Assembly: GCF_016026235.1 (NCBI RefSeq)
Contig: NZ_CP065613.1
Length of the DNA: 64,000 nucleotides
Source: Escherichia coli
GTDB lineage: Bacteria; Pseudomonadota; Gammaproteobacteria; Enterobacterales; Enterobacteriaceae
Reading direction: 5' to 3' (one strand)
Shown here: in pieces, positions 1-64,000 of the stretch
Layout of the letters: every line of letters begins with the position of its first letter
Position numbering within the stretch: position 1 is the first letter of the stretch
Notes under the pieces: model-generated
Seen by the model: only the letters and a program-made list of their open reading frames with translations
What the model was told of the DNA's origin: nothing
The model's database searches: none
Program-made: the position numbers and the translations under genes

Positions 1-267
1 ATCATCTAACGCGACAAAGTAGGTTTCTGCTTTACCATCACGTTGACCCAGGATGTAGGTCTGGCAAGTACCACGAGCATGGATCATGCTCACTTCAGAC
101 GAAGGTTTACCCGCAATTTGTGCAACCTGCGCCCGGCTCATGCCTTTTTTGACGTCTTTCACCACAGGCTGTACAAACTGGTCTTTGGTACGATCATAAG
201 CCGTACAACCCGCCAGCATGGTTAATACCGCCGCTGCACTCAGAATTCCTGCCATATTCTTGTTCAT
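1..267 (-). CDS. osmE: Osmotically inducible lipoprotein OsmE, 5' portion only (3' end lies beyond the window start)
   Basis: Reverse complement of 241-267 reads ATGAACAAGAATATGGCAGGA (MNKNMAG...), followed by [12 protein letters not shown] with a lipobox; no stop codon before the window edge. Confidence 0.8.
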
Positions 268-468
268 ATTCCGTCCTCTTGTTTATCAGCGTGTTAGATA
301 AGCCTGGAATACATTGGGCGCTTTTTCAAGCCCATGAACGAAACGGCTCCGCTTTCAGAGGATTCCTGTATGACGTTTTAACCACCATTCAGCCCGCTGT
401 CGCTTGTCGTTTCAGTGGCAACGGGTTAGCTTTAAGGAAGTTTTGTCTTTTCTGTCTGGAGGGGTTCA

Positions 469-1296
469 ATGACATTGCAACAACAAATAATAAAGGCGCT
501 GGGCGCAAAACCGCAGATTAATGCCGAAGAGGAAATTCGTCGTAGTGTCGATTTTCTGAAAAGCTACCTGCGAACTTATCCGTTCATTAAATCACTGGTG
601 CTCGGGATCAGCGGCGGTCAGGACTCCACGCTTGCCGGAAAGCTGTGCCAGATGGCGATTAATGAGCTGCGCCAGGAAACCGGCAACGAATCACTGCAAT
701 TTATTGCCGTACGCCTGCCCTATGGTATTCAGGCCGACGAACAAGATTGCCAGGATGCCATTGCCTTTATTCAACCGGATCGCGTATTAACCGTTAATAT
801 CAAGGGCGCGGTATTGGCTAGCGAGCAGGCATTGCGGGAAGCAGGCATTGAACTGAGCGATTTTGTCCGTGGCAATGAAAAAGCGCGTGAGCGGATGAAA
901 GCACAATATAGCATTGCGGGTATGACCAGCGGTGTCGTGGTGGGCACCGATCATGCAGCAGAAGCCATTACCGGATTCTTCACTAAATATGGTGACGGCG
1001 GTACGGACATTAATCCGCTGTATCGTCTCAACAAACGTCAGGGTAAACAGTTACTGGCGGCATTAGGTTGCCCGGAACACCTTTATAAGAAAGCGCCAAC
1101 GGCCGATCTGGAAGATGATCGCCCTTCTCTGCCAGATGAAGTGGCACTCGGCGTGACCTATGACAATATCGACGACTATCTGGAAGGGAAAAACGTACCT
1201 GAACAGGTCGCCAGAACAATAGAGAACTGGTATCTGAAAACCGAACATAAACGCCGTCCGCCAATTACCGTTTTCGATGATTTCTGGAAAAAGTAA
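469..1296 (+). CDS. nadE: NH3-dependent NAD+ synthetase
   Basis: 275-aa ORF with SGGQDS PP-loop motif; matches NadE length and sequence from memory. Confidence 0.93.
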
Positions 1297-1341
1297 TAAT
1301 TTGCACCTATTGGATTGTGCGAAAAAGAGTAATTTGTTCAC

Positions 1342-1443
1342 GCCGGATGCGGCGTGAACGCCTTATTCGACCTACAAAACTATGCAAATTCAATGCATTG
1401 CAGGAGTCGAATAGGCCTGACAGGCGTAGCACGTCAGACGGTG
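1342..1443. repeat. REP-like palindromic units (BIME-type) downstream of nadE
   Basis: gccggatgcggcgtgaacgcc...cctac and a second partial unit; resembles E. coli REP consensus by eye. Confidence 0.4.
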
Positions 1444-1525
1444 TAACCTTTGTCATCAACCCGCCTCTTTTTTAATCGCTTCCCGCCTGTTACACTGGAT
1501 AGATAACCAGCATTCGGAGTCAACA

Positions 1526-3028
<1,503 letters not shown>

Positions 3029-3060
3029 TTAGTGGTGATCAGGCTTTTTTTACAACTGTT

Positions 3061-3141
3061 TGAGAAGAGAAAAGAAAACCGCCGATCCTGTCCACCGCAT
3101 TACTGCAAGGTAGTGGACAAGACCGGCGGTCTTAAGTTTTT
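3061..3141 (-). terminator. Intrinsic terminator downstream of spy
   Basis: Inverted repeat accgccgatcctgtccac / gtggacaagaccggcggt (3078-3130), flanked by a T-run on the + side and a T-rich tract on the - side. Confidence 0.6.
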
Positions 3142-3152
3142 TGGCTGAAAGA

Positions 3153-3638
3153 TTATTCAGCAGTTGCAGGCATTTTACCTTTTGCCGCTGGACGTTCTGT
3201 CAGACGCTTCTCAAAATTAGCATTAAATTGCTTTTTCTGTTCCGGCGTCAGGATGTTGTAAATTTTGTTCTGGGTTTCCATGTGCGCCAGCATGTTAGCT
3301 TTGCGCTGTTCTTCCATTTTTGCGATCTGCGCTTCAGCTTTTGCTTTATCGAAGGTATCGCTGGCAATGATGTCATGCATTGCGCGGCGTTCTTCCAGCG
3401 GCGGACGTTTCATCTGGTCACGCTGGCCTTTCATGATTTCGCGGATCTGCTGTTTCTGCGCGTCGGTCAGGTTCAGGTCTTTGAACATCATGTCCTGATG
3501 CGGACCGAACTTGCCTTTGTGGTGCATCATCGGCTTCGCGTCAGCCGGTGCTGCGGTAGTGGTGTCTGCGGCATGGGCCAGGTTAGCCGCGCCAAGAGTC
3601 AGGGTAGAGGCAACAAACAGTGCAGTTAATTTACGCAT
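3153..3638 (-). CDS. spy: Periplasmic ATP-independent chaperone Spy
   Basis: 161-aa ORF with signal peptide MRKLTALFVASTLTLGAANLAHA and LTPEQKKQF region. Confidence 0.93.
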   Translation of the reverse strand: MRKLTALFVASTLTLGAANLAHAADTTTAAPADAKPMMHHKGKFGPHQDMMFKDLNLTDAQKQQIREIMKGQRDQMKRPPLEERRAMHDIIASDTFDKAKAEAQIAKMEEQRKANMLAHMETQNKIYNILTPEQKKQFNANFEKRLTERPAAKGKMPATAE

Positions 3639-3939
3639 ATTCTATATCCTTCCTTTCAGTTATTTATTACGGCTTTCTTAAGTAGCGTGCCGTGTTGACG
3701 AGATTAACTTTACTGACTTTAGCGTCAATTAATCAGAGCAACGGTAAAACAATGAAAGTGTAAAAAACACTTTTGCGCCAATTATGGAGAAAAAAAGAAA
3801 ATTTGATGGAGAGTGATGAGCGAATATTACAACACGATGATTTTGCAGAGATTATGAAGAACTATACCGGATGACTGGTGATAAATAAAGCAAATAACCA
3901 GGATTAATCTGTATTAATTTATAAGAAAGCAACTTAATA
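3639..3939 (-). promoter_or_regulatory. spy upstream regulatory region (envelope-stress regulated in K-12)
   Basis: 301-bp AT-rich intergenic region upstream of spy; no individual binding site could be placed with confidence. Confidence 0.3.
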
Positions 3940-3962
3940 CCCGCAGAATGATTTCTGCGGGT
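3940..3962 (-). terminator. Hairpin just downstream of astE (end of ast operon)
   Basis: cccgcagaa-tgat-ttctgcggg stem-loop 6 bp after the astE stop codon. Confidence 0.45.
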
Positions 3963-3967
3963 AAGTA

Positions 3968-10031
<6,064 letters not shown>

Positions 10032-10067
10032 TTAACAATAAGTAATGTTTGCGCTGTAAATGTAGAT

Positions 10068-10084
10068 TGCAGGGTTCGTGCCAG
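10068..10084 (-). promoter_or_regulatory. Sigma-54-type promoter (-24 GG / -12 GC) upstream of astC
   Basis: Minus strand reads CTGGCAC-gaacc-CTGCA, matching TGGCAC-N5-TTGCA, about 75 bp upstream of the astC start. Confidence 0.55.
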
Positions 10085-10440
10085 CCAGTGATGAAAGTGC
10101 ATAAACCGCGGAGGCTAACTGGAAATCAAGGAGTTATAACCAAACCATATGCATTTAAAGTGCATATTAAGTGAATACGTTTGCGATGTGAGCGAATAAA
10201 AAGAATAAAAAACGCAATGTTATGCAGAAGTAAAATATAATTCTGGAATTGTGATCATTGACGAAATTTACTGGAAATTACTGCGCCATTCTGACGCAGC
10301 TCGCACCAAAAGCGGGCATTTTTTGCGCCATCGTTGACATCATTAACAACCATCGATCAAATCACTTAACAACAGGCGGTAAGCAAAGCGAAATTCTGCT
10401 ACCATCCACGCACTCTTTATCTGAATAAATGGCAGCGACT

Positions 10441-11247
10441 ATGAAATTTGTCTCTTTTAATATCAACGGCCTGCGCGCCAGGCCCCACCAGCTTAAAGCC
10501 ATCGTCGAAAAGCACCAACCGGATGTGATTGGCCTGCAGGAGACAAAAGTTCATGACGATATGTTTCCGCTCGAAGAGGTGGCGAAGCTCGGCTACAACG
10601 TGTTTTATCACGGGCAGAAAGGCCATTATGGCGTGGCGCTGCTGACCAAAGAGACGCCGATTGCCGTGCGTCGCGGCTTTCCCGGTGACGACGAAGAGGC
10701 GCAGCGGCGGATTATTATGGCGGAAATCCCCTCGCCGCTGGGCAATGTCACCGTGATCAACGGTTACTTCCCGCAGGGTGAAAGCCGCGACCATCCGATA
10801 AAATTCCCGGCAAAAGCGCAGTTTTATCAGAATCTGCAAAACTACCTGGAAACCGAACTCAAGCGTGAAAATCCGGTGCTGATTATGGGCGATATGAATA
10901 TCAGTCCTGGCGACCTGGATATTGGCATTGGCGAAGAAAACCGTAAGCGCTGGCTGCGTACCGGTAAATGCTCTTTCCTGCCGGAAGAGCGCGAATGGAT
11001 GGACAGGCTGATGAGCTGGGGGTTGGTCGATACCTTCCGCCATGCGAATCCGCAAACAGCAGATCGTTTCTCATGGTTTGATTACCGCTCAAAAGGTTTT
11101 GACGATAACCGTGGTCTGCGCATCGACCTGCTGCTCGCCAGCCAACCGCTGGCAGAATGTTGCGTAGAAACCGGCATCGACTATGAAATCCGCAGCATGG
11201 AAAAACCGTCCGATCACGCCCCCGTCTGGGCGACCTTCCGCCGCTAA
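10441..11247 (+). CDS. xthA: Exodeoxyribonuclease III
   Basis: ORF 10429-11247; start at [14 protein letters not shown] gives 268 aa. Confidence 0.93.
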
Positions 11248-11413
11248 TTTAGCAGCTCTCCTGGCTCAAACTGGGTCAGGAGAATTAACCTTGAGAAAAA
11301 TCAACAAACTGTCAGTAATGATTTGTTGCCTGCCGTCCTTTGTTATACCGTCTCCGCGTTTTTAGTTGTCTGACCACTTCTCTATTATCAAGTTTGATAT
11401 AGGAAACTCCACG

Positions 11414-12124
11414 ATGAACGCTGAGCGTAAATTTCTTTTTGCCTGTCTTATTTTTGCGCTGGTCATTTACGCTATCCACGCTTTCGGTTTATTCGATCTG
11501 CTCACCGATTTACCCCACTTACAGACACTCATCCGCCAGAGCGGATTGTTCGGTTATAGCCTCTATATTCTGTTATTCATCATTGCCACCCTCTTTCTGT
11601 TACCAGGAAGCATACTGGTGATCGCTGGAGGAATAGTTTTTGGCCCGCTCTTAGGAACACTACTCTCATTAATTGCCGCCACGCTGGCCTCCTCGTGCTC
11701 ATTCCTGCTGGCGCGCTGGCTGGGACGTGATTTACTGCTGAAATACGTTGGCCATAGCCATACCTTCCAGGCCATTGAAAAAGGCATCGCGCGTAACGGT
11801 ATTGATTTTCTTATTCTGACCCGCTTAATCCCGTTGTTTCCTTACAATATTCAAAATTACGCTTACGGATTAACCACCATCGCCTTCTGGCCTTATACCC
11901 TTATTTCGGCACTCACGACCCTGCCCGGTATTGTTATTTATACCGTGATGGCAAGCGATCTCGCCAATGAAGGCATTACGCTGCGCTTTATTTTACAACT
12001 CTGTCTGGCGGGCCTGGCGCTGTTTATTCTCGTCCAGCTCGCCAAACTCTACGCCCGACACAAACATGTGGATCTGTCTGCTTCGCGCCGCAACCCACTT
12101 ACTCACCCAAAAAATGAAGGATAG
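11414..12124 (+). CDS. ydjX: DedA/TVP38-family inner membrane protein
   Basis: ORF 11366-12124; internal Met MNAERKFLF gives 236 aa; multiple hydrophobic segments. Confidence 0.8.
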   Translation: MNAERKFLFACLIFALVIYAIHAFGLFDLLTDLPHLQTLIRQSGLFGYSLYILLFIIATLFLLPGSILVIAGGIVFGPLLGTLLSLIAATLASSCSFLLARWLGRDLLLKYVGHSHTFQAIEKGIARNGIDFLILTRLIPLFPYNIQNYAYGLTTIAFWPYTLISALTTLPGIVIYTVMASDLANEGITLRFILQLCLAGLALFILVQLAKLYARHKHVDLSASRRNPLTHPKNEG

Positions 12125-12128
12125 AACG

Positions 12129-12806
12129 ATGTTGCAACATTATTCAGTGTCATGGAAAAAAGGACTGACTGCACTCTGCTTACTGGCTGTTGCTGGGCTT
12201 AGCGGCTGCGATCAAAAAGAGAATACGGCGGCAAAAGTGGAATACGACGGACTTTCGAACAGCCAACCGCTGCGCGTCGATGCCAATAACCATACGGTAA
12301 CCATGCTGGTGCAAATTAATGGTCGTTTCCTCACCGACGACACTCGTCACGGTATTGTGTTTAAAGATGGCTCCAACGGACATAAATCGCTGTTTATGGG
12401 TTATGCGACCCCGAAAGCATTTTATGAAGCCCTGAAAGAGGCAGGTGGTACGCCGGGCGAAAACATGACGATGGATAATAAAGAAACGACTCATGTCACG
12501 GGCAGCAAACTGGATATTTCGGTCAACTGGCAAGGGGCGGCAAAAACGTATTCCTTCGATGAAGTGATTGTTGACAGTAATGGCAAGAAACTGGACATGC
12601 GCTTTGGCGGTAATTTAACGGCAGCAGAAGAGAAGAAAACGGGTTGCCTGGTGTGTCTGGATAGCTGCCCGGTCGGCATCGTCAGCAATGCAACATACAC
12701 TTATGGTGCGGTTGAAAAACGAGGTGAAGTTAAATTCAAAGGCAATGCCTCGGTTCTCCCGGCGGATAACACGCTGGCAACGGTTACCTTTAAAATCACC
12801 GAATAA
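12129..12806 (+). CDS. ydjY: Putative lipoprotein YdjY
   Basis: Start at MLQHYSVSW with lipobox LSGC; 225 aa. Confidence 0.78.
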   Translation: MLQHYSVSWKKGLTALCLLAVAGLSGCDQKENTAAKVEYDGLSNSQPLRVDANNHTVTMLVQINGRFLTDDTRHGIVFKDGSNGHKSLFMGYATPKAFYEALKEAGGTPGENMTMDNKETTHVTGSKLDISVNWQGAAKTYSFDEVIVDSNGKKLDMRFGGNLTAAEEKKTGCLVCLDSCPVGIVSNATYTYGAVEKRGEVKFKGNASVLPADNTLATVTFKITE

Positions 12807-12820
12807 AGCCAGGATAAAGG

Positions 12821-13528
12821 ATGATGAAGATGCAATCGCGTAAAATCTGGTACTACCGTATAACCCTCATCATCCTGTTGTTCGCTATGCTGCTGGCATG
12901 GGCGCTGCTTCCCGGCGTCCATGAGTTTATCAATCGCAGCGTTGCGGCGTTTGCCGCCGTGGACCAACAGGGTATAGAACGCTTTATTCAGTCTTACGGC
13001 GCACTGGCGGCAGTTGTCTCGTTCTTGTTGATGATTTTACAGGCCATTGCTGCACCGCTACCTGCGTTTTTGATCACCTTTGCCAATGCGTCGCTGTTTG
13101 GCGCGTTCTGGGGCGGCTTGCTGTCGTGGACCAGTTCGATGGCCGGCGCGGCACTGTGCTTTTTTATCGCCAGAGTGATGGGCCGCGAAGTGGTGGAAAA
13201 ATTAACCGGCAAAACCGTGCTTGACAGTATGGACGGCTTTTTCACTCGCTACGGCAAACACACCATCCTGGTCTGTCGGTTATTGCCTTTTGTCCCTTTC
13301 GATCCAATCAGCTATGCTGCCGGTCTGACTTCAATACGTTTTCGCTCGTTTTTTATCGCCACCGGGCTTGGTCAATTACCGGCGACTATTGTTTATTCCT
13401 GGGCGGGCAGCATGTTAACAGGCGGTACTTTCTGGTTTGTCACCGGACTGTTTATTCTGTTTGCCCTGACCGTGGTGATTTTTATGGCGAAGAAAATATG
13501 GCTTGAGCGCCAGAAGAGGAATGCCTGA
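12821..13528 (+). CDS. ydjZ: DedA/TVP38-family inner membrane protein
   Basis: 235-aa hydrophobic ORF, paralogous in appearance to ydjX. Confidence 0.8.
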   Translation: MMKMQSRKIWYYRITLIILLFAMLLAWALLPGVHEFINRSVAAFAAVDQQGIERFIQSYGALAAVVSFLLMILQAIAAPLPAFLITFANASLFGAFWGGLLSWTSSMAGAALCFFIARVMGREVVEKLTGKTVLDSMDGFFTRYGKHTILVCRLLPFVPFDPISYAAGLTSIRFRSFFIATGLGQLPATIVYSWAGSMLTGGTFWFVTGLFILFALTVVIFMAKKIWLERQKRNA

Positions 13529-14076
13529 TGGGTTTACCGCCGCTTAGCAAAATTCCTTTCATTTTACGTCCGCAGGCGTGGCTGCATCGTCGCCATTACG
13601 GCGAGGTGCTAAGCCCGATTCGCTGGTGGGGGCGGATCCCGTTTATCTTTTATTTGGTGTCAATGTTTGTTGGGTGGCTGGAGCGCAAACGCTCACCGCT
13701 CGATCCGGTAGTGCGATCGCTTGTCAGCGCGCGCATTGCGCAAATGTGCCTGTGTGAGTTTTGCGTGGATATCACCAGTATGAAAGTCGCCGAGCGTACC
13801 GGCAGCACCGATAAACTGCTGGCAGTGGCTGACTGGCGGCAAAGCCCGCTCTTTAGCGATGAAGAACGGCTGGCGCTGGAGTACGCCGAAGCCGCAAGCG
13901 TCACACCGCCAACAGTCGATGATGCCCTGCGTACCCGACTGGCTGCGCATTTTGACGCTCAGGCGCTCACCGAACTGACGGCATTGATCGGCCTGCAAAA
14001 CCTGTCGGCTCGTTTTAATTCTGCCATGGACATTCCCGCTCAGGGGCTGTGCCGTATTCCTGAAAAACGTTCTTAA
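13528..14076 (+). CDS. ynjA: AhpD-like (carboxymuconolactone decarboxylase family) protein
   Basis: 182-aa ORF with CxxC (CEFCVD); ATGA overlap with the ydjZ stop. Confidence 0.78.
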   Translation: MGLPPLSKIPFILRPQAWLHRRHYGEVLSPIRWWGRIPFIFYLVSMFVGWLERKRSPLDPVVRSLVSARIAQMCLCEFCVDITSMKVAERTGSTDKLLAVADWRQSPLFSDEERLALEYAEAASVTPPTVDDALRTRLAAHFDAQALTELTALIGLQNLSARFNSAMDIPAQGLCRIPEKRS

Positions 14077-14085
14077 GGAGAGATG

Positions 14086-15252
14086 ATGCGCCATTGTGGG
14101 TGGTTGCTGGGATTGTTATCGCTGTTTTCTTTGGCAACACATGCCAGTGACTGGCAGGAAATTAAAAATGAGGCCAAAGGGCAAACCGTCTGGTTTAACG
14201 CCTGGGGCGGCGATACCGCAATTAACCGCTATCTCGACTGGGTTAGCGGCGAGATGAAAACCCATTACGCTATAAACCTGAAGATTGTTCGTCTCGCGGA
14301 TGCCGCAGACGCGGTGAAGCGCATTCAGACCGAAGCTGCTGCCGGACGTAAAACGGGCGGCTCGGTGGATCTGCTCTGGATGAACGGCGAAAACTTCCGC
14401 ACCTTAAAAGAGGCCAATTTATTACAAACGGGCTGGGCGGAGACTCTGCCCAACTGGCGCTATGTCGACACACAGCTGCCGGTGCGGGAAGATTTTTCAG
14501 TGCCGACACAAGGTGCGGAATCGCCCTGGGGCGGCGCACAACTGACGTTTATCGCCCGCCGCGATGTTACGCCACAGCCACCACAAACGCCGCAAGCCTT
14601 ACTGGAGTTTGCTAAAGTCAATCCCGGCACGGTTACCTATCCGCGCCCACCGGACTTTACCGGCACGGCGTTTCTTGAACAGTTGCTGATTATGCTGACG
14701 CCCGATCCCGCAGCATTAAAAGAAGCGCCGGACGATGCGACTTTCGCCCGTGTCACTGCTCCCTTGTGGCAATATCTTGATGCGCTACATCCGTATTTGT
14801 GGCGCGAAGGAAAGGATTTCCCGCCTTCGCCCGCGCGGATGGATGCTCTGCTGAAAGCCGGCACATTGCGCCTGTCGCTGACCTTTAACCCCGCGCATGC
14901 GCAGCAAAAAATCGCCAGCGGCGATTTGCCGGCAAGCAGTTACAGTTTTGGCTTTCGCGAGGGGATGATTGGCAACGTGCATTTCGTCACCATTCCAGCC
15001 AACGCGAATGCCAGTGCTGCGGCGAAGGTAGTTGCCAATTTCCTGCTCTCACCCGATGCGCAACTGCGTAAAGCAGATCCCGTTGTCTGGGGCGATCCTT
15101 CTGTTCTCGATCCGCAAAAACTGCCTGACGGGCAGCGCGAAATATTGCAATCAAGAATGCCGCAGGATCTGCCGCCGGTACTGGCTGAACCGCACGCAGG
15201 ATGGGTGAATGCACTGGAACAAGAATGGTTACGCCGTTACGGTACGCATTAA
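14086..15252 (+). CDS. ynjB: ABC transporter periplasmic substrate-binding protein
   Basis: ORF 14083-15252 with N-terminal signal peptide; start taken at the second Met for 388 aa (start uncertain by one codon). Confidence 0.75.
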   Translation: MRHCGWLLGLLSLFSLATHASDWQEIKNEAKGQTVWFNAWGGDTAINRYLDWVSGEMKTHYAINLKIVRLADAADAVKRIQTEAAAGRKTGGSVDLLWMNGENFRTLKEANLLQTGWAETLPNWRYVDTQLPVREDFSVPTQGAESPWGGAQLTFIARRDVTPQPPQTPQALLEFAKVNPGTVTYPRPPDFTGTAFLEQLLIMLTPDPAALKEAPDDATFARVTAPLWQYLDALHPYLWREGKDFPPSPARMDALLKAGTLRLSLTFNPAHAQQKIASGDLPASSYSFGFREGMIGNVHFVTIPANANASAAAKVVANFLLSPDAQLRKADPVVWGDPSVLDPQKLPDGQREILQSRMPQDLPPVLAEPHAGWVNALEQEWLRRYGTH

Positions 15253-16760
15253 TCTTTTTGCTGTGGGCGATGGTGGCGGTGATTTATGCACCGCTGATCC
15301 CGGCAGCTCTCACGCTGATATCGCCTGCGTTGTCGTTGACACACTGGCAGGCGTTATTTGCCGATCCACAGTTACCGCAGGCATTACTGGCAACGCTGGT
15401 GTCGACAACCATCGCGGCGGTCGGGGCATTGTTGATTGCCCTGCTGGTGATTGTGGCGCTATGGCCTGGGCCGAAATGGCAGCGTATGTGCGCCCGTCTG
15501 CCGTGGCTGCTCGCCATTCCCCATGTGGCTTTTGCCACCAGCGCCCTGCTGCTCTTTGCTGACGGAGGGCTGCTATATGACTATTTCCCGTATTTCACTC
15601 CGCCAATGGACCGATTTGGCATCGGTCTGGGCCTCACCCTTGCAGTGAAAGAAAGCGCATTTCTGCTGTGGATCTTAGCGGCAGTATTGAGCGAAAAACG
15701 GCTGTTGCAGCAGGTCATTGTGCTGGATTCGCTGGGCTACAGCCGCTGGCAATGCCTGAACTGGCTGCTGTTGCCCTCCGTCGCGCCTTCGCTGGCAATG
15801 GCGATGCTGGCGATTGTTGCCTGGTCGCTTTCGGTCGTGGATGTGGCGATTATTCTTGGGCCAGGTAATCCACCGACGCTGGCAGTAATTAGCTGGCAGT
15901 GGTTAACTCAGGGCGACGCGGATCAACAAACGAAAGGCGCACTCGCCAGTCTGCTGCTGATGCTGTTACTCGCCGCCTACGTTTTGCTGAGCTATCTGCT
16001 ATGGCGCAGCTGGCGGCGCACTATTCCCCGCGTAGATGGCATTCGCAAGCCTGCCACACCTTTATTACCAGGCACCACGCTGGCGAGTTTTTTACCCTTG
16101 ACCGGTGTGCTGTGTGTGGTTCTGCTGGCGATCCTCGCGGATCAGTCGACGATCAATAGTGAAGCGCTCATCAACAGCCTGACAATGGGGCTGGTGGCGA
16201 CATTCATCGCTTGGCTCCTGTTACTGCTGTGGCTGGAATGGGGGCCACAGCGTCGCCAGTTGTGGCTATGGTTGCCCATTTTATTACCGGCACTGCAGCT
16301 GGTGGCGGGCCAGTACACGCTGGCGCTATGGCTGAACATGGATGGAAGCTGGACGGCGGTGGTCTGGGGGCATCTGCTGTGGGTAATGCCGTGGATGCTG
16401 TTTATCCTGCAACCCGCCTGGCAGCGCATTGATTCACGGTTAATTTTGATTGCACAAACACTGGGCTGGTCGCGGGCCAAAATCTTCTTTTACGTGAAAT
16501 GTCCGCTTATGCTACGCCCTACGCTGATTGCCTTCGCGGTGGGATTTTCAGTCAGTATTGCGCAGTATATGCCGACGCTGTGGCTGGGCGCGGGGCGTTT
16601 TCCGACGCTCACCACTGAGGCGGTGGCATTAAGCAGCGGCGGCAGCAACGGTATTCTCGCCGCCCAGGCTTTATGGCAACTGCTATTACCGCTTACTATT
16701 TTTGCCCTGACCGCGTTAGTCGCAAAATGGGTAGGTTATGTCAGACAAGGACTCCGCTAA
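15225..16760 (+). CDS. ynjC: ABC transporter permease (fused two-domain)
   Basis: ORF 15201-16760; start at MVTPLRYALIF gives 511 aa; highly hydrophobic. Overlaps the ynjB 3' end. Confidence 0.78.
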   Translation: MVTPLRYALIFLLWAMVAVIYAPLIPAALTLISPALSLTHWQALFADPQLPQALLATLVSTTIAAVGALLIALLVIVALWPGPKWQRMCARLPWLLAIPHVAFATSALLLFADGGLLYDYFPYFTPPMDRFGIGLGLTLAVKESAFLLWILAAVLSEKRLLQQVIVLDSLGYSRWQCLNWLLLPSVAPSLAMAMLAIVAWSLSVVDVAIILGPGNPPTLAVISWQWLTQGDADQQTKGALASLLLMLLLAAYVLLSYLLWRSWRRTIPRVDGIRKPATPLLPGTTLASFLPLTGVLCVVLLAILADQSTINSEALINSLTMGLVATFIAWLLLLLWLEWGPQRRQLWLWLPILLPALQLVAGQYTLALWLNMDGSWTAVVWGHLLWVMPWMLFILQPAWQRIDSRLILIAQTLGWSRAKIFFYVKCPLMLRPTLIAFAVGFSVSIAQYMPTLWLGAGRFPTLTTEAVALSSGGSNGILAAQALWQLLLPLTIFALTALVAKWVGYVRQGLR

Positions 16761-17413
16761 TGCTCTGCGTGAAAAATGTTTCGCTACGTTTACCAGAAAG
16801 CCGCTTGCTGACAAACGTTAACTTTACGGTGGATAAAGGTGACATTGTCACGTTAATGGGTCCGTCTGGCTGTGGAAAATCCACTCTGTTTTCATGGATG
16901 ATTGGTGCACTGGCTGGACAGTTTTCTTGTACAGGTGAGCTATGGCTCAATGAGCAACGGATTGACATGCTACCCACCGCACAGCGTCATATTGGCATTC
17001 TTTTCCAGGATGCACTGTTATTTGACCAGTTCAGTGTCGGGCAAAATTTACTGCTGGCGCTACCGGCGACACTTAAGGGGAATGCCCGACGTAATGCCGT
17101 GAATGATGCACTTGAGCGTTCAGGCCTTGACGGAGCTTTCCATCAGGATCCTGCCACTTTGTCTGGCGGTCAGCGAGCGCGCGTTGCTCTGCTTCGCGCC
17201 CTTCTCGCTCAGCCAAAAGCGTTGCTACTGGATGAGCCATTCAGCCGTCTTGATGTGGCTCTGCGCGATAATTTTCGCCAGTGGGTGTTCAGCGAAGTTC
17301 GCGAACTGGCGATCCCCGTCGTTCAGGTAACGCACGATCTCCAGGATGTTCCTGCTGATAGTTCTGTTCTGGATATGGCGCAGTGGTCAGAAAATTACAA
17401 CAAACTGCGATAA
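16760..17413 (+). CDS. ynjD: ABC transporter ATP-binding protein
   Basis: Walker A GPSGCGKST and signature LSGGQRARV; 217 aa from MLCVKNVSL. Confidence 0.85.
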   Translation: MLCVKNVSLRLPESRLLTNVNFTVDKGDIVTLMGPSGCGKSTLFSWMIGALAGQFSCTGELWLNEQRIDMLPTAQRHIGILFQDALLFDQFSVGQNLLLALPATLKGNARRNAVNDALERSGLDGAFHQDPATLSGGQRARVALLRALLAQPKALLLDEPFSRLDVALRDNFRQWVFSEVRELAIPVVQVTHDLQDVPADSSVLDMAQWSENYNKLR

Positions 17414-17479
17414 CGCAAAGTTTTTCTCAATGCGTCAGTTCAGAATGGCGCACTCAAAACTACAATGTCGGGATTTTCG

Positions 17480-18788
17480 ATGAAACGTGTTTCTCAAATG
17501 ACCGCGCTGGCAATGGCTTTAAGGGCTGGCTTGCGCTTCTTCGTGGGCCGCTGAACTGGCGAAGCCTCTTACACTTGACCAGCTTCAACAACAAAATGGC
17601 AAAGCGATAGATACTCGCCCCAGCGCGTTTTATAACGGCTGGCCACAAACCTTAAATGGCCCTTCTGGTCATGAACCTGCCGCCTTAAACCTCTCTGCCA
17701 GCTGGCTCGACAAAATGAGCACCGAACAGCTCAACGCGTGGATCAAGCAACATAACCTGAAAGCCGATGCCCCGGTGGCGCTGTACGGTAATGACAAAGA
17801 TGTCGACGCCGTCAAAACGCGACTGCAAAAAGCAGGTTTTACGCATATCTCCATTCTGAGTGACGCGCTAAGCGAACCTTCCCGTCTACAAAAACTGCCG
17901 CACTTTGAGCAGCTGGTTTATCCGCAATGGCTGCACGACCTGCAACAAGGTAAAGAGGTTACGGCGAAACCTGCCGGTGACTGGAAAGTCATTGAAGCGG
18001 CCTGGGGCGCTCCTAAGCTTTACCTTATCAGCCATATTCCCGGTGCTGACTACATCGATACCAACGAAGTGGAAAGCGAACCGCTGTGGAACAAAGTTTC
18101 TGATGAACAACTAAAAGCGATGCTGGCAAAACACGGCATTCGCCATGACACCACGGTCATTCTGTACGGGCGTGACGTATACGCTGGAGCGCGTGTTGCG
18201 CAAATTATGCTCTACGCAGGCGTGAAAGATGTGCGTCTGCTGGATGGCGGCTGGCAAACCTGGTCCGACGCGGGACTGCCTGTTGAGCGAGGAACGCCAC
18301 CGAAAGTGAAAGCGGAACCGGATTTCGGCGTGAAGATCCCGGCACAACCGCAGTTGATGCTCGATATGGAACAGGCCCGTGGACTGCTGCATCGCCAGGA
18401 TGCATCGCTGGTGAGCATTCGTTCGTGGCCAGAATTTATCGGTACGACCAGCGGTTACAGCTATATTAAACCAAAAGGTGAAATAGCCGGAGCACGTTGG
18501 GGACACGCTGGTAGCGACTCGACGCATATGGAAGATTTTCATAACCCGGATGGCACCATGCGCAGCGCCGATGATATTACCGCTATGTGGAAAGCGTGGA
18601 ATATCAAACCAGAGCAGCAAGTTTCATTCTACTGCGGCACCGGCTGGCGCGCGTCCGAAACCTTTATGTACGCACGCGCCATGGGCTGGAATAACGTCTC
18701 CGTTTACGACGGCGGCTGGTACGAATGGAGCAGCGATCCAAAAAATCCGGTAGCAACCGGTGAACGCGGCCCGGACAGTAGCAAATAA
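17480..18788 (+). pseudogene. ynjE: Periplasmic rhodanese-domain sulfurtransferase YnjE, interrupted by a +1 bp frameshift in the signal peptide
   Basis: ATG at 17480 opens MKRVSQMTALAMAL then hits TGA after 24 codons; the remainder continues one frame over to 18788. Span is 1308 nt (435 aa plus stop) plus 1. Extra A at 17521/17522 (tttaaggg). Confidence 0.75.
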
Positions 18789-18796
18789 CATTGCAA

Positions 18797-19417
18797 TTAC
18801 TGACGCTGGAGCGACTTCAGCGTCAGATACCCACTCCACACCCGCGTAAAGGTCGTCATCCAGCACAACGCACCGAAGATCCACGCAAACCACGCAAACC
18901 ATGCAGGGAATAAACATCCCAGCACAAACAGTAAGATCGTTTCTGTGCCTTCGGTTAATCCCCCCAGATAGTAAAACGACTTATGTGCATAACCGGGGTT
19001 ATCAATCTGATGTTTTGCTGCCAGTGCAGCAAAGGCGAGAAAACTGCTGCCCGTGCCGATAAACGCAAACAACAACCAGCCGCCTGCCAGCGCATTTTGC
19101 TCCGGTGCAGCAAGAATAAAGCCAAACGGCACCAGCGCGTAAAAGAGAAAATCGAGAGAAATATCAAGAAAGCCGCCCGCGTCGGTAAGCTCTCTGCGCC
19201 GCGCCAGCGCACCGTCCAGACCATCAAGCAGCCTGTTCAACAAAATGACGACTAGCGCCGCCAGATACCAGCCCAGCGCCAGAAACGGCAGAGCCAGCAC
19301 GCCGATGGCAAATCCCACTAATGTTAAACCATCTGGCGTAATGCCCGGTTTATCAAGAACCCGCACGCACTGATGCAACAACGGTTTAATCCGGGGATGA
19401 AGATGGCGGTCTAGCAC
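18797..19417 (-). CDS. ynjF: CDP-alcohol phosphatidyltransferase family membrane protein
   Basis: ORF 18797-19423; second GTG gives 206 aa; DGxxAR motif (LDGLDGALARR). Confidence 0.75.
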   Translation of the reverse strand: MLDRHLHPRIKPLLHQCVRVLDKPGITPDGLTLVGFAIGVLALPFLALGWYLAALVVILLNRLLDGLDGALARRRELTDAGGFLDISLDFLFYALVPFGFILAAPEQNALAGGWLLFAFIGTGSSFLAFAALAAKHQIDNPGYAHKSFYYLGGLTEGTETILLFVLGCLFPAWFAWFAWIFGALCWMTTFTRVWSGYLTLKSLQRQ

Positions 19418-19503
19418 AGGCACTCCTTAAATATAAAGCCTTTCTGATTGAGCAACAGTGCGGATATTATGGCATTTTTCGCTTATCTGCCCGTGTGTAA
19501 TTT

Positions 19504-19911
19504 ATGAAAATGATTGAAGTTGTTGCCGCCATCATTGAACGTGATGGCAAAATTTTACTCGCGCAACGCCCCGCCCAGAGCGATCAGGCGGGATTATGGG
19601 AGTTTGCCGGTGGTAAAGTCGAGCTGGATGAAAGCCAGCGGCAGGCGCTGGTGCGTGAGTTACGCGAAGAACTGGGCATCGAAGCAACTGTGGGTGAGTA
19701 TGTTGCCAGCCATCAGCGAGAAGTTTCGGGGCGGATTATCCATCTTCATGCCTGGCACGTACCCGACTTCCACGGGACGTTACAGGCACATGAACATCAG
19801 GCGCTGGTCTGGTGCTCACCTGAAGAGGCGCTGCAATATCCGCTGGCTCCTGCTGACATTCCATTATTAGAGGCATTTATGGCTTTACGCGCCGCCAGAC
19901 CAGCGGATTAG
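19504..19911 (+). CDS. nudG: Nudix hydrolase (CTP/dCTP pyrophosphohydrolase)
   Basis: 135-aa ORF with Nudix box (GGKVELDESQRQALVRELREELGIE). Confidence 0.88.
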   Translation: MKMIEVVAAIIERDGKILLAQRPAQSDQAGLWEFAGGKVELDESQRQALVRELREELGIEATVGEYVASHQREVSGRIIHLHAWHVPDFHGTLQAHEHQALVWCSPEEALQYPLAPADIPLLEAFMALRAARPAD

Positions 19912-20149
19912 TGCTAAGGGTTTTGTCATCCCGCTGGCATTGCAGCAGTATTCCTTCGGCTTTAATTACCGCCCCTTCAGAATAATTTTTATCCTGATAA
20001 ACGCAGCACTGAGTACAGGGCTGCGCTGACTGCCCGCCTGAACTGAACACTTCTGGCGGTACGTTTACCGCCACGTCCGGACGATAATGCGGCTTAGCCA
20101 GTGCAATTAATGGAAATGCTAATACTACGGCGAACAATGCTCGACTCAC
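19877..20149 (-). CDS. ynjH: DUF1496 secreted protein
   Basis: 90-aa ORF with signal peptide; 3' end overlaps nudG convergently by 35 bp. Confidence 0.7.
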   Translation of the reverse strand: MSRALFAVVLAFPLIALAKPHYRPDVAVNVPPEVFSSGGQSAQPCTQCCVYQDKNYSEGAVIKAEGILLQCQRDDKTLSTNPLVWRRVKP

Positions 20150-20384
20150 AGGGAACTCCTTAACGTTATTGTCTCTGCTACTGATAACGGTAGCCGGGTG
20201 GCAAAACTTTAGCGTCTGAGTTATCGCATTTGGTTATGAGATTACTCTCGTTATTAATTTGCTTTCCTGGGTCATTTTTTTCTTGCTTACCGTCACATTC
20301 TTGATGGTATAGTCGAAAACTGCAAAAGCACATGACATAAACAACATAAGCACAATCGTATTAATATATAAGGGTTTTATATCT

Positions 20385-21728
20385 ATGGATCAGACATATT
20401 CTCTGGAGTCATTCCTCAACCATGTCCAAAAGCGCGACCCGAATCAAACCGAGTTCGCGCAAGCCGTTCGTGAAGTAATGACCACACTCTGGCCTTTTCT
20501 TGAACAAAATCCAAAATATCGTCAGATGTCATTACTGGAGCGTCTGGTTGAACCGGAGCGCGTGATCCAGTTTCGCGTGGTATGGGTTGACGATCGCAAC
20601 CAGGTACAGGTCAACCGTGCATGGCGCGTGCAGTTCAGCTCCGCCATCGGCCCGTACAAAGGCGGTATGCGCTTCCATCCGTCAGTTAACCTCTCCATTC
20701 TCAAATTTCTCGGCTTCGAGCAAACCTTCAAAAATGCCCTGACTACCCTGCCGATGGGCGGTGGTAAAGGCGGCAGCGATTTCGATCCAAAAGGGAAAAG
20801 CGAAGGCGAAGTGATGCGTTTCTGCCAGGCGCTGATGACTGAACTGTATCGCCACCTGGGCGCGGATACCGACGTTCCGGCAGGTGATATCGGCGTTGGT
20901 GGTCGTGAAGTCGGCTTTATGGCGGGGATGATGAAAAAGCTCTCCAACAATACCGCCTGCGTCTTCACCGGTAAGGGCCTTTCATTTGGCGGTAGTCTTA
21001 TTCGCCCGGAAGCTACCGGCTACGGTCTGGTTTATTTCACAGAAGCAATGTTAAAACGCCACGGTATGGGTTTTGAAGGGATGCGCGTTTCCGTTTCTGG
21101 CTCCGGCAACGTCGCCCAGTACGCTATCGAAAAAGCGATGGAATTTGGTGCTCGTGTGATCACTGCGTCAGACTCCAGCGGCACTGTAGTTGATGAAAGC
21201 GGATTCACGAAAGAGAAACTGGCACGTCTTATCGAAATCAAAGCCAGCCGCGATGGTCGAGTGGCAGATTACGCCAAAGAATTTGGTCTGGTCTATCTCG
21301 AAGGCCAACAGCCGTGGTCTGTACCGGTTGATATCGCCCTGCCTTGCGCCACCCAGAACGAACTGGATGTTGACGCCGCGCATCAGCTTATCGCCAATGG
21401 CGTTAAAGCCGTCGCCGAAGGGGCAAATATGCCGACCACCATCGAAGCGACTGAACTGTTCCAGCAGGCAGGCGTACTGTTTGCACCGGGTAAAGCGGCT
21501 AATGCTGGCGGTGTAGCAACGTCAGGCCTTGAAATGGCGCAAAACGCTGCGCGCCTGGGCTGGAAAGCCGAGAAAGTTGACGCACGTTTGCATCACATCA
21601 TGCTGGATATCCACCATGCCTGTGTTGAGCATGGTGGTGAAGGTGAGCAAACCAACTACGTGCAGGGCGCGAACATTGCCGGTTTTGTGAAGGTTGCCGA
21701 TGCGATGCTGGCGCAGGGTGTGATTTAA
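20385..21728 (+). CDS. gdhA: NADP-specific glutamate dehydrogenase
   Basis: 447-aa ORF with the Glu/Leu/Phe/Val dehydrogenase active-site region (GGGKGG). Confidence 0.95.
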   Translation: MDQTYSLESFLNHVQKRDPNQTEFAQAVREVMTTLWPFLEQNPKYRQMSLLERLVEPERVIQFRVVWVDDRNQVQVNRAWRVQFSSAIGPYKGGMRFHPSVNLSILKFLGFEQTFKNALTTLPMGGGKGGSDFDPKGKSEGEVMRFCQALMTELYRHLGADTDVPAGDIGVGGREVGFMAGMMKKLSNNTACVFTGKGLSFGGSLIRPEATGYGLVYFTEAMLKRHGMGFEGMRVSVSGSGNVAQYAIEKAMEFGARVITASDSSGTVVDESGFTKEKLARLIEIKASRDGRVADYAKEFGLVYLEGQQPWSVPVDIALPCATQNELDVDAAHQLIANGVKAVAEGANMPTTIEATELFQQAGVLFAPGKAANAGGVATSGLEMAQNAARLGWKAEKVDARLHHIMLDIHHACVEHGGEGEQTNYVQGANIAGFVKVADAMLAQGVI

Positions 21729-21737
21729 GTTGTAAAT

Positions 21738-21829
21738 GCCTGATGGCGCTACGCTTATCAGGCCTACAAATGGGCACAATTCATTGCAGTTACGCTCTAA
21801 TGTAGGCCGGGCAAGCGCAGCGCCCCCGG
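21738..21829. repeat. REP pair (BIME) downstream of gdhA
   Basis: gcctgatggcgctacgcttatcaggcctac and gtaggccgggcaagcgcagcgcccccggc in inverted orientation. Confidence 0.6.
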
Positions 21830-21844
21830 CAAAATTTCAGGCGT

Positions 21845-22885
21845 TTATGAGTATTTAACGGATGATGCTCCCCAGGGAACATTTCTTATGGGCCAACGGC
21901 ATTTCTTACTGTAGTGCTCCCAAAACTGCTTGTCGTAACGATAACACGCTTCAAGTTCAGCATCCGTTAACTTTCTGCGATAGCAGCAGATATGCCAGTA
22001 AAGAAATCCCATTAGACTATTTTTTTGATAATCTTCTTCGCTTTCGAACAACTCGTGCGCCTTTCGAGAAGCAAGCATTATATAATGCCAGGCCAGTTCT
22101 TCTTCAATTGTCCCGTTTTGAAAAGCTGTGCTTGATATCGAGATCATCCATGATAATTCCGCCGCCCATATTAGCTTCGCCGAGGATTTACCGGAGCGAT
22201 TATTAGCGCAATCAGAGATATAGTCTGAGGGAAAAACAGCAAATTTATTCAACAAGGCGATAACCTGCTCTGGGGCTTCCTCCATGTTTGCTTTAAAGGT
22301 ATTGGCTCCATGGTCGCCAGAAAGAAAATGCTCCATTAAGGCACAATAACTTTCGCTATCTTCGATACCCCATTGATCCTCTAAAGACTCGCGTCTTTTA
22401 CTTATGATATCGATCGAGTCAAAAGGAAGCACATGATATTGGAAGGTATCTTTGCCAGGTTCAGGCTTTCGCGGCCAGAACTCCAGCGTTTCAGACCATT
22501 GCTTATGATAGAATCGATAAGGTGCGATCAATTGTAGCGCCTGTAACTTCTCGATACTGAGCGGCTCAATACCTTTAGCCTGATAATAATGCAGTTGTTC
22601 TTTTTTTGCTTTAAAACCGGCCCGAACAATAAGCCCCATCATAATTAATAGATAAAGAAAAGAGCATCCCGCGGTAATCAGGCCTCTTTCATTCAAACCG
22701 TTGGATGTTATCGCTGCGAACACAAACATTACAGCGACAACACATGTTAAATAAAACCCCCACTTACAAAGCAGCATGGCCTTATTTTCTTTAATCATCC
22801 GTTCAAAATTACTATTAAATATTTCCCAGCCATTAAAAGAATACTTCTCGCTCCCAGGATGGTTTTGTAATAAAACTTTTTTCAT
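21845..22885 (-). CDS. ynjI: Inner membrane protein YnjI
   Basis: ORF 21845-23008; start at MKKVLLQNHPG gives 346 aa. Confidence 0.75.
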   Translation of the reverse strand: MKKVLLQNHPGSEKYSFNGWEIFNSNFERMIKENKAMLLCKWGFYLTCVVAVMFVFAAITSNGLNERGLITAGCSFLYLLIMMGLIVRAGFKAKKEQLHYYQAKGIEPLSIEKLQALQLIAPYRFYHKQWSETLEFWPRKPEPGKDTFQYHVLPFDSIDIISKRRESLEDQWGIEDSESYCALMEHFLSGDHGANTFKANMEEAPEQVIALLNKFAVFPSDYISDCANNRSGKSSAKLIWAAELSWMISISSTAFQNGTIEEELAWHYIMLASRKAHELFESEEDYQKNSLMGFLYWHICCYRRKLTDAELEACYRYDKQFWEHYSKKCRWPIRNVPWGASSVKYS

Positions 22886-23012
22886 CACATTCCCTGTTAT
22901 TACATACTTTAGAGGCGATAATTTTATCCATGCAAAAAAAATATCCAACGAATTTTCTTGATCCGCTGGATATTTCAGAATATGACTCGAATAGCACGAA
23001 AGATTCACTCGC

Positions 23013-24974
23013 TTACGCTATCGCCCCGCTTCCGACTTCATCTGCTGGCGGACTTTTTTTCGCACTACGTTTACGCGGTGCAGCCTTTTTCTTATCAGCA
23101 CTGCCACCACTGCCCGGAGCCACAATGCCGCGAAACTGCCGCACCGGCGTACGTTTGGCTTGATCAATAAGCTGATATAGCGTCCCCACCAGCGGCTGCA
23201 TAAAGTCCTGATAGCGACACTGCTTTTCGCTGATTTGCGTCAGCACCGATTCCCAGTGCGCGGTCATGTCCGGTCGCGTCGCCATTTCTGGCAGCGAATG
23301 GAATAACGCTTTTCCGGCGTCGGTAGAGTGGATATAGCGCCCTTTTTTGGTCAGAAAACCACGCTTGAACAGCAGTTCAATAATCCCGGCACGGGTTGCT
23401 TCTGTCCCCAGACCATCGGTCGCACGAAGGATCTTTTTCAGATCTTTGTCCTGCACAAAGCGCGCGATCCCGGTCATCGCCGAAAGCAGTGTTGCATCGG
23501 TAAAATGGCGCGGCGGCTGGGTTTGCCGCTCTACCACTTCACCTTTTTCACACAGCAACTCATCGCCTTTCGCCACCACAGGCAATGGCGTACCGTCGTT
23601 TTCTTCATCGCGCTCTTTGCTGCCTAACAGCGTGCGCCAGCCTGCTTCAGCAAGAAAACGGGCTTTAGCGACAAATTTGCCTTTGGCAATGTCCAGTTCG
23701 ATAACACACTTGCGGAACACCGCATCCGGGCAGAACTGCATCAGGTATTGACGGGCAATCAGGTTATAGACCTTCGCTTCGTTCTCCGTCAGGTTGATCG
23801 CAGAACTCCGTGCGGTCGGAATGATGGCGTGGTGCGCATCGACCTTTTTGTCATCCCAACAGCGGTTGCGTATATCTGGATCTACCACTGGCTGCGGCAA
23901 CAGATCCGGTGCATGAACACTGATGGCATTCATCACCGCGTGGCGTCCGGCAAAATGTTCTTCTGGCAAATAGCGACAATCGGAACGCGGATAAGTGATT
24001 AGCTTGTGCGTTTCGTACAGCTTCTGGCAGATATCAAGCACGTTCTGCGCGCTCAGACCAAAGCGTTTTGCCGCTTCAATCTGCAACGCCGAAAGCGAAA
24101 ACGGCAGCGGCGCGGATTCTGATTCCCGTTTATCGTTATAGCTGGTGACAATAGCCGGTTGACCACTAATGCGGTTAACTACATGCTCCGCCAGTGGACG
24201 ATGTAACAAGCGCCCTTCTTCATCCTGGTACGGTTCACACGCTTCGCTCGGTTGCCAGATAGCGGTAAACCGCTCATCGGCAGGTGTCACGATATGTGCT
24301 TTGACTTCAAAGAAGTCTTTCGCCACGAAGTTTTCAATCTCTTCATCGCGGCGCACCACCAGCCCAAGCACGGGCGTCTGCACGCGTCCCACGGAAAGTA
24401 CGCCCTGATAACCGGCATTGCGACCGAGAATGGTATACGCACGGGTCATATTGATGCCGTACAGCCAGTCGGCACGCGCTCGCGCCAGCGCAGAAACGCA
24501 CAGCGGTACAAACTCACTGTTGGAACGAAGACGGTCGATCGCCCGCTCAACCGCCTGCGGGTTCAGGTCGTTTATCAAGCAACGCTGTACCTGCTGGCGC
24601 TTTTCCGGTGCCAGTTGTAGATAGTCCAGCACTTCATCCACCAGCAGTTGCCCTTCGCGATCCGGGTCCCCGGCGTGAACGATTTCGCTGGCTTCATGCA
24701 GGTACCGTTTGATGACGTTAAGTTGTTTGGTCACGGAGGGTCGGGGCTGTAATTGCCACTTTTCCGGGACAATCGGCAAATCCGCAAGATTCCAGCGCGC
24801 ATAGCGGCTGTCGTAGGCGTCTGGCTGCGCCTGCTCAAGCAGGTGACCGATACACCAGGTCACCACCTGACCATTACCGCACTCGATAAAGCCATCGCCT
24901 TTCCGGTGCGGTTTGGGCAGGACATCAGCAATGGCGCGCGCCAGACTCGGTTTTTCGGCAATAAACAACCGCAT
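23013..24974 (-). CDS. topB: DNA topoisomerase III
   Basis: ORF 23013-25031; start at [16 protein letters not shown] gives 653 aa; Toprim/topoisomerase IA features. Confidence 0.93.
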
Positions 24975-24978
24975 TGAA

Positions 24979-26022
24979 TTAACGGATCTCAACCATGGCA
25001 CGACCGCCGCGCGCTGGCACCAGTTCGCCAATCGCCGTCAGTTCAATGCCAAACTCGGCGGCTGTAGCTTTAACCTCATTTTCTGCTTCCGGCATGACCG
25101 CCAGCAGCAAACCGCCAGAAGTTTGCGGATCGCACAGCAAATCGCGCACTTCACGCGGCATTTCACCCATCAGATGACCGTAGCTGGCAAAGTTACGTTC
25201 GGTGCCGCCAGGCACTGCGCCCAACTTAATGTACTCTTCAACCCCCGGCAATTTTGGGATCGCGTCATAGTCAACGCGCGCCTGCACACCTGCGCCCTGA
25301 CACATTTCGCTCAAATGGCCCAGCAGGCCAAAGCCCGTTACGTCGGTCATCGCTTTTACGCCTTCAATGTTGGCAAAGGACGCGCCTGCGATGTTCATCC
25401 GGCACATCACTTCCGTCGCCAGTCCCTGATGTTCTGGTTTCAGCAGTGATTTTTTCTCAGCCGTGGTAAGAACGCCGATCCCCAGCGGTTTCGTCAGGAA
25501 CAGTTTACATCCGGCTTGTGCGGTACTGTTTTTCTTCACCCGCTCGGTCGGTACGATCCCCGTCACCGCCAAACCAAAAATCGGCTCCGGCGCATCGATG
25601 GAGTGACCGCCAGCCAGCGCAATACCCGCCTGACGACATGCATAGCGTCCACCTTCGGTCACTTCGCGGGCAATTTCCGGGGAAAGTTTATTAATCGGCC
25701 AGCCGAGGATCGCAATCGCCATAATCGGCTTGCCCCCCATCGCGAAGATATCGCTGATGGCGTTAGTCGCCGCAATGCGGCCAAAATCGAAAGGATTATC
25801 AACGATCGGCATAAAGAAGTCGGTGGTACTGATAACGCTGGTGCCATTGCCCAGATCGTACACCGCCGCATCGTCGCGGGTTTCATTACCCACAAGCAAA
25901 TTCGGATCAACAAACTTCGCCTGCTCACTGTGCAGGATGGTTTCCAACACTTTTGGGGAAATTTTACAGCCGCAACCAGCTCCGTGGCTGTATTGGGTCA
26001 AACGAATCGAGTTCTCGCTCAT
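24979..26022 (-). CDS. selD: Selenide, water dikinase (selenophosphate synthetase)
   Basis: ORF 24979-26028; start at [20 protein letters not shown] gives 347 aa. Sits 4 bp upstream of topB. Confidence 0.92.
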
Positions 26023-26138
26023 GGACATCTCCTGTCAATGCAATCCGGGTATGGTAACCCTCATTCCGTGAAGTGATAAGTGAGAGTGTCTGAATTACTG
26101 CGCCTTTGCTCACAATCCAGACAGTTTCGCGACAATTA

Positions 26139-26690
26139 TCAGAAATAAGTCACAAACGGCGTCGGGTCTGGGACGTTTATCGACGTAGATGCTTTCAACT
26201 GCGGCGTACCGAGGTAGAGAAAACCGACAATTTTATCCTGCTCACGGCAACCGAATGCTTCACGCACTACCGGGCTTTCAGTTAATGCGCCACTGCGCCA
26301 GATGCCGCCAGAACCCTGGGCAACGGCTGCCATTTGCATCGCCATGACCGCGCATCCGGCAGACATTTCCTGTTCCCAGCGCGGGACTTTATGATTTTCT
26401 TCGCATTTCGCCACCACCGTGATGATGAGCGGTGCGCGGAACGGCGCATTACGCGCTTTGTCGATGGCTTTGTCATCACTACCGGCAGCAATCGCCCCCT
26501 GCTCCAGTACGGCGCTGAAACGCTCGCGCCCTTCCCCTTCAATCACAAAAAAATGCCACGGTTGCATGGACTTATGGTCCGGCGCACGCATACCCGCACG
26601 CAGGATGTTTTGCAGTTGTTCACCCGTTGGCGCGGGTTCAGCCAGGCGGGAGGCGCTACGGCGATTGATCAATAGTTCGAGTGCATCCAT
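26139..26690 (-). CDS. ydjA: NAD(P)H nitroreductase-family protein
   Basis: ORF 26139-26708; start at [12 protein letters not shown] gives 183 aa. Confidence 0.82.
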
Positions 26691-26850
26691 TTGATTAACT
26701 CCTGTCATGATATTTATTCACAAAATTAACACGAGAGTGGATTTTGTTACAGCACAGTCCGCAATTCCTGCTGACAAGTGTCGGTTGGGTCATTACGATA
26801 ACCACATCTATTGCGCCTGTGACAGGTGTGACCTTAAGTTGGGAGAATAC

Positions 26851-28707
26851 ATGCGAACCCTTTGGCGATTTATTGCCGGATTTTTTAAATGGACGTGGCG
26901 TCTGCTGAATTTCGTCCGTGAAATGGTACTTAACCTGTTCTTTATTTTTCTCGTGCTGGTTGGTGTGGGGATCTGGATGCAGGTCAGTGGTGGTGATTCG
27001 AAAGAAACGGCCAGTCGTGGTGCACTGCTGCTGGACATTTCTGGTGTGATCGTCGATAAACCCGACAGTTCTCAGCGGTTTAGTAAATTAAGCCGCCAAC
27101 TACTTGGTGCCAGTTCCGATCGTCTGCAGGAAAACTCACTGTTTGATATCGTCAACACCATTCGCCAGGCGAAGGATGACCGCAATATCACCGGTATCGT
27201 GATGGATCTGAAAAACTTCGCAGGCGGCGACCAGCCGTCTATGCAGTACATCGGCAAAGCCCTGAAAGAGTTTCGTGACAGCGGGAAACCGGTTTATGCC
27301 GTTGGCGAGAACTACAGCCAGGGGCAATATTATCTCGCCAGTTTCGCCAATAAAATTTGGCTGTCACCGCAAGGCGTGGTGGATTTGCACGGTTTTGCTA
27401 CCAACGGTCTGTACTACAAATCGTTGCTGGATAAGCTGAAAGTTTCCACCCATGTGTTCCGCGTGGGTACGTATAAATCTGCCGTTGAACCGTTTATTCG
27501 TGATGACATGTCACCGGCAGCCCGCGAAGCTGACAGCCGCTGGATTGGTGAGCTGTGGCAAAACTATCTGAATACTGTTGCCGCTAACCGGCAGATCCCT
27601 GCTCAGCAGGTATTCCCTGACGCGCAAGGGTTGCTTGAGGGTTTAACCAAAACCGGTGGCGATACCGCGAAATATGCACTGGAAAACAAGCTGGTCGATG
27701 CACTGGCATCGAGTGCGGAAATCGAAAAAGCACTGACCAAAGAGTTCGGCTGGAGTAAGACTGATAAAAATTATCGCGCCATCAGTTATTACGATTACGC
27801 ATTGAAAACGCCGGCAGATACCGGTGACAGCATCGGTGTCGTCTTCGCTAATGGCGCAATTATGGATGGCGAGGAAACTCAGGGGAATGTTGGCGGTGAT
27901 ACCACTGCGGCACAAATCCGCGACGCTCGCCTTGACCCGAAAGTGAAAGCGATTGTCCTGCGTGTTAATAGCCCAGGCGGCAGCGTTACCGCGTCTGAAG
28001 TGATTCGCGCTGAACTGGCAGCAGCCCGGGCAGCGGGTAAGCCTGTGGTTGTATCGATGGGCGGCATGGCGGCATCTGGTGGTTACTGGATTTCTACGCC
28101 AGCTAATTACATTGTGGCTAACCCCAGCACCCTGACCGGTTCTATCGGTATCTTCGGCGTGATCACCACCGTAGAAAATAGTCTGGATTCGATTGGTGTT
28201 CATACTGATGGTGTCTCAACTTCACCGCTGGCAGATGTTTCTATCACCAGGGCACTGCCGCCGGAAGCGCAGCAGATGATGCAGTTAAGCATTGAGAATG
28301 GCTATAAACGCTTTATCACGCTGGTTGCTGATGCGCGTCATTCGACGCCGGAGCAAATTGATAAAATCGCCCAGGGCCACGTCTGGACCGGTCAGGATGC
28401 AAAAGCTAACGGGCTGGTCGATAGTCTCGGGGATTTCGATGATGCGGTTGCCAAAGCAGCAGAGCTGGCAAAAGTGAAACAGTGGCATCTGGAATACTAC
28501 GTTGATGAACCGACCTTCTTCGACAAAGTGATGGACAACATGTCTGGTTCTGTCCGGGCAATGTTGCCAGATGCGTTCCAGGCCATGTTACCTGCACCGC
28601 TGGCCTCGGTAGCCTCTACCGTTAAAAGTGAAAGCGACAAGCTGGCGGCGTTTAACGACCCACAAAACCGTTATGCGTTTTGCCTGACCTGCGCCAACGT
28701 GCGTTAA
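26851..28707 (+). CDS. sppA: Signal peptide peptidase A (protease IV)
   Basis: ORF 26707-28707; start at [12 protein letters not shown] gives 618 aa; tandem S49 peptidase domains. Confidence 0.9.
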
Positions 28708-28860
28708 GTCTTGTACTGAGTGGCCGACAGATCGTCGGCCATATTTTTAATCCTCTTCCCGCTGTCTCGCCCCATATTTCCTTATCCGCATAGTATCAGG
28801 TGCGCTCCCCCTGCCTCACGTATATACTTTTGCTCTTTCGATATCATTCATATCAATATC

Positions 28861-29877
28861 ATGCAAAAGAAATCAATTTACGTTGCCTACACGGGCGGGA
28901 CCATCGGGATGCAGCGTTCCGAGCAGGGTTATATTCCGGTGTCAGGTCATCTACAACGCCAACTGGCGCTGATGCCGGAATTCCATCGCCCGGAGATGCC
29001 AGATTTCACCATTCATGAATATACGCCGCTGATGGATTCTTCAGATATGACGCCGGAAGACTGGCAGCATATTGCTGAAGATATTAAAGCGCACTATGAC
29101 GACTATGATGGTTTTGTCATTCTGCACGGCACCGATACGATGGCATATACCGCCTCTGCGCTGTCGTTCATGCTCGAAAATCTCGGTAAACCGGTCATTG
29201 TGACAGGGTCACAAATCCCGCTGGCTGAGTTACGCTCTGACGGACAAATTAATCTGCTGAATGCGTTGTACGTTGCGGCGAATTATCCGATCAACGAAGT
29301 AACACTCTTTTTTAATAACCGACTGTATCGCGGCAACCGCACTACCAAAGCCCATGCCGATGGTTTTGATGCGTTTGCCTCTCCAAACCTTCCTCCGTTA
29401 CTGGAAGCAGGTATCCATATTCGTCGTTTGAATACGCCACCCGCCCCGCACGGTGAAGGGGAATTGATCGTACATCCAATCACCCCACAACCAATTGGCG
29501 TAGTGACGATTTATCCAGGGATTTCTGCTGACGTCGTGCGCAATTTTCTGCGCCAACCGGTGAAAGCATTGATTCTGCGCTCCTATGGCGTGGGTAATGC
29601 GCCACAAAACAAAGCCTTCCTGCAGGAATTACAAGAAGCCAGCGATCGCGGTATTGTGGTGGTCAACCTGACACAATGTATGTCCGGTAAAGTGAATATG
29701 GGTGGTTATGCCACCGGTAACGCCCTCGCCCATGCTGGCGTTATTGGCGGTGCAGATATGACTGTAGAAGCCACGCTAACCAAACTGCATTACCTGCTTA
29801 GCCAGGAACTGGATACTGAAACCATTCGCAAGGCCATGAGCCAAAACCTGCGCGGCGAACTGACGCCGGATGATTAA
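28861..29877 (+). CDS. ansA: Cytoplasmic L-asparaginase I
   Basis: ORF 28720-29877; start at MQKKSIYVAYTGGTIG gives 338 aa. Confidence 0.92.
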   Translation: MQKKSIYVAYTGGTIGMQRSEQGYIPVSGHLQRQLALMPEFHRPEMPDFTIHEYTPLMDSSDMTPEDWQHIAEDIKAHYDDYDGFVILHGTDTMAYTASALSFMLENLGKPVIVTGSQIPLAELRSDGQINLLNALYVAANYPINEVTLFFNNRLYRGNRTTKAHADGFDAFASPNLPPLLEAGIHIRRLNTPPAPHGEGELIVHPITPQPIGVVTIYPGISADVVRNFLRQPVKALILRSYGVGNAPQNKAFLQELQEASDRGIVVVNLTQCMSGKVNMGGYATGNALAHAGVIGGADMTVEATLTKLHYLLSQELDTETIRKAMSQNLRGELTPDD

Positions 29878-29887
29878 GGAGACTACA

Positions 29888-30529
29888 ATGCCCCCTCGCG
29901 CCCTGTTACTGGTCGATTTACAAAATGATTTCTGTGCTGGTGGCGCGCTCGCCGTGCCGGAAGGTGACAGTACGGTGGATGTCGCTAACCGCCTGATTGA
30001 CTGGTGCCAGTCGCGCGGTGAAGCGGTTATCGCCAGTCAGGACTGGCACCCGGCGAATCACGGCAGTTTTGCCAGCCAGCACGGTGTAGAGCCTTATACG
30101 CCAGGCCAACTCGACGGTTTGCCACAAACCTTCTGGCCAGATCACTGTGTGCAGAACAGTGAAGGCGCACAATTACATCCGTTACTGAACCAAAAAGCGA
30201 TCGCAGCGGTGTTCCATAAAGGCGAAAATCCTTTAGTTGACAGTTACAGTGCCTTTTTTGATAACGGCCGTCGGCAGAAAACCTCTCTCGATGACTGGTT
30301 ACGCGATCATGAAATCGATGAATTGATCGTTATGGGCCTGGCTACTGACTATTGCGTGAAGTTTACCGTGCTGGACGCGTTACAGTTAGGTTATAAGGTA
30401 AACGTGATTACCGATGGTTGTCGTGGCGTGAATATCCAGCCCCAGGACAGTGCGCACGCGTTTATGGAGATGTCAGCAGCTGGGGCAACGCTATATACGC
30501 TGGCAGACTGGGAAGAGACACAGGGGTAA
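29888..30529 (+). CDS. pncA: Nicotinamidase / pyrazinamidase
   Basis: ORF 29870-30529; start at MPPRALLLVDLQNDFC gives 213 aa. Confidence 0.9.
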   Translation: MPPRALLLVDLQNDFCAGGALAVPEGDSTVDVANRLIDWCQSRGEAVIASQDWHPANHGSFASQHGVEPYTPGQLDGLPQTFWPDHCVQNSEGAQLHPLLNQKAIAAVFHKGENPLVDSYSAFFDNGRRQKTSLDDWLRDHEIDELIVMGLATDYCVKFTVLDALQLGYKVNVITDGCRGVNIQPQDSAHAFMEMSAAGATLYTLADWEETQG

Positions 30530-30538
30530 TTTTACGCT

Positions 30539-30569
30539 GGCCTACAATTCTGTACTGGCATTGTAGGCC
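30539..30569. repeat. Palindromic hairpin between convergent pncA and ydjE
   Basis: ggcctacaattctgtactggcattgtaggcc, perfect 11-bp arms; candidate bidirectional terminator. Confidence 0.5.
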
Positions 30570-30621
30570 AAATAAAACACGTCAGTGGCACATCTGGCAA
30601 TTGATGCCATCAACGAAAGAT

Positions 30622-31980
30622 TTAATTCACCTCAGAAATCTCTTCCAACGACACCTTCCGCGTTTCGATGCCAAAAATGGAGAGAACCAGCGCACAGAGC
30701 AATAACATGACACCAAGTACCATAAACACCGTGATCGACCCATAATGTGTTAATAATGCCGCAACGCCATAGGGCGTGAAGACTGCGACGATCCGTCCGA
30801 CGGCATTAACGAAACCCGAACCGCGCAGGCGTAAATGCGTTGGCCAAAGCTCCGGGATATAAACCGCCGACGCGAAGCAAACATACATGTATAAAAAGAA
30901 GATCATCACCAGGCCATAGATTAAAATCGCCCACTCTGTAGTCTGAATTGAATAGATATAGCCTAACACGGCAATAATAATAAGTAAGGTGGAGCCAAAT
31001 AACCGACGAGGAAAATGATCAATAATTAATGCCGCAATAAATATTCCTACCGGAGCGCCAATCATAATAACAGCGGTCATTAATATTGATTTATCGACAT
31101 CAATGCCGGAGTTAACAAATATGGTCGGTATCCATACGGTGATGGTATAAAGCGAAATGTTCATTGCAATTAAAACAGTAATCGCGACTAATGTACGTCG
31201 TAACATTTCACCTTTAAACAGGAGCCAGAAAGTACCCTTGATTACTTTAACCTTGCTGTTGCTCTGATACGAAGTAAGCGGGGGTAAACGAATACTCTTC
31301 TCTCTTTCAATTTGCTGCTCTACTTCACGAAGTTGGCTTTCTGCACCTGCGATTTGCCCTTTCCCTGCCAGCCATCGTGGCGACTCAATAAAGTATTTAC
31401 CTGAAAGAAACCAGGCTAACAGTATGCCAATACCACCCAGCAGAAACATTATCCGCCAACTAAAAAAAGCGATAACCACCACACCTATCGCCGCAGACAG
31501 CATGGGCGACCAGTTACCAACAAATGAGAGCCGCGCGGACCATTTTCCACGCACCGTCGCGGGGATAAACTCCGTAAATGAGGCATAGCCAACCATAATC
31601 AGCGCCCCCATTCCTGTTCCCATCAGGAAGCGAAAGAAGATGAGCCAGTACATATCAGGGACAAAAGCGGCCCCTGTTGCAGCAATACCGACGATGAGAA
31701 GATTTATGCGAAACGCCCTGCGCCGCCCAAAGTAATCACCGATGAACCCACCGGTAAGAGAGCCGATGAAATAACCAAACATTAATGCCGAGGTAAAGGC
31801 GGCATTGAGGAAATTATTTGACCATCCATTGCTTACCAGCTTTGCTAAGACGACATTACCGGAGTAACTCAAAAACCCTGTTAATAACAGACTAAAGCTT
31901 ATAATACCAAATATACGATAATGAAACCGGGCCAAAGGCAAGCGGTCCAGTCTTGCGCCAATTTGATCATATTGTTCCAT
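30622..31980 (-). CDS. ydjE: MFS-family transporter
   Basis: ORF 30622-32085; start at MEQYDQIGARLDR gives 452 aa; sugar-porter-like MFS motifs. Confidence 0.8.
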   Translation of the reverse strand: MEQYDQIGARLDRLPLARFHYRIFGIISFSLLLTGFLSYSGNVVLAKLVSNGWSNNFLNAAFTSALMFGYFIGSLTGGFIGDYFGRRRAFRINLLIVGIAATGAAFVPDMYWLIFFRFLMGTGMGALIMVGYASFTEFIPATVRGKWSARLSFVGNWSPMLSAAIGVVVIAFFSWRIMFLLGGIGILLAWFLSGKYFIESPRWLAGKGQIAGAESQLREVEQQIEREKSIRLPPLTSYQSNSKVKVIKGTFWLLFKGEMLRRTLVAITVLIAMNISLYTITVWIPTIFVNSGIDVDKSILMTAVIMIGAPVGIFIAALIIDHFPRRLFGSTLLIIIAVLGYIYSIQTTEWAILIYGLVMIFFLYMYVCFASAVYIPELWPTHLRLRGSGFVNAVGRIVAVFTPYGVAALLTHYGSITVFMVLGVMLLLCALVLSIFGIETRKVSLEEISEVN

Positions 31981-32097
31981 TGGGTGCCTCGGATTTGCTA
32001 AAAAAGGTAGCAATTGCGGCAAATTCACTTGCCGCATCTTTATCATCATTTTATATCCAGGCACAGGAACAAATAATATTGACAACGTGTGCTAAAA

Positions 32098-32856
32098 TTA
32101 CCACACCAGCTGGATATTATTGTCTTTGCAAAATGCTATCCACTCTGCACCCGGTGATTTATCAGTTATTATGTAATTAATATGACTAAAGTCAGCTAAC
32201 TGAACAAAAGCTTTGCGATCAAACTTAGAGTGATCAACCAATAACGCAACTTCTGTCGCCTGACGGATCATTGTCTTTTTGATTTCAGCTTCCGCTTCAT
32301 TAGAGTCCAGCGCGCCGCTGTTAATATCAAGACCTTTACAACTCATTACCATGATATCGACATGATAGCGGCTGATGATCTCTTTAGTAATTCTTCCTTG
32401 CAGTGAAAGTGTATTTTTGTTTAGTTCCCCACCCGTTGAAACGACTTTAATTTCTGACTGAGCCAGAACATGAATCGCTTCCGCCGAGTTGGTTAGCAAC
32501 GTCAGGTCACTACGGTCCTGTAACAATTTGAGCAATTCCATTACGGTACTACTGGAATCGGCTGCCATGGTGGTTTTATTGTCGATAAAGGGTAGTGCCT
32601 TGCGTGCAATAAGCTGCTTCTCTTCATAAAACGATGAAGCGCGCTTATAAAAATGGATATTCTCCGTCAACATCGCTGTATTTAAAACAGCACCACCATA
32701 GGTTCTGGTCAAAAAGCCTTCATCTTCCAGCTTCTCAAGATCGCGGCGAATGGTTTCTTCGGTTACCTGAAAAATCCCACTCAAATTTGAGACTGTCACC
32801 TTTTTATCGTTGGCAACCATTTGCTTAATTGCCTGAATCCTGTCTTTTGCCGCCAC
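32098..32856 (-). CDS. ydjF: DeoR-family transcriptional regulator
   Basis: 252-aa ORF with N-terminal HTH and DeoR C-terminal sugar-binding region. Confidence 0.82.
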   Translation of the reverse strand: MAAKDRIQAIKQMVANDKKVTVSNLSGIFQVTEETIRRDLEKLEDEGFLTRTYGGAVLNTAMLTENIHFYKRASSFYEEKQLIARKALPFIDNKTTMAADSSSTVMELLKLLQDRSDLTLLTNSAEAIHVLAQSEIKVVSTGGELNKNTLSLQGRITKEIISRYHVDIMVMSCKGLDINSGALDSNEAEAEIKKTMIRQATEVALLVDHSKFDRKAFVQLADFSHINYIITDKSPGAEWIAFCKDNNIQLVW

Positions 32857-32992
32857 GATTACACCCCTGTATCTTTTTACATCACATTAGCGCGATTATC
32901 GCATAACCGATGTTTACTTTCAAAATAACCTGTTTGAATCACAGATTTTCATCACGGTTTTCACAGAAACAGAGGTGAATCGTGTTGAGTAT

Positions 32993-33973
32993 TTAACGCT
33001 CCAGGGCCTCTGCCATTTCCCTCATCAATGTTGCGTCTGCATCCGATAAGTTGATATTCAGTGCCGCGACATTTTCGCGTACCTGTTGCGGTGCAGTAGC
33101 CCCACTAAGAATGGAGATTAAATCACTCTGTTTTAATATCCACGCCAGTGCCAGAGTGGGAATTGTGCACTGATAACGAGCACAAAGTGGCTGCCACTGT
33201 TCAAGCATATCAATCACTTTCAGCATGTTTTCACGCTGGAACCAGACTTTATTTGCCCGAGCGCCGCCCGGAACGTAATCACGAGTGATGGTGCCGGTCA
33301 ACAATCCCTGCTCTAGCGGGGAATAAACCTGAACCACAATGCCATTATCACGACATAGCGGCAGCAGTTCGTTTTCCATTGCCCGGTCGAGGATACTGTA
33401 TTTCGCCTGAATAATATCCAGTTCACCATATTGCAGATACTCGCGGATATGGTCGGCATCGACGTTAGCAGCGCCTATAGCGCGAATTTTCCCTTCAGCC
33501 TTTAACTCATTAAGCACTGCGACAGTTTCAGCGATCGGCGTATAAAATGGCGGCACCGACTGCCAGTGCGTCATGTAGATATCGATGTAATCAATACCCA
33601 GACGTTGCAAGCTGGCTTCTACCTCTTCGCGGATAGATTCCGGGGAAAGGTTTTTATACAACTGCCGATTGCCAACTTTGTTGAATAAACTTCCTTTTCG
33701 TTCCCAGACAATGCCGCATTTGGTTTCTACTACAACCTGTTCACGGGGCAGTTTTTTTAACGCCTGACCGACGATAACTTCACTATTGCCAAAGTTATAT
33801 CCTGGTGCAGTATCAATCAGGTTAATGCCGCAACGATGGGCTTCAAGAATCGTATCAATACATATTTGCCGATCGAGATCGCCATTCCATGCAGGACCGC
33901 CGCCAATGGCCCATGTCCCCAACCCCATTCGCGAAAGCGTAATATCCGTTGTGCCTAAAGGTATCTTTTTCAT
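32993..33973 (-). CDS. ydjG: Aldo-keto reductase
   Basis: 326-aa ORF, AKR family. Confidence 0.82.
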   Translation of the reverse strand: MKKIPLGTTDITLSRMGLGTWAIGGGPAWNGDLDRQICIDTILEAHRCGINLIDTAPGYNFGNSEVIVGQALKKLPREQVVVETKCGIVWERKGSLFNKVGNRQLYKNLSPESIREEVEASLQRLGIDYIDIYMTHWQSVPPFYTPIAETVAVLNELKAEGKIRAIGAANVDADHIREYLQYGELDIIQAKYSILDRAMENELLPLCRDNGIVVQVYSPLEQGLLTGTITRDYVPGGARANKVWFQRENMLKVIDMLEQWQPLCARYQCTIPTLALAWILKQSDLISILSGATAPQQVRENVAALNINLSDADATLMREMAEALER

Positions 33974-34895
33974 TTGCCTTCATTATCCTTCGTATTCTTC
34001 CAGCAATTGTTCGACCAGCTTTCTGTTTTTTACGCCGGTGGTGGCACCGACGCTTAGAACCGAGATAGCCGCCGTTGCATTGGCAAAGCGTGCGCATTCA
34101 CGCAGATTTTTGCCTTCTAACAGTGCCGCAATAAAACCTGAAGCAAAGTTATCACCCGCGCCAATGGTGTCGATGGCGGTTATTCCTGCGACCGCCGGCA
34201 CCTTCATCGTCATGTCACCACGCTTGATAAAGCAGCCGTCTTTACCCGTTTTAATCACCACCGTTTTTACGCCGCACGCAAGAAAGCAGTCAGCAATTTC
34301 ATCCAGTGTCTCTTTCCCGGTGAGTAATTTTGCCTCGGCATAATTAGGAAACAGATAATCGACATAACTCAATGCTTCGCAAATATCATCCAGCGTTTCA
34401 TTCAACCGCGGTTTAATCATATCGGCACAGATAATCATCTGCCGGGCTTTAGCTTGCGTAAAAATTTCTGTTAGCGTTTTACCATCCAATAGTGGACTGT
34501 TGAAAATACTGGCCAGTGATAATAATTTCGCCTGGGAAAACCGAGCAAAATCAACATCGTCAATATTCAATTTCCACAGACTGCCGTTACGGTTTGTGAC
34601 AAACGTCCGCTCGCCATCCTCCGTCACCAGTCCAACATTAATAGAGGTATCTATGTTGACGTCCTGCTTCAGGCTTTGAATATCAATATTCTCTTTGCGG
34701 CAATGGTCGAGAATAAACTGCCCTGCGGCATCTTTACCAATACGGCTCATTAATGCTGTACGATGGCCCAGACGAGAAATAATTGTTGCTTCATTTATTG
34801 CATCACCCCCGGTGGTCATTGCGATTCTTTCAAGAGGATAAGAATCCACATCAAAGATATTTTTACTGACCGGTTGCAATGGAATATCAACAATA

Positions 34896-34904
34896 GCGGC
34901 ACCT
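34896..34904. repeat. IS1 target-site duplication, left copy (GCGGCACCT)
   Basis: 9-bp direct repeat immediately flanking the IS1 terminus; identical to 35673-35681. Confidence 0.9.
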
Positions 34905-34919
34905 GGTAATGACTCCAAC

Positions 34920-35423
34920 TTACTGATAGTGTTTTATGTTCAGATAATGCCCGATGACCTTGTCATGCAGCTCCACCGATTTTGAGAACGACAGTGACTT
35001 CCGTCCCAGCCTTGCCAGATGTTGTCTCAGATTCAGATTATGTCGCTCAATGCGCTGAGTGTAACGCTTGCTGATAACGTGCAGCTTTCCCTTCAGGCGT
35101 GATTCATACAGCGGCCAGCCATCCGTCATCCATACCACGACCTCAAAGGCCGACAGCAGGCTCAGAAGACGCTCCAGTGTGGCCAGAGTGCGTTCACCGA
35201 AGACGTGCGCCACAACCGTCCTCCGTATCCTGTCATACGCGTAAAACAGCCAGCGCTGACGTGATTTAGCACCGACGTAGCCCCACTGTTCGTCCATTTC
35301 AGCGCAGACAATCACATCACTGCCCGGTTGTATGCGCGAGGTTACCGACTGCGGCCTGAGTTTTTTAAGTGACGTAAAACCGTGTTGAGGCCAACGCCCA
35401 TAATGCGTGCACTGGCGCGACAT
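34920..35423 (-). CDS. insB: IS1 InsB (transposase C-terminal part, expressed as InsAB' by -1 frameshift)
   Basis: 167-aa [19 protein letters not shown]...; overlaps insA in the -1 frame. Confidence 0.9.
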
Positions 35424-35617
35424 CCGACGCCATTCATGGCCATATCAATGATTTTCTGGTGCGTACCGGGCTGAGAGGCGGTGTAAGTGAACTGTAGTTG
35501 CCATGTTTTACGGCAATGAGAGCAGAGATAGCGCTGATGTCCGGCAGTGCTTTTGCCGTTACGCACCACGCCTTCAGTAGCGGAGCAGGAAGGACATCTG
35601 ATGGAAATGGAAGCCAC
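35342..35617 (-). CDS. insA: IS1 InsA (transposition inhibitor / N-terminal part of transposase)
   Basis: 91-aa [25 protein letters not shown]... with zinc-finger-like CxxC...CxxC. Confidence 0.92.
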
Positions 35618-35672
35618 GCAAGCACCTTAAAATCACCATCATACACTAAATCAGTAAGTTGGCAGCATTACC

Positions 35673-35681
35673 GCGGCACCT
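35673..35681. repeat. IS1 target-site duplication, right copy (GCGGCACCT)
   Basis: Identical to 34896-34904. Confidence 0.9.
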
Positions 35682-35711
35682 ATACAAATAACGTCGAGAT
35701 TATCCATATCA

Positions 35712-36548
35712 TTATTCCGCTTTGCCATCAGAACCGAACAGTTTAATTTTTTCCAATGCCCGTTCTTTTACAGCTTTACGTACTTCACGTTCTAAATGCA
35801 GGAAAGGCTGATCCTGGTTTTCTTTCACTGCGACCATTGCGGCCTGACAGAGCTCAGTATGGATGTTGATTTTCGCGATACCCAACGAAATTGCAGTTTT
35901 AATGTCGGCATCACTGATCCCCGATGCGCCATGCAAAACCAGCGGAACAGACACGGCATCGCGTACGCGTTTGACGACCTCAAAGTTCAATTGTGGCTCT
36001 GACGTATAAACCCCATGCTGGTTGCCGATGGCGACAGCCAATGAGTCACAGCCCGTACGTTCAACAAATTCAGCCGCCTGGTCAGGATCGGTATAGTGAT
36101 AGCCCGCCAGCGCTTCCTCATAAACGGTTTCATTACCGACATGCCCTAATTCCGCCTCTACCGGAATACCCAGCGGATGGAAGAAATCGACAGCCTCTTT
36201 GGTTAAGCGAATATTTTCTTCGAAATCAAATGCGGAAGCATCACGCATTAATGAATTCATACCATGAGTCCAGGCGTTATGAATAATCTCCATACTCCGA
36301 CCATGATCCCAATGAGTTATTACCGGCACAGTTGCTTTTCGTGCCATTGATACCATCATGTGAGAGAAATCTTCAAATGAGGTGTTGCCGACAAAACCTG
36401 TGCCAAAAGAAATAATAACCGGTGATTTCGCTTCTTCGGCTGCGTCGATAACGCCCATCAACATTTCTGCATTCCATACGTTAAAATGGGCAATTGCATA
36501 ATGTTTATTTGTGGCATCGTTTTCCCAATATCTGATATCTGCGAGCAT
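35712..36548 (-). CDS. ydjI: Class II (metal-dependent) aldolase
   Basis: 278-aa ORF, fructose/tagatose-bisphosphate aldolase family. Confidence 0.82.
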   Translation of the reverse strand: MLADIRYWENDATNKHYAIAHFNVWNAEMLMGVIDAAEEAKSPVIISFGTGFVGNTSFEDFSHMMVSMARKATVPVITHWDHGRSMEIIHNAWTHGMNSLMRDASAFDFEENIRLTKEAVDFFHPLGIPVEAELGHVGNETVYEEALAGYHYTDPDQAAEFVERTGCDSLAVAIGNQHGVYTSEPQLNFEVVKRVRDAVSVPLVLHGASGISDADIKTAISLGIAKINIHTELCQAAMVAVKENQDQPFLHLEREVRKAVKERALEKIKLFGSDGKAE

Positions 36549-36568
36549 GTTCTGTTCTCCCGTATTAA

Positions 36569-37612
36569 TTAATCGCTAATTTTAATAACGCCTTTAATAA
36601 TGTCGCGTTTGTTGTTAACCGACTCTTCAAATGCCTGTTGTACATCACGGTAATCGTAAATATGTGTCACCATCGATTTCACATCGAATCGCCCTGAAGA
36701 AATAGCTTCAATCGTGACCGGATAACGATTGGCATAGCGGAATACCGTCTGGATAGTGACTTCGCGATTGATTTTGAGGAAATTGATTGCCGAATCGCCG
36801 GGTACAGTACCAACAATCATAATTTTACCGCCGCGCATTACCAGATAAGGTGCCTGTTTAACGGTGACCGCAGAACCCGCTGTTTCGAAAACAATATCTG
36901 CGCCCATGTCTTCGGTAAATTGCTGACAGCGTGCAATAGTGTCTTCTTTTGCGCCGTTAATAACCACTGTCGCACCAAGCTGTTCCGCCATTGTCAGACG
37001 TTTTTCCAGCACATCAACGACGGCAATTTCCGTTGCTCCCAGGCATTTGCACGCTTGCAACGTCATCAAACCAATACAACCCGCTCCTAGAATAATTATC
37101 TTCTTACCCGGTTTAACATCTGCCAGCATCGCGGCATGCATCCCGACTGCGGCAGGCTCCACCAGCGCCCCTTCCATCGTGTCCATATTGTCGGGCAGTT
37201 TGTAAGTAAAGCTCTCCGGATGACACAGATAGTGCGTTAATGCGCCGCGGTAGTTGGGTTGTGTCGCCATAAAATCAACGTCCGGGCAGATGTTATATTT
37301 GCCTTCCAGACAGTAACGACAGTGACCGCAAGGAACGCCAGGTTCGATATTTACCCGATCCCCCGGTTTAAATTTGCGCACGCGGCTTCCCACAGCCACA
37401 ACCGTCCCGGCGCATTCATGACCCTGGCCAATTTCTTGATTTGGGTCTTTAGGCGGAATAAACGGACCTGATTCAAAACCATGTACATCTGAACCACAAA
37501 TACCGACATATTCTACTTTAATCAAAACTTCATCTTCTTTAGGCACTGGTATTTCTGCTGAAATAATTTTCATTGTGCCCGGCACCTGCAATATTGCTTT
37601 TGAATTTTTCAT
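36569..37612 (-). CDS. ydjJ: Zinc-dependent alcohol/polyol dehydrogenase
   Basis: 347-aa ORF with GHExxG and Cys-rich structural zinc site. Confidence 0.82.
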   Translation of the reverse strand: MKNSKAILQVPGTMKIISAEIPVPKEDEVLIKVEYVGICGSDVHGFESGPFIPPKDPNQEIGQGHECAGTVVAVGSRVRKFKPGDRVNIEPGVPCGHCRYCLEGKYNICPDVDFMATQPNYRGALTHYLCHPESFTYKLPDNMDTMEGALVEPAAVGMHAAMLADVKPGKKIIILGAGCIGLMTLQACKCLGATEIAVVDVLEKRLTMAEQLGATVVINGAKEDTIARCQQFTEDMGADIVFETAGSAVTVKQAPYLVMRGGKIMIVGTVPGDSAINFLKINREVTIQTVFRYANRYPVTIEAISSGRFDVKSMVTHIYDYRDVQQAFEESVNNKRDIIKGVIKISD

Positions 37613-37628
37613 TTTGAATCCACCCGTA

Positions 37629-39008
37629 TTATTTATTGGCTACTGCATCAATACTTAAACTTTCAACGGAGACACCTTTGGTTTCGATTCCAATGGTGGC
37701 GATAGCAATTGCGACAATAATTGAAACCGCCCCCAGAAGAATAAAGACTCCCGTAACGCCATAACTACTGAGCAGCACTGCAACGGCATAAGGTGCGGCA
37801 ATACCACTGATTCGCCCTACCGCATTCGCCAGACCGGAGCCACGGAGTTTGGCCTCTGTCGGCCAGATCTCAGGGACATACACTGCCGAGGCATAGCAAA
37901 CGTACATATAGACGAAAGTAATCAGGAAGAAACCAATCAACGTTATGAGCAACATGCTGGTTTGCAGTGAATAGATATATCCGAGCACCGCAATCAGGAT
38001 TAATAGCCCCACACCCATTGTTTTACGCGGAATTTTATCCATCACCAGCATGGCAATAAAAATGCCAAATGGCGCGCCAAACATACTCATGGTATTTAAA
38101 ACAATCGAGTCTTTTAAATTAATCCCCTGGGTCATGAATATCGTTGGCAACCAGTTAATTAGTGTGTACTGCACAACGTTCATGGCAATCAGCACACAAG
38201 AGCCTAATATCACGCGTTTCAGTAATACTCCTGTCAGTAAGGCTGAATACGGCACCGCTTGTGGCGTTTTACCGTCATCAGCAATAACCACGGGCGGCAA
38301 AGGTTTGCCCGTCTGGTGTATGACGCCTTCTTCTATACTCCGCATGACTTTCTCGGCTTCCTGATACCGTCCGCGCGATTCCAGCCAGCGCGGGGATTCA
38401 GGAAAGTAGCGCCAGGCCAGCGCCGTAGCGATAAGCGACAATATTGCAGGGATAAGCAGTTGTACCCGCCAGTTCCACTCTGCACTAATCAGCGGCGTGA
38501 GTCCCATCGCTATCAATGAACAGAGCGGATATGACCAGTTGCCAATAAAGGAAACCCGACTTGACCACGTTCCACGATTTCTACCGGGCATATATTCGGT
38601 GAAACCAGCAAACAGCGTAACCAGTAAAGCTCCCAGCCCAACTCCCATCACAAAACGGCAGGCAATAAGGAAATCCATATTCGGTGAGAAAGCACCGACA
38701 ACCATCGAGGCAATATGAATGGCCTCATAGAGGATGAACGCATTTCTGCGACCGGTTTTGTCGCCAATGATGCCGCCCACCAGCGCACCGAGAAACATTC
38801 CGGCGGTCGTGATTGCTGAGAATGTGGCTGTGGTGGAATTATCTGTCCAGCCCAACGCTTTCAGCTGCGCGAGGATCAAGCCACCAACGGCATTACTCCA
38901 GCAGACAAGCAAGCCAAACGCGACGATGGCAAACATTGACGAATGCCAGCGGCAATCCGGTAAGCGATCCAGCCGTGCACCACAATGCGGTTTTGTTATC
39001 TGTTCCAT
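37629..39008 (-). CDS. ydjK: MFS sugar transporter
   Basis: 459-aa hydrophobic ORF, sugar-porter family. Confidence 0.82.
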   Translation of the reverse strand: MEQITKPHCGARLDRLPDCRWHSSMFAIVAFGLLVCWSNAVGGLILAQLKALGWTDNSTTATFSAITTAGMFLGALVGGIIGDKTGRRNAFILYEAIHIASMVVGAFSPNMDFLIACRFVMGVGLGALLVTLFAGFTEYMPGRNRGTWSSRVSFIGNWSYPLCSLIAMGLTPLISAEWNWRVQLLIPAILSLIATALAWRYFPESPRWLESRGRYQEAEKVMRSIEEGVIHQTGKPLPPVVIADDGKTPQAVPYSALLTGVLLKRVILGSCVLIAMNVVQYTLINWLPTIFMTQGINLKDSIVLNTMSMFGAPFGIFIAMLVMDKIPRKTMGVGLLILIAVLGYIYSLQTSMLLITLIGFFLITFVYMYVCYASAVYVPEIWPTEAKLRGSGLANAVGRISGIAAPYAVAVLLSSYGVTGVFILLGAVSIIVAIAIATIGIETKGVSVESLSIDAVANK

Positions 39009-39034
39009 GCGATAACGTTCCTTCAGGAAAGTTG

Positions 39035-40111
39035 TTATTCATCAAAGTCGTAAGTCATGATCACTTTGATTGCGGTTTTATCGACCATCGCATCAAACCC
39101 TTCGCGCCATTGCGACAGGCCGATACGATGCGTGATCATCGGTTTGACTTTGATAGCGCCGCTGACTAATAGCCTGATAGCGTTACGCCATGAGGTGGAG
39201 TCATAGGCCATATGCCCAATGATGCTTTTGTTCCAGGCGGTAATGTCATTAATCGAGAAATCAAGAGGTTTGAAGCCCATTCCAACGCGTACCACTTCCC
39301 CGTTCGGGCGGAGCATTTCGATGGCTTGTTTCAGTGCGATATTGGCACCGGAGCATTCAATCACCAGTCCCAGATTGTCTTTTCCACAAATTTGCTGGCA
39401 GCGCGCCACCACATCTTCGGTAGAACCATTTACTACTGCCGTCGCACCCAGTTCTTTTGCAACCGGGAAGCGGACCGCCACATCTTCTTGCAGACCAACG
39501 ACGACGATATTTACCGCCCCCATAATTCGCGCCATTTGTACGGAGAACAGCCCGAGTGGGCCAGTGCCGATGACGACCACATCCTGACCAGGAAGGAATT
39601 TCGATTGCTGCGCGATGGATTTGTAGGCATTACAGATAGGGTCAAGTACGGCTGCGTCCTCATAATCAACACCATCAGGGATTTCCCACAACGCATGACG
39701 ATGAATTTTGAGAATTTCACCAGGAACCAGACAATATTTGGAAAAACCACCGCCCCAGGTATTATTATCCAGACCAAGGTTTACTTTTTCTGTACAACAC
39801 AGAAAATCACCTTGTTCACAGGCCGGACAAACGCCGCAAACGTGACCGCTGTTATCCGATACGACGCGTTGCCCCACTTTCCAGTCTTTGACTTTTTCAC
39901 CAACCTGCGCAATACAACCTGCGAACTCATGGCCGCGGATAGAGTTAAACTCATCAGAACCGCTATCGACATTGTAGTGCTTCATGTCTGCGCCGCAGAT
40001 TGCCGCGGCTTTAATTTCAATCACTACATCTTCCGGGCCACACATGGGTTGTGGGACATCAATCATCTTGTAGCCGCCAAAGGCTTTGCCAAACCGAGCC
40101 AGTGCTTTCAT
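39035..40111 (-). CDS. ydjL: Zinc-dependent dehydrogenase (threonine/sorbitol dehydrogenase-like)
   Basis: 358-aa ORF; first gene of the minus-strand ydjLKJIHG cluster. Confidence 0.82.
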   Translation of the reverse strand: MKALARFGKAFGGYKMIDVPQPMCGPEDVVIEIKAAAICGADMKHYNVDSGSDEFNSIRGHEFAGCIAQVGEKVKDWKVGQRVVSDNSGHVCGVCPACEQGDFLCCTEKVNLGLDNNTWGGGFSKYCLVPGEILKIHRHALWEIPDGVDYEDAAVLDPICNAYKSIAQQSKFLPGQDVVVIGTGPLGLFSVQMARIMGAVNIVVVGLQEDVAVRFPVAKELGATAVVNGSTEDVVARCQQICGKDNLGLVIECSGANIALKQAIEMLRPNGEVVRVGMGFKPLDFSINDITAWNKSIIGHMAYDSTSWRNAIRLLVSGAIKVKPMITHRIGLSQWREGFDAMVDKTAIKVIMTYDFDE

Positions 40112-40187
40112 TGCGTCATCCTCTGTGTTTTGTTTTGCTTAGATGGTCATCATACTTACCCACATGATTTTTGAGGTCAACATTAAA

Positions 40188-40222
40188 TCTGTAAAACACA
40201 GATAATGATCTGCGTTTTACAA
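40188..40222. promoter_or_regulatory. Near-perfect palindrome in the ydjL upstream region (candidate operator)
   Basis: tctgtaaaacacagat-aatg-atctgcgttttacaa; arms aaaacAcagat / atctgCgtttt, about 80 bp upstream of the ydjL start. Confidence 0.4.
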
Positions 40223-40480
40223 CTCAGATCACAATTACGCAGAAAATGGCTGGTTCTGTTACAGGTTGATGGAAGGCTGAACGCAAAAGGAGCAAATTTG
40301 AGAGGGATTACCGGCCAAATAGGTCTGAGACTTAAGTTCAGGAGAAGTCATTCAAGCGTGAACGCGACGGCAAGAGACCGGGCTGGGGCTTTGCCTGGTC
40401 GTGACGAGATAATTGAGATGAGTCGTGGGGTTATTGTTGGCTATCCCCTTTATAACCGCGGCAAAAAGGGGACAAACCAC

Positions 40481-40753
40481 TTACTTAAACATGGCAATAG
40501 GCTTTGCTGAGATACCAAAATCTTCTTTTAACTGTTGTTTGCTCTTCATGACCATCTGACCATTTGTGTCAATTGTCATATGCTGTGCTTCGGTATTATT
40601 GCGGGCTTGCCACAGCATCACCAGTTGCAGGCAGTTCTCTTTTTGTTCCTCGGTCAACGCAACGCCATCAGGCCATTTCCCCAGTTCAACGGCGGTCGAC
40701 AAACGCTGGTATACCTCAGGCGTCATGCTGTTGATAATGTCATCAAGATTCAT
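40481..40753 (-). CDS. yeaC: DUF1315 protein YeaC
   Basis: ORF 40481-40798; start at MNLDDIINSMTPEVYQ gives 90 aa. Confidence 0.75.
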   Translation of the reverse strand: MNLDDIINSMTPEVYQRLSTAVELGKWPDGVALTEEQKENCLQLVMLWQARNNTEAQHMTIDTNGQMVMKSKQQLKEDFGISAKPIAMFK

Positions 40754-40794
40754 AATTTTTCCGCTCCTGTGGAATAAGTTGCTGAATCGTTTTT

Positions 40795-41208
40795 TCAACC
40801 GTTGATTTCTTCGCCGTTTTCGCCATCAGTGAAGCGTAAAGAAGCAGAGTTAACACAATAACGTTCGCCTGTTGGTTGCGGCCCGTCGGGAAAGACATGC
40901 CCCAGATGGGCATCACAGTTACCGCAACGAATTTCTATGCGCTGCATTCCATGTGACAAGTCTTTGATATAACGAATGGATTCTTCACTCACCGGTTCGT
41001 AGAAACTGGGCCAGCCACAGCCGGAATCATACTTGGTTTCGGAATGAAACAGCGGGGCATCGCAGATCAAACAGTGATATACGCCGTCACGCTTGTTATG
41101 CAGTAAACGACCCGTAAATGGCGGTTCTGTCCCATGATTCTGCGTCACGTAAAACTGCATCTCGGACAAATTTTTTTTCAGTTCTTCTGCCGAAGGTTTA
41201 TTAGCCAT
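40795..41208 (-). CDS. msrB: Peptide methionine sulfoxide reductase MsrB
   Basis: ORF 40795-41238; start at [12 protein letters not shown] gives 137 aa; two CxxC zinc motifs. Confidence 0.9.
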
Positions 41209-41537
41209 TTGCTCACATCTCACTTTAATCGTGCTCACATTACGTGACTGATTCTAACAAAACATTAACACCAACTGGCAAAATTTTGTCCTAAACTTGA
41301 TCTCGACGAAATGGCTGCACCTAAATCGTGATGAAAATCACATTTTTATCGTAATTGCCCTTTAAAATTCGGGGCGCCGACCCCATGTGGTCTCAAGCCC
41401 AAAGGAAGAGTGAGGCGAGTCAGTCGCGTAATGCTTAGGCACAGGATTGATTTGTCGCAATGATTGACACGATTCCGCTTGACGCTGCGTAAGGTTTTTG
41501 TAATTTTACAGGCAACCTTTTATTCACTAACAAATAG

Positions 41538-42545
<1,008 letters not shown>

Positions 42546-42566
42546 GTTGAGATGACACTGTGATCT

Positions 42567-42600
42567 AAAAAGAGCGACTTCGGTCGCTCTTTTTTTTACC
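42567..42600 (+). terminator. gapA intrinsic terminator
   Basis: agagcgac-ttcg-gtcgctct stem followed by T8. Confidence 0.85.
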
Positions 42601-42628
42601 TGATAAAATGAAGTTAAAGGACTGCGTC

Positions 42629-43513
42629 ATGATTAAGAAAATTTTTGCCCTTCCGGTCATCGAACAAATCTCCCCTGTCCTCTCCCGTCGTAAACTGGAT
42701 GAACTGGACCTCATTGTGGTCGATCATCCCCAGGTAAAAGCCTCTTTTGCATTACAGGGCGCACACCTTCTCTCGTGGAAACCTGCGGGTGAAGAAGAAG
42801 TTCTGTGGTTGAGCAACAACACACCGTTCAAAAATGGCGTCGCTATTCGCGGTGGCGTACCGGTTTGCTGGCCGTGGTTTGGTCCGGCTGCACAACAAGG
42901 TCTGCCTGCGCACGGTTTTGCCCGCAACCTGCCGTGGACGCTGAAATCACATCATGAAGATGCTGATGGCGTAGCGCTGACTTTTGAATTGACACAAAGC
43001 GAAGAGACGAAAAAATTCTGGCCGCACGACTTTACGCTGTTAGCGCATTTCCGCGTGGGTAAAACCTGTGAAATCGATCTTGAAGCACACGGCGAATTTG
43101 AAACCACCTCTGCCCTGCATACCTACTTTAACGTGGGTGATATCGCTAAGGTAAGCGTCAGTGGGCTGGGCGATCGCTTCATTGATAAAGTAAATGACGC
43201 GAAAGAAGATGTACTGACCGACGGTATTCAGACCTTCCCTGACCGTACCGATCGCGTGTATCTGAATCCGCAAGATTGCAGCGTGATTAATGATGAAGCG
43301 CTGAATCGTATTATCGCCGTAGGCCACCAGCATCATCTGAACGTTGTCGGCTGGAACCCGGGACCGGCGCTTTCAGTTAGCATGGGCGATATGCCGGACG
43401 ATGGCTACAAGACCTTTGTTTGTGTAGAAACGGCTTACGCTTCAGAAACGCAAAAAGTGACCAAAGAAAAACCTGCACATCTGGCGCAATCCATTCGCGT
43501 TGCGAAACGTTAA
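42629..43513 (+). CDS. yeaD: Aldose 1-epimerase family protein (putative glucose-6-phosphate 1-epimerase)
   Basis: ORF 42608-43513; start at MIKKIFALPVIEQ gives 294 aa. Confidence 0.82.
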   Translation: MIKKIFALPVIEQISPVLSRRKLDELDLIVVDHPQVKASFALQGAHLLSWKPAGEEEVLWLSNNTPFKNGVAIRGGVPVCWPWFGPAAQQGLPAHGFARNLPWTLKSHHEDADGVALTFELTQSEETKKFWPHDFTLLAHFRVGKTCEIDLEAHGEFETTSALHTYFNVGDIAKVSVSGLGDRFIDKVNDAKEDVLTDGIQTFPDRTDRVYLNPQDCSVINDEALNRIIAVGHQHHLNVVGWNPGPALSVSMGDMPDDGYKTFVCVETAYASETQKVTKEKPAHLAQSIRVAKR

Positions 43514-43528
43514 TTTACGTTAATGTTG

Positions 43529-43556
43529 TGTGCCGGGTGCGATGCATCCGGCACGT
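43529..43556. repeat. REP-like hairpin between convergent yeaD and yeaE
   Basis: gtgccgg-gtgcgatgcat-ccggcac. Confidence 0.4.
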
Positions 43557-43563
43557 ATCAACA

Positions 43564-44418
43564 TCACACCATATCCAGCGCAGTTTTTCCTTTTGGTGCC
43601 GGATATGCTTTGTCCAGCATGGCTAATTCCGCTGACGAAAGTTCGACCTCAAGCACAGCCGCATTCTGTTGGACATGGGCAATCGTGGCCGCTTTTGGAA
43701 TCGCCATCACACCCTGATGGCTGATTACCCACGCCAACAATACTTGTGCCGCGCTGATATTGTGAGCATGTGCAATTTCGTTGACTACCGCGTTTTTTAA
43801 CAGTCCATTGCGCAACCGCCCGGCCTGGGCTAATGGACTGTAAGCCATCACCGGCATCTGCTGTTGCTGGCACCAGGGGAGTAGATCGTACTCAATCCCT
43901 CGTGAACCGAGATGGTAAAGCACCTGATTAGTGGCACACTGATTTCCCCCCGGCAGCTGCCAGAGTTCCTGCATATCAGCATGATCAAGGTTAGAAACGC
44001 CCCAGCGGCGGATTTTTCCCTGGGCGATCAATTTTTCCATCGCTGCCACAGTCTCTTCAAAAGCGAAACTGCCAGACCAGTGTAATAAGTAGAGATCGAG
44101 ATAATCAGTATTGAGACGGCGTAAACTGGCTTCGCATGCATTTATCGCTTTTTGCCCGCCAGCATTCCACGGATAGACTTTAGAGACGAGAAAGACGTTA
44201 TCGCGCAGACCGGTTAATGCTTCCCCAACCACCTTTTCGGCACCGCCATCGGCATACATTTCGGCGGTATCAATGAGGGTTAAACCGAGCTCAATGCCCG
44301 CGCGTAGTGCAGCAACTTCTGTTTTGCGCTGACTGGCATCTTCGCCCATATACCATGTTCCCTGCCCTATGGCTGGCAGTGAGACATCGCCACTAAATTG
44401 AATCATTTTTTGTTGCAT
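43564..44418 (-). CDS. yeaE: Aldo-keto reductase
   Basis: 284-aa ORF, AKR family. Confidence 0.85.
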   Translation of the reverse strand: MQQKMIQFSGDVSLPAIGQGTWYMGEDASQRKTEVAALRAGIELGLTLIDTAEMYADGGAEKVVGEALTGLRDNVFLVSKVYPWNAGGQKAINACEASLRRLNTDYLDLYLLHWSGSFAFEETVAAMEKLIAQGKIRRWGVSNLDHADMQELWQLPGGNQCATNQVLYHLGSRGIEYDLLPWCQQQQMPVMAYSPLAQAGRLRNGLLKNAVVNEIAHAHNISAAQVLLAWVISHQGVMAIPKAATIAHVQQNAAVLEVELSSAELAMLDKAYPAPKGKTALDMV

Positions 44419-44451
44419 TGTTTCCTCCCAGGTATTGCACCACCGTAATGC

Positions 44452-44477
44452 AAAACAGGGCGTGACGCCCTGTTTTT
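44452..44477 (-). terminator. Intrinsic terminator downstream of mipA
   Basis: cagggcgtgacgccctg stem with flanking T-runs. Confidence 0.6.
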
Positions 44478-44507
44478 ATGCACAAAATGCCCTGGAAAGA
44501 TGCATTA

Positions 44508-45254
44508 TCAGAATTTGTAGGTGATCCCGGTAGAAATCAGGCCAGTCCAGGATTTATCCACCATCGGGCTGTCAGTAACTTCATCAGACTGACGGGTATA
44601 GCGCGCGGTACCGTAAACACTCCAGTCGCCGAGGAAGTTGTAGCTGGCGCTCAGCTCCAGGTAAGGGCTCCAGCTGTCGTTCGGGTTATAGCCACGCAGA
44701 CCGCTGCGAGCGGACTCTTTGCGCGATACGCCATAATAGTATTCGTTCTGGTTTTCGCTGTTCCACTGCACACCGATACCCGGGGTCACGGTCAGGCCGC
44801 CGTTGGTGTAACGATACAACCAGGCCATATCCCAGACGATGCCGTTGCTGTTATCCAGGGTATCGCCAGCCAGGGTGGTACGCAGGTAACCGTACTGGGT
44901 AAAGTGAGCATAAGACAGACCAGCCATCATGGTGCTCTTACGGTCATCCAGGTGACGCATTTGGTGATCGCCACTGTCTTTCGCTTTGAAGTAAAGCGGC
45001 GACCAATAAGCGGTAATTGAAAGTTTGTCCGTTGCGTCATTCCACAGGTAGTAACCACCACCTAAGCCACGGAACCAGAAGTTATCGCCTTCATAGTTGA
45101 TTACCGGTACTGGGTAAACATCGGTATCGTAATCTTTATATGGGTGTTCAACGACACCTACGCCTGCGCCCAGGGAAAATTTACCTTCAGCGTGCGCTAC
45201 GCCTGCAGACGTTGCGATAAGCACTCCAAGTGCCAGAAGTTTGAGTTTGGTCAC
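44508..45254 (-). CDS. mipA: MltA-interacting outer membrane protein
   Basis: 248-aa ORF with signal peptide and C-terminal aromatic residue (…GITYKF). Confidence 0.88.
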   Translation of the reverse strand: MTKLKLLALGVLIATSAGVAHAEGKFSLGAGVGVVEHPYKDYDTDVYPVPVINYEGDNFWFRGLGGGYYLWNDATDKLSITAYWSPLYFKAKDSGDHQMRHLDDRKSTMMAGLSYAHFTQYGYLRTTLAGDTLDNSNGIVWDMAWLYRYTNGGLTVTPGIGVQWNSENQNEYYYGVSRKESARSGLRGYNPNDSWSPYLELSASYNFLGDWSVYGTARYTRQSDEVTDSPMVDKSWTGLISTGITYKF

Positions 45255-45570
45255 AATTAATCATTCCTTAAACAAATGTTTAGCGGGCGACAAAGTTTAC
45301 CCGTCAATACATCGAAACCCAACCTTTTTACGTTTTCATTTTTTAAAGTAACTGTTTAATTTTCCTGACGCGGATGACACCGCGCTTACAGCCAAATGAA
45401 TTTAGCGTTACTGGCGAGCCTTGTCTTTACATTAATTATGCAAAATTTATGGATGAGTTGTTGATATGCCATTGAAATTAAGAAAGCCGTGCAGGCAAGT
45501 TTTCCATTTGCCATCTACGCTTAATTTTGAAGGTGTATCACCGGGCACGTTGTTCTCATCGTCGATAAAA

Positions 45571-45586
45571 TGGCATGAGAGTTGCT
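45571..45586 (+). promoter_or_regulatory. Sigma-54-type promoter motif upstream of yeaG
   Basis: TGGCAT-gagag-TTGCT (GG-N10-GC) about 105 bp upstream of the yeaG ATG. Confidence 0.5.
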
Positions 45587-45689
45587 GTGTTTTAGCAAGA
45601 GACGTCGTTCAGTTTACCTCTTCCGGGAGCCTCTACTATTCATATGAACGGCTCTTAACCTGTGCTAAAAAACGAAAGGACGGCATACC

Positions 45690-47624
45690 ATGAATATATT
45701 CGATCACTATCGCCAGCGATATGAAGCTGCCAAGGACGAAGAGTTCACACTGCAGGAGTTTCTTACCACTTGTCGGCAAGATCGCAGTGCTTATGCCAAC
45801 GCGGCTGAGCGGCTATTGATGGCTATCGGTGAGCCTGTCATGGTCGATACAGCCCAGGAACCCAGACTTTCTCGACTCTTTTCTAACCGGGTCATTGCAC
45901 GTTATCCGGCATTTGAAGAGTTTTACGGCATGGAAGACGCGATTGAACAGATTGTCTCTTATCTGAAACACGCGGCTCAGGGGCTGGAAGAGAAGAAACA
46001 AATCCTGTATCTGCTGGGGCCTGTGGGTGGGGGTAAATCATCGCTTGCTGAGCGACTGAAATCATTAATGCAGCTCGTACCGATTTATGTATTGAGCGCC
46101 AACGGTGAGCGTAGCCCGGTCAACGATCATCCGTTCTGTCTTTTCAATCCGCAGGAAGATGCTCAGATTCTGGAAAAAGAGTATGGCATTCCTCGCCGTT
46201 ATCTCGGCACCATCATGTCGCCGTGGGCGGCAAAACGTCTGCATGAATTTGGTGGCGATATTACTAAGTTCCGGGTAGTGAAGGTCTGGCCGTCCATTCT
46301 GCAACAAATTGCTATCGCCAAAACAGAGCCCGGTGATGAGAACAACCAGGACATCTCCGCGCTGGTAGGGAAAGTCGATATTCGTAAACTCGAACACTAC
46401 GCGCAGAATGACCCAGACGCCTATGGCTATTCCGGCGCACTGTGCCGCGCCAACCAGGGGATCATGGAATTCGTTGAGATGTTTAAAGCACCGATTAAAG
46501 TGCTGCATCCCTTGTTAACCGCCACTCAGGAAGGTAACTACAACGGGACGGAAGGTATCTCCGCCCTGCCGTTCAACGGGATTATTCTCGCCCACTCGAA
46601 CGAGTCCGAATGGGTCACTTTCCGTAATAACAAAAACAACGAAGCCTTCCTCGATCGTGTTTACATCGTGAAGGTGCCGTATTGCTTGCGCATTTCCGAA
46701 GAGATCAAAATCTACGAGAAATTGCTTAATCACAGTGAATTGACTCACGCCCCATGCGCCCCTGGCACGCTCGAAACACTGTCACGTTTTTCCATTCTTT
46801 CGCGCCTGAAAGAGCCAGAAAACTCCAGCATTTATTCAAAGATGCGGGTTTATGATGGCGAAAGTCTGAAAGACACCGATCCCAAAGCCAAGTCGTATCA
46901 GGAATATCGTGACTACGCCGGTGTCGATGAAGGGATGAACGGTCTGTCGACGCGTTTTGCGTTTAAGATCCTCTCCCGCGTGTTCAACTTCGATCATGTA
47001 GAAGTGGCAGCAAACCCGGTCCATCTGTTCTACGTCCTAGAACAGCAGATCGAGCGCGAGCAGTTCCCACAAGAGCAGGCAGAACGCTATCTGGAGTTCC
47101 TGAAAGGTTATCTGATCCCGAAATATGCCGAGTTTATTGGCAAAGAGATCCAGACGGCCTACCTTGAATCCTATTCCGAATATGGGCAAAACATTTTCGA
47201 CCGTTATGTTACCTACGCGGATTTCTGGATTCAGGATCAGGAGTATCGCGATCCGGATACCGGGCAGCTGTTTGACCGCGAGTCTCTTAACGCCGAGCTG
47301 GAGAAAATCGAGAAACCGGCGGGGATCAGTAATCCAAAAGATTTCCGCAACGAGATTGTTAACTTCGTACTGCGCGCCAGAGCCAATAACAGCGGACGCA
47401 ATCCGAACTGGACCAGCTATGAAAAACTGCGCACGGTTATCGAGAAGAAAATGTTCTCCAATACCGAGGAGCTGTTGCCGGTTATCTCGTTTAACGCCAA
47501 AACGTCAACCGACGAGCAGAAGAAACACGACGACTTTGTCGACCGTATGATGGAAAAAGGCTACACCCGTAAACAGGTGCGTTTACTGTGCGAATGGTAT
47601 TTGCGCGTACGTAAATCGTCTTAA
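45690..47624 (+). CDS. yeaG: PrkA-family serine protein kinase
   Basis: 644-aa ORF with Walker A GPVGGGKSS. Confidence 0.9.
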   Translation: MNIFDHYRQRYEAAKDEEFTLQEFLTTCRQDRSAYANAAERLLMAIGEPVMVDTAQEPRLSRLFSNRVIARYPAFEEFYGMEDAIEQIVSYLKHAAQGLEEKKQILYLLGPVGGGKSSLAERLKSLMQLVPIYVLSANGERSPVNDHPFCLFNPQEDAQILEKEYGIPRRYLGTIMSPWAAKRLHEFGGDITKFRVVKVWPSILQQIAIAKTEPGDENNQDISALVGKVDIRKLEHYAQNDPDAYGYSGALCRANQGIMEFVEMFKAPIKVLHPLLTATQEGNYNGTEGISALPFNGIILAHSNESEWVTFRNNKNNEAFLDRVYIVKVPYCLRISEEIKIYEKLLNHSELTHAPCAPGTLETLSRFSILSRLKEPENSSIYSKMRVYDGESLKDTDPKAKSYQEYRDYAGVDEGMNGLSTRFAFKILSRVFNFDHVEVAANPVHLFYVLEQQIEREQFPQEQAERYLEFLKGYLIPKYAEFIGKEIQTAYLESYSEYGQNIFDRYVTYADFWIQDQEYRDPDTGQLFDRESLNAELEKIEKPAGISNPKDFRNEIVNFVLRARANNSGRNPNWTSYEKLRTVIEKKMFSNTEELLPVISFNAKTSTDEQKKHDDFVDRMMEKGYTRKQVRLLCEWYLRVRKSS

Positions 47625-47630
47625 CAACCC

Positions 47631-47655
47631 TGGCCCGGTACACATGCTACCGGGC
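47631..47655 (+). other. Stem-loop in the yeaG-yeaH intergenic region
   Basis: ggcccggta-cacatgc-taccgggcc, perfect 9-bp arms, no T-run. Confidence 0.4.
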
Positions 47656-47724
47656 CTACAACGACAGCGAACCGTGGGCCAGAGAAATGGCAACACAGGC
47701 GTAGCATACAGTTGGCAAATGTAG

Positions 47725-49020
<1,296 letters not shown>

Positions 49021-49022
49021 AA

Positions 49023-49058
49023 CTATCAGCCGGGTCATTATCGCCTGGCTGATTTTTA
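49023..49058 (+). terminator. Candidate terminator downstream of yeaH
   Basis: atcagccgg...cctggctgat inverted repeat followed by ttttag. Confidence 0.45.
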
Positions 49059-49166
49059 GCTCACTGTAAATTATCTCATTTATTACATACATTAGCTTAC
49101 AATCGCTTTAAATATGACAGCATAACCTTTACACAATTTAGTTCCAGAAAACAATCATTCGGAAAA

Positions 49167-50642
49167 ATGATTCAGTCAACACGTATTTCCATGGGGTTAT
49201 TCTTTAAATATTTTTTATCGTTAACGAAAATTGATCCTGGTCAAAACTATATATCTCTGCCATCAATAAAATCCAGCACTCACATTGCTCTCCTTTTTAT
49301 GGTTTCTATGGGTACACAAAAATTAAAAGCTCAAAGCTTTTTTATTTTCAGTTTATTGCTGACGTTAATTTTATTTTGCATTACTACCTTATATAACGAA
49401 AACACAAATGTAAAACTCATCCCACAGATGAATTACCTGATGGTTGTTGTGGCTTTGTTTTTCCTTAACGCCGTCATTTTTCTTTTCATGTTAATGAAAT
49501 ATTTTACTAACAAACAAATTTTACCAACACTCATTTTAAGCCTTGCATTTTTAAGTGGCCTTATCTATTTAGTTGAAACCATTGTAATTATCCATAAACC
49601 AATTAACGGCAGTACACTGATCCAGACAAAGTCGAATGATGTTTCTATTTTCTATATTTTCCGCCAACTCAGTTTTATTTGTTTAACCTCGCTGGCGCTC
49701 TTTTGTTATGGAAAAGACAACATCCTTGACAACAATAAGAAAAAAACTGGCATTCTGTTGCTGGCGCTGATTCCTTTTTTAGTTTTTCCCCTTCTGGCAC
49801 ACAATCTGAGCAGTTATAACGCTGACTATTCTTTGTATGTCGTCGATTACTGTCCGGACAACCATACTGCGACCTGGGGAATCAACTATACAAAAATATT
49901 GGTTTGTCTGTGGGCATTTTTACTGTTCTTTATTATCATGCGTACACGATTAGCCAGCGAACTATGGCCGTTAATAGCATTATTATGTCTGGCATCGCTA
50001 TGCTGCAACTTACTTCTACTGACTCTGGATGAGTATAATTATACCATCTGGTATATCAGTCGCGGGATTGAAGTCTCCAGTAAACTGTTTGTTGTGTCTT
50101 TTCTGATTTATAACATTTTTCAGGAGCTGCAACTCTCCAGCAAACTGGCAGTTCATGATGTGCTGACCAATATTTATAATCGGCGCTACTTTTTCAACAG
50201 CGTAGAGTCATTATTGTCGCGACCTGTTGTTAAGGACTTCTGTGTCATGCTGGTTGATATTAATCAGTTCAAGCGCATCAATGCCCAATGGGGACATCGT
50301 GTGGGTGATAAAGTGCTGGTTTCAATTGTCGATATTATCCAGCAAAGCATCCGCCCCGATGATATTTTAGCGCGACTGGAGGGTGAGGTGTTTGGCTTGC
50401 TATTTACCGAACTCAATAGTGCCCAGGCAAAAATCATTGCGGAACGTATGCGTAAAAATGTCGAACTCCTGACCGGCTTTAGTAACAGATATGATGTTCC
50501 TGAACAAATGACCATCAGTATTGGCACGGTTTTTTCAACGGGTGACACGCGTAATATCTCGCTTGTCATGACGGAAGCAGATAAAGCCTTACGCGAAGCG
50601 AAAAGCGATGGGGGCAACAAAGTGATTATTCATCATATTTAA
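49167..50642 (+). CDS. yeaI: GGDEF-domain membrane protein with degenerate active site
   Basis: 491 aa; N-terminal multi-TM region; GGDEF position reads EGEVF (…ARLEGEVFGLLF…). Confidence 0.85.
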   Translation: MIQSTRISMGLFFKYFLSLTKIDPGQNYISLPSIKSSTHIALLFMVSMGTQKLKAQSFFIFSLLLTLILFCITTLYNENTNVKLIPQMNYLMVVVALFFLNAVIFLFMLMKYFTNKQILPTLILSLAFLSGLIYLVETIVIIHKPINGSTLIQTKSNDVSIFYIFRQLSFICLTSLALFCYGKDNILDNNKKKTGILLLALIPFLVFPLLAHNLSSYNADYSLYVVDYCPDNHTATWGINYTKILVCLWAFLLFFIIMRTRLASELWPLIALLCLASLCCNLLLLTLDEYNYTIWYISRGIEVSSKLFVVSFLIYNIFQELQLSSKLAVHDVLTNIYNRRYFFNSVESLLSRPVVKDFCVMLVDINQFKRINAQWGHRVGDKVLVSIVDIIQQSIRPDDILARLEGEVFGLLFTELNSAQAKIIAERMRKNVELLTGFSNRYDVPEQMTISIGTVFSTGDTRNISLVMTEADKALREAKSDGGNKVIIHHI

Positions 50643-50822
50643 GTGCAAAAATATTCAGAGCCATGCTTTTTGCGTGGCTTTTGCATACAATTTATTACTA
50701 TTACCCCTAAATTTCCCCTCCCCAGCGGCGCAGAGATGAGTATAATTAGCGCCCCTGTGCCAGGCCGCAATCGAACTTTATCTGGTTTTCTCGTTTCACT
50801 AACCGAAGGAGTGCCATTTATC

Positions 50823-52313
50823 ATGAAATTGCACCATAGAATGCTCCGGCATTTTATCGCCGCAAGTGTCATTGTGCTGACATCTTCCTTCCTTATTTTT
50901 GAACTTGTCGCCAGCGACAGAGCAATGAGTGCCTATCTGCGCTATATCGTGCAGAAAGCAGACTCCTCCTTTCTTTATGATAAGTATCAGAATCAGAGTA
51001 TTGCCGCGCATGTGATGCGCGCTCTCGCTGCTGAGCAGTCGGAAGTGTCGCCAGAACAGCGGCGCGCCATCTGCGAGGCTTTTGAGTCTGCCAATAATAC
51101 CCATGGCTTAAACCTGACTGCCCATAAATACCCGGGCTTACGCGGCACACTACAAACCGCATCCACTGACTGCGACACAATTGTGGAAGCTGCAGCACTA
51201 TTACCCGCTTTTGATCAGGCAGTGGAAGGCAACCGCCACCAGGATGATTACGGTTCAGGTCTTGGGATGGCCGAAGAGAAATTTCACTATTATCTCGATC
51301 TCAATGACCGCTATGTCTATTTTTATGAGCCGGTTAATGTTGAATACTTTGCGATGAATAACTGGTCCTTCCTGCAGTCAGGAAGTATTGGCATCGATCG
51401 CAAAGATATTGAAAAGGTATTTACCGGGCGTACCGTATTGTCGAGCATTTACCAGGATCAGCGTACTAAACAGAACGTGATGAGTTTGCTGACGCCGGTG
51501 TATGTTGCAGGGCAGCTAAAAGGGATTGTGCTGCTGGATATTAACAAAAACAATCTGCGGAATATCTTTTACACTCATGACCGCCCTCTCCTCTGGCGTT
51601 TTCTCAATGTCACGCTAACCGATACAGATTCGGGGCGCGACATTATCATCAACCAGAGCGAAGATAATCTGTTCCAGTATGTCAGTTACGTCCATGACTT
51701 ACCGGGCGGCATTCGTGTCTCGTTATCCATTGATATTCTTTACTTTATCACGTCTTCGTGGAAAAGCGTTCTGTTCTGGATTTTGACGGCGTTAATTTTG
51801 CTGAATATGGTGCGGATGCACTTCCGCTTATACCAAAATGTGTCGCGAGAAAATATTAGTGATGCGATGACTGGACTGTATAATCGCAAAATTTTAACCC
51901 CTGAACTGGAGCAGCGGTTGCAGAAACTGGTGCAATCCGGTTCTTCGGTGATGTTTATTGCAATTGACATGGACAAGTTAAAGCTAATAAATGACACCCT
52001 CGGTCATCAGGAAGGGGATTTAGCGATTACGTTGTTAGCTCAGGCGATTAAACAATCGATTCGTAAAAGTGATTATGCCATCCGACTCGGTGGCGATGAA
52101 TTCTGCATCATTCTTGTCGATTCGACGCCGCAAATTGCAGCACAACTGCCTGAACGTATCGAAAAACGTCTGCAACATATCGCGCCGCAGAAAGAGATCG
52201 GCTTCTCTTCCGGTATTTACGCGATGAAAGAAAACGATACGTTACATGATGCGTATAAAGCTTCCGATGAGCGTTTATATGTCAATAAGCAGAACAAAAA
52301 CAGCCGTTCATGA
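50823..52313 (+). CDS. yeaJ: Diguanylate cyclase (sensor domain plus GGDEF)
   Basis: ORF 50643-52313; start at MKLHHRMLRHF gives 496 aa; intact RLGGDEF. Confidence 0.85.
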   Translation: MKLHHRMLRHFIAASVIVLTSSFLIFELVASDRAMSAYLRYIVQKADSSFLYDKYQNQSIAAHVMRALAAEQSEVSPEQRRAICEAFESANNTHGLNLTAHKYPGLRGTLQTASTDCDTIVEAAALLPAFDQAVEGNRHQDDYGSGLGMAEEKFHYYLDLNDRYVYFYEPVNVEYFAMNNWSFLQSGSIGIDRKDIEKVFTGRTVLSSIYQDQRTKQNVMSLLTPVYVAGQLKGIVLLDINKNNLRNIFYTHDRPLLWRFLNVTLTDTDSGRDIIINQSEDNLFQYVSYVHDLPGGIRVSLSIDILYFITSSWKSVLFWILTALILLNMVRMHFRLYQNVSRENISDAMTGLYNRKILTPELEQRLQKLVQSGSSVMFIAIDMDKLKLINDTLGHQEGDLAITLLAQAIKQSIRKSDYAIRLGGDEFCIILVDSTPQIAAQLPERIEKRLQHIAPQKEIGFSSGIYAMKENDTLHDAYKASDERLYVNKQNKNSRS

Positions 52314-52355
52314 TAACCTTCTGTGGTTGTTTGCTTGTAATCTCAGGAGCGTGAA

Positions 52356-52859
52356 ATGACTGAAATGGCTAAAGGAAGCGTGACGCATCAGCGGTTAATC
52401 GCTTTATTATCACAAGAAGGTGCTGATTTCCGCGTCGTTACCCATGAAGCGGTAGGTAAATGTGAAGCGGTGTCAGAAATTCGTGGCACCGCTCTAGGCC
52501 AGGGTGCTAAGGCACTGGTATGTAAAGTCAAAGGCAATGGCGTAAATCAACATGTTCTGGCGATCCTCGCAGCCGATCAACAGGCCGATCTGAGCCAACT
52601 CGCCAGCCATATAGGCGGATTACGCGCTTCGTTGGCCAGCCCGGCGGAAGTCGATGAACTCACAGGCTGTGTCTTCGGCGCGATCCCCCCTTTCAGCTTC
52701 CATCCAAAACTCAAACTGGTTGCCGACCCTCTACTCTTCGAACGATTTGATGAAATCGCCTTCAATGCAGGGATGCTGGATAAATCCGTTATTTTGAAAA
52801 CCGCGGATTATTTGCGCATTGCGCAACCAGAACTGATCAATTTCCGCCGCACAGCGTAA
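52356..52859 (+). CDS. yeaK: YbaK/ProX-like aminoacyl-tRNA deacylase family protein
   Basis: 167-aa ORF. Confidence 0.78.
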   Translation: MTEMAKGSVTHQRLIALLSQEGADFRVVTHEAVGKCEAVSEIRGTALGQGAKALVCKVKGNGVNQHVLAILAADQQADLSQLASHIGGLRASLASPAEVDELTGCVFGAIPPFSFHPKLKLVADPLLFERFDEIAFNAGMLDKSVILKTADYLRIAQPELINFRRTA

Positions 52860-52964
52860 CTAGCCTGTCCGTTCAATAAGCAGAACGGACAAAACCAGCA
52901 CAACCGCAATGGCAAAAAACGATGACGTGATAATCAGTGTCTCGACGAACATTTGATCGTTCAT
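52860..52964 (-). CDS. yoaI: Small hydrophobic protein (34 aa)
   Basis: Minus strand encodes [34 protein letters not shown]. Confidence 0.6.
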
Positions 52965-53133
52965 AGTATGCCCCCGGGAGATAGCTGTTTTCACGTTATT
53001 GTTAGCGTGCACAAATGGCAGTTTGATGACAGTTCGCCTGATTTTTTATGCAAAAAACGTAAAGATTTTCTACTTCCTTCCTGCAGCAAGCGTAAAGTAA
53101 GCAGGCTTATTATTTTTTGGCAAGGAAACCACG

Positions 53134-53580
53134 ATGTTTGATGTCACTTTGCTGATCCTGCTCGGGTTAGCTGCGCTGGGCTTTATCAGTCATAACACCA
53201 CTGTCGCCGTTTCAATTCTGGTGTTGATCATTGTCCGCGTCACACCGTTAAGCACCTTTTTCCCGTGGATTGAAAAACAGGGGCTAAGTATCGGGATAAT
53301 CATTCTGACGATTGGCGTTATGGCCCCCATCGCCAGCGGGACGCTACCGCCCTCAACCTTGATTCACTCGTTTCTGAACTGGAAATCGCTGGTGGCAATT
53401 GCAGTAGGCGTTATTGTCTCCTGGCTGGGTGGGCGCGGCGTGACGTTAATGGGCAGCCAGCCGCAACTGGTTGCTGGGCTGCTGGTGGGCACTGTTTTAG
53501 GCGTAGCGCTGTTTCGCGGCGTACCGGTTGGCCCGCTTATTGCCGCGGGTCTGGTTTCGCTGATTGTGGGGAAACAGTAG
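53134..53580 (+). CDS. yeaL: UPF0756 inner membrane protein
   Basis: 148-aa hydrophobic ORF. Confidence 0.8.
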
Positions 53581-54358
53581 TTAATCCCGCAATATATCGG
53601 CCTGGCGTTTGCCCCAGGCCTTTCTTAAACATAGTAATAAAGGCCGTTGTTGAATCATACCCCAGCGTATGAGCAACTTTCTGTACAGTATCGCCTTTCA
53701 CTAATCCCTGAAGCGCCATAATCAGCTGTAACTGCTGTCGCCACTGGCGAAAACTCAACCCCGTCTCTTTTACTATCAGTCGGGCAAGATTGCGTTCACT
53801 CATCGCAAAAAAGCCAGCCCATTGCCCCAATGACCCCCACTCGACGGGCTCTTTCGCCATCATCTCCACCATCGCGCGGATTTTAGGATGAGAAGAAACG
53901 GGTAGGTGCAGCTGTTGTTGTGGCTGCTGAGGGAGTTCATCAAACAGGACCTGAATTAATCTGCGGGTCATCGGCTCAGCACGCTGAGTCGTCGTCCTGT
54001 TTGCCAGAGTTAAAATTAATTCCCGGCATAAGGGCGATATTTTCAATGTGCAACAGGTTGTCGGCATTGTCACTGCGCTGGGTTCGATAAACAGAAAACA
54101 GAGTTCAGCGTTAGCTGTCACTTGATTGCTATGTTCCACCCCGCCCGGTATCCAAACCGCATATTGCGGCGGCACCATCCACAAAGCATTTTCCACCGTA
54201 CAGGTAATTGCACCATGTAATGCTAGTATCAGCTGTCCTTTGCGGTGCTGATGTACAGGACTGGTTAACTCATCCGTTCCGGCGTGAATACAAAATGCGA
54301 CCGCGGCTTCATGGTGTCGGTCGGGTTCATAGCCATTGAGATTCAACCTGTGCATCAT
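53537..54358 (-). CDS. yeaM: AraC-family transcriptional regulator
   Basis: 273-aa ORF with N-terminal cupin-like region and C-terminal AraC HTH; overlaps yeaL convergently by 44 bp. Confidence 0.82.
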
Positions 54359-54454
54359 TTTGTCCGAATTTAGCGATAATTTGTCATTTTAGCTTGATTC
54401 AACATAACAATAAAAACGGTAAGGTACAGCCTCGTTTGTAACAATGAGAAGCAT

Positions 54455-55636
54455 ATGACCTGTTCAACTTCATTAAGCGGCAAAAACAGGATTGTCCTTA
54501 TCGCTGGCATTCTGATGATTGCCACAACATTACGCGTCACCTTTACCGGCGCAGCGCCGTTACTGGATACGATTCGTTCCGCTTACTCGCTGACGACAGC
54601 GCAAACCGGCTTATTAACCACCCTGCCATTATTGGCCTTTGCGCTAATCTCACCTTTGGCTGCCCCGGTGGCGCGACGTTTTGGTATGGAACGTAGCCTG
54701 TTTGCCGCGTTACTTTTGATCTGTGCAGGTATCGCAATTCGTTCTCTCCCTTCGCCTTACTTATTATTTGGCGGTACAGCGGTCATTGGCGGTGGGATTG
54801 CATTAGGCAATGTCTTACTGCCAGGATTAATTAAACGCGATTTCCCTCATTCCGTCGCCAGACTTACCGGCGCATATTCCCTGACAATGGGAGCTGCAGC
54901 GGCACTGGGATCGGCTATGGTCGTGCCGCTGGCTTTGAACGGTTTTGGCTGGCAAGGCGCGTTGTTCATGCTGATGTGTTTTCCTCTGCTGTCTCTTTTT
55001 TTATGGCTGCCACAGTGGCGAAGCCAACAACATGCAAATTTGAGTACCTCGCGCGCCTTACATACTCGGGGTATCTGGCGTTCGCCGCTTGCCTGGCAGG
55101 TCACATTGTTTCTTGGGATCAACTCACTGGTCTATTACGTGATTATTGGCTGGCTTCCGGCGATCCTCATCAGTCACGGCTATAGCGAAGCACAGGCGGG
55201 TTCACTGCATGGTTTGCTGCAACTAGCCACAGCAGCTCCCGGTTTGCTGATCCCTCTTTTCTTACATCATGTGAAAGATCAGCGTGGTATTGCAGCGTTC
55301 GTTGCCTTGATGTGCGCAGTGGGCGCTGTTGGGCTCTGCTTTATGCCAGCGCACGCGATCACCTGGACTCTGCTTTTCGGTTTTGGTTCCGGCGCAACAA
55401 TGATACTGGGGTTGACGTTCATTGGTCTTCGGGCAAGTTCTGCGCATCAGGCGGCGGCACTCTCGGGGATGGCACAATCCGTCGGGTATTTGCTGGCAGC
55501 CTGTGGGCCGCCGCTGATGGGTAAAATACACGATGCTAACGGTGACTGGTCCGTACCACTGATGGGTGTTGCAATACTTTCACTACTGATGGCGATTTTC
55601 GGACTTTGCGCCGGGAGAGACAAAGAAATTCGCTAA
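54455..55636 (+). CDS. yeaN: MFS transporter
   Basis: 393-aa hydrophobic ORF. Confidence 0.82.
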   Translation: MTCSTSLSGKNRIVLIAGILMIATTLRVTFTGAAPLLDTIRSAYSLTTAQTGLLTTLPLLAFALISPLAAPVARRFGMERSLFAALLLICAGIAIRSLPSPYLLFGGTAVIGGGIALGNVLLPGLIKRDFPHSVARLTGAYSLTMGAAAALGSAMVVPLALNGFGWQGALFMLMCFPLLSLFLWLPQWRSQQHANLSTSRALHTRGIWRSPLAWQVTLFLGINSLVYYVIIGWLPAILISHGYSEAQAGSLHGLLQLATAAPGLLIPLFLHHVKDQRGIAAFVALMCAVGAVGLCFMPAHAITWTLLFGFGSGATMILGLTFIGLRASSAHQAAALSGMAQSVGYLLAACGPPLMGKIHDANGDWSVPLMGVAILSLLMAIFGLCAGRDKEIR

Positions 55637-55690
55637 TATCCGGTGCTATAGTGACGTGACAAATCATGCGTGAAAGGGAGAACAAACACG

Positions 55691-56038
55691 ATGAATATTC
55701 AGTGCAAACGCGTTTATGATCCGGCTGAACAGAGCGATGGTTATCGCGTACTGGTCGACCGCCTCTGGCCGCGCGGTATCAAAAAAACCGATTTAGCCCT
55801 TGATGAGTGGGATAAAGAAATCACGCCGTCAACGGAACTGCGCAAAGCCTTTCACGGCGAAGTCGTCGATTTTGCAACCTTTCGCGAGCAATATCTTGCA
55901 GAACTGGCGCAACACGAGCAAGAAGGAAAGCGGCTGGCGGACATCGCCAAAAAACAGCCGCTGACCCTGCTCTACGCAGCAAAAAACACCACGCAGAACC
56001 ATGCGCTGGTGCTGGCCGACTGGCTACGTAGCTTGTGA
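55691..56038 (+). CDS. yeaO: DUF488 protein
   Basis: ORF 55670-56038; start at MNIQCKRVYD gives 115 aa. Confidence 0.78.
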   Translation: MNIQCKRVYDPAEQSDGYRVLVDRLWPRGIKKTDLALDEWDKEITPSTELRKAFHGEVVDFATFREQYLAELAQHEQEGKRLADIAKKQPLTLLYAAKNTTQNHALVLADWLRSL

Positions 56039-56059
56039 TTTTAGTACAGCATCCGGCGG

Positions 56060-56314
56060 TTATTTTTCACCAGCCGGATGGTCCCGTCGCCACAATGCCC
56101 ATTCATCAATCGTTTCACCGCCCGGTAATTTGCAATTGTTGCTGACCCCTTGCGCTGTCGACACTGGAATGAGCGTCCCGCCCTTCTGCTGGCAATAGAC
56201 CGACGCCGGATTTGCCATACCAATCTGCGGCGGTTTAGGTGCTTCTGGCTGAGAAGAGGTTGAACAACCAGCCAGGACCAGCAAGCAAGGCAAAGCAAAA
56301 CTGATAATTTTCAT
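56060..56314 (-). CDS. yoaF: DUF333 lipoprotein
   Basis: 84-aa ORF with lipobox LAGC. Confidence 0.78.
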   Translation of the reverse strand: MKIISFALPCLLVLAGCSTSSQPEAPKPPQIGMANPASVYCQQKGGTLIPVSTAQGVSNNCKLPGGETIDEWALWRRDHPAGEK

Positions 56315-56496
56315 TTATTGATCTCACTCATTTATCTACGCTTAGAGTATCGCGGTATCGTTTTGTTTTGCAGCACTATTTTTATTACATTCACTCAAAA
56401 CATATTACGTCTTGTTTCATCTTTGTTGGTGATGTTTTATCATGCCTGCAAAGATTAAATAATCAGCATTTACCCGCCGTATCCTGGAGTTGTTTC

Positions 56497-57522
56497 GTGT
56501 CAGATCAGATTATCGCCCGCGTCTCGCAATCCCTTGCCAAAGAACAGTCACTGGAAAGTCTGGTCCGACAGCTTCTGGAGATGCTGGAAATGGTCACTGA
56601 TATGGAATCAACCTACCTGACCAAAGTGGATGTCGAAGCGCGCCTGCAGCATATTATGTTTGCCCGTAACAGCCAGAAAATGCACATCCCGGAGAATTTT
56701 ACCGTCTCGTGGGATTACTCGTTATGCAAACGCGCCATTGATGAAAACTGCTTTTTCAGCGATGAAGTCCCTGACCGTTGGGGCGACTGTATTGCGGCAC
56801 GCAATCTTGGCATCACCACATTTCTGAGCACGCCAATTCACTTACCGGATGGATCATTCTATGGCACGCTTTGCGCCGCCAGCAGTGAGAAGCGCCAGTG
56901 GAGTGAACGCGCGGAACAGGTTTTACAGTTATTCGCCGGACTGATTGCACAATATATTCAAAAAGAGGCGTTGGTTGAACAGCTGCGCGAAGCCAATGCC
57001 GCGCTGATTGCGCAATCGTATACCGACTCGTTAACCGGGCTACCGAATCGGCGGGCGATTTTTGAAAATCTGACAACACTGTTTTCCCTCGCCCAGCATC
57101 TTAACCATAAGATAATGATCGCGTTTATCGATCTGGATAACTTCAAATTAATCAATGATCGTTTTGGTCATAATAGTGGCGATCTGTTTCTCATTCAGGT
57201 TGGCGAGCGCCTTAATACGCTCCAGCAAAATGGCGAAGTTATTGGTCGTCTCGGTGGTGATGAGTTTTTGGTTGTTTCACTAAACAACGAGAATGCGGAT
57301 ATTTCGTCGCTGCGAGAACGTATTCAACAGCAAATACGTGGAGAATATCACTTAGGTGATGTTGATTTGTATTATCCCGGTGCCAGTCTTGGCATAGTAG
57401 AAGTCGATCCTGAAACGACCGATGCAGACAGTGCCCTGCATGCTGCCGATATCGCGATGTATCAGGAGAAAAAACACAAACAGAAAACACCTTTTGTCGC
57501 GCATCCAGCGCTACATTCCTGA
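56497..57522 (+). CDS. yeaP: Diguanylate cyclase (GAF plus GGDEF)
   Basis: GTG start at 56497 (MSDQIIARVSQ) gives 341 aa; intact RLGGDEF. Confidence 0.82.
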   Translation: MSDQIIARVSQSLAKEQSLESLVRQLLEMLEMVTDMESTYLTKVDVEARLQHIMFARNSQKMHIPENFTVSWDYSLCKRAIDENCFFSDEVPDRWGDCIAARNLGITTFLSTPIHLPDGSFYGTLCAASSEKRQWSERAEQVLQLFAGLIAQYIQKEALVEQLREANAALIAQSYTDSLTGLPNRRAIFENLTTLFSLAQHLNHKIMIAFIDLDNFKLINDRFGHNSGDLFLIQVGERLNTLQQNGEVIGRLGGDEFLVVSLNNENADISSLRERIQQQIRGEYHLGDVDLYYPGASLGIVEVDPETTDADSALHAADIAMYQEKKHKQKTPFVAHPALHS

Positions 57523-57554
57523 GGCGTATTCACATCCTTTTGATTGGTGATAAC

Positions 57555-57653
57555 ATGCGAATCGGTATTATTTTTCCGGTTGTAATCTTCATTACAGCGG
57601 TCGTATTTTTAGCATGGTTTTTTATTGGCGGCTATGCTGCCCCGGGAGCATAA
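57555..57653 (+). CDS. yoaK: Small membrane protein (32 aa)
   Basis: Encodes MRIGIIFPVVIFITAVVFLAWFFIGGYAAPGA; stop 2 bp before yoaJ. Confidence 0.6.
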   Translation: MRIGIIFPVVIFITAVVFLAWFFIGGYAAPGA

Positions 57654-57655
57654 AG

Positions 57656-57730
57656 ATGAAAAAAACAACGATTATTATGATGGGTGTGGCGATTATTGTC
57701 GTACTCGGCACTGAGCTGGGATGGTGGTAA
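57656..57730 (+). CDS. yoaJ: Small membrane protein (24 aa)
   Basis: Encodes MKKTTIIMMGVAIIVVLGTELGWW. Confidence 0.6.
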   Translation: MKKTTIIMMGVAIIVVLGTELGWW

Positions 57731-57788
57731 CGTCACCTCTAAAAAATAGCAAAGGCTGCCTGTGTGCAGCCTTTGTGCAATTTAAGCG

Positions 57789-58037
57789 TTAACTTTTAAT
57801 CTTCCTGTAGATAAATAGCACGACAATCGCACCAATAACGGCAACCACGAAGCTGCCAAAATTGAAGCCATCGACTTTACCAAAGCCAAACAGCGTGCTG
57901 ATCCAACCGCCGACTACGGCACCGACTATCCCCAGCAGGATAGTCATAAAGAATCCACCACCATCTTTACCTGGCATGATCCACTTCGCCAGAATACCGG
58001 CAATAAGCCCAAAAATAATCCATGACAGAATGCCCAT
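57789..58037 (-). CDS. yeaQ: GlsB/YeaQ/YmgE-family small membrane protein
   Basis: 82-aa ORF with glycine-rich TM helices. Confidence 0.85.
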   Translation of the reverse strand: MGILSWIIFGLIAGILAKWIMPGKDGGGFFMTILLGIVGAVVGGWISTLFGFGKVDGFNFGSFVVAVIGAIVVLFIYRKIKS

Positions 58038-58184
58038 TGTTTCCTCACTTATCTGTTTTGCATTAGCGGGTTAGTCGCTGATAAAAAGCATAGCACAACA
58101 TCGGGAGGGCAAGATTTGTGACGAGCATCACGGAGGATTTTTTTGCGATGGCGCAGAAATTACGCCATCAACGATCAGTGATAA

Positions 58185-58367
58185 TTACCAACCACAAACA
58201 TCATGTTCGTTTTCCGTGTCATAAGAACGCACGGTATTCACCAGATCTTTTATCACTTCAGCCGCCACTTCTGGCACCAGCAAAGTCATCGGCGTCTCTG
58301 TTTCATAATCGACAGAAACGCCATTGCTGTTATTGGTGACGGTCACGGTATACGTTGCTTTACCCAT
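58185..58367 (-). CDS. yoaG: DUF1869 small protein
   Basis: 60-aa ORF MGKATYTVTVTNNSNGVSVDYETETPM... Confidence 0.7.
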   Translation of the reverse strand: MGKATYTVTVTNNSNGVSVDYETETPMTLLVPEVAAEVIKDLVNTVRSYDTENEHDVCGW

Positions 58368-58370
58368 GAT

Positions 58371-58730
58371 TCATTTCCCGTTATGAATGACTTTCCGTTG
58401 TTGCGCACCTTCCATCAGGACTTCAGGAGCCACGAAGAAGTCAATGTTGAAATAAGTATCGTCAGTCATGGCTTCAATGTTGTGCCACTTTTCTGGAGGG
58501 AACACCGCAAACTGCCCCGCTTCGATAAGGATCACCTGATCAGGCTCTGCACTGTGTTCATCAGCGTAGCCGAGATATTTGACCGCCCCATGCATAACGG
58601 AAAGGCGTGGGTAAACCCCCGGGCGCGTTCCTTTATCAAGATGACGTTCGAATATTCCGGCAGGCGCAGTTTGTTTATTCCAGAAAGGTGTTGAGCGCGT
58701 ATGAATATAATTCTGTGGGATTTGCAGCAT
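58371..58730 (-). CDS. yeaR: DUF1971 protein
   Basis: 119-aa ORF immediately upstream of yoaG (3-bp gap). Confidence 0.78.
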   Translation of the reverse strand: MLQIPQNYIHTRSTPFWNKQTAPAGIFERHLDKGTRPGVYPRLSVMHGAVKYLGYADEHSAEPDQVILIEAGQFAVFPPEKWHNIEAMTDDTYFNIDFFVAPEVLMEGAQQRKVIHNGK

Positions 58731-58902
58731 CCTTTTCCCTCCTTCGGTGAATGCGCTGAAAACGGTTTATTCCAGCCGTTTCAGGGTACGCCTGATAATT
58801 TGCATTTTAAATACCATTTATTGGTTACTTTTTAGCACCATATCAGAGAAGAATCAGGGAGGATTATAGATGGGAAGCCCGCGACAACGCGGGCTGAAAG
58901 CA

Positions 58903-59610
<708 letters not shown>

Positions 59611-59667
59611 TTAGAAAGGTGAAAATCAGGTTTTAATCTGATATCAACCCGATAATTGAATCATGAA

Positions 59668-60591
59668 TCAGGCATGTTCCAGTGAAAAATTCGGGTAGTG
59701 CTCGGCAAAATACTGGCGTAAAAATTCTACCGTTATCCGCACTTTCGCTGACGTCGCCAGCCTTGAAACATAAACGGCCCAGACGTTCGCTGGCTGGTAA
59801 TATTCCGGTAGCACTTGCACTAAATGACCACTGGCAATGTTTTCGCTAACATCCCACCAGGAACGCAGAGCAATCCCCTGCCCATCGAGACACCACTGAT
59901 GGACAATTTCTCCATGATTAGACGACAGTGGGCCGGTGACTTTAATCGCATGGTGGCCTTCTTTATTGCGTAATTGCCAGACACCAAAAGGATGATCGCG
60001 CTCTTTAATGACCAGGCACGGCAATGCAGAAAGATCGGTTAAATGTTTCGGCGCGCCATGTTGCGCAATAAATTCCGGCGACGCGCAGAGAATGCGGTAA
60101 TTGGTCGCCAGTTTGCGGGCGATTAAATTAGGGGCAATGTCATCGCCAATGCGAATATCGAGATCGACACCTTCATTGACCAAATCGACCAGCCGGTCTT
60201 CCACATCAAAACGTAATTCCAGTTGCGGATACGCCTTCGCCAGCGCTGATAACGCCGGAGCCACCACCTGTCGTCCAAAACCAAAGCTGCTGATAATACG
60301 CAGCATCCCCTGTGGCACCTGACGCACGTCAGAAAGTTCGTCCATCATCTGACCGACATCCTGCAAAATCCGCTGCGCCCATTCATAAATCCGCTCTCCT
60401 TCTTCGGTAATGGTGACGCGGCGGGTGGTGCGGTGTAACAACACCACGTTTAGCGTTTGCTCCAGCAAGGCGATGCGCTTGCTGACGAACGCCGGTGAAA
60501 CGCCCAGTTCTTCCGCCACGGCGGCAAAACCAGCCCGGCGAGCCACCAGCATAAAGACGCGCAAATCATTCAGCAGCGGTAAATTATTCAT
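59668..60591 (-). CDS. dmlR: LysR-family transcriptional regulator of dmlA
   Basis: ORF 59668-60612; start at MNNLPLLNDLRVF gives 307 aa; divergent from dmlA. Confidence 0.82.
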   Translation of the reverse strand: MNNLPLLNDLRVFMLVARRAGFAAVAEELGVSPAFVSKRIALLEQTLNVVLLHRTTRRVTITEEGERIYEWAQRILQDVGQMMDELSDVRQVPQGMLRIISSFGFGRQVVAPALSALAKAYPQLELRFDVEDRLVDLVNEGVDLDIRIGDDIAPNLIARKLATNYRILCASPEFIAQHGAPKHLTDLSALPCLVIKERDHPFGVWQLRNKEGHHAIKVTGPLSSNHGEIVHQWCLDGQGIALRSWWDVSENIASGHLVQVLPEYYQPANVWAVYVSRLATSAKVRITVEFLRQYFAEHYPNFSLEHA

Positions 60592-60693
60592 GATTCGTGT
60601 TTTATGTTTCACCAGTTACGGGGATTAATTCCTTTTCAGTCAATTATAGGATGGTGATGTTGTCAATTTTGATGGTCAGGAAGTGAGAACCCA

Positions 60694-61779
60694 ATGATGA
60701 AAACGATGCGTATTGCTGCGATCCCGGGAGACGGGATTGGCAAAGAAGTCCTTCCTGAAGGGATTCGCGTGTTACAGGCTGCCGCTGAGCGCTGGGGCTT
60801 CGCCTTGAGTTTTGAGCAAATGGAGTGGGCGAGCTGCGAGTATTACAGCCATCACGGTAAAATGATGCCGGACGACTGGCATGAGCAACTTAGCCGTTTC
60901 GACGCCATCTATTTTGGTGCCGTCGGCTGGCCGGACACCGTTCCGGACCATATTTCGTTGTGGGGTTCGCTGCTGAAATTTCGTCGTGAATTCGACCAGT
61001 ACGTCAACCTGCGCCCGGTTCGTCTCTTTCCTGGCGTTCCCTGCCCGCTGGCGGGAAAACAGCCTGGCGACATCGATTTTTACGTGGTCAGGGAAAACAC
61101 CGAAGGCGAATATTCCTCGCTCGGCGGTAGAGTGAATGAAGGTACAGAGCATGAAGTCGTCATTCAGGAATCGGTATTTACGCGTCGTGGTGTCGATCGC
61201 ATTTTGCGTTATGCCTTCGAACTTGCGCAAAGCCGCCCACGTAAGACGCTAACTTCTGCCACTAAATCAAACGGTTTAGCCATCAGCATGCCGTACTGGG
61301 ATGAGCGAGTGGAAGCAATGGCCGAGAATTACCCGGAGATCCGCTGGGACAAGCAGCATATTGATATTCTCTGCGCGCGTTTTGTGATGCAGCCGGAACG
61401 CTTCGATGTGGTGGTGGCCTCCAATTTGTTTGGCGATATCCTTTCCGATCTTGGCCCAGCCTGCACCGGCACCATTGGCATTGCCCCATCCGCCAACCTG
61501 AATCCGGAACGCACTTTCCCGTCGCTCTTCGAGCCTGTCCACGGTTCCGCGCCGGATATCTACGGGAAAAATATTGCTAACCCTATCGCCACAATTTGGG
61601 CCGGTGCAATGATGCTCGATTTTCTCGGCAATGGTGATGAGCGTTTCCAGCAAGCGCATAACGGTATTCTGGCAGCGATTGAAGAAGTGATTGCTCACGG
61701 GCCGAAAACACCGGATATGGAAGGCAGTGCCACCACGCCACAGGTTGCCGACGCGATTTGCAAAATTATTTTGCGTTAA
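60694..61779 (+). CDS. dmlA: D-malate / 3-isopropylmalate dehydrogenase (decarboxylating)
   Basis: 361-aa ORF, isocitrate/isopropylmalate dehydrogenase family. Confidence 0.88.
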   Translation: MMKTMRIAAIPGDGIGKEVLPEGIRVLQAAAERWGFALSFEQMEWASCEYYSHHGKMMPDDWHEQLSRFDAIYFGAVGWPDTVPDHISLWGSLLKFRREFDQYVNLRPVRLFPGVPCPLAGKQPGDIDFYVVRENTEGEYSSLGGRVNEGTEHEVVIQESVFTRRGVDRILRYAFELAQSRPRKTLTSATKSNGLAISMPYWDERVEAMAENYPEIRWDKQHIDILCARFVMQPERFDVVVASNLFGDILSDLGPACTGTIGIAPSANLNPERTFPSLFEPVHGSAPDIYGKNIANPIATIWAGAMMLDFLGNGDERFQQAHNGILAAIEEVIAHGPKTPDMEGSATTPQVADAICKIILR

Positions 61780-61797
61780 GGTCAAACCAGTTTATTT

Positions 61798-61827
61798 GAA
61801 CCGCGTCACTGACGCGGTTTTTTTATT
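61798..61827 (+). terminator. dmlA intrinsic terminator
   Basis: aaccgcgtcactgacgcggtt stem followed by T7. Confidence 0.8.
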
Positions 61828-62029
61828 CGTTCTTTGCAGTTAATAACCTGCGTCATTTCACCTTTTATTGTTTCCGTTTCGTGTTTTATGGCTTTCCGTA
61901 TTCTTAATTGTTTAATTTATGTAACATGCAAATAATCAATTTGTTAAACACAACATACAACTCATTACCCTGCAAATAATTACAACTGGCAAAAGCCAGA
62001 GACGGGCTTTTATGCCCAGGAGATGACTC

Positions 62030-63640
62030 ATGATGAGCAATGTTAAGAAAAAAGATGTGCCGCTGATAAGCATCAGCCTGGTGGCCATTCTTTTCATCGC
62101 AGCTGCATTAAGCCTTTTCCCACAACAATCGGCCGACGCGGCCAACGCAATATACACTTTTGTTACGCGTACGTTAGGTTCCGCCGTACAGGTATTGGTT
62201 TTGCTGGCAATGGGACTGGTGATTTATTTAGCCACCAGTAAATACGGCAATATTCGTCTTGGCGAAGGAAAACCGGAATACAGCACGCTCTCCTGGCTGT
62301 TTATGTTTATTTGTGCCGGTTTAGGTTCTTCTACGCTTTATTGGGGGGTTGCTGAATGGGCCTATTATTATCAAACACCTGGATTAAATATCGCACCGCG
62401 TTCACAACAGGCACTCGAATTTAGCGTTCCCTACTCTTTCTTCCACTGGGGCATCAGCGCCTGGGCAACTTATACGCTGGCCTCATTAATCATGGCTTAT
62501 CACTTTCATGTGCGGAAAAACAAAGGTCTGAGCCTTTCCGGCATTATTGCTGCTATTACCGGCGTTCGCCCGCAAGGCCCATGGGGAAAACTGGTCGATT
62601 TGATGTTCCTGATCGCCACTGTCGGCGCACTGACCATTTCCCTTGTTGTTACCGCAGCAACCTTTACCCGTGGGCTTTCCGCGCTGACCGGTTTACCCGA
62701 TAACTTCACCGTGCAGGCATTTGTGATCCTGCTTTCCGGCGGCATTTTTTGCCTAAGCTCGTGGATTGGTATCAACAACGGTTTGCAACGTCTGAGCAAA
62801 ATGGTTGGCTGGGGCGCGTTCCTGCTGCCATTACTGGTGCTGATTGTCGGCCCAACCGAATTTATTACCAACAGCATCATCAATGCCATCGGCCTGACCA
62901 CGCAAAACTTCCTGCAAATGAGCTTATTCACCGATCCGCTTGGCGATGGTTCATTTACCCGCAACTGGACCGTTTTCTACTGGCTGTGGTGGATCTCATA
63001 CACCCCTGGCGTAGCAATGTTTGTCACCCGCGTTTCCCGCGGTCGTAAGATTAAAGAAGTTATCTGGGGACTGATCCTCGGCAGCACCGTCGGTTGCTGG
63101 TTCTTCTTTGGCGTAATGGAAAGCTATGCCATTCATCAGTTTATCAATGGCGTAATCAACGTCCCACAGGTGCTGGAAACACTGGGCGGCGAAACAGCTG
63201 TGCAGCAAGTTCTGATGTCGTTGCCAGCCGGTAAATTGTTCCTCGCCGCATACCTGGGTGTGATGATTATTTTCCTTGCCTCGCATATGGATGCGGTGGC
63301 CTACACCATGGCTGCGACCAGTACGCGTAATCTCCAGGAAGGTGACGATCCTGACCGTGGGCTGCGTCTTTTCTGGTGCGTGGTGATCACTCTGATCCCG
63401 CTTTCCATCTTGTTTACCGGTGCTTCGCTGGAAACGATGAAAACCACCGTCGTGCTCACAGCCCTTCCCTTCCTCGTCATTTTACTGGTGAAAGTCGGCG
63501 GATTTATTCGCTGGCTGAAACAGGATTACGCCGACATTCCGGCTCATCAAGTTGAACATTATCTCCCGCAGACACCGGTTGAAGCCCTGGAAAAAACACC
63601 AGTGCTCCCTGCGGGAACCGTATTCAAAGGCGACAACTGA
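62030..63640 (+). CDS. yeaV: BCCT-family transporter
   Basis: Long hydrophobic ORF (536 aa from the first ATG); the true start may be internal, I could not fix it from memory. Confidence 0.75.
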
Positions 63641-63671
63641 GCGCCATCATCCTAACGATAAAGGTATCCCT

Positions 63672-64000
63672 ATGAGCAATCTGAGCCCTGACTTTGTACT
63701 ACCCGAAAATTTTTGCGCTAACCCGCAAGAGGCGTGGACCATTCCTGCCCGTTTTTATACCGATCAGAACGCGTTTGAACACGAAAAAGAGAACGTCTTC
63801 GCCAAAAGCTGGATTTGCGTCGCTCACAGCAGCGAACTGGCGAATGCCAATGATTATGTGACGCGTGAGATCATTGGCGAAAGCATCGTGCTGGTACGCG
63901 GTCGTGATAAGGTTTTGCGCGCGTTCTATAACGTGTGTCCGCACCGTGGTCATCAGTTGTTGAGCGGTGAAGGAAAAGCAAAAAATGTGATTACCTGCCC
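63672..64000 (+). CDS. yeaW: Rieske-type oxygenase subunit YeaW, 5' portion only (continues beyond the window end)
   Basis: ATG at 63672 (MSNLSPDFVLPENF...) with Rieske motif CPHRGH; no stop before the window edge. Confidence 0.8.
   Translation, partial: MSNLSPDFVLPENFCANPQEAWTIPARFYTDQNAFEHEKENVFAKSWICVAHSSELANANDYVTREIIGESIVLVRGRDKVLRAFYNVCPHRGHQLLSGEGKAKNVITC

Follow-up and report, generated by a model that had tools for sequence, protein, structure and literature searches.

The window, which is the whole stretch of 64,000 nt of Escherichia coli DNA that was analysed, includes a divergent intergenic region between the astC and xthA genes. An original prediction, made from the raw sequence, had placed a -24/-12 element on the minus strand of this region. 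The question raised by this locus is whether that element is the sigma-54-dependent promoter of a nitrogen-regulated arginine succinyltransferase (ast) operon, part of a promoter of another kind, or a chance match to a short consensus.

The astC gene is represented by a 406-aa ORF (8775..9995, minus strand), which is followed by same-strand ORFs with the sizes of astA, astD, astB and astE. The astC, astA and astD genes were named from the RefSeq annotation of a 99.8%-identical strain, in which xthA is divergent; the astB and astE genes are presumably the ORFs of matching size, taken in the known order of the operon. A regional megablast search returned a match in 5,424 of the 5,426 complete E. 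coli genomes, annotated as astC and xthA. As predicted, the element was located within this divergent region; the predicted length of 433 bp did not hold. That value is obtained from the first in-frame ATG of the divergent ORF, at 10429 (plus strand). In the RefSeq annotation of both the 99.8%-identical strain and MG1655, xthA starts 12 nt later, at window position 10441 (MKFVSF...), which gives 445 bp; the difference is due to the in-frame ATG upstream of the annotated start. The features of the region are listed in Table 1.

Table 1. Positions of the ast operon, its promoter elements and candidate upstream sites in the window. Negative positions are relative to the predicted sigma-54 transcription start.
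Feature	Position	Strand	Basis
astC-astA-astD-astB-astE operon	3968..9995	-	ORF list, RefSeq annotation of 99.8%-identical strain, ORF sizes and order
Predicted sigma-54 transcription start (A)	10057	-	Bonocora's rule: 19 bp downstream of motif centre
Candidate sigmaS-type -10, CTACATT	10059..10065	-	Abuts the -12 box; conservation; reported RpoS dependence
Sigma-54 -24/-12 core promoter element, CTGGCACGAACCCTGCA	10068..10084	-	Direct read, PWM, ChIP-seq identity, conservation
Conserved block, TTTATGCA	10098..10105	-	At -48 or -47 in 58/59 loci
IHF-consensus site, AATCAAGGAGTTA (WATCAANNNNTTR, perfect)	10124..10136	+	Centre ~-73
ArgR-box-like region, TATTCACTTAATATGCACTTTAAATGCATA	10148..10177	-	ARG-box matches with 3 and 4 mismatches
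Conserved block, possible ArgR half-box, AGAATTATATTT	10233..10244	-	At -186..-188 in 57/59 loci
CRP-like block, TTCGTCAATGATCACA	10250..10265	-	GATCACA half at -198..-200 in 59/59 loci
NtrC-like dyad, promoter-proximal, TGCGTCAGAATGGCGCA	10282..10298	.	Centre ~-233; 9/12 match to TGCACC-N5-GGTGCA
NtrC-like dyad, distal, TGCCCGCTTTTGGTGCG	10302..10318	.	Centre ~-253; 9/12 match; 20 bp from the proximal dyad

The motif and its score against chance

Direct reading of the minus strand around the motif (...cactggCTGGCACgaaccCTGCAatctacat..., or as a longer stretch ...cactggCTGGCACgaaccCTGCAatctacatttacag...) placed the 17-mer CTGGCACGAACCCTGCA from 10084 to 10068. The predicted fit to TGGCAC-N5-TTGCA was reproduced on re-reading, with both dinucleotides intact; GG occupies 10082-10081 and GC occupies 10070-10069, and they are 12 bp apart, as that consensus demands and as is expected of a sigma-54 promoter of the form TGGCAC-N5-TTGCW. 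The one mismatch to the consensus in TGGCACGAACCCTGCA is a C that replaces the first T of TTGCA. The distance from the 3′ end of the motif to the astC ATG (9995) was measured as 73 bp, close to the 75 bp that had been estimated. The motif is intergenic and in the sense orientation, and the 62 nt between the predicted start and astC is inside the range of 1-254 nt that holds for most published intergenic sites.

Plain consensus matching was rejected as support for the motif, since the counts were at chance level: in the 64-kb window there were 2 matches with no more than one mismatch (2.4 expected) and 16 matches at a looser setting (15.4 expected). Because these counts were indistinguishable from background, a leave-one-out position-weight matrix (PWM) was built instead. 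The training set comprised 40 intergenic sites from published sigma-54 ChIP-seq data (Bonocora et al. 2015, Table 1), with the astC and yeaG sites excluded because both loci lie inside the window. When both strands of the window were scanned, the astC 17-mer scored 17.9 bits and ranked first of approximately 128,000 positions; the matrix scan suggested with the original prediction therefore returned the motif as its best match. This score, from a matrix that excludes the astC site, exceeded the median training-site score (15.5 bits, range 8.9-21.5). Dinucleotide shuffling yielded 0.15 hits of this quality per window, which corresponds to about 5e-4 for a single strand of the intergenic region, and 13.5% of the shuffled windows held at least one hit at least as good as the astC motif. 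A built-in scan for sigma-70 promoters and terminators detected nothing relevant at the core promoter.

Two other positions in the window scored highly with the same matrix. The second-best match, TTGGCACGGTTTTTTCA (50521-50537, plus strand, 16.45 bits), lies in the sense orientation within the 3′-terminal part of a 491-aa ORF (49167-50642), and the next ORF (50643) begins 105 nt further on. It was not among the sites in the high-stringency ChIP-seq tables of Bonocora et al. (2015), and may be either an intragenic site of low occupancy or a case of a good motif without binding. The third-best match, ATGGCATGAGAGTTGCT (45570-45586, plus strand, 16.1 bits), has the same sequence as both the Salmonella STM1285 site and site OS18 (yeaG) of the published sigma-54 ChIP-seq data; 93 nt separate its predicted start from the downstream 644-aa ORF at 45690, in agreement with the published distance.

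Binding data and conservation

The 17-mer was identical to a site at which sigma-54 binding has been detected in E. coli K-12. Site OS17 of the sigma-54 ChIP-seq study of Bonocora et al. (2015) has the motif CTGGCACGAACCCTGCA on the minus strand, with b1748 (astC) as the downstream gene, a predicted start 62 bp from that gene, a fold-above-threshold (FAT) value of 7, a PSSM score of 11.3 and, as relayed in that paper, the EcoCyc status 'C', which denotes experimental confirmation. Occupancy was detected in mid-log cells grown in M9-glycerol, and it was concluded that in such cells most or all sites were bound by inactive holoenzyme (Bonocora et al. 2015). The MG1655 promoter (astCp2, OS17; 1832055-1832071 in U00096.3) and that of the window share the 17-mer, the strand, the 62-nt distance and the divergent xthA gene. 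The two regulatory regions are 98% identical, with eight substitutions in 466 aligned bases; one of these is between the motif and the ATG, and two are in the conserved -50..-36 block (window 10107 and 10093).

Published data from Salmonella and from other studies of E. coli point in the same direction. In Salmonella enterica Typhimurium LT2 the sigma-54 site of STM1303 (astC), TGGCACGAATGCTGCAAT, was enriched 4-fold by ChIP-chip and assigned to NtrC. It is at the orthologous position and shares TGGCACGAA..CTGCAAT with the window, whereas its spacer has TG where the window has CC. In NtrC ChIP-seq of nitrogen-starved E. coli an astCADBE peak was recorded, for which both 'direct binding' and evidence from expression are listed. 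Genomic SELEX (gSELEX) with RpoN holoenzyme, NtrC or both gave peaks in the astC/xthA spacer, and the gSELEX paper counts astC as one of seven experimentally confirmed RpoN targets. Several sources state that astCADBE is activated by NtrC under nitrogen limitation. Under the name astCp2, given to it in at least two papers, the promoter has been used in synthetic circuits as an NtrC-driven sigma-54 promoter that is reportedly weak and naturally bound by ArgR. All of these binding data are from K-12 or Salmonella, rather than from the strain of the window.

For the comparison between genera, orthologues were gathered from species-representative genomes with a degenerate pattern for the AstC N-terminus (ENFDEWM), so that the collection carried no bias towards the motif. 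This approach identified 76 loci, 58 of which encode AstC and have enough upstream DNA. They represent Escherichia, Salmonella, Citrobacter, Enterobacter, Leclercia, Lelliottia, Kosakonia, Phytobacter, Silvania, Pseudenterobacter and Huaxiibacter, together with unclassified MAGs. In 57 of the 58 loci the orthologous site scored highest with the PWM on the sense strand upstream of astC, and in Enterobacter wuhouensis, the exception, it ranked second; its distance from the ENFDEWM codons was 92-94 nt throughout. Both CTGGCTGGCA (-31..-22) and TGCA (-14..-11) were invariant across 59 AstC loci (57 distinct sequences, approximately 12 enterobacterial genera), while spacer positions -17 and -16 were free to vary, with information contents of 0.98 and 0.20 bit in the 57 distinct sequences. 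Fixed contact bases with a drifting spacer are the signature expected of sigma-54 recognition. Information content was also high from -50 to -36 in the same 57 sequences.

Within E. coli, a 66-bp core with no more than two differences was present in 5,424 of 5,426 complete genomes, and the 17-mer was unchanged in the most divergent alleles that were checked. The strain of the window has C at -36 (10093) and G at -50 (10107), where nearly all other E. coli strains and the other genera have T and C, respectively; its exact 66-bp core allele was found in only three of the 5,424 genomes.

The original prediction that this is the sigma-54 promoter of the nitrogen-regulated ast operon was thus borne out by the identical K-12 ChIP-seq site, the Salmonella binding data, the NtrC ChIP-seq and gSELEX peaks and the invariant GG and GC boxes. 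The 17-mer at 10068-10084 is almost certainly the sigma-54-dependent promoter of astCADBE, a promoter that is already known, experimentally confirmed and textbook-ordinary. Its value here is as a calibration point, since an experimentally confirmed sigma-54 promoter was located with single-base accuracy by an unaided reading of raw sequence. The comparative footprint documents how rigidly a regulatory architecture is held across enteric genera and opens no new question.

Conserved blocks upstream of the promoter

The search for enhancer-binding-protein sites had been directed at 100-150 bp upstream, an expectation that was not realised; the candidates instead lie further upstream, approximately 225-261 bp from the predicted start. 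They consist of two tandem NtrC-like dyads. A TGC-N11-GC core was present at the proximal dyad in 33 of the 59 loci, with YGCCC...GGGCG dyads at that offset in many others, and at an unchanged offset at the distal dyad in 53 of the 59. The distal dyad is poorly conserved in S. enterica arizonae, whereas the proximal one is good. Since the NtrC consensus was not enriched in the 64-kb window (28 occurrences with up to three mismatches, compared to 33.7 expected), each NtrC-like site is weak on its sequence alone, and the assignment is based on arrangement and conservation.

The published NtrC ChIP-seq interval for astC (1830021-1830101 in U00096.2) is centred on the core promoter and not on the proposed enhancer. 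The intervals for astC (window 10021-10104), nac, ddpX, rutA and yeaG were all on or beside the sigma-54 core promoters and not at NtrC sites upstream of them. Such placement may reflect looping-mediated cross-linking or limited resolution, and does not locate the enhancer. A terminator-like hairpin with a T-run (GCTCGCACCAAAAGCGGGC ATTTTTTGCG) at 10299-10317 on the plus strand coincides with the distal dyad. It was rejected as a terminator, there being no gene upstream on that strand, and probably arises only from the symmetry of the dyad.

Several further blocks lie between the candidate enhancer and the promoter (Table 1). Within the ARG-box-like region, TATTCACTT was at -120 or -119 in 55 of the 59 loci, and ArgR has been reported to act at the astC promoter. 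Involvement of CRP at ast is stated in a passage of a paper that cites Kiupakis and Reitzer. The IHF-like site was at -79 or -78 in 58 of the 59 loci; its consensus bases did not change, whereas its N4 spacer did, giving 26 different 13-mers. Approximately three matches to the perfect IHF consensus are expected per whole window. In the sources consulted on the astC promoter no mention of IHF was found and ArgR was named as the architectural factor. We infer the NtrC, ArgR, CRP and IHF labels of the individual blocks from consensus matches and from the regulators listed in the literature.

The offsets of the NtrC-like dyads and of the blocks between them and the promoter were fixed to within 1 bp across genera. 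This scarcity of indels over approximately 200 bp, seen in a dozen genera, suggests that the nucleoprotein architecture is stereospecific, and rigid spacing is what a weak promoter that has to be reached by looping from a distant enhancer would be expected to show. The region resembles glnHp2 of E. coli, a weak NtrC/sigma-54 promoter that is helped by IHF, in that both promoters are weak and reportedly require a DNA-bending protein between enhancer and promoter. It differs in the helper protein, which is IHF at glnHp2 but ArgR at astC in the literature, and in the much more distant enhancer candidates at astC (~-233 and ~-253).

The predicted transcription start, a probable overlapping promoter and the proposed mechanism

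The predicted start gives a 62-nt leader to the astC ATG, which matches the published value of 62, and corresponds to MG1655 position 1,832,044; the A at this position was invariant in the 57 distinct sequences. Possibly incomplete copies of two genome-wide transcription start supplements, searched in both genome versions, contained no entry near it. The cultures concerned were not nitrogen-limited and hence were uninformative on this point.

The sequence immediately downstream of the -12 box also carries a good sigmaS-type -10, CTACATT (within TCTACATTTAC), at -8..-2 of the sigma-54 promoter. Positions -9..+3 (T.TACATT.ACA) were nearly invariant across genera, beyond what sigma-54 recognition needs, and the ast operon has been reported to be RpoS-dependent in stationary phase. 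From this pattern we infer an overlapping sigmaS promoter, whose putative start would follow that of the sigma-54 promoter by a few bases. Kiupakis and Reitzer are said to have described both a sigma-54 and a sigmaS promoter in 2002.

It could be argued from the same -10 and the same RpoS dependence that the block is mainly a sigmaS/sigma70 promoter for stationary-phase expression of astC (cstC), with the TGGCAC...TGCA pattern a by-product of its conservation. This explanation is very unlikely, since physical binding of sigma-54 has been found at precisely this motif in K-12 and at its Salmonella orthologue, and since invariant GG and GC boxes around a free spacer are a sigma-54 signature. Furthermore, the hexamer at the -35 position for the sigmaS-type -10, TGGCTG, matches TTGACA at only two of six bases. 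The two kinds of promoter are also compatible, and both probably exist here.

Their closeness raises the question of what bound sigma-54 does to its neighbour, since a sigma-54 closed complex and the sigmaS promoter share the same 30 bp and the sigmaS-type -10 falls within the sigma-54 footprint. That bound sigma-54 is mainly a roadblock, a poised closed complex that represses the sigmaS promoter and directs little sigma-54 transcription, is more improbable still: NtrC-dependent activation of astCADBE under nitrogen limitation is reported by several sources, EcoCyc counts the promoter as confirmed, and the fixed spacing of the conserved enhancer dyads favours productive activation. Occlusion is possible as an extra role and not as the main one. 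The weakest alternative, a functionless chance match to a short degenerate consensus, agrees with the background-level consensus counts and with the shuffled windows that held an equally good PWM hit, but has against it the correct orientation and distance of the motif upstream of a known Ntr-regulated operon (the shuffling estimate for that stretch being about 5e-4), and is effectively refuted by the invariant core in approximately 12 genera and by ChIP evidence for the identical sequence.

With the element read as a sigma-54 promoter, a mechanism can be proposed whose first and last steps follow established knowledge of sigma-54/NtrC promoters. Sigma-54 holoenzyme on the GG (-24) and GC (-12) boxes would form a closed complex that is unable to open alone. 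Under nitrogen limitation phospho-NtrC would oligomerise on the tandem dyads approximately 233 and 253 bp upstream, contact the polymerase through a DNA loop and open the promoter by ATP hydrolysis, with transcription predicted to begin near 10057, at a distance of 62 nt from astC. Given an unusually distant enhancer and a promoter that is reportedly weak, ArgR with arginine, and possibly IHF, may bend the intervening DNA and favour the loop, which would explain superinduction by arginine. The overlapping sigmaS-type -10 would probably give separate stationary-phase expression, with sigmaS serving as a starvation input and CRP as a carbon input. The locus is a well-studied case of signal integration in which nitrogen (NtrC/sigma-54), arginine (ArgR), starvation (sigmaS) and carbon (CRP) signals meet in one short region.

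A more doubtful elaboration, which is offered tentatively, is that the poised sigma-54 holoenzyme gates sigmaS expression by occlusion and that the IHF site is a second, constitutive bending element. If the latter is true, the IHF element would let an enhancer approximately 240 bp away reach a weak promoter. The conserved IHF-consensus site and sigmaS occlusion are the only potentially new points at this locus; they are modest details, and both could already be in the 2002 paper.

The astC leader itself (9996-10056, minus strand) was also scanned. In an Rfam scan of the leader and spacer region all hits were below threshold and attributable to chance (mgtC_leader, 23 bits compared to a gathering score of 48), and there was no Rfam hit in the leader. 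Weak ARG-box-like matches were present at +11..+50, and parts of the 62-nt leader were conserved across genera, for example TTAACAT at approximately +23..+29, AAC at +37..+39 and TTTA at +46..+49.

Follow-up and report, generated by a model that had tools for sequence, protein, structure and literature searches.

Two DedA-type membrane proteins, a lipoprotein, an AhpD-like protein, an ABC importer and a rhodanese are encoded side by side at positions 11414-18788 of the 64-kb window (the whole stretch of E. coli DNA that was analysed). We asked whether these genes form one transcription unit and what substrate they might handle, which an earlier note on this DNA had suggested to be sulfur-containing or thiamine-like.

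Organization of the locus

The ORF list and RefSeq-equivalent coordinates agree on eight co-directional genes, all on the + strand, and profile matches confirm the families previously assigned to them. ydjX (11414-12124; RefSeq annotation) and ydjZ (12821-13528) encode TVP38-type DedA membrane proteins of 236 and 235 aa and flank ydjY (12129-12806), which encodes a lipoprotein with the NF040466 YdjY domain. They are followed by ynjA (13528-14076; AhpD/CMD-like, CxCxxC), ynjB (14086-15252; periplasmic substrate-binding protein of an ABC importer, SBP_bac_8), ynjC (15225-16760; fused double permease, 511 aa), ynjD (16760-17413; ABC ATPase, ABC_tran 104 bits) and ynjE (17480-18788), which encodes a three-domain periplasmic rhodanese and is frameshifted in this sequence. 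The eight genes stand as described earlier, but the functional neighbourhood also takes in ynjF (18797-19417, - strand), a CDP-alcohol phosphatidyltransferase family membrane protein gene that lies outside 11414-18788.

Junctions within the block are short. Gaps of 4, 14 and 9 nt separate ydjX/ydjY, ydjY/ydjZ and ynjA/ynjB, respectively, and the overlaps noted earlier at ynjB/ynjC (28 nt) and ynjC/ynjD (1 nt) are both present. At ydjZ/ynjA, where a shared ATGA had been read, the actual junction is TGATG with a 1-nt overlap. The ynjD/ynjE gap is 66 nt. With 5383 of 5426 complete E. coli genomes carrying it, the ydj-ynj block is core E. coli DNA; within the Enterobacteriaceae it turned up in Escherichia and otherwise in just a few genomes of Citrobacter or of Enterobacter-like bacteria. 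The feature itself is known, as ydjXYZ-ynjABCD and ynjE are already catalogued as oxygen-regulated E. coli genes. What is new here is the cross-genome context of the YdjY core (80 loci).

Promoters and transcription units

Upstream of ydjX lies an FNR-type box, TTGAGAAAAATCAA (11291-11304, + strand; centre 11297.5), which matches 9 of the 10 positions of the consensus TTGAT-N4-ATCAA. The box does not vary among Escherichia spp. and is almost unchanged in Citrobacter sp. R56. An extended -10 element, TGtTATACC (11341-11349, + strand), was read directly from the sequence and is conserved from Escherichia to Citrobacter. The predicted transcription start is near 11358, approximately 56 nt 5' of ydjX, and would put the FNR box at about -60.5. 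This position fits the -60.5 site of Myers et al. 2013, who, from ChIP and RNA-seq, list ydjXYZ-ynjABCD as one operon directly activated by FNR. The promoter reads as FNR-activated, of class I. The ydjX leader contains a 21-nt near-palindrome, CTATTATCAAGTTTGATATAG (11383-11403, + strand), a candidate operator that is invariant from E. coli to Citrobacter while its flanks diverge; the fold of the leader RNA was not significant (z -1.25).

Between 11414 and 17413 a consensus scan detected neither promoter-like sites nor intergenic terminators. The sole promoter-like match that it returned in 11000-19600 is sigma-70-like (TTCAGA-16-TACAAT; 17439-17466, + strand) and falls inside the gap ahead of ynjE, and no FNR box of at least 8/10 was found upstream of ynjE in 17200-17480. 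In Myers et al. 2013 ynjE is an FNR-activated unit of its own. A BaeR over-expression study, in which ynjA and ynjB rose about 1.5-fold, treated ynjABCD as a sub-unit.

Based on the tight or overlapping junctions, the absence of internal promoter-like sites, the cross-genus conservation of the FNR box and -10 element and the published FNR ChIP and RNA-seq data, we regard it as very probable that ydjX-ydjY-ydjZ-ynjA-ynjB-ynjC-ynjD is one operon activated by FNR from a promoter approximately 56 nt upstream of ydjX. Our confidence is likewise high that ynjE has its own anaerobic promoter and that ynjF converges on ynjE. The single transcription unit proposed earlier is supported from ydjX to ynjD and probably does not extend to ynjE, which is set apart by the gap with its promoter match and by its separate listing in Myers et al. 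2013.

Properties of the encoded proteins

YdjX and YdjZ belong to the DedA/VTT superfamily (VTT_dom, 93 and 87 bits; Pfam gathering threshold 33.9) and share 27% sequence identity (E 5e-18). Identity with the undecaprenyl-phosphate transporter UptA was rejected on scores of 27.5 and 36.4 bits against an equivalog cut-off of 250. Those DedA proteins that have been characterised transport lipids or polyprenyl phosphate rather than ions, and DedA mutants generally have pleiotropic envelope phenotypes. When eight E. coli DedA paralogues including ydjX and ydjZ were expressed in B. subtilis, high-level undecaprenyl-phosphate transport activity/resistance was obtained with DedA alone.

YdjY is a member of the YdjY domain family (NF040466 / PF27149; 146 bits against the NF040466 cut-off of 50) with a lipobox, LSGC27, and Asp at +2. 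The mature protein has exactly three cysteines, C173, C176 and C180, in the motif GCLxCLDSCP, and an alignment of 26 YdjY sequences from three phyla shows all three to be invariant. Its AlphaFold model (pLDDT 90) gave no informative PDB fold match and no ligand clue.

YnjA scores 36.4 bits against CMD (gathering threshold 23) and carries C76-E-F-C79 within the cysteine motif C74-x-C76-x-x-C79, which places it in the AhpD/carboxymuconolactone decarboxylase family; it matches the AhpD and Bmp8 structures. It also resembles NF053654, 'YciW-related (seleno)protein', with E 6e-29, a match under that model's cut-off.

With a substrate-binding protein, a permease and an ATPase in one unit, YnjBCD is a binding-protein-dependent ABC importer, although the permease scores below its Pfam gathering threshold (YnjC, BPD_transp_1, 19.7 bits against 26.4). 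YnjC has about 12 TM segments in a hydropathy scan and matches PhnU2, ModB and CysT in part. YnjB scores 51.6 bits against SBP_bac_8 (cut-off 27) and 555 bits against NF008633, and had no PDB match at the sequence level. The earlier note had looked to structure modelling for its substrate, and this yielded none: the nearest solved folds to the model (pLDDT 95) are equally distant cluster-D binding proteins (TM 0.55-0.67), whose identity of just 11-18% does not allow a substrate to be inferred. YnjF belongs to the CDP-alcohol phosphatidyltransferases (CDP-OH_P_transf, 43.9 bits; gathering threshold 22).

The frameshift reported earlier in ynjE is real in this sequence. An extra A in a run at 17521-17522 breaks codon 14-15, within the signal peptide, and leads to a stop after 24 codons, so that no exported full-length YnjE is encoded here. 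Since the 61-mer spanning it occurs in none of 5423 complete E. coli genomes, the frameshift is a private mutation or a sequencing error. The gene is intact in FDAARGOS_943, a strain 99.9% identical, and the downstream frame retains a rhodanese match (102 bits) and Cys385. Published work describes YnjE as periplasmic, with poor or no activity on thiosulfate or 3-mercaptopyruvate and with an unclear physiological substrate.

Gene neighbourhoods of YdjY across phyla

YdjY is rare, occurring in about 92 of 100,044 species. We compared 80 loci from other genomes, and the recurrence counts below refer to the 74 that are non-enteric. The conserved co-occurrence on which the earlier note had counted is strong. 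Some DedA gene adjoins YdjY in 70 of the 74 loci, and in 52 it is a YdjZ-type orthologue (E 1e-59 to 1e-83); YdjZ is the conserved partner of YdjY. A YdjX-type DedA accompanies YdjY in 30 loci and is fused to Fer4/CCG in Desulfobacterota. Fer4/CCG proteins recur in 23 loci, YnjB and YnjC in 10, rhodanese in 7 and YnjF in 5, while many loci consist of YdjY and DedA only. Further fusions join a small TM protein to YdjZ and a MerA-like domain to DedA, the latter in a locus (L093) with YnjF, YnjB and YnjC. Genes resembling ynjF share clusters with ynjB-like genes, lying directly upstream in L052, L058, L067 and L093 and also present in L036 and L043; some YnjB homologues stand alone with a permease of their own. 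ynjA is confined to enteric loci among those compared, its slot in Bacillota being filled by a CCG protein.

The fullest counterpart is in Facklamia, where one co-directional cluster encodes a rhodanese, YnjB (its binding protein being 34% identical to that of E. coli), two permeases, an ATPase, YdjZ, YdjX, YdjY and a second rhodanese. In Bacillota, Campylobacterota and Desulfobacterota, YdjY-DedA clusters include ArsS (433 bits, cut-off 300; 8 loci in 8 genus-level groups) or TIGR04282 and TIGR04283 (16 loci), none of which was found in six enteric loci. We conclude with high confidence that the block represents, in enterobacteria, an old gene set that spans phyla and is characteristic of anaerobes.

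A proposed role in selenium trafficking

At least one selenium marker (SelD, YedF, SclA-like, LysR_Se, tRNA-Sec or SelA/B) is present in 13 of the 74 loci, which come from Facklamia, from several Desulfobacterota and from one further genome of the Bacillota. LysR_Sec_metab (303 bits, cut-off 250) and an SclA-like desulfurase border the Facklamia cluster, which holds a PrdB-like selenoprotein gene with an in-frame TGA and continues into tRNA-Sec, SelD, YedF (129 bits, cut-off 110), SelB and SelA. In several Desulfobacterota SelD and/or YedF lies a few kb from YdjY, as in the orders DedA fusion, YdjY, small TM protein, SelD (L027) and SelD, YedF, YdjY (L081); selenium-gene adjacency was also seen in L080, L086 and others. 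The chance of at least 4 independent SelD adjacencies in 32 genus-level groups is approximately 3e-4 or less. Gemella, Finegoldia and Peptostreptococcus, which account for most YdjY loci, have no selenium gene within 10 kb. In E. coli selD is 6.2 kb from ynjE, on the opposite strand and with unrelated genes in between. Formate dehydrogenases need selenium anaerobically, and FNR control of the operon fits that requirement. Our literature search returned no paper linking the ydj/ynj genes to selenium.

The selenium-gene neighbours, the likeness of YnjA to a (seleno)protein family, the poor activity of YnjE with sulfur donors and the proximity of selD lead us to infer, with moderate confidence, that the set transports a thiophilic chalcogen, of which selenium is the likeliest, through the envelope and on to cytoplasmic thiol chemistry. 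An FNR operon encoding a selenium-type envelope relay is our best explanation as a whole, with a probability of roughly 0.4. Of the earlier proposal of redox handling of a sulfur-containing or thiamine-like substrate, chalcogen redox chemistry is broadly supported and thiamine is not, and the neighbourhoods favour selenium over sulfur.

In the relay that we propose, inner-membrane-anchored YdjY would capture a chalcogen species in the periplasm via its three invariant cysteines, and periplasmic YnjE may donate or accept that species as a persulfide-like or perselenide-like adduct. The YdjX/YdjZ pair would then pass the species, either as such or linked to a lipid, through the inner membrane to cytoplasmic YnjA, whose CxxC would resolve the adduct to give a reduced product that would feed SelD. 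In other phyla the role of YnjA might fall to an Fe-S/CCG heterodisulfide-reductase-like protein or to a MerA-like flavoprotein, often fused to DedA. YnjBCD would import a second solute and, in the least supported step, YnjF would probably couple a CDP-activated lipid to this solute or to a similar alcohol.

More tentatively, and in our judgement doubtfully, YdjY and its TVP38-type DedA partners, helped in E. coli by YnjA, YnjE, YnjBCD and YnjF, may constitute a previously unrecognised, dedicated system for anaerobic selenium acquisition and trafficking, perhaps by way of an intermediate, lipid-linked or organo-selenium, with ties to the ArsS/TIGR04282/TIGR04283 pathway. Most selenium-using Enterobacteriaceae are without the block, which therefore cannot be the sole uptake route. 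If true, the proposal would provide the long-sought specific route of selenium uptake in E. coli and the first bacterial function for TVP38-type DedA proteins, and the selenium neighbours in other bacteria make it a testable idea for how E. coli acquires trace selenium.

Alternative explanations

If the chalcogen were sulfur, the block would take up or process periplasmic thiosulfate, polysulfide or persulfide, and YnjE would direct sulfur into making the molybdenum cofactor that the enzymes of anaerobic respiration use. YnjE is after all a rhodanese, which Myers et al. 2013, in their work on the FNR regulon, describe as a molybdopterin synthase sulfurtransferase; the AhpD-like, CCG, DsbD_TM and Redoxin neighbours are thiol-disulfide proteins without exception, and the ATPase and permease weakly resemble sulfate/molybdate transporters. 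We consider a sulfur route unlikely, as YnjE handles thiosulfate and 3-mercaptopyruvate poorly or not at all and the neighbours in other phyla are SelD, YedF, tRNA-Sec and SelA/B, not genes of sulfur assimilation or molybdenum cofactor synthesis. Uptake of thiamine or an analogue by YnjBCD is hardly credible: the ATPase is similar to ThiQ (E 7e-39), and the thiamine-binding protein is one of many that YnjB resembles in fold, yet the ThiQ equivalog score is 133.6 bits against a cut-off of 245, the PhnT2, sulfate and polyamine ATPases score equally or higher, and TbpA (2qry; 14-15% identity) ranks 25th among many equally distant cluster-D proteins. Neither the ThiQ nor the TbpA equivalog level is reached, so identity with ThiBPQ was rejected, and neither the window region nor seven related loci showed a thiamine gene or a TPP riboswitch.

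It is rather improbable that the DedA pair flips a lipid- or polyprenyl-phosphate-linked sugar or head group bearing arsenic or selenium. Under this proposal other phyla would make the group with a kinase and a nucleoside hydrolase together with ArsS, TIGR04282 and TIGR04283, and in E. coli YnjBCD would scavenge it, YnjF would link it to lipid and YdjY would act on it outside the membrane. Clusters with ArsS or the TIGR pair also hold an APH or MTR-kinase-like kinase, a nucleoside hydrolase, an MprF-like flippase domain and YnjF-like transferases; TIGR04283 resembles polyprenyl-phosphate glycosyltransferases, lipids are what characterised DedA proteins move, and three cysteines are a classic As(III) site. 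Against this, ArsS, TIGR04282/83 and the kinase are absent from the Escherichia loci (20 kb each) and from the 64-kb window, numerous loci have YdjY and DedA alone, only DedA was highly active in B. subtilis, and the 'arsenosugar' names that NCBI gives to TIGR04282/83 are themselves based on association. Equally improbable in our view is that there is no common pathway, the genes encoding general envelope-maintenance proteins and an unrelated ABC importer, with neighbourhoods that reflect anaerobic lifestyle or mobility. In its favour, the response of ynjA and ynjB to BaeR links them to envelope stress, DedA mutants are pleiotropic and some YnjB homologues occur alone with their permease. However, the recurrence of YdjY-DedA adjacency across three phyla, the domain fusions and the repeated recruitment of the accessory set are hard to explain without a shared function.

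Comparison with known systems

YnjBCD shares its binding-protein fold, fused/double permease and ATPase family with the cluster-D importers (PhnSTUV, 2-aminoethylphosphonate; PotABCD, polyamine; FbpABC, iron; ThiBPQ, thiamine; AfuABC, sugar phosphate), but reaches no equivalog cut-off and uniquely travels with YnjF and TVP38-type DedA proteins. YdjX and YdjZ have the VTT/DedA domain in common with UptA/DedA transporters but fall in the TVP38 branch and are associated with YdjY. The ArsS/TIGR04282/TIGR04283 'arsenosugar biosynthesis' trio occurs in the YdjY-DedA clusters of 8-16 loci and is missing from the enteric loci that we compared, E. coli retaining the transport and redox part only. With the Mer system (MerP, MerT, MerA) the block shares a layout with a cysteine site outside, a carrier in the membrane and, inside, an acceptor of the thiol/disulfide-reductase type, and the likeness extends to the TVP38-type DedA-MerA-like flavoprotein fusion that adjoins YnjF and YnjB homologues. 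Unlike Mer, the block is regulated by FNR and has no MerP/MerT homologues and no MerR, and mercury is not a likely substrate. YedE/YedF (a predicted selenium transporter with its redox partner) and the related YeeE/YeeD pair (thiosulfate uptake) resemble the block, as we read it, in pairing a membrane carrier with cysteine-based partners for a chalcogen. The membrane fold of the block is DedA/VTT rather than YeeE/YedE, and the block adds an extracytoplasmic tri-cysteine lipoprotein, an ABC importer, a rhodanese and a CDP-alcohol transferase. Where YedF adjoins the YdjY-DedA module, as it does in Facklamia and in several Desulfobacterota, no YedE was detected among the annotated neighbours, the pattern expected if the module were a substitute carrier.

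Layout of the locus

The ydjX-ydjY-ydjZ-ynjABCD-ynjE block is core E. coli DNA, already annotated and already published as an FNR-activated operon. Region 11000–19500 has matches in 5424 of 5426 complete E. coli genomes and is at least 80% covered in 5383, and base composition (GC 0.48–0.57) gave no signal of recent transfer. The gene layout is the RefSeq annotation of the near-identical strain FDAARGOS_943 carried over to the window, to which it is 99.9% identical with five differing positions over 8.5 kb. Downstream of xthA, the plus strand encodes ydjX (11414–12124), ydjY (12129–12806), ydjZ (12821–13528), ynjA (13528–14076), ynjB (14086–15252), ynjC (15225–16760), ynjD (16760–17413) and ynjE (17480–18788); ynjF (18797–19417, minus strand) is convergent with ynjE. 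Gaps of 4, 14, 9 and 66 nt separate ydjX/ydjY, ydjY/ydjZ, ynjA/ynjB and ynjD/ynjE, respectively. The earlier note had described the genes and the ynjB/ynjC and ynjC/ynjD overlaps (28 nt and 1 nt) correctly apart from one slip: ydjZ and ynjA overlap by 1 nt in TGATG, not in ATGA.

The frameshift it reported in ynjE is present in the window sequence, where an extra A at 17521–17522 (codon 14–15, relative to FDAARGOS_943) leads to a stop 24 codons later. Since the 61-mer carrying it occurs in 0 of 5423 complete genomes, we rejected it as a lineage trait; it is either private to the source or a sequencing error. At the other end of the gene, the stop codons of ynjE and ynjF are 8 nt apart (convergent genes, window 18789–19503), and a terminator-like hairpin on the minus strand (18760–18747) lies within the 3′ end of ynjE. 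The adjacent nudG (CTP pyrophosphohydrolase) is divergent from ynjF (CDP-alcohol transferase), and a 2025 survey lists ynjE-ynjF and nudG-ynjH as overlapping-transcript 'excludons'.

Promoters and operon structure

Upstream of ydjX, an FNR-type box (TTGAGAAAAATCAA, 11291–11304, plus strand, 9/10 match) is followed by an extended −10 element (TGtTATACC, 11341–11349, plus strand), whose position places the box near −60.5. Both elements are kept from E. coli through E. albertii to Citrobacter sp. R56 while flanking bases diverge. Myers et al. (2013) described ydjXYZ-ynjABCD as a single operon directly activated by FNR from a site at −60.5, and ynjE as a separate FNR-activated unit. The proposal that seven to eight genes form one transcription unit is therefore supported for ydjX-ynjD, where the published operon agrees with intergenic junctions that all lack terminator-like sites, but not for ynjE, which has its own promoter match at 17439–17466 in the ynjD-ynjE gap, the sole sigma-70-like match in 11000–19600. 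No FNR box of at least 8/10 was found in 17200–17480 ahead of ynjE, so its FNR dependence is taken from the literature alone. The feature is the known seven-gene operon plus ynjE with a separate promoter. Bury-Moné et al. found that ynjA and ynjB rise mildly in a BaeR-dependent manner, and on that account a minor start may lie inside the operon.

Two further elements flank the ydjX promoter. Directly past the xthA stop codon, a 12-nt inverted repeat (11257–11283, plus strand, 83% complementary, 3-nt loop) could form a hairpin, and xthA transcription probably ends there, before the ydjX promoter is reached. A 21-nt near-palindrome, CTATTATCAAGTTTGATATAG (11383–11403, plus strand), follows the predicted ydjX start site and precedes the ribosome-binding site; E. 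coli and its relatives as far as Citrobacter sp. R56 share it without change although its flanks diverge. Because the predicted RNA fold of the ydjX leader was not significant, a protein operator seems the more likely candidate role for this site.

Encoded proteins

YdjX and YdjZ are VTT/DedA proteins sharing 27% identity. YdjY matches the YdjY-domain model and carries a lipobox (LSGC27) followed at +2 by Asp, which classically signals retention in the inner membrane; the mature protein has three cysteines and no more. YnjA resembles AhpD/CMD proteins and has a CxCxxC motif, YnjB, YnjC and YnjD constitute a binding-protein-dependent ABC importer, the multi-domain rhodanese YnjE starts with a signal peptide, and YnjF is a CDP-alcohol phosphatidyltransferase. 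Mature YnjB lacks cysteine, and only three of its alignment columns are invariant. Its confident structure model has solved relatives that are all equally distant cluster-D binding proteins (PhnS-like, PotD, FutA, FbpA, AfuA, TbpA), so the substrate is not inferable from structure; the structure models offered no ligand clue. Two of three distant YnjB homologues sampled stand alone with their permease, which indicates that the YnjB family is broader than the ydj/ynj system.

A thiamine-like substrate, as the earlier note had suggested, is essentially excluded by family scores, Rfam scans and the YnjB structure comparison. Window 10000–20500 had no Rfam match at E up to 0.1; at gathering thresholds, seven related loci had no riboswitch and yielded 6S RNA, a Clostridiales-1 sRNA and tRNA-Sec only.

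Conservation of the YdjY-DedA core

YdjY homologues are 46–64% identical across phyla, begin with a signal or lipoprotein peptide, and share four invariant residues, H74 and C173, C176 and C180 of the motif GCLxCLDSCP. A pattern scan with one genome per species found YdjY in only 92 of 100,044 species: Escherichia species and one Citrobacter; the Bacillota Finegoldia, Peptostreptococcus, Gemella, Facklamia, Catonella, Clostridium and Thermincola; Desulfobacterota; Sulfurospirillum; Campylobacter; and one spirochaete. We translated all ORFs of 80 retrieved loci (designated by L-numbers), searched them with the window's proteins, and also clustered neighbours without prior labels.

The full block is present in all six enteric loci, and a DedA gene adjoins YdjY in 70 of 74 non-enteric loci, the remaining four being mostly short contigs. 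A YdjZ-type orthologue (E 1e-59 to 1e-83) occurs in 52 of the 74, a YdjX-type DedA in 30, and a small four-helix membrane protein encoded 3′ of the ydjY-like gene in 31. A Fer4/CCG (heterodisulfide-reductase-like) protein, found in 23, is fused to the YdjX-type DedA in Desulfobacterota. YnjB-like plus YnjC-like genes are less frequent (10/74), as are those for a YnjE-like rhodanese (7/74) and a YnjF-like protein (5/74, directly upstream of the YnjB-like gene in three). YnjA was absent outside enterics among the 80 loci; its slot is the place of the CCG protein in Bacillota operons (e.g., L058, L052). This co-occurrence, the absence of which had been named as evidence against the block, makes it one functional unit with ynjF as a member. 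We hold the operon and functional-unit claims, taken together, with high confidence.

Several variants accompany this core. In Finegoldia, Tissierellia and Gemella the four-helix protein is fused to the YdjZ-type N-terminus (~380–400 aa; L015, L016, L019, L020 and Gemella loci, e.g., L040 760–1983); both the fusion and a separate four-helix gene are missing from E. coli. On metagenome contig L093 (715–6083), a TVP38-type DedA is fused to a MerA/dihydrolipoamide-dehydrogenase-like flavoprotein (714 aa) and followed by YnjF-like (E 6e-19), YnjB-like and YnjC-like permease genes; this run lacks YdjY and is divergent from a TIGR03169 'Nterm_to_SelD' oxidoreductase. Directly upstream of YdjY in Finegoldia (L005/L006, 9698–9958), a short cobW-family ORF of 86 aa may be a metallochaperone GTPase fragment. 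Near YdjY in five Bacillota loci (L052 5113–7440; L046, L047, L030, L031) are a MacB-type ABC exporter (FtsX/MacB_PCD permease and ATPase) and a DUF4418 membrane protein.

Selenium genes near YdjY

The unsupervised clustering also brought out selenium genes, a neighbour set absent from the E. coli block. SelD (TIGR00476, 359–373 bits) lies a few kb from YdjY in Facklamia and four Desulfobacterota lineages. Gene orders are Fer4/CCG-DedA, YdjY, small TM protein, SelD (L027); SelD, YedF, YdjY (L081); YedF, SclA-like desulfurase, SelD, an opposite-strand gene, DedA fusion, YdjY, small TM protein (L080, L086); and YdjY, small TM protein, ArsS, YedF (L053). At L023 YdjY and a LysR_Se-like regulator are divergently oriented.

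The most complete arrangement is that of Facklamia. It starts with a divergent, opposite-strand pair, LysR_Sec_metab (303 bits, cut-off 250) and an SclA-like desulfurase, and continues as a mostly co-directional run: rhodanese, YnjB-like binding protein (34% identity to window YnjB, E 3e-64), two permeases and ATPase; an opposite-strand rhodanese, an unannotated 151-aa ORF, a TIGR04282-kinase fusion and TIGR04283; a PrdB-like selenoprotein with in-frame TGA, DsbD_TM, Redoxin, YdjZ and YdjX; nucleoside hydrolase, small TM protein, YdjY and rhodanese; then tRNA-Sec, SelD, YedF (129 bits, cut-off 110), SelB and SelA. In each of the five Facklamia loci tRNA-Sec adjoins the cluster. The PrdB-like gene (L089 12643–13362, ~239 residues, …SPG-U-YICHQ…) sits between those for TIGR04283 and the DsbD_TM protein; it appears to encode an uncharacterised selenoprotein tied to the YdjY-DedA system, and Bacillus benzoevorans (L069) has a fragment related to it.

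At least one selenium marker lies within 10 kb in 13 of 74 non-enteric loci. For a single-copy gene and 32 genus-level groups, the chance of at least four independent adjacencies is ~3e-4 or less, a rough figure that ignores relatedness of the groups. No YedE-type carrier was detected among annotated neighbours at the SelD/YedF/Sec-machinery loci. In the window, selD (24979–26022, minus strand) lies 6.2 kb beyond ynjE, and its product is 39% identical to a SelD encoded near YdjY in a deltaproteobacterium; since ynjF, nudG, ynjH, gdhA, ynjI and topB intervene, this proximity is weak evidence by itself.

A proposed function

Block anatomy, the FNR-type promoter, conserved partnerships and fusions are observed directly; on them we base a tentative proposal, to which we give a probability of roughly 0.4, that the block is a selenium relay. 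YdjY would provide an extracytoplasmic three-cysteine site, the YdjX/YdjZ DedA pair the membrane step, and a cytoplasmic thiol or disulfide-reductase-type protein the acceptor step: putatively YnjA in E. coli and a CCG/Fer4 or MerA-like protein, often DedA-fused, elsewhere. Selenium is the most likely cargo because SelD, YedF and the Sec machinery recur as neighbours. E. coli formate dehydrogenases create an anaerobic demand for selenium, which FNR control of the block fits.

The main rivals are sulfur handling, a lipid-linked organo-metalloid pathway and the view that these genes share no common pathway. Sulfur handling, also raised in the earlier note, could draw on the rhodanese YnjE; against it, the literature describes YnjE as periplasmic, poor with sulfur donors and of unclear physiological substrate. 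A lipid-linked pathway is suggested by the tight YnjBCD-YnjF linkage: an imported alcohol or phospho-alcohol might be joined to a CDP-activated lipid, these being the least clear roles in the scheme. We keep this version open; it agrees with the finding that characterised DedA proteins transport lipids. Among other recurrent YdjY neighbours are ArsS (TIGR04167, 433 bits; 8 loci), the TIGR04282/TIGR04283 pair (16 loci), an APH-type kinase, a nucleoside hydrolase and an MprF-like flippase domain; the ArsS trio is as much a pointer to arsenic chemistry. Against the selenium reading, most YdjY loci have no selenium gene nearby and the block is absent from most selenium-using enterobacteria. The conserved YdjY-DedA partnership and the fusions speak for a common pathway.

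As a feature, this is a correctly described, annotated and published operon and is not novel. The value of the finding lies in the function of the block rather than in an ordinary locus. In the searchable literature nothing on block function was found under the ydj/ynj genes (by themselves or combined with selenium), the pairing of ArsS and DedA, or the TIGR accessions, and the selenium hypothesis drawn from neighbourhoods, specific and testable, was likewise not found. By tying the block core to SelD, YedF, tRNA-Sec and SelA/B across phyla, the neighbourhoods give these y-genes a concrete hypothesis of function that is testable by knockout and that addresses specific trace-selenium uptake by E. 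coli. They also suggest what class of substrate the TVP38 branch of the DedA superfamily, and with it the uncharacterised YdjY fold, may handle. The proposed layout of YdjY, DedA and acceptor follows a logic like that of the MerP-MerT-MerA relay, although the proteins are not homologous.

Follow-up and report, generated by a model that had tools for sequence, protein, structure and literature searches.

A recent one-base insertion has turned ynjE into a frameshift pseudogene in one lineage of an IS-rich Escherichia coli clone

The window analysed in this study is a 64,000-nt stretch of the Escherichia coli contig NZ_CP065613.1, and coordinates refer to positions within it unless another sequence is named. 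Downstream of ynjABCD it carries, on the plus strand, a ynjE locus (17480-18788), which is located between ynjD (16760-17413, plus strand) and ynjF (18797-19417, minus strand) and is convergent with the latter. The order ynjD-ynjE-ynjF is the same as in MG1655 and in FDAARGOS_943 (annotation transferred by alignment). The ynjE span comprises 1309 nt, compared with 1308 nt in MG1655 (L001, positions 3041-4348). A promoter and terminator scan around ynjE yielded one promoter-like match (17439-17466), which is no more than shuffled sequences give (1 found, 1.1 expected). This match, a sigma-70-like pair of the hexamers TTCAGA and TACAAT spaced by 16 nt, has its 3' end 14 nt upstream of the ATG of ynjE and would imply a very short leader.

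Reading from the ATG at 17480, the codons are atg aaa cgt gtt tct caa atg acc gcg ctg gca atg gct tta, and these are followed by agg gct ggc ttg cgc ttc ttc gtg ggc cgc tga. This frame encodes MKRVSQMTALAMAL and then RAGLRFFVGR (together MKRVSQMTALAMALRAGLRFFVGR), and constitutes a short ORF of 24 codons plus a TGA at 17552-17554 (17480-17554, plus strand), within which AGG (17522-17524) is the first out-of-frame codon. The frame entered at 17523 encodes GLACASSWAAELAKPLTLDQ and onwards, and stays open until the TAA at 18786-18788. Apart from being out of frame, this remainder of the gene (17523-18788, plus strand; frame translation and Pfam) is undamaged and encodes YnjE residues 15-435. Base-by-base alignments with MG1655 and with FDAARGOS_943 revealed that the two parts are separated by a single extra A at 17521/17522 (plus strand), where AA stands in place of a single A and TTTAGGG has become TTTAAGGG. 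The insertion point lies between codons 14 and 15 (Leu14 and Gly15). The resulting frameshift is a deterministic fact of the sequence, in which chance is no factor. The longest conventional ORF left at the locus begins at Met79 and encodes 357 aa (17715-18788, plus strand; listed as STL96684.1), and the codon of the active-site Cys385 (18633-18635, plus strand) is intact but untranslated. A repeat that could support phase variation was also sought at the indel, and the tract there is merely AA, placed between TTT and GGG. Since neither a homopolymer nor a short tandem repeat occurs at this position, phase variation of ynjE was rejected.

With the extra base removed, the locus encodes a protein of 435 residues, which matches the solved structures 3ipo_A (E 1.3e-287, residues 20-435) and 2wlr_A (E 2.1e-285, residues 23-435). 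It contains three Pfam PF00581 rhodanese domains (residues 34-129, 177-263 and 297-418) and, within the C-terminal one, a CGTGWR loop with the cysteine at position 385. Only 5 of the 435 residues differ from MG1655 YnjE (L66P, T95A, L120F, A236G and K404N). NCBIfam searches returned general rhodanese, SseA and GlpE models, all of them below the curated cut-offs, and no YnjE-specific model was among the matches; at the sequence level, membership is settled by identity to the solved protein. The E. coli K-12 counterpart (b1757; PDB 3ipo/3ipp and 2wlr/2wlx) is a periplasmic three-domain rhodanese sulfurtransferase, and the repaired window allele shares with it the genomic position, the three rhodanese domains and the Cys385 loop.

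The N-terminus of the repaired protein has the layout of a Sec signal peptide, with K2 and R3 followed by a hydrophobic peak at residues 7-19 and by S21-W22-A23 before the predicted cut. The corresponding stretch (residues 1-23, MKRVSQMTALAMALGLACASSWA; 17480-17549, plus strand) was delimited from hydropathy, the -3/-1 residues, PDB constructs and published data. Crystallisation was performed with constructs starting at residues 20 and 23, and in a published study that describes YnjE as periplasmic, the signal sequence was left out of the 1239-bp construct (PMC10215317); the size of this latter construct is consistent with cleavage after A23. The statements made here on the domains and signal peptide of YnjE are thus based on Pfam, on the PDB construct boundaries and on PMC10215317. 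As the insertion falls between Leu14 and Gly15, it is the hydrophobic core of the signal peptide that is hit. In contrast to the K-12 gene, the frame of the window allele is broken after codon 14 and encodes a 24-residue peptide, and there is no uninterrupted ORF joining the Sec signal peptide to mature YnjE. Because of the stop after 24 codons, the locus was filed as a ynjE pseudogene and not as a working member of the family. These observations agree with the original prediction, which had been made from the letters of the window. It was correct in each detail as to the two frames, the RAGLRFFVGR tail and the stop at 17552-17554, and the extra A and the 1308 + 1 nt span which it proposed are seen in both alignments. 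Its gene call is upheld by synteny, by the match to the solved structures, by the three rhodanese domains and by the CGTGWR loop, and the lesion does lie within the signal peptide, inside the hydrophobic core of its 23 residues.

The occurrence of the insertion was then assessed by k-mer counts. A 41-mer carrying AA across the lesion was present in 0 of 5,426 complete E. coli genomes, while the single-A 40-mer, which served as a positive control, was found in 5,407 of them, and AA is therefore no common variant of ynjE. The counter-case considered in the original prediction, i.e. reference ynjE genes having the same sequence and an annotated downstream start, is absent from this set. A shared or ancestral AA variant with such a start was consequently rejected, and the sole downstream-start annotation found is an automated call on the same broken allele (STL96684.1, 357 aa).

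The same TTTAAGGG occurs in the Logan assembly of run SRR13627093, on a separately assembled contig that agrees with the window at every one of 7,074 nt surrounding ynjE; another stretch of this contig is identical over the 12,206 nt which it has in common with the window. Moreover, no fewer than 24 contigs (from 2-5 kb to more than 1 Mb in length) in 27 blocks of a public collection bear a gene call for the 357-aa remnant. One of these approximately 24-27 other contigs, that of SRR13627093, was inspected base by base, and the at least 24 contigs may represent separate isolates or repeat sequencing of one strain. An ORF of 357 aa is called only if the 5' end of ynjE is broken, and its presence on at least 24 contigs therefore speaks against an artefact.

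The complete genome nearest to the window is FDAARGOS_943 (NZ_CP065615.1; 99.93% identity), the next best reaching 98.7%. Over the approximately 61 kb compared, the two sequences are distinguished by about 45 substitutions, several IS insertions and two small indels, namely the A in ynjE and a GC in cho. Within a colinear block of 28.3 kb, the A in ynjE is the only indel, accompanied by 19 substitutions. The ynjE gene of FDAARGOS_943 is intact (WP_096854324.1) and differs from the window allele by one base; its product is identical to the repaired window protein, which indicates that no further changes have yet accumulated in ynjE. The second indel, a GC added at 2143-2144 (GCGC to GCGCGC), causes a +2 frameshift of the excinuclease gene cho, whose ORF (1526-2206) is followed by an out-of-frame part reaching to about 2415, leaving 226 of the 295 aa expected. 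At least 24 contigs, distributed over 28 blocks, carry this frameshift. The NCBI draft GCA_902503985.1 is among the carriers; over 12.2 kb, it is separated from the window by 5 SNPs.

The ynjE region of GCA_902503985.1 was reached via the private AstD P482L variant of this draft. It contains a single A and encodes 435 aa, although the cho +2 frameshift is present in the same genome. Both FDAARGOS_943 and this draft, which belong to the same clonal background as the window strain, thus retain TTTAGGG and a 435-aa product, in contrast to the broken window allele. In FDAARGOS_943 both cho and ynjE are intact, whereas in the window and in SRR13627093 both are frameshifted. As GCA_902503985.1 has the cho lesion and an intact ynjE, the cho frameshift is older than the additional A in ynjE. 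Read from these genomes, the order of events runs from both genes intact (the state of FDAARGOS_943), through the cho frameshift (the state of GCA_902503985.1), to the insertion in ynjE (the window strain and SRR13627093).

The surroundings of the locus show further signs of gene decay. In the window, the sugar kinase gene ydjH is interrupted close to its 5' end by an IS1 copy (34905-35672) flanked by a duplicated 9-bp target (GCGGCACCT). This IS1 copy is absent from FDAARGOS_943, and coordinate arithmetic places the end of the SRR13627093 contig about 30 nt inside it, which is consistent with the same ydjH insertion in that genome. FDAARGOS_943 has three other IS1 copies, none of which is found in the window: one next to spy/astE (L002, 9024-9791), one between ydjE and ydjF (38090-38857) and one inside ydjK (43773-44541), lying opposite window positions of about 3798, 32085 and 37770, respectively. 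An IS66 between nimT and nimR (L004, about 15766-18271) and an IS5 inside a diguanylate cyclase gene (about 22187-23100) are also present in FDAARGOS_943 and missing from the window (opposite about 54390 and 50481, respectively). In addition, astE has an internal stop in FDAARGOS_943, whereas the window astE ORF (3968-4936) is intact. The window strain and FDAARGOS_943 are decaying independently.

FDAARGOS_943 also possesses a 155-kb plasmid (NZ_CP065616.1; L005/L006), of which the first two thirds were covered. It carries an IncFII replicon, sepA, virK, capU, phoC and a truncated gene for an IpaH-type NEL ubiquitin ligase, as well as F4-like fimbrial genes and many copies of IS600, ISSfl3 and IS1, and resembles the backbone of a Shigella/EIEC invasion plasmid. 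The clone is probably an enteroinvasive-type one undergoing gene decay, the plasmid evidence coming from the relative FDAARGOS_943. Decay in Shigella and enteroinvasive E. coli combines IS expansion with pseudogenes formed by point mutation, and the 64 kb examined here likewise contain frameshifted cho and ynjE and an IS1-disrupted ydjH. The same pattern is visible in the nearest relative, with its further IS insertions, its astE nonsense mutation and its invasion-plasmid genes.

As regards the consequence of the insertion, ribosomes starting at the ATG at 17480 would be expected to incorporate 14 native and 10 out-of-frame residues and to terminate at 17552-17554; the three-domain rhodanese would not be made and a 24-residue peptide would be formed in its place. 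No ATG, GTG or TTG was found in the YnjE frame between 17523 and 17715, the latter being the codon of Met79. The anti-SD duplex energy at 17715 is -2.2 kcal/mol (weak), compared with -4.1 kcal/mol at the native ynjE start, and a product begun at Met79 would have neither the signal peptide nor the N-terminal 45 of the 96 residues that Pfam assigns to rhodanese domain 1. Three codons were considered as alternative ynjE starts and rejected: CTG at 17526, which abuts an SD-like AAGGG with zero spacing, and CTG at 17556 and ATG at 17715, both on account of weak SD pairing. Given that the catalytic part has no export signal and that no usable internal start exists, we infer that periplasmic YnjE is most likely absent, which would make this a null or near-null allele. 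To this extent the reading frame supports the original claim that no product would reach the periplasm. As ynjF is encoded on the opposite strand, no downstream gene is affected and polarity is not an issue.

The loss of YnjE seems to be of little consequence for the cell. A ynjE deletion was found to have normal HAP and chlorate phenotypes, in assays that depend on the molybdenum cofactor (PMC3831636), YnjE was described as having poor sulfurtransferase activity and an unclear physiological substrate (PMC10215317), and a strain deleted for eight rhodaneses grows as the wild type (PMC10215317). Since no phenotype results from the published ynjE deletions, the loss is best read as neutral decay or drift and not as adaptation. 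Taken as a whole, the explanation that the lesion is a genuine, heritable and recent one-base insertion, null or nearly null in its effect and a product of neutral decay, is very probably correct. One A would have been duplicated between codons 14 and 15 of ynjE, recently, in a sub-lineage of an IS-rich and probably enteroinvasive-type E. coli clone.

Several other explanations were weighed against this one. The source assembly, probably a long-read NCTC one whose longest contig measures 4.56 Mb, might have miscalled A as AA, in which case ynjE would really be intact. Single-base indels are frequent in long-read assemblies, and the accession style of STL96684.1 (the sole basis for this point) resembles that of a long-read reference-collection series. 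However, the change from A to AA is not located in a long homopolymer, where such errors concentrate, and the comparison with FDAARGOS_943 over about 61 kb disclosed only two small indels, the other of which (the GC in cho) was confirmed in independent assemblies including the NCBI draft. A sequencing error was rejected because AA recurs in the separately assembled SRR13627093 contig and the remnant ORF on at least 24 contigs, and it is very unlikely that a single A is the true sequence. Equally improbable would be a shortened, cytoplasmic YnjE that keeps a role as a sulfur carrier and is produced by internal initiation at Met79 (ATG at 17715) or by reinitiation at the CTG at 17556. This CTG begins 2 nt past the TGA of the short ORF, adjoining its stop, and would place the start at Leu26, immediately after the point of signal-peptide cleavage. 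In favour of such a product, the reading frame from 17523 onwards is free of damage. SD pairing is nevertheless weak at both candidates (-2.2 kcal/mol at 17715 and -2.6 kcal/mol at 17556). CTG is also a very poor initiator in E. coli, which counts against a start at 17556, and the Met79 product, in which roughly half of rhodanese domain 1 (Pfam 34-129) is missing, would probably misfold. Cytoplasmic expression of YnjE lacking the signal sequence gives a soluble protein (PMC10215317), and a function as alternative sulfur carrier in molybdopterin synthesis has been considered for YnjE, but this proposed cytoplasmic role was judged to be limited (PMC3831636).

A further possibility is that the gene is attenuated and not dead, with ribosomes stalling on the hungry AGG codon and skipping one base to GGG, and that a useful level of wild-type pre-YnjE is obtained in this way. 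The insertion would then have accidentally created a UUA-AGG-G slip site, and the "pseudogene" would be a low-output functional allele making exportable wild-type YnjE; both the leaky frameshifting and this reading of the allele are highly improbable. AGG (17522-17524) is indeed the rarest sense codon in the 44 neighbouring genes (14 of 13,286 codons, i.e. 1.05 per 1000), as expected of a hungry A-site codon, and a +1 slip at this site would leave no foreign residue, as the sequence reads UUA (Leu14), a skipped A and GGG (Gly15). A precedent is provided by a +1-nt insertion in E. coli rpoB (Huseby et al. 2020, PMC7022156), which was suppressed at 5% on CCC-AGG-C with no other signals; as in ynjE, the rare AGG is in frame at or after the lesion and a +1 slip restores the native frame. 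In E. coli, non-programmed suppression of frameshifts has likewise been observed at an aggregate level of 1-10% (PMC10861913), and by analogy some residual YnjE may be made by frameshift suppression. Nonetheless, the published cases require re-pairing of the P-site tRNA in the +1 frame (CCC to CCA, CUU to UUA or UUU), whereas a shift from UUA to UAA would, according to pairing rules, produce a central A:A mismatch with the tRNA-Leu(UAA) anticodon. When set beside programmed or efficient +1 sites (prfB CUU-UGA-C, Ty1 CUU-AGG-C and rpoB-FS CCC-AGG-C), the ynjE site has the hungry codon and lacks both P-site re-pairing and conservation, and an SD-like stimulator upstream, such as that of prfB, is absent from its sequence. 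The rpoB effect, moreover, hinged on very high expression, which depleted tRNA-Arg(CCU), and on feedback up-regulation (PMC7022156). In contrast, ynjE is non-essential, is not known to be highly expressed and has no known feedback up-regulation. AA is present in none of the 5,426 complete genomes and the closest relatives have a single A; this lack of conservation among sister isolates indicates that the site is not a programmed frameshift site. If the leaky reading were nevertheless true, the allele would represent in nature what the rpoB insertion at CCC-AGG-C is in the laboratory, and the pseudogene call would mispredict the phenotype. Finally, the null allele might have been selected, as a pathoadaptive inactivation in an invasive lineage, rather than having drifted. 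The lineage appears to be enteroinvasive-type and to be shedding genes, and the allele was found on at least 24 contigs, but the abundance of the clone in databases may be mere sampling. The lesion has a single origin in one sub-lineage, without any sign of convergence, and it is missing from all 5,426 complete genomes, nearly all of which have an intact 5' end. Together with the lack of a phenotype in ynjE deletion mutants (PMC10215317, PMC3831636), this makes selected loss unlikely, with a small probability left to it.

The frameshift described here has thus made an ordinary pseudogene, recent and restricted to one lineage, out of ynjE, a well-known gene that appears to be dispensable. The importance of the lesion beyond bookkeeping is slight. 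In STL96684.1, encoded on a 4.56-Mb contig, the 357-aa remnant (17715-18788) is listed as a "putative thiosulfate sulfurtransferase", and the pseudogene is unflagged. The strain, together with the close relatives sharing the allele, should be annotated as ynjE-negative. YnjE is a protein without an established physiological role, and a natural null allele existing beside the near-isogenic intact alleles of FDAARGOS_943 and GCA_902503985.1 offers a modestly convenient comparison rather than a discovery. For the IS-rich E. coli clone itself, the insertion adds one ordered step to the history of its decay, in which cho was affected first and ynjE afterwards.

Follow-up and report, generated by a model that had tools for sequence, protein, structure and literature searches.

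The ydj locus and its interruption by IS1

The window, i.e., the whole 64-kb stretch of Escherichia coli DNA that was analysed, contains the ydj sugar-acid catabolic cluster, whose kinase gene is broken by an IS1 element (Table 1). A preliminary description had listed eight minus-strand genes in one orientation, ydjLKJIHGFE, which the open reading frames and protein matches bear out; all eight lie in the order ydjL-K-J-I-H-G-F-E between yeaC and pncA. E. coli K-12 has the same genes in the same order and orientation (b1776-b1769), the flanks also match (pncA on one side, yeaC-msrB-gapA on the other), and the ydj proteins of the present strain are 98-100% identical to other E. coli orthologues. 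The promoter and operator region is identical to that of K-12; ydjH is intact in K-12 but carries IS1 in codon 12 here. The ydjI-L segment is found in 4263 of 5426 complete E. coli genomes (about four-fifths), and the ydj gene order is common to many gut Firmicutes.

Table 1. Features of the ydj locus, in window coordinates.
Feature	Position	Strand	Description
ydjE	30622-31980	-	MFS transporter, 452 aa as annotated in K-12; mechanical ORF runs to 32085
ydjF	32098-32856	-	DeoR/GlpR-family regulator (HTH_DeoR + DeoRC), GTG start
Candidate anti-Shine-Dalgarno helix	32863-32976	-	From RNAalifold
P_ydjF	32895-32923	-	-35 TTGAAA (32918-32923), 17-bp spacer, TG-extended -10 GATAAT (32895-32900)
F1	32930-32946	-	Box ATCTGTGATTCAAACAG, 6 bp upstream of ydjF -35; nearly invariant across Enterobacterales
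F2	32952-32968	-	Box TTCTGTGAAAACCGTGA, 22 bp upstream of F1; strong left half-site only; weak, 7 mismatches
ydjG	32993-33973	-	Aldo-keto reductase (NADH-dependent methylglyoxal reductase equivalog)
ydjH 3' fragment	33983-34904	-	Target-duplication copy to stop
IS1	34905-35672	-	768 bp, same orientation as operon
insB'	34920-35423	-	Inside IS1, orientation as operon
insA	35342-35617	-	Inside IS1, orientation as operon
ydjH 5' fragment	35673-35707	-	ATG at 35707, codons 1-11 plus 2 nt
ydjI	35712-36548	-	Class II aldolase, matches PDB 6OFU 'YdjI aldolase'
ydjJ	36569-37612	-	Zn-dependent dehydrogenase
ydjK	37629-39008	-	MFS transporter
ydjL	39035-40111	-	Zn-dependent dehydrogenase, first gene of the operon
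O_int	39788-39804		Intragenic box TTCTGTGTTGTACAGAA, ydjL codons 102-107; its centre is 399 bp from that of O1
P_ydjL (predicted)	40152-40180	-	-35 TTGACC (40175-40180), 17-bp spacer, -10 AAGTAT (40152-40157)
O1	40187-40203		Box ATCTGTAAAACACAGAT, 1 mismatch to consensus, centre ~-50, 6 bp upstream of ydjL -35
Palindrome	40190-40221		TGTAAAACACAGAT-AATG-ATCTGCGTTTTACA, inner parts of O1 and O2
O2	40208-40224		Box ATCTGCGTTTTACAACT, 4 mismatches, centre ~-71, 21 bp from O1
TGTGATC	40227-40233	-	CRP-like half-site (22-mer centre ~-80.5) or further candidate YdjF half-site

The earlier family assignments agree with the profile matches. The ydj proteins include two Zn-dependent medium-chain dehydrogenases, two MFS transporters, a PfkB/ribokinase-family kinase (YdjH), a class II ketose-bisphosphate aldolase (YdjI; TIGR00167, 324 bits, above the cut-off) and an aldo-keto reductase (YdjG; NF049922 equivalog, 626 bits, above the cut-off). 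YdjI matches the 'YdjI aldolase' of PDB 6OFU with E = 2e-187, and YdjH, once repaired in silico, matches the 'sugar kinase ydjH' of PDB 3H49/3IN1 with E = 6e-205. The substrate had been called poorly defined, which no longer applies to the enzyme names, since RefSeq K-12 lists YdjH as L-glycero-L-galacto-octuluronate kinase and YdjI as the corresponding 1-phosphate aldolase; this octuluronate, however, is reported to have no natural abundance (PMC9602453), so the physiological ydj substrate is not settled by these names.

The presence of IS1 inside ydjH, as first proposed, is confirmed by the ends of the element, its direct repeat and in silico excision. The hallmarks of the IS1 family (about 768 bp, terminal inverted repeats, insA/insB' and an 8-9 bp duplication) are all found: the inverted-repeat ends (GGTAATG...) read GGTAATGACTCC and GGCAGCATTACC, a 9-bp target duplication, GCGGCACCT, flanks the element at 34896-34904 and 35673-35681, and the two ORFs are 91 aa and 167 aa long. 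Many E. coli genomes contain 100% identical copies, which carry the annotation IS1 family transposase. Deletion of IS1 and one repeat copy in silico restored an intact 315-aa ydjH, which places the element in codon 12 of ydjH, behind the second base, and makes it the sole lesion of the gene. The insertion point is a recurrent IS1 target, hit independently by three IS1 variants. With ydjH split after codon 11 plus 2 nt, the kinase is destroyed and the pathway is not intact. A TTG at 34918, within the IS1 end, is in frame with the ydjH 3' fragment and gives a 311-aa mechanical ORF. The element had been thought to cut the operon between ydjI and ydjG; the cut does lie in ydjH, but ydjF falls outside the cut unit and has its own promoter, so that what is severed is ydjLKJI from H'G. 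Polarity should therefore hit ydjH and ydjG and spare ydjF and ydjE.

Tandem boxes at the two ydj promoters

A near-perfect palindrome upstream of ydjL had been noted at 40188-40222 as a candidate operator. It is present and near-perfect, although those bounds were 2 nt and 1 nt too wide: two 14-nt arms (40190-40203 and 40208-40221), complementary at 13 of 14 positions, enclose a 4-nt spacer, and the whole palindrome lies 77-110 bp upstream of the ydjL ATG. Among inverted repeats with arms of at least 14 nt, at most one mismatch and a spacer of up to 10, it is the only one in the window. Its regulatory nature is borne out by conservation and by recurrence of the motif, but the unit proved to be a 17-bp dyad with further copies at 32930-32946 and 39788-39804. 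The 32-bp palindrome consists of the mirrored inner parts of two neighbouring 17-bp boxes, and it is near-perfect only in Escherichia, with 10 of 14 positions Watson-Crick symmetric in most other genera.

The conserved unit reads ATCTGTG-N3-CACAGAT and occurs in tandem copies 20-21 bp apart. This consensus was first recognised by eye in O1 orthologues, so O1 does not count as independent evidence; the version used for searching was derived from other genera, with perfect copies in Serratia and Enterobacillus. At four mismatches or fewer, the whole window yielded only four sites, O1, O2, F1 and O_int. All four belong to the ydj locus, three of them to its two promoter regions. The fourth, O_int, falls on the six-codon stretch of ydjL under the strongest synonymous constraint, where third-position entropy is at its lowest (0.20, with a mean of 1.02; rank 1-2 among 353 windows in 24 Enterobacterales). 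F2 and a possible O3 are weak consensus matches.

The predicted ydjL promoter, conserved as TTGAC-17-AAnTAT in 23 Enterobacterales, places the transcription start site (TSS) near 40145. The sole literature TSS used for a ydjL construct lies inside yeaC. For ydjF, a promoter scan found 10 of 12 matches plus the TG, and genomic SELEX had identified the same TTGAAA-17-GATAAT as a constitutive RpoD (sigma-70) promoter (PMC3946193). In the ydjF leader, a candidate helix would pair ACCUCUGUUUCU (32965-32976, upstream of P_ydjF) with AGAUACAGGGGU (32863-32874, covering the ydjF Shine-Dalgarno sequence); in RNAalifold its 12 pairs are kept in 17 species, with little covariation.

O1, O2 and both hexamers of the ydjL promoter are footprinted by conservation in 23 Enterobacterales, and F1 is nearly invariant in 17 species. 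In the TGTGATC element upstream of O2, neither TGTGA nor the final C varies, and the remaining T is at least 90% conserved (23 Enterobacterales). Between K-12 and the present strain, 24 of the 369 spacer positions differ, none of them within 40148-40253, whereas the remainder of the spacer is about 9% divergent. Outside the enterics, clusters with a ydjF homologue again show the box in front of ydjL (Fisher combined p = 6e-5 against an AT-matched background), in both Firmicutes and Actinobacteria, with the best case in Atopobiaceae (TTCTGTGAAACACAGAA); a convincing box is absent from 4 of the 12 non-enteric loci, and 6-mers counted de novo in the upstream regions of non-enterics are only modestly enriched (best z = 4.4). 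The two E. coli promoters and those of other enterics have 6 bp between the proximal box and the -35, Firmicutes have 7-8 bp, and the tandem spacing of 20-21 bp is kept in at least seven lineages. Box and gene order are shared by gut Enterobacterales, Lachnospiraceae, Eubacteriaceae, Anaerococcus, Megamonas and Atopobiaceae, taxa in which YdjL is 76-85% identical to the E. coli protein.

YdjF as the candidate regulator

YdjF is the product of the only regulator gene in the cluster and carries HTH_DeoR and DeoRC domains (PF08220 and PF00455, detected on a 100% identical YdjF). It gives full-length matches to the GlpR, AgaR, SrlR, FucR and DeoR NCBIfam models, all below the equivalog cut-offs, which makes it a DeoR/GlpR-family member that is none of those named proteins. 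YdjF is listed as uncharacterised (PMC4797297), and we found neither a report of its binding in the literature searched, including ChIP-exo and SELEX, nor a solved structure. The pattern looked for in DeoR/GlpR-family operators, repeated dyads at the promoters of both operon and regulator, is present here as O1, O2 and F1, with tandem spacings of 20-22 bp, and the 17-bp boxes most likely bind YdjF.

We favour, at a probability of roughly 0.55, a model in which ydj is a repressor-controlled catabolic operon with YdjF acting on the 17-bp boxes. The genes ydjLKJIHG would be read as one operon from the sigma-70 promoter P_ydjL, and ydjF, probably together with ydjE, from its own constitutive promoter. 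YdjF would use as operators O1 and O2, a tandem pair that stops 6 bp short of the ydjL -35 on its upstream side, and F1 plus the half-box F2 near the ydjF -35 for autoregulation; O_int would stand 38 helical turns from O1. Oligomeric YdjF may fill these sites cooperatively and possibly loop O1/O2 to O_int. We infer that, with these sites occupied, P_ydjL would stay off in laboratory media. The likeliest mechanism, on the pattern of DeoR, GlpR, UlaR, FucR and others, is that of a DeoR-style repressor that leaves the DNA once a phosphorylated intermediate of the pathway, with the YdjH product as the obvious candidate, is bound by its DeoRC domain. In the present strain IS1 in codon 12 removes the kinase and leaves the pathway dead, and it should be polar on ydjG; should the product of the kinase be the inducer, the operon here would also be locked in the uninduced state. 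It is tempting to extend the model to a YdjF multi-operator system kept across phyla, with tandem boxes at a fixed distance from the -35, an operator embedded in ydjL that closes a roughly 400-bp loop, and an anti-Shine-Dalgarno helix limiting ydjF translation on read-through mRNA, but this proposal is tentative and on balance doubtful.

The position of the boxes upstream of the -35 is as typical of activators as of repressors and counts against the repressor model. YdjF might instead bind the same boxes as an activator, like FucR of the same family, contacting RNA polymerase from about -50 and -71 to assist a promoter whose -10 is weak, and activating its own gene as well. Consistent with this, the proximal box keeps a constant 6-8 bp from the -35 downstream of it, both at the two promoters and from phylum to phylum, a strictness typical of activators, the ydjL -10 is weak (AAGTAT, three of six consensus matches), and the model for FucR, the L-fucose operon activator, is among the NCBIfam matches of YdjF (1e-40). 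Most members of the DeoR family are repressors, however, the intragenic box suits looping or roadblock repression better, and both promoters have good -35 hexamers (TTGACC and TTGAAA). In addition, RNA polymerase holoenzyme alone selected P_ydjF in vitro (PMC3946193), so no activator is needed there. Altogether, activation by YdjF appears unlikely.

It is less probable still that another factor such as CRP occupies the boxes or some portion of the region, with YdjF acting elsewhere or idle and the TGTGA sites serving catabolite control. The most invariant element, TGTGA.C at 40227-40233, is an exact CRP half-site in a 22-mer centred near -80.5 from the predicted TSS, and the half-site of the YdjF box itself has TGTGA; the second half of the 22-mer, however, matches at only two of five positions (one of five in most genera), and the dyad spacing TGTG-N3-CACA differs from the TGTGA-N6-TCACA of CRP. 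Genomic SELEX of CRP lists ydjF, but not ydjL, among the predicted targets (PMC3105977). Against CRP, the motif is also present in two groups without CRP control of the E. coli type, Firmicutes and Actinobacteria, and always beside a ydjF homologue. Binding of CRP at the upstream half-site would be compatible with YdjF binding, so the two readings are not exclusive.

The palindrome could also form an RNA hairpin, i.e., an intrinsic terminator or attenuator shielding ydjL from read-through out of msrB-yeaC or from the yeaC-internal TSS. A terminator scan flags it (15 pairs, tail ATTTAATGTT), the fold has -18.4 kcal/mol (z = -3.2), and a TSS inside yeaC, as used for the ydjL 5'UTR construct, means that the palindrome can be transcribed. 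On the other hand, only 4 of the 15 pairs are G-C, the tail is not a U-tract, covariation is absent (413 of 500 column shuffles pair equally well) and 4 of 14 positions are non-Watson-Crick in most genera. Term-seq has no 3' end for ydjL, termination there is Rho-dependent and inside the ORF (MG1655 1861188 = window 39967), and it is the half-site sequences, not the pairing, that recur at ydjF and in other phyla. We rejected a Rho-independent terminator on these grounds and regard any hairpin function as very improbable. First-order Markov shuffles yield about 0.3 such palindromes per 64-kb window, so the single occurrence is not decisive alone, but a chance or neutral origin is effectively refuted by the footprint across 23 species, the absence of polymorphism in an otherwise 9% divergent spacer and the recurrence of the motif at ydjF, within ydjL and in other phyla.

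Significance and comparison with known systems

The ydj locus itself is known; the operator model appears to be new, but what it describes is a feature of an ordinary type. In culture the ydjL promoter is off, whereas in the mouse gut it is specifically switched on (PMC6561318), and the cluster is widely shared. By specifying the box, its positions, two promoters and an intragenic site, the operator model makes YdjF directly testable and offers a route to the inducer and hence to the ydj substrate. As box and gene order are shared across gut taxa, the box may be usable as a handle on that substrate, and, if the model is true, YdjF and its box could act as a biosensor for a gut-derived substrate of a widely shared pathway. 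In the strain studied here the pathway is dead and probably uninducible.

The classic polar IS1 insertions in gal and lac show the same 768 bp and 9-bp duplication and likewise lie in a sugar operon, near the start of a promoter-distal gene; compared with these the present element is ordinary, and only its recurrent target stands apart.

DeoR/GlpR-type systems (GlpR at glp, DeoR at deo, UlaR, AgaR, SrlR) likewise have an HTH_DeoR plus DeoRC regulator in a catabolic cluster, multiple TGT...ACA-type dyads in tandem at about two helical turns, and, within a structural gene, a site whose distance would allow looping; the textbook precedents for this are GlpR at glpD and the distant operators of DeoR. 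The ydj half-site ATCTGTG and its 17-bp dyad differ from the DeoR site (TGTTAGAA) and from GlpR sites of the TGTTCGAT type. Moreover, the promoter-proximal ydj boxes all lie upstream of the -35 and not over the core promoter, and the scores of YdjF against GlpR, AgaR and SrlR stay below the equivalog cut-offs. FucR, of the same family as YdjF, is a DeoR-type activator that works from upstream sites and responds to a phosphorylated ketose, fuculose-1-phosphate. On YdjF the FucR model reaches 137.7 bits, with a cut-off of 259, and, in contrast to the FucR case, the -35 elements of the ydj promoters are good and P_ydjF needs no factor to work.

The ydj cluster and its IS1 insertion

ORF calling identified eight co-oriented genes, which NCBIfam assigned to two MFS transporters (ydjE and ydjK), a DeoR/GlpR regulator (ydjF), an aldo-keto reductase above the YdjG equivalog cut-off (ydjG), a PfkB/ribokinase-family kinase (ydjH), a class II ketose-bisphosphate aldolase (ydjI) and two Zn-dependent dehydrogenases (ydjJ and ydjL), thus bearing out the orientation and the families named in the preliminary description. 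The gene order is that of E. coli ydjLKJIHGFE, as are the flanking genes, pncA at one end and yeaC-msrB-gapA at the other; YdjI matches the 'YdjI aldolase' of PDB 6OFU, and YdjH repaired in silico matches PDB 3H49/3IN1; the locus is the already known ydj cluster. The closest complete genome, E. coli FDAARGOS_943 (99.9% over the 5.6 kb of ydjI-msrB), carries IS1 insertions that differ from those of the window. RefSeq names the K-12 products L-glycero-L-galacto-octuluronate kinase (YdjH) and 1-phosphate aldolase (YdjI); this octuluronate is reported to be without natural abundance (PMC9602453). Two mechanical ORFs on the opposite strand have no support as genes, and an Rfam search over 30400-40900 returned nothing but a chance sub-threshold miRNA match.

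Features of the ydj locus in window coordinates
Feature	Position	Strand	Remark
ydjLKJIHGFE ORFs	30622-40111	minus	
IS1	34905-35672		768 bp
Target duplication	34896-34904 and 35673-35681		9 bp
TTG in IS1 end	34918		
Box O1	40187-40203		1 mismatch
Box O2	40208-40224		
Palindrome arms	40190-40203 and 40208-40221		
Box O_int	39788-39804		inside ydjL
Box F1	32930-32946		upstream of ydjF
Box F2	32952-32968		upstream of ydjF
ydjL -10, -35, O1, O2 and TGTGATC	40148-40253		
yeaC-proximal spacer	40254-40480		
Anti-SD arm	32965-32976		ACCUCUGUUUCU
ydjF Shine-Dalgarno region	32863-32874		GGAAACAGAGGU in most species
LexA-like site	~32864-32885		ydjF leader
Rho site	39967		MG1655 1861188
Start of ydjL '5' UTR' construct	40568-40588		TSS inside yeaC
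Mechanical ORF	39212-40174	plus	long, 320 aa, antisense to ydjL
Mechanical ORF	40205-40510	plus	long, 101 aa, spans operator region

The IS1 that the preliminary description had placed in ydjH was indeed found there, inserted after the second base of codon 12, inside a GAA motif that is conserved at the N-terminus; insA and insB' run in operon orientation, and a 9-bp direct repeat, GCGGCACCT, lies on both sides of the element. In silico removal of IS1 and one repeat copy yielded an intact 315-aa ydjH; IS1 is therefore the sole lesion of the gene, which suggests that the insertion is recent. A 311-aa mechanical ORF persists because the remainder of ydjH can be read in frame from a TTG within the IS1 end. 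The kinase is destroyed. Polarity of IS1 on downstream genes is well established; ydjG, which lies 9 bp downstream of ydjH and has no promoter of its own, should suffer from it. A search of the ydjH'-facing IS1 end revealed no strong outward promoter. ydjF keeps its own promoter, which probably serves ydjE likewise. The lesion itself is ordinary.

We mapped the eight window proteins onto orthologous loci (L001, L002, etc.) retrieved with YdjL as query. The same 9-bp target carries IS1 in E. coli TUM1857 (L002 1767-2552; 90.9% identical, same orientation) and E. coli DSM 101139 (L003 1747-2532; 93.4% identical, opposite orientation) as well as in the window; these are three independent events, and the site is a recurrent IS1 target. 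RefSeq annotates a seemingly intact 314-aa 'ydjH sugar kinase' in both strains (L002 854-1798; L003 834-1778), the start of which falls within the IS1 end, so that the disruption is hidden in the annotation; the TTG in the window is the equivalent of these starts. Independent insertions lie elsewhere in the cluster in other E. coli or Shigella-like genomes, at the end of ydjJ (L001), in ydjK and the ydjF/ydjE spacer (L069) and in ydjK (L070/L071), with several in L005; one of the ydjK insertions occupies identical coordinates in PSS-10 and FORC_031. In IS1-rich strains the cluster is a repeated target.

Boxes upstream of ydjL and ydjF

A palindrome before ydjL had been put forward, at 40188-40222, as the candidate operator for YdjF. 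Its arms are complementary at 13/14 positions across a 4-nt spacer, and it is the sole inverted repeat of such quality in 64 kb (0.3 expected). When the regions upstream of ydjL were aligned for 23 Enterobacterales, five footprints emerged, which in operon orientation are TTTGTGATCT (TGTGA.C invariant), GTTGTGAAAtGCAGATC, ATCTGTGTTTTAAAGATTT, TGTTGAC (the -35) and, 17 bp downstream of the -35, TAAGTAT (the -10); the third block forms a perfect palindrome, AAATCTGTGTTTCACAGATTT, in both Serratia and Enterobacillus. Scanning the whole window with the consensus 17-mer ATCTGTGAAACACAGAT (up to 4 mismatches) gave only four sites: O1 and O2 upstream of ydjL, F1 upstream of ydjF, and O_int inside ydjL. 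O1 and O2 are mirrored in orientation and 21 bp apart, and the palindrome is their inner part. Its Watson-Crick symmetry falls to 10/14 in most other genera, which indicates that the 32-bp symmetry is largely an Escherichia feature and that the conserved unit is the 17-bp box.

Between K-12 and the window strain, 24/369 positions differ in the ydjL-yeaC spacer, compared with none in the segment holding the -10, the -35, O1, O2 and TGTGATC. The yeaC-proximal part of the spacer differs at 22/227 positions (~10%), far above usual E. coli divergence, and lies directly beside this identical 106-bp promoter and operator segment. An alternative ydjL promoter from the promoter scan, TTTACA-17-AAAAAT, was discarded, its -10 being unconserved in Citrobacter and Klebsiella.

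In the ydjG-ydjF spacer, the promoter scan detected TTGAAA-17-(TG)GATAAT (P_ydjF), and genomic SELEX reported a constitutive RpoD promoter for ydjF with exactly the same hexamers (PMC3946193). F1, nearly invariant in 17 species, is separated from the ydjF -35 by 6 bp, just as O1 is from the ydjL -35; F2 is a half-box 22 bp further upstream. The intragenic box O_int (TTCTGTGTTGTACAGAA, codons 102-107), chosen by motif scan and not by conservation, falls on the part of ydjL whose third codon positions have the lowest entropy among 24 Enterobacterales (0.20 bits, the mean being 1.02 bits; ranked 1-2 among 353 windows). Its centre lies 399 bp from that of O1.

ACCUCUGUUUCU, which immediately follows the stop codon of ydjG and precedes P_ydjF, is able to base-pair with the Shine-Dalgarno region of ydjF; the 12 pairs of this candidate anti-SD helix are kept in 17 species, with little covariation. 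As the arm is confined to read-through mRNA from the predicted ydjL promoter (P_ydjL), the helix could keep YdjF from being over-translated upon induction. The ydjF leader is also reported to contain an 'unconventional target' of LexA in ChIP-chip, a degenerate LexA-like site, CCCTGTATCTTTTTACATCA (PMC3542263).

Boxes and regulator across phyla

The same cluster order occurs in Escherichia, Citrobacter, Klebsiella, Raoultella, Yokenella, Budvicia, Symbiopectobacterium, Enterobacillus and a Serratia, and the cluster is also present in Lachnospiraceae, Eubacteriaceae, Ruminococcus, Anaerococcus, Megamonas, Enterococcus and an Atopobiaceae. These non-enteric clusters have one to three boxes upstream of ydjL, spaced 20-21 bp (for example ATCTTTGAAACAGAAAA, ATCTGCGAAACAGACAA, TTCTGTGAAACACAGAA and ATCTGTAAAACAGAAAT), with a TTGAAA or TTGACT -35 following the proximal one after 7-8 bp. 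With AT-matched 160-bp windows of the same loci as background, the box reached p < 0.05 in 7/12 non-enteric loci (Fisher's combined p = 6e-5). De novo 6-mer enrichment in these upstream regions was modest (AAAACA, GAAATC, ATCTTT, TCTTTG; z ≤4.4) and is insufficient on its own to define a motif. All box-bearing non-enteric clusters have a ydjF homologue, 41-56% identical to E. coli YdjF. In the N-terminal YdjF alignment VTEETIRRDLEKLE is nearly invariant across phyla, which says little about a shared specificity because TIRRDL is a DeoR signature found family-wide.

The whole ydjL(K)JIHGF cluster is found in gut Firmicutes, Megamonas and an Atopobiaceae (L033-L056), with identities to E. coli of 76-85% for YdjL, 71-82% for YdjI, 41-56% for YdjF and mostly 51-58% (at most 75%) for YdjK. 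Conservation of YdjL and YdjI across phyla is unusually high, and suggests that the pathway has spread horizontally between gut bacteria. Four 241-545 bp contigs in Terrisporobacter, Prolixibacteraceae and Limosilactobacillus assemblies (L051, L053, L054, L055) match E. coli ydjL at 95-100% identity and are most likely E. coli contamination; the two from Terrisporobacter have coverage below 1x.

Proposed regulation by YdjF

A ydjL promoter fragment was silent in culture and active in the mouse gut (PMC6561318). Rho stops the transcripts that enter ydjL in LB inside the ORF, at a strong site ~145 nt past the ATG, and the ydjL '5' UTR' construct begins at a TSS inside yeaC (bioRxiv 10.1101/2020.07.18.207399); upstream transcripts therefore cross the operator region and end in ydjL. 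YdjF, with HTH_DeoR and DeoRC domains, is the only regulator in the cluster. We propose that YdjF would bind the boxes cooperatively and repress both P_ydjL and P_ydjF, possibly via looping to O_int, and that a phosphorylated intermediate, with the YdjH product as candidate, would release it, as is usual in the DeoR/GlpR family. If the kinase product is the inducer, the operon would also be uninducible in the window's strain.

YdjF might instead act as an activator from the same boxes, a reading we keep in view of their fixed upstream position and the weak ydjL -10; as the -35 elements are good and P_ydjF is factor-independent, repression is favoured. TGTGATC may represent half of a CRP site, centred at ~-80.5 relative to the ydjL TSS predicted at ~40145, or an extra YdjF contact. 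Binding of the boxes themselves by CRP would agree with genomic SELEX, in which ydjF is among the predicted CRP targets (PMC3105977), but the spacing of the dyad is wrong for CRP, and the motif accompanies ydjF into other phyla, which argues against CRP or any other factor. Compared by eye, the box differs from the Cra, GalR/LacI-type and PurR consensus sites in half-site sequence and spacing. An RNA hairpin or terminator is not supported: the palindrome was flagged by the terminator scan and folds stably, but its tail is weak, G-C pairs are few, a search for covariation found none and no Term-seq 3' end is reported for ydjL. Chance is excluded by the conservation data.

PMC4797297 lists YdjF as uncharacterised; the searchable literature contained neither YdjF binding data nor an operator description, and the K-12 record has no regulatory feature at the ydj locus. 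Altogether, the observation behind the preliminary description is confirmed and its interpretation partly supported and refined. The operator model for repression by YdjF, apparently new as judged from that literature and record, is plausible and testable, and represents a standard arrangement of DeoR-type systems.

Follow-up and report, generated by a model that had tools for sequence, protein, structure and literature searches.

A complete copy of the insertion sequence IS1 interrupts ydjH, a gene for a sugar kinase, in the 64,000-nucleotide stretch of Escherichia coli DNA analysed here (hereafter the window, to which all positions refer unless otherwise stated). We consider it very probable that the whole of the following account holds, the site preference included. 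An IS1F-type IS1 whose InsAB' transposase is intact would have inserted into ydjH by ordinary transposition, and the filling in of a staggered cut would have produced the 9-bp duplication over ydjH nucleotides 27-35. The insertion would have taken place after the split from strains resembling E. coli FDAARGOS_943 and would now be present in a small group of isolates; the recurrence of IS1 at this spot suggests that the IS1 transposition machinery has a preference for it. The ydjH insertion is a routine strain-level polymorphism of a well-known element, and it leaves knowledge of IS1 and of the ydj pathway unchanged.

Structure and isoform of the element

The features of the element, of the interrupted gene and of its two neighbours are as follows.

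32993-33973, minus strand: ydjG, starting 9 nt past the ydjH stop; the gene on which a polar effect may fall
33983-34904, minus strand: body of ydjH (nucleotides 27-948), without the native start
34896-34904: left copy of the target-site duplication, GCGGCACCT, corresponding to ydjH nucleotides 35-27 on the minus strand
34905-35672, minus strand: complete IS1 of 768 bp, IS1F-type isoform, transcribed in the direction of ydjH
34905-34927, plus strand: IRR, the insB-proximal end, GGTAATGACTCCAACTTACTGAT
34920-35617, minus strand: insAB' transposase, 232 aa through a -1 frameshift, intact
34920-35423, minus strand: insB' frame, overlapping insA
35342-35617, minus strand: insA, 91 aa, GTG start
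35368-35358, minus strand: A6C slippery site TTAAAAAACTC for the -1 frameshift
35650-35672, minus strand: IRL, the insA-proximal end, GGTAATGCTGCCAACTTACTGAT
35651-35707, minus strand: 5' remnant of ydjH reading into IRL, encoding the 18-residue MDNLDVICIGAAVMLPTY and then a stop
35673-35681: right copy of the target-site duplication, GCGGCACCT
35712-36548, minus strand: ydjI, the upstream neighbour, intact, with its stop 4 nt ahead of the ydjH ATG

Every feature tested that defines IS1 or its IS1F isoform is present in the element. Members of the IS1 family were recognized by a length of about 768 bp, by imperfect inverted repeats of about 23 bp which start with GGT(A/G)ATG, and by a target duplication of 8-9 bp. 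The first-pass annotation had described a complete IS1 with imperfect terminal repeats, an overlapping insA/insB pair, a slippery site and a perfect 9-bp duplication, and all of these were recovered: the element at 34905-35672 is 768 bp long, its IRR and IRL match as inverted repeats at 20 of 23 positions, the two reading frames overlap with TTAAAAAACTC at 35368-35358, and GCGGCACCT lies on both sides of the element, being present as a single copy in MG1655 and in FDAARGOS_943. Identity over 9 bp at two fixed positions has a chance probability of about 4e-6. A scan of the 64-kb window for IS1 ends found just the pair bounding 34905-35672, and a promoter-like site overlaps IRL (minus strand, 35665-35638).

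A conceptual -1 shift at the A6C motif yields an uninterrupted InsAB' of 232 aa, which reaches 245 bits against NF033558, the NCBIfam equivalog for IS1 (cutoff 100), and matches PF03811, PF12759 and PF03400 (Zn_ribbon_InsA, HTH_Tnp_IS1 and DDE_Tnp_IS1) over the full or nearly full length of the profiles. Assignment to the IS1F isoform (type IV of K-12) was based on near-identity to the K-12 IS1F together with a divergence of about 9-10% from IS1A. The ydjH copy is identical to K-12 IS1F at 763 of 768 positions, with five differences, and differs from the compared IS1A/IS1B-type copies at 67-70 positions; for IS1F itself 73 mismatches to the consensus have been reported (PMC12428005). The ydjH copy is also 100% identical to IS1 copies of many E. 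coli genomes.

The K-12 IS1F (MG1655 4518472-4519239, with insA7 and the insB7 pseudogene) occupies a different locus from the ydjH copy and shares with it the length of 768 bp, the distinctive inverted repeats, reading GGTAATGCTGCC... at the insA end, and the insA / A6C / insB' layout. The two differ in that codon 163 of InsAB' is a stop in K-12 IS1F, which also has three substitutions, whereas the ydjH copy has Trp163 and a full-length transposase; one of the five nucleotide differences creates the W163 stop of K-12, giving rise to the insB7 pseudogene. K-12 IS1F has been described as immobile by itself and, when transposase is supplied in trans, as the most mobile of the non-consensus copies (PMC12428005, PMC12903888). 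Since the ydjH copy has Trp163 and a full-length transposase, it is plausibly autonomous and is an intact version of the IS1F isoform. Its relevance to IS biology is that the transposase of this IS1F-type element is intact, while that of the much-studied K-12 copy is defective.

Recurrent insertion of IS1 at the ydjH target

A search for IS1 in both orientations across 5,426 complete RefSeq E. coli genomes identified six further genomes with an IS1 at the 9-bp target of the window or shifted from it by 1 bp.

TUM1857: target GCGGCACCT, IS1B, in the orientation of the window
DSM 101139: target GCGGCACCT, opposite orientation
EC291: target GCGGCACCT, opposite orientation, far flank deleted up to ydjK
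strain 1943: target CGGCACCTA (1-bp shift), opposite orientation
O121 201805972: target CGGCACCTA, IS1A, opposite orientation
AHB18: target CGGCACCTA, IS1B, opposite orientation, with merR, merT and TEM-1 next to it

All six of these copies are 768 bp long and are flanked by a 9-bp duplication wherever both flanks remain; they differ from the copy in the window by 38-70 nt, and five are inverted relative to it. The ydjI-side flank has been lost in two of them, to an adjacent deletion in EC291 and to the mer/TEM-1 resistance region in AHB18. The isoforms found at ydjH nucleotides 26-35 comprise IS1A, IS1B, IS1F-type and hybrid copies, in both orientations.

Independence of the events was judged by differing isoform, orientation or register. 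Between the IS1 copies at these loci there are 7-70 nt of difference, the exceptions being two pairs with identical copies (1943 with DSM 101139, and TUM1857 with AHB18); in the left flanks up to 52 of 1,900 nt differ. Strains 1943 and O121 201805972 have the same register and orientation, with only 4 nt of difference between their flanks, so these two could derive from one event followed by IS1 gene conversion. The sequences compared thus point to at least five independent events besides that of the window itself.

How unusual this re-use is can be gauged from the density of IS1, which occupies at least 59,352 chromosomal places in the 5,426 genomes, or about 2.2e-6 per bp per genome if chromosomes are taken to average about 5 Mb. 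At this density about 0.02 insertions would be expected by chance at the two adjacent positions, where six were observed, a rough figure as the genomes are interrelated and the pieces counted in each record are capped in number. Across the searched region of about 3.4 kb, hits were found in about 45 genomes where about 40 would be expected, which is likewise rough for the same reasons. It is therefore the site, a natural IS1 hotspot, that is enriched and not the region. Because the same 9-mer, exact or shifted by 1 bp, has been re-used in unrelated E. coli, we infer a target preference of IS1.

Selection for the loss of ydjH or of the ydj pathway could in principle produce such recurrence with no target preference at all. 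IS1 insertions and IS1-adjacent deletions across ydjH, ydjI, ydjJ and ydjK, present in some 45 of the 5,426 genomes, would fit with this, as would the IS1A that FDAARGOS_943 itself carries in ydjK. We nevertheless consider selection unlikely to be the explanation, as it would scatter hits over the gene and the cluster rather than place at least six of them in two overlapping 9-mers, and the estimated expectation of about 40 hits in about 3.4 kb leaves the region without enrichment. A preference of IS1 for the target itself remains our reading of the recurrence. As to its stronger form, our judgement is evenly divided: ydjH nucleotides 26-35 may be a strong IS1 hotspot, apparently undescribed and used independently at least six times, whose determinant is neither AT-richness nor IHF. 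In the literature searched, no paper mentioning ydjH together with IS1 was found. The 5' end of ydjH offers a naturally replicated case of precise target re-use by IS1 and could be turned into a small assay substrate; if the hotspot is real, so compact a target could reveal how the IS1 transpososome picks its sites.

Other IS1 insertions nearby occupy ydjH nucleotides 2-10, 8-16 and 368-376 and, within the 3' end of ydjI, three further positions. Of these three, TGCCATCAG (window 35723-35731) is likewise a recurrent target: in TUM9812 the element lies in the opposite orientation with a duplication, and in MB64 and 14EC047 it lies in the same orientation with differing adjacent deletions, into ydjI and into ydjK. 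Two of the ydjH loci show larger rearrangements. In AHB18 (NZ_OZ546938.1, 1902-4169) the IS1B edges a chromosomal resistance region with merR, merT and TEM-1, and ydjI and the genes beyond are no longer adjacent. In O121 201805972, ydjI and part of ydjJ lie between two IS1A copies of like orientation (at 1902-2669 and 3742-4509 of the locus); the second copy, which lacks a duplication, connects ydjJ with ydjK, and this hints at a deletion mediated by IS1.

The interrupted gene and the origin of the insertion

The disrupted gene was identified as ydjH by its sequence and by synteny, as it lies between ydjI and ydjG in a ydjLKJIHG cluster collinear with MG1655. Deletion of 34905-35681, which had been predicted to restore a gene of 315 codons, indeed gave an uninterrupted ydjH of 948 nt (MDNLDVICIGAAIVDIPLQ...EEYEG). 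The restored gene differs from MG1655 b1772, annotated as L-glycero-L-galacto-octuluronate kinase, by 12 nucleotides and three amino acids (312 of 315 residues identical), and from the gene of FDAARGOS_943 by two nucleotides; its product matches PDB 3H49/3IN1, "sugar kinase ydjH", with E = 6e-205. The ATG of ydjH is at 35707-35705 and the duplicated target covers nucleotides 27-35 of the gene. The break falls after nucleotide 35, leaving a 5' piece of 11 codons and 2 nt, in agreement with the earlier placement of the insertion after codon 11. Because IS1 parts the start codon of ydjH from 304 of the 315 codons, the native YdjH kinase is predicted to be lost, and the inactivation proposed at first pass follows from this separation of start and body.

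The kinase might still be kept if a hybrid reading frame were expressed by read-through or from an outward promoter of IS1. A mechanical call gives such an ORF, beginning at a TTG (34918) within IRR (MESLPGAAIVD..., 311 aa), which retains YdjH from Gly10 onward, including Asp15 of the conserved GAAIVD stretch, and for comparable ORFs of other strains with IS1 at ydjH PGAP uses the label "ydjH: sugar kinase". We regard this as quite unlikely. The outward promoter-like site (minus strand, 35065-35037) is weak, matching 9 of 12 positions, and no obvious ribosome-binding site was seen by eye ahead of the TTG. Residues 1-9, a stretch that holds the first PfkB-fold strand, are exchanged for five unrelated residues, and an exact look-up of the 311-aa ORF (MESLPGAAIV...) found no match among the called genes on record. 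Loss of the native kinase is the reading that we retain.

The PGAP labels bear on annotation more widely. In most genomes in which IS1 has removed the true N-terminus, PGAP reports an apparently intact "ydjH: sugar kinase" CDS of 303-319 aa, and several of these begin within the IS1 end. Such CDSs are probably disrupted genes which have not been flagged as pseudogenes. In the window ydjH should be annotated as disrupted, and neither as intact nor as an "N-terminally variant" sugar kinase.

An effect on the next gene is also plausible. IS1 insertions are classically polar and, as ydjG lies just 9 nt downstream of ydjH with no terminator-like site between the two genes, IS1 probably lowers the expression of ydjG from the upstream promoter; ydjG may be under-expressed in the IS1-bearing strain.

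Comparison with reference genomes served to place the insertion. In MG1655, ydjH is uninterrupted, with no IS1 at the site and one copy of GCGGCACCT, which bears out the statement in the first-pass annotation that K-12 MG1655 has no IS1 at this locus. Window 13013-63007 is collinear with MG1655 (1835000-1884000) except for the IS1 element and one 224-bp difference near yeaV. This 224-bp segment (window 61934-62157), missing in MG1655 and present in FDAARGOS_943, carries the 5' end of yeaV in a longer form (ATGATGAGCAATGTTAAG...), the gene being 1,611 nt long in FDAARGOS_943 versus 1,446 in K-12; the 850 bp that follow (62158-63007) are 100.000% identical to MG1655, against 98.3-98.8% elsewhere. 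The closest complete genome is that of FDAARGOS_943, about 99.9% identical over the window, with an empty ydjH site, an intact 948-nt gene and a single copy of the 9-mer GCGGCACCT. With 98.3-98.8% identity to MG1655 versus about 99.9% to FDAARGOS_943, a K-12 or B lineage for the window is unlikely. The empty site in FDAARGOS_943 indicates that the ydjH insertion postdates the split from strains of this kind.

The exact ydjH insertion was found in none of the 5,426 complete RefSeq E. coli genomes with a junction-spanning query (34505-36072). Carrier assemblies were instead found by a look-up of the YdjG allele of the window. GCA_014155105.1 has the same element, coordinates and duplication, with two differences in 8,981 nt, and in both GCA_002466675.1 and the Logan assembly SRR17652795 contigs end at the IRR|AGGTGCCGC junction, with IRR joined to AGGTGCCGCTATTG. 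Three other public assemblies therefore share the junction, so that the insertion is neither a chimera, a doubt raised at first pass, nor private to one isolate. The description of the event as a simple transposition also holds, with both flanks collinear with the references and no adjacent deletion; "probably recent" is right relative to the empty site of FDAARGOS_943, yet several assemblies already carry the insertion. Judging from these assemblies, the insertion is now borne by a small group of isolates in a lineage with active IS1.

Over the same 70 kb, FDAARGOS_943 has five other IS elements which are absent from the window.

IS1A between astE and spy: empty site in the window at 3791-3798
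768-bp IS1, 100% identical to the ydjH copy, in the ydjF-ydjE spacer: empty site at 32081-32089
IS1A in ydjK: empty site at 37765-37773
IS5 in cdgI: empty site at about 50480
IS66 between nimT and nimR: empty site at 54387-54394

The IS content of the lineage of FDAARGOS_943 and the window changes much faster than point mutations accumulate. This relative, about 99.9% identical, thus has an empty ydjH site and a fully identical IS1 at another locus.

The identical copy between ydjF and ydjE, which corresponds in position to window 32081-32089 and lies 2.8 kb from ydjH, suggests a possible origin by a local hop with subsequent loss of the donor, and IS1 transposition is indeed biased to nearby sites (PMC5009759). 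We judge this origin to be very unlikely. The site is clean and empty, with a single GACAACGTG, in both the window and GCA_014155105.1, precise excision of IS elements is rare (one among 857 events; PMC5009759), the transposition of IS1 is for the most part replicative (PMC12428005), and identical IS1 copies are found in many other E. coli genomes. Lastly, an assembly artefact, with a collapsed or misplaced repeat and no IS1 in the ydjH of the strain, is scarcely credible: although multicopy IS1 often breaks or misjoins short-read assemblies and the exact configuration is missing from the complete RefSeq genomes, the 9-bp duplication is perfect, the flanks are collinear with MG1655 and FDAARGOS_943 with no sequence missing, the insertion is fully assembled in GCA_014155105.1, and the IRR-ydjH junction ends contigs in two more assemblies.

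Target features and comparison with known IS1 hotspots

IS1 classically prefers AT-rich regions, and an IHF-bound IS1 hotspot in pBR322 was reportedly described by Zerbib et al. in 1985 and by Gamas et al. in 1987. The duplicated ydjH 9-mer is 78% GC, while the 20 nt on each side are 70% AT and ydjH on average is 55% AT. Composition was rejected as an explanation for the hotspot: the window has 39 other positions at which AT-rich flanks enclose a GC-rich 9-mer, and other local IS1 targets are without this pattern. An IHF site was rejected as well, since a search of both strands within 100 bp of the target gave no match of at least 8/9 to the IHF consensus (WATCAANNNNTTR). A weak lead is the likeness of the target to the IS1A/B terminus, where GGTGCCGCT, read in the sense direction of ydjH, agrees at 7 of 9 positions with the outermost 9 nt of the IRL of IS1A/B (GGTGATGCT), with an estimated chance probability of about 0.2 once the positions, strands and ends compared are allowed for.

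For IS1 in general, duplications of 8-9 bp and a preference for AT-rich regions with otherwise no clear target motif have been reported (PMC5009759). The ydjH target resembles the classical IS1 hotspots in that one site is re-used, with 8-9-bp duplications and flanks that are 70% AT. It is unlike them in the 78% GC of its 9-mer and in the absence of an IHF match of at least 8/9 within 100 bp.

Follow-up and report, generated by a model that had tools for sequence, protein, structure and literature searches.

The sigma-54 promoter element of the Escherichia coli yeaG-yeaH operon and a candidate distal NtrC enhancer beyond mipA

Results and Discussion

The mipA-yeaG spacer and its features

In the window, the 64,000-nucleotide stretch of Escherichia coli chromosomal DNA analysed here, mipA and yeaG are divergent genes separated by an intergenic region of 435 bp, the mipA start codon ending at 45254 and the yeaG ATG lying at 45690. 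The 16-mer TGGCATGAGAGTTGCT occupies 45571–45586 on the plus strand, with its GG at 45572–73 and its GC at 45584–85 (GG-N10-GC spacing), and is oriented towards yeaG with 104 bp between its end and the ATG. A first-pass annotation had reported a GG-N10-GC motif some 105 bp ahead of the yeaG ATG, within a 435-bp intergenic region, and the sequence check reproduced its position exactly and both distances (104 bp and 435 bp as measured). The mipA-yeaG spacer was matched in 5,425 of 5,426 complete E. coli genomes, and a 46-bp segment surrounding the motif in 5,424. The genes and features around the motif are the following.

44508–45254 (-): mipA
45515–45524 (+): extended -10 of sigma-S type, CTACGCTTAA, belonging to the upstream yeaG promoter, just 5' of the mapped start and within a conserved alignment block
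45529 (+): mapped yeaG start giving a 161-nt leader (Kim 2012 start table, U00096.2 1864771, 56 reads)
45571–45586 (+): sigma-54 -24/-12 core element of yeaGH, TGGCAT-GAGAG-TTGCT (sequence, leave-one-out matrix, ChIP-seq site OS18, conservation)
about 45597 (+): predicted sigma-54 start giving a 93-nt leader (Bonocora convention, 19 bp past the centre of the motif)
45659–45668 (+): pairing site of the SdsR sRNA, -31 to -22 (McQuail 2023), near-invariant in alignments
45674–45683 (+): yeaG ribosome-binding site, 3' of the SdsR site, near-invariant in alignments
45690–47624 (+): yeaG coding sequence, protein kinase YeaG (ORF list and K-12 annotation)
47737–49020: yeaH, 3' of yeaG (ORF list and K-12 annotation)

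Scoring of the sigma-54 element

TGGCATGAGAGTTGCT departs from the consensus TGGCAC-N5-TTGCW by one mismatch, at a tolerated position. Matches to this consensus occur in the window at chance level, with 4 observed against 4.17 expected at one mismatch and 49 against 45.5 at two. Because these counts do not discriminate, a position weight matrix (PWM) was used instead, built from the 41 other intergenic, gene-oriented ChIP-seq sites of Bonocora 2015 Table 1 (PMC4591121) with yeaG left out. On this leave-one-out matrix, a scan that had been suggested as a check when the motif was first noticed, the yeaG element scores 16.27 bits, which is rank 21 of 42 and hence the median of the validated sites (training range 8.8–21.7). 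Chance matches scoring at least as high are expected to number between 0.2 (independent bases) and 0.6 (first-order Markov simulations) for both strands of the 64-kb window, and 0.0007 for the plus strand of the mipA-yeaG spacer. Three matches in the window reach at least 16 bits, namely astC (10068–10084), yeaG, and a site internal to yeaI (50521–50537). All three are published sigma-54 ChIP-seq sites, astC belonging to the training set, so the matrix behaves well.

Published evidence for the promoter

The exact 17-mer ATGGCATGAGAGTTGCT, starting at 45570, is sigma-54 ChIP-seq site OS18 (FAT 6, gene yeaG) in Table 1 of Bonocora 2015 (PMC4591121), where the predicted start lies 93 nt before the ATG and the flag 'P' denotes an EcoCyc-predicted promoter. 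Published ChIP-seq has sigma-54 RNA polymerase occupying the yeaG site whatever the growth condition. In nitrogen-starved cells an NtrC ChIP-seq peak is found at the yeaGH promoter (1864821–1864901, 12-fold; Brown 2014, PMC4066584). Every NtrC peak in that study centres on the sigma-54 promoter, even at glnA and astC, whose sites are 100–250 bp off, and the yeaGH peak therefore cannot locate the DNA-binding site of NtrC. The yeaG mRNA rises 36-fold within 20 min of nitrogen run-out (Figueira 2015, PMC4664914), a figure that describes the whole rise and not the sigma-54 share. Induction of yeaG is reported to depend on glnG and rpoN, in microarray work cited in a table of Brown 2014 (PMC4066584), yeaGH is entered as NtrC-controlled in regulon tables for both E. 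coli and Salmonella, and reviews give the operon two adjacent promoters, for sigma-54 and sigma-38.

In Salmonella, TGGCATGAGAGTTGCTTT lies upstream of yeaG (STM1285) with a sigma-54 ChIP-chip ratio of 4.1 (Samuels 2013, PMC3844500). With a constitutive activator the gene showed a 2.5-fold sigma-54-dependent rise on microarrays, below the authors' 3-fold cut-off, and a promoter-lacZ fusion was not sigma-54-dependent, its activity in delta-rpoN being equal to or greater than in the wild type (same study).

The first-pass annotation had called a sigma-54 promoter plausible here, had described yeaG-yeaH as induced by nitrogen starvation, and had pointed to published NtrC ChIP data for comparison. 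The promoter is corroborated by OS18 on the exact sequence, the NtrC peak in starved cells, the binding in Salmonella and the reviews, and the induction by the 36-fold mRNA rise. Since the promoter is present as OS18, at the Brown peak and in the Salmonella study, the finding is correct but already known: the 16-mer is the documented sigma-54/NtrC promoter element of the yeaG-yeaH stress-kinase operon. Sequence, position and assigned gene are identical to those of yeaGp (OS18, the EcoCyc predicted promoter and the STM1285 site), and it is the same object without any difference, here in a non-K-12 E. coli strain.

Conservation of the element

The same sigma-54 PWM was applied, at a threshold of at least 14 bits, to the 500 bp upstream of 80 yeaG loci, one genome per species. 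A sense-strand motif was found in 25 of the 80 upstream regions, with 1/80 on the opposite strand and 0/80 in each of two coding controls. All 25 loci belong to Enterobacterales, with the motif mostly starting 95–130 bp before the ATG, and the genera include Escherichia, Citrobacter, Enterobacter, Kosakonia, Pluralibacter, Erwinia, Pantoea, Serratia, Rahnella, Brenneria, Dickeya and Tatumella. The alignment has TGGCA and GTTGCT invariant while the 5-bp spacer differs (GAGAG, AAGGG, ACAGG, AATGG, ACGGG). Invariant contact bases around a variable spacer are the pattern that marks selection acting on those bases. The supplementary conservation table of Bonocora 2015 has the same pattern. Within the 80-locus scan the motif was not found in Yersinia, Edwardsiella or the sampled Vibrionales, Aeromonadales and Alteromonadales, and it has decayed in two insect-symbiont Pantoea and in one Pseudocitrobacter metagenome-assembled genome (MAG).

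Two Yersinia loci (L024 and L029), in which the canonical motif is absent, carry the sigma-54-like sequences TTGGCATGCAAACCGCA and TTGGCATACAAACTGCG (12.8 and 14.3 bits) about 501 bp before the yeaG ATG. These adjoin the mipA start and point towards yeaG, and NtrC-like sites do not accompany them.

Transcription starts and the leader

The sequence CTACGCTTAA matches the extended -10 of sigma-S promoters. Just downstream of it lies the only mapped yeaG start that was found, 42 bp upstream of the sigma-54 motif at window position 45529, where it is preceded by CCATCTACGCTTAATTTTG; it comes from a nitrogen-replete culture (Kim 2012, PMC3415461, supplementary table). In stationary-phase Salmonella, yeaG gave 5730 reads in the wild type and 26 in delta-rpoS, and its 5' non-coding region 589 and 1, respectively. 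From the sequence together with this rpoS dependence we infer that the start at 45529 belongs to a sigma-S-type promoter. The sigma-54 motif spans +43 to +58 of the corresponding transcript and lies inside its 161-nt leader, so that the earlier wording of a motif "in the long yeaG leader" is literally correct.

The predicted sigma-54 start corresponds to K-12 U00096.3 1866815 and the upstream sigma-S start to K-12 1866747, and McQuail 2023 takes -93 as the start of the yeaG 5' UTR. A directly mapped sigma-54 start near 45597, including under nitrogen limitation, was not found in the accessible literature. The first-pass annotation had held that a start not lying about 12 bp past the GC would refute this reading of the motif. 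The mapped start does lie elsewhere, but it is that of a second promoter, mapped without nitrogen limitation, and for this reason it does not refute the sigma-54 promoter.

The SdsR pairing site and the ribosome-binding site are common to both yeaG transcripts. The leader RNA folds no more stably than its shuffles (z = +1.15 and +0.74), and no Rfam family match was obtained for it. A conserved leader block, TCTTCCGGGAGCCTC (45619–45633), is present even in distant Enterobacterales, and a GGGAG/CUCYU helix pairing it with 45654–45658 is weakly indicated (consensus -4.5 kcal/mol, one compensatory pair). CTACTATTCATATGAACGGCTCTTAAC (45633–45660), conserved in Enterobacteriaceae only, contains the -10-like CTACTAT. 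Further upstream, GGATGAGTTGTTGATATGCCATTGAAAT (45451–45478) is a strongly conserved block that spans -78 to -51 relative to the sigma-S start and, counted from the predicted sigma-54 start, -146 to -119. It bears no resemblance to an NtrC site; by eye it resembles an ArcA direct repeat. An Lrp ChIP signal has been reported at yeaG (bioRxiv 10.1101/276808).

NtrC sites in the proximal spacer

NtrC promoters are expected to have NtrC sites of the TGCACC-N5-GGTGCA type 80–260 bp upstream, and none was found there at yeaG. The 17-bp NtrC consensus had no match with up to 3 mismatches anywhere in the proximal mipA-yeaG spacer. As a positive control the same consensus was applied to 13 NtrC-dependent promoters, where it recovered the glnA sites at -139 and -107 and sites at glnH, nac, glnK, rutA, yhdW and astC; there was no match at ddpX, patA, relA and potF, and argT had a single distant match at -1264. 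With 5 of the 13 known promoters missed, the consensus test is weak alone, and an NtrC PWM was therefore built from 14 E. coli sites of the other NtrC-dependent promoters, yeaG not among them.

This matrix detects proximal clusters at relA (14.0, 10.3 and 8.6 bits), argT (10.8), patA (9.1 and 8.8) and ddpX (6.8 and 6.7), and proximal sites in 11 of the 13 other promoters, potF having none and the gltI sites lying downstream of the promoter. In the yeaG spacer from -450 to -40 the best score is about -0.1 to -0.2 bits, and the proximal spacer exceeds the background 99th percentile in 0 of 23 species.

In the K-12 gltI/insH3 region, three NtrC-like sites lie at +44, +66 and +95 of the gltI sigma-54 motif, with spacings of 22 and 29 bp. 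Among these, TGCACCACAGTAATCCA is very similar to the yeaE-mipA site.

A distal cluster of NtrC-like sites beyond mipA

The four best matches to the NtrC PWM within 1.6 kb of yeaG all lie beyond mipA, and three of them form a cluster.

44295–44311: fourth NtrC PWM match, inside yeaE (10.9 bits)
44436–44452: distal NtrC site C, TGCACCACCGTAATGCA, 2 mismatches to consensus (16.0 bits on the independent NtrC PWM)
44452–44478: intrinsic terminator hairpin of mipA, from sequence, between the distal NtrC-like sites
44466–44482: NtrC-like site B (9.2 bits)
44488–44504: NtrC-like site A (8.2 bits)

The centres of C, B and A are spaced by 30 and 22 bp, and the sites are 1.10–1.15 kb upstream of the predicted sigma-54 start. 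The centre of site C lies 1153 bp upstream of that start, in the gap that separates the mipA stop from the start of yeaE, and the cluster at 44436–44504 corresponds to K-12 U00096.3 1865654–1865722. The order site, mipA terminator hairpin, site, mipA stop recurs across genera, and the three sites of Serratia grimesii repeat the 30/22 spacing. Across genera TGCAC and GTGCA are conserved in the distal sites and the 7-bp centres vary.

NtrC sites occur at 4.68 per kb in the distal stretch, whereas the remainder of the 1.5 kb has 0.18 per kb and the yeaG-yeaH DNA of the same genomes 0.137 per kb. Scored with the independent matrix, 19 of 23 sigma-54-positive loci have a distal spacer above the 99th percentile of the background, against 0/23 for the proximal spacer, which is three-fold longer (paired Wilcoxon p = 2e-6); among sigma-54-negative loci the count is 0 of 4. 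In the Pseudocitrobacter MAG yeaE and mipA are present, the -24 element is broken and the distal sites are absent. A metagenome scan contained 7 true yeaG loci among the 80 listed, and five further loci from it entered the combined count, in which distal sites are present at 21 of the 27 loci that carry the sigma-54 motif and at 0 of the 5 that lack it. This co-occurrence (Fisher one-sided p = 0.0023) is small and carries no correction for phylogeny, the five negatives representing about four lineages. E. albertii, Serratia, Tatumella and some Enterobacter lack yeaE, and yeaD there converges on mipA, with the distal sites between two gene 3' ends. A search of both strands over 1.5 kb for a second sigma-54 motif that the distal sites might serve found none reaching 10 bits in nearly all loci. 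The sigma-54-like matches in loci L004 and L020 were rejected, being the NtrC palindromes themselves.

NtrC binding at the distal cluster and the assignment to yeaE

Binding of NtrC at this spot has been attributed to yeaE. Shimada 2021 (PMC8743547) has an NtrC gSELEX peak at 1,863,654, in the yeaE-mipA spacer, together with a gel shift on a yeaE probe; yeaE is called an NtrC-activated sigma-54 target (3.1-fold) and yeaG is never mentioned. An NtrC ChIP-exo study (PMC9853098) places yeaE in the direct in vivo NtrC regulon as the sole gene down-regulated by NtrC, and likewise never mentions yeaG. The two studies contradict each other on the sign of the NtrC effect on yeaE. Site C covers -1 to -17 of a weak mapped yeaE start (3 reads), for which reason repression of yeaE by NtrC is expected, and no sigma-54 motif lies nearby. 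The 21-peak ChIP-seq list of Brown 2014 (PMC4066584) has no separate peak at the distal cluster.

As the conserved role of the cluster, long-distance activation of yeaG agrees better with the comparative data. Chances seem to us about even that the cluster is the natural NtrC enhancer of yeaGH, acting from about 1.1–1.15 kb away across mipA, and we give the same evenly balanced weight to the fuller form of this proposal, in which the sites would repress yeaE in the species having it and activate yeaG by long-range looping. The distal sites could also serve some other local purpose. No location for the yeaGH NtrC enhancer was apparently reported in the literature searched. If the candidate is correct, it would be a rare example in nature of a bacterial enhancer acting at kilobase range over an intervening gene, and would settle the contradictory yeaE assignments of the NtrC site. 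It would also account for the way in which short yeaG promoter fusions, and assignment of NtrC binding to the nearest gene, can miss the NtrC control of yeaG. The candidate distal enhancer is the new lead here; the sigma-54 element adds nothing new.

Proposed mechanism and alternatives

The 16-mer is very probably the -24/-12 recognition element of a sigma-54-dependent yeaG-yeaH promoter that is activated by NtrC on nitrogen run-out and nested in the sigma-S leader. The sigma-54 polymerase waits on it as a closed, inactive complex, which phosphorylated NtrC would open through ATP hydrolysis when nitrogen runs out. Transcription would then begin about 12 bp past the GC, near 45597, and produce the 93-nt leader. 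This promoter is nested within the 161-nt leader that the upstream promoter of sigma-S type produces (mapped start 45529), so that the operon would answer both general stress and nitrogen starvation, with both transcripts carrying the SdsR site beside the ribosome-binding site.

The sigma-54 site might instead act mainly as a brake, the unactivated closed complex at +43 to +58 hindering sigma-S transcription and productive sigma-54 initiation being minor. Its position inside the sigma-S leader suits such a role, repression by sigma-54 at overlapping promoters has precedent cited by Bonocora, the Salmonella reporter is as active or more active in delta-rpoN, and in the Bonocora RNA-seq, done without nitrogen limitation, yeaG RNA fell from 367 to 117 (about 3-fold) once sigma-54 was restored to delta-rpoN. 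However, dps, otsA, osmF, yghA and aldB, which are sigma-S genes with no sigma-54 site, drop in the same experiment, so global sigma-factor competition explains the fall of yeaG equally well, and Bonocora saw no roadblock effect at intragenic sites. The cross-linking of NtrC at the yeaG promoter in starved cells, the 36-fold induction within 20 min and the co-occurrence of conserved NtrC sites with the sigma-54 motif also speak against a site that is chiefly inhibitory, and we regard this reading as improbable, although braking may be an additional role beside activation.

That the promoter is real but answers to another enhancer-binding protein, or to NtrC acting from solution without a dedicated enhancer, draws on the proximal spacer, where the best NtrC score is -0.2 bits and 0/23 species pass the 99th percentile. 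Against it stand the NtrC peak at the yeaGH promoter, the entries in the NtrC regulon tables of E. coli and Salmonella and the conserved NtrC site cluster 1.1 kb upstream, which together make it highly unlikely. A functionless chance match would agree with the chance rate of one-mismatch consensus matches in the window, but in vivo occupancy by sigma-54, conservation confined to the functional bases and a PWM expectation of 0.0007 all oppose it, and we give this reading practically no weight, the published ChIP-seq and the conservation having already refuted it.

Comparison with known systems

In the glnALG operon the sigma-54/NtrC promoter glnAp2 lies downstream of, and in tandem with, the sigma-70-family promoter glnAp1, so that one operon answers two signals. 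The tandem layout is common to yeaGH and glnALG. The upstream promoter is of sigma-S type at yeaG whereas its glnA counterpart is sigma-70/CRP, and glnAp2 has two strong NtrC sites about 110–140 bp upstream whereas yeaG has none within 450 bp. Reitzer and Magasanik are said to have displaced the glnA NtrC sites artificially by 1–3 kb in 1986. Action of that kind would explain activation by DNA looping from sites 1.15 kb away; those displaced enhancers were engineered, whereas at yeaG the separation would be a natural and conserved one that takes in the whole of the unrelated gene mipA. The relA promoter inside rlmD (Brown 2014; Bonocora IS32) is, like that of yeaG, a sigma-54 promoter that NtrC activates and whose control region is unusually placed, and likewise links nitrogen stress to the general stress programme. 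It differs in that NtrC-like sites are clustered proximally, from -189 to -116 (14.0, 10.3, 8.6 and 7.6 bits), a cluster that yeaG lacks.

Other sigma-54-like sequences in the window

The astC sigma-54 promoter, CTGGCACGAACCCTGCA at 10068–10084 (-) (Bonocora OS17), served as an internal positive control in the window, and NtrC-like sites are present at 10282–10318, 215–250 bp upstream of it. The sequence TTGGCACGGTTTTTTCA at 50521–50537 (+) (16.3 bits) is a sigma-54 motif within cdgI/yeaI, at its 3' end, and precedes the next ORF, yeaJ/dgcJ (listed GTG start 50643), by about 105 bp; it is in the Bonocora low-stringency ChIP-seq list (peak 1869785) and could be an intragenic promoter for yeaJ. 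Weaker motifs of about 11–11.6 bits inside ynjF and gdhA, at 19109–19125 (-) and 21469–21485 (+), correspond to entries in the same low-stringency list. A one-mismatch consensus match inside mipA, TGGCACTTGGAGTGCT at 45220–45235 (-), was rejected, as it scores below 10.4 bits, consists of the signal-peptide codons Leu-Ala-Leu-Gly-Val-Leu and is absent from the high-stringency ChIP-seq tables; it most likely arose by chance.

The distance between the astC and yeaG sigma-54 motifs (10076 to 45578) is 35,502 bp here and 34,733 bp in K-12 (U00096.2). The extra DNA of about 769 bp between them is roughly the size of an IS1-type insertion.
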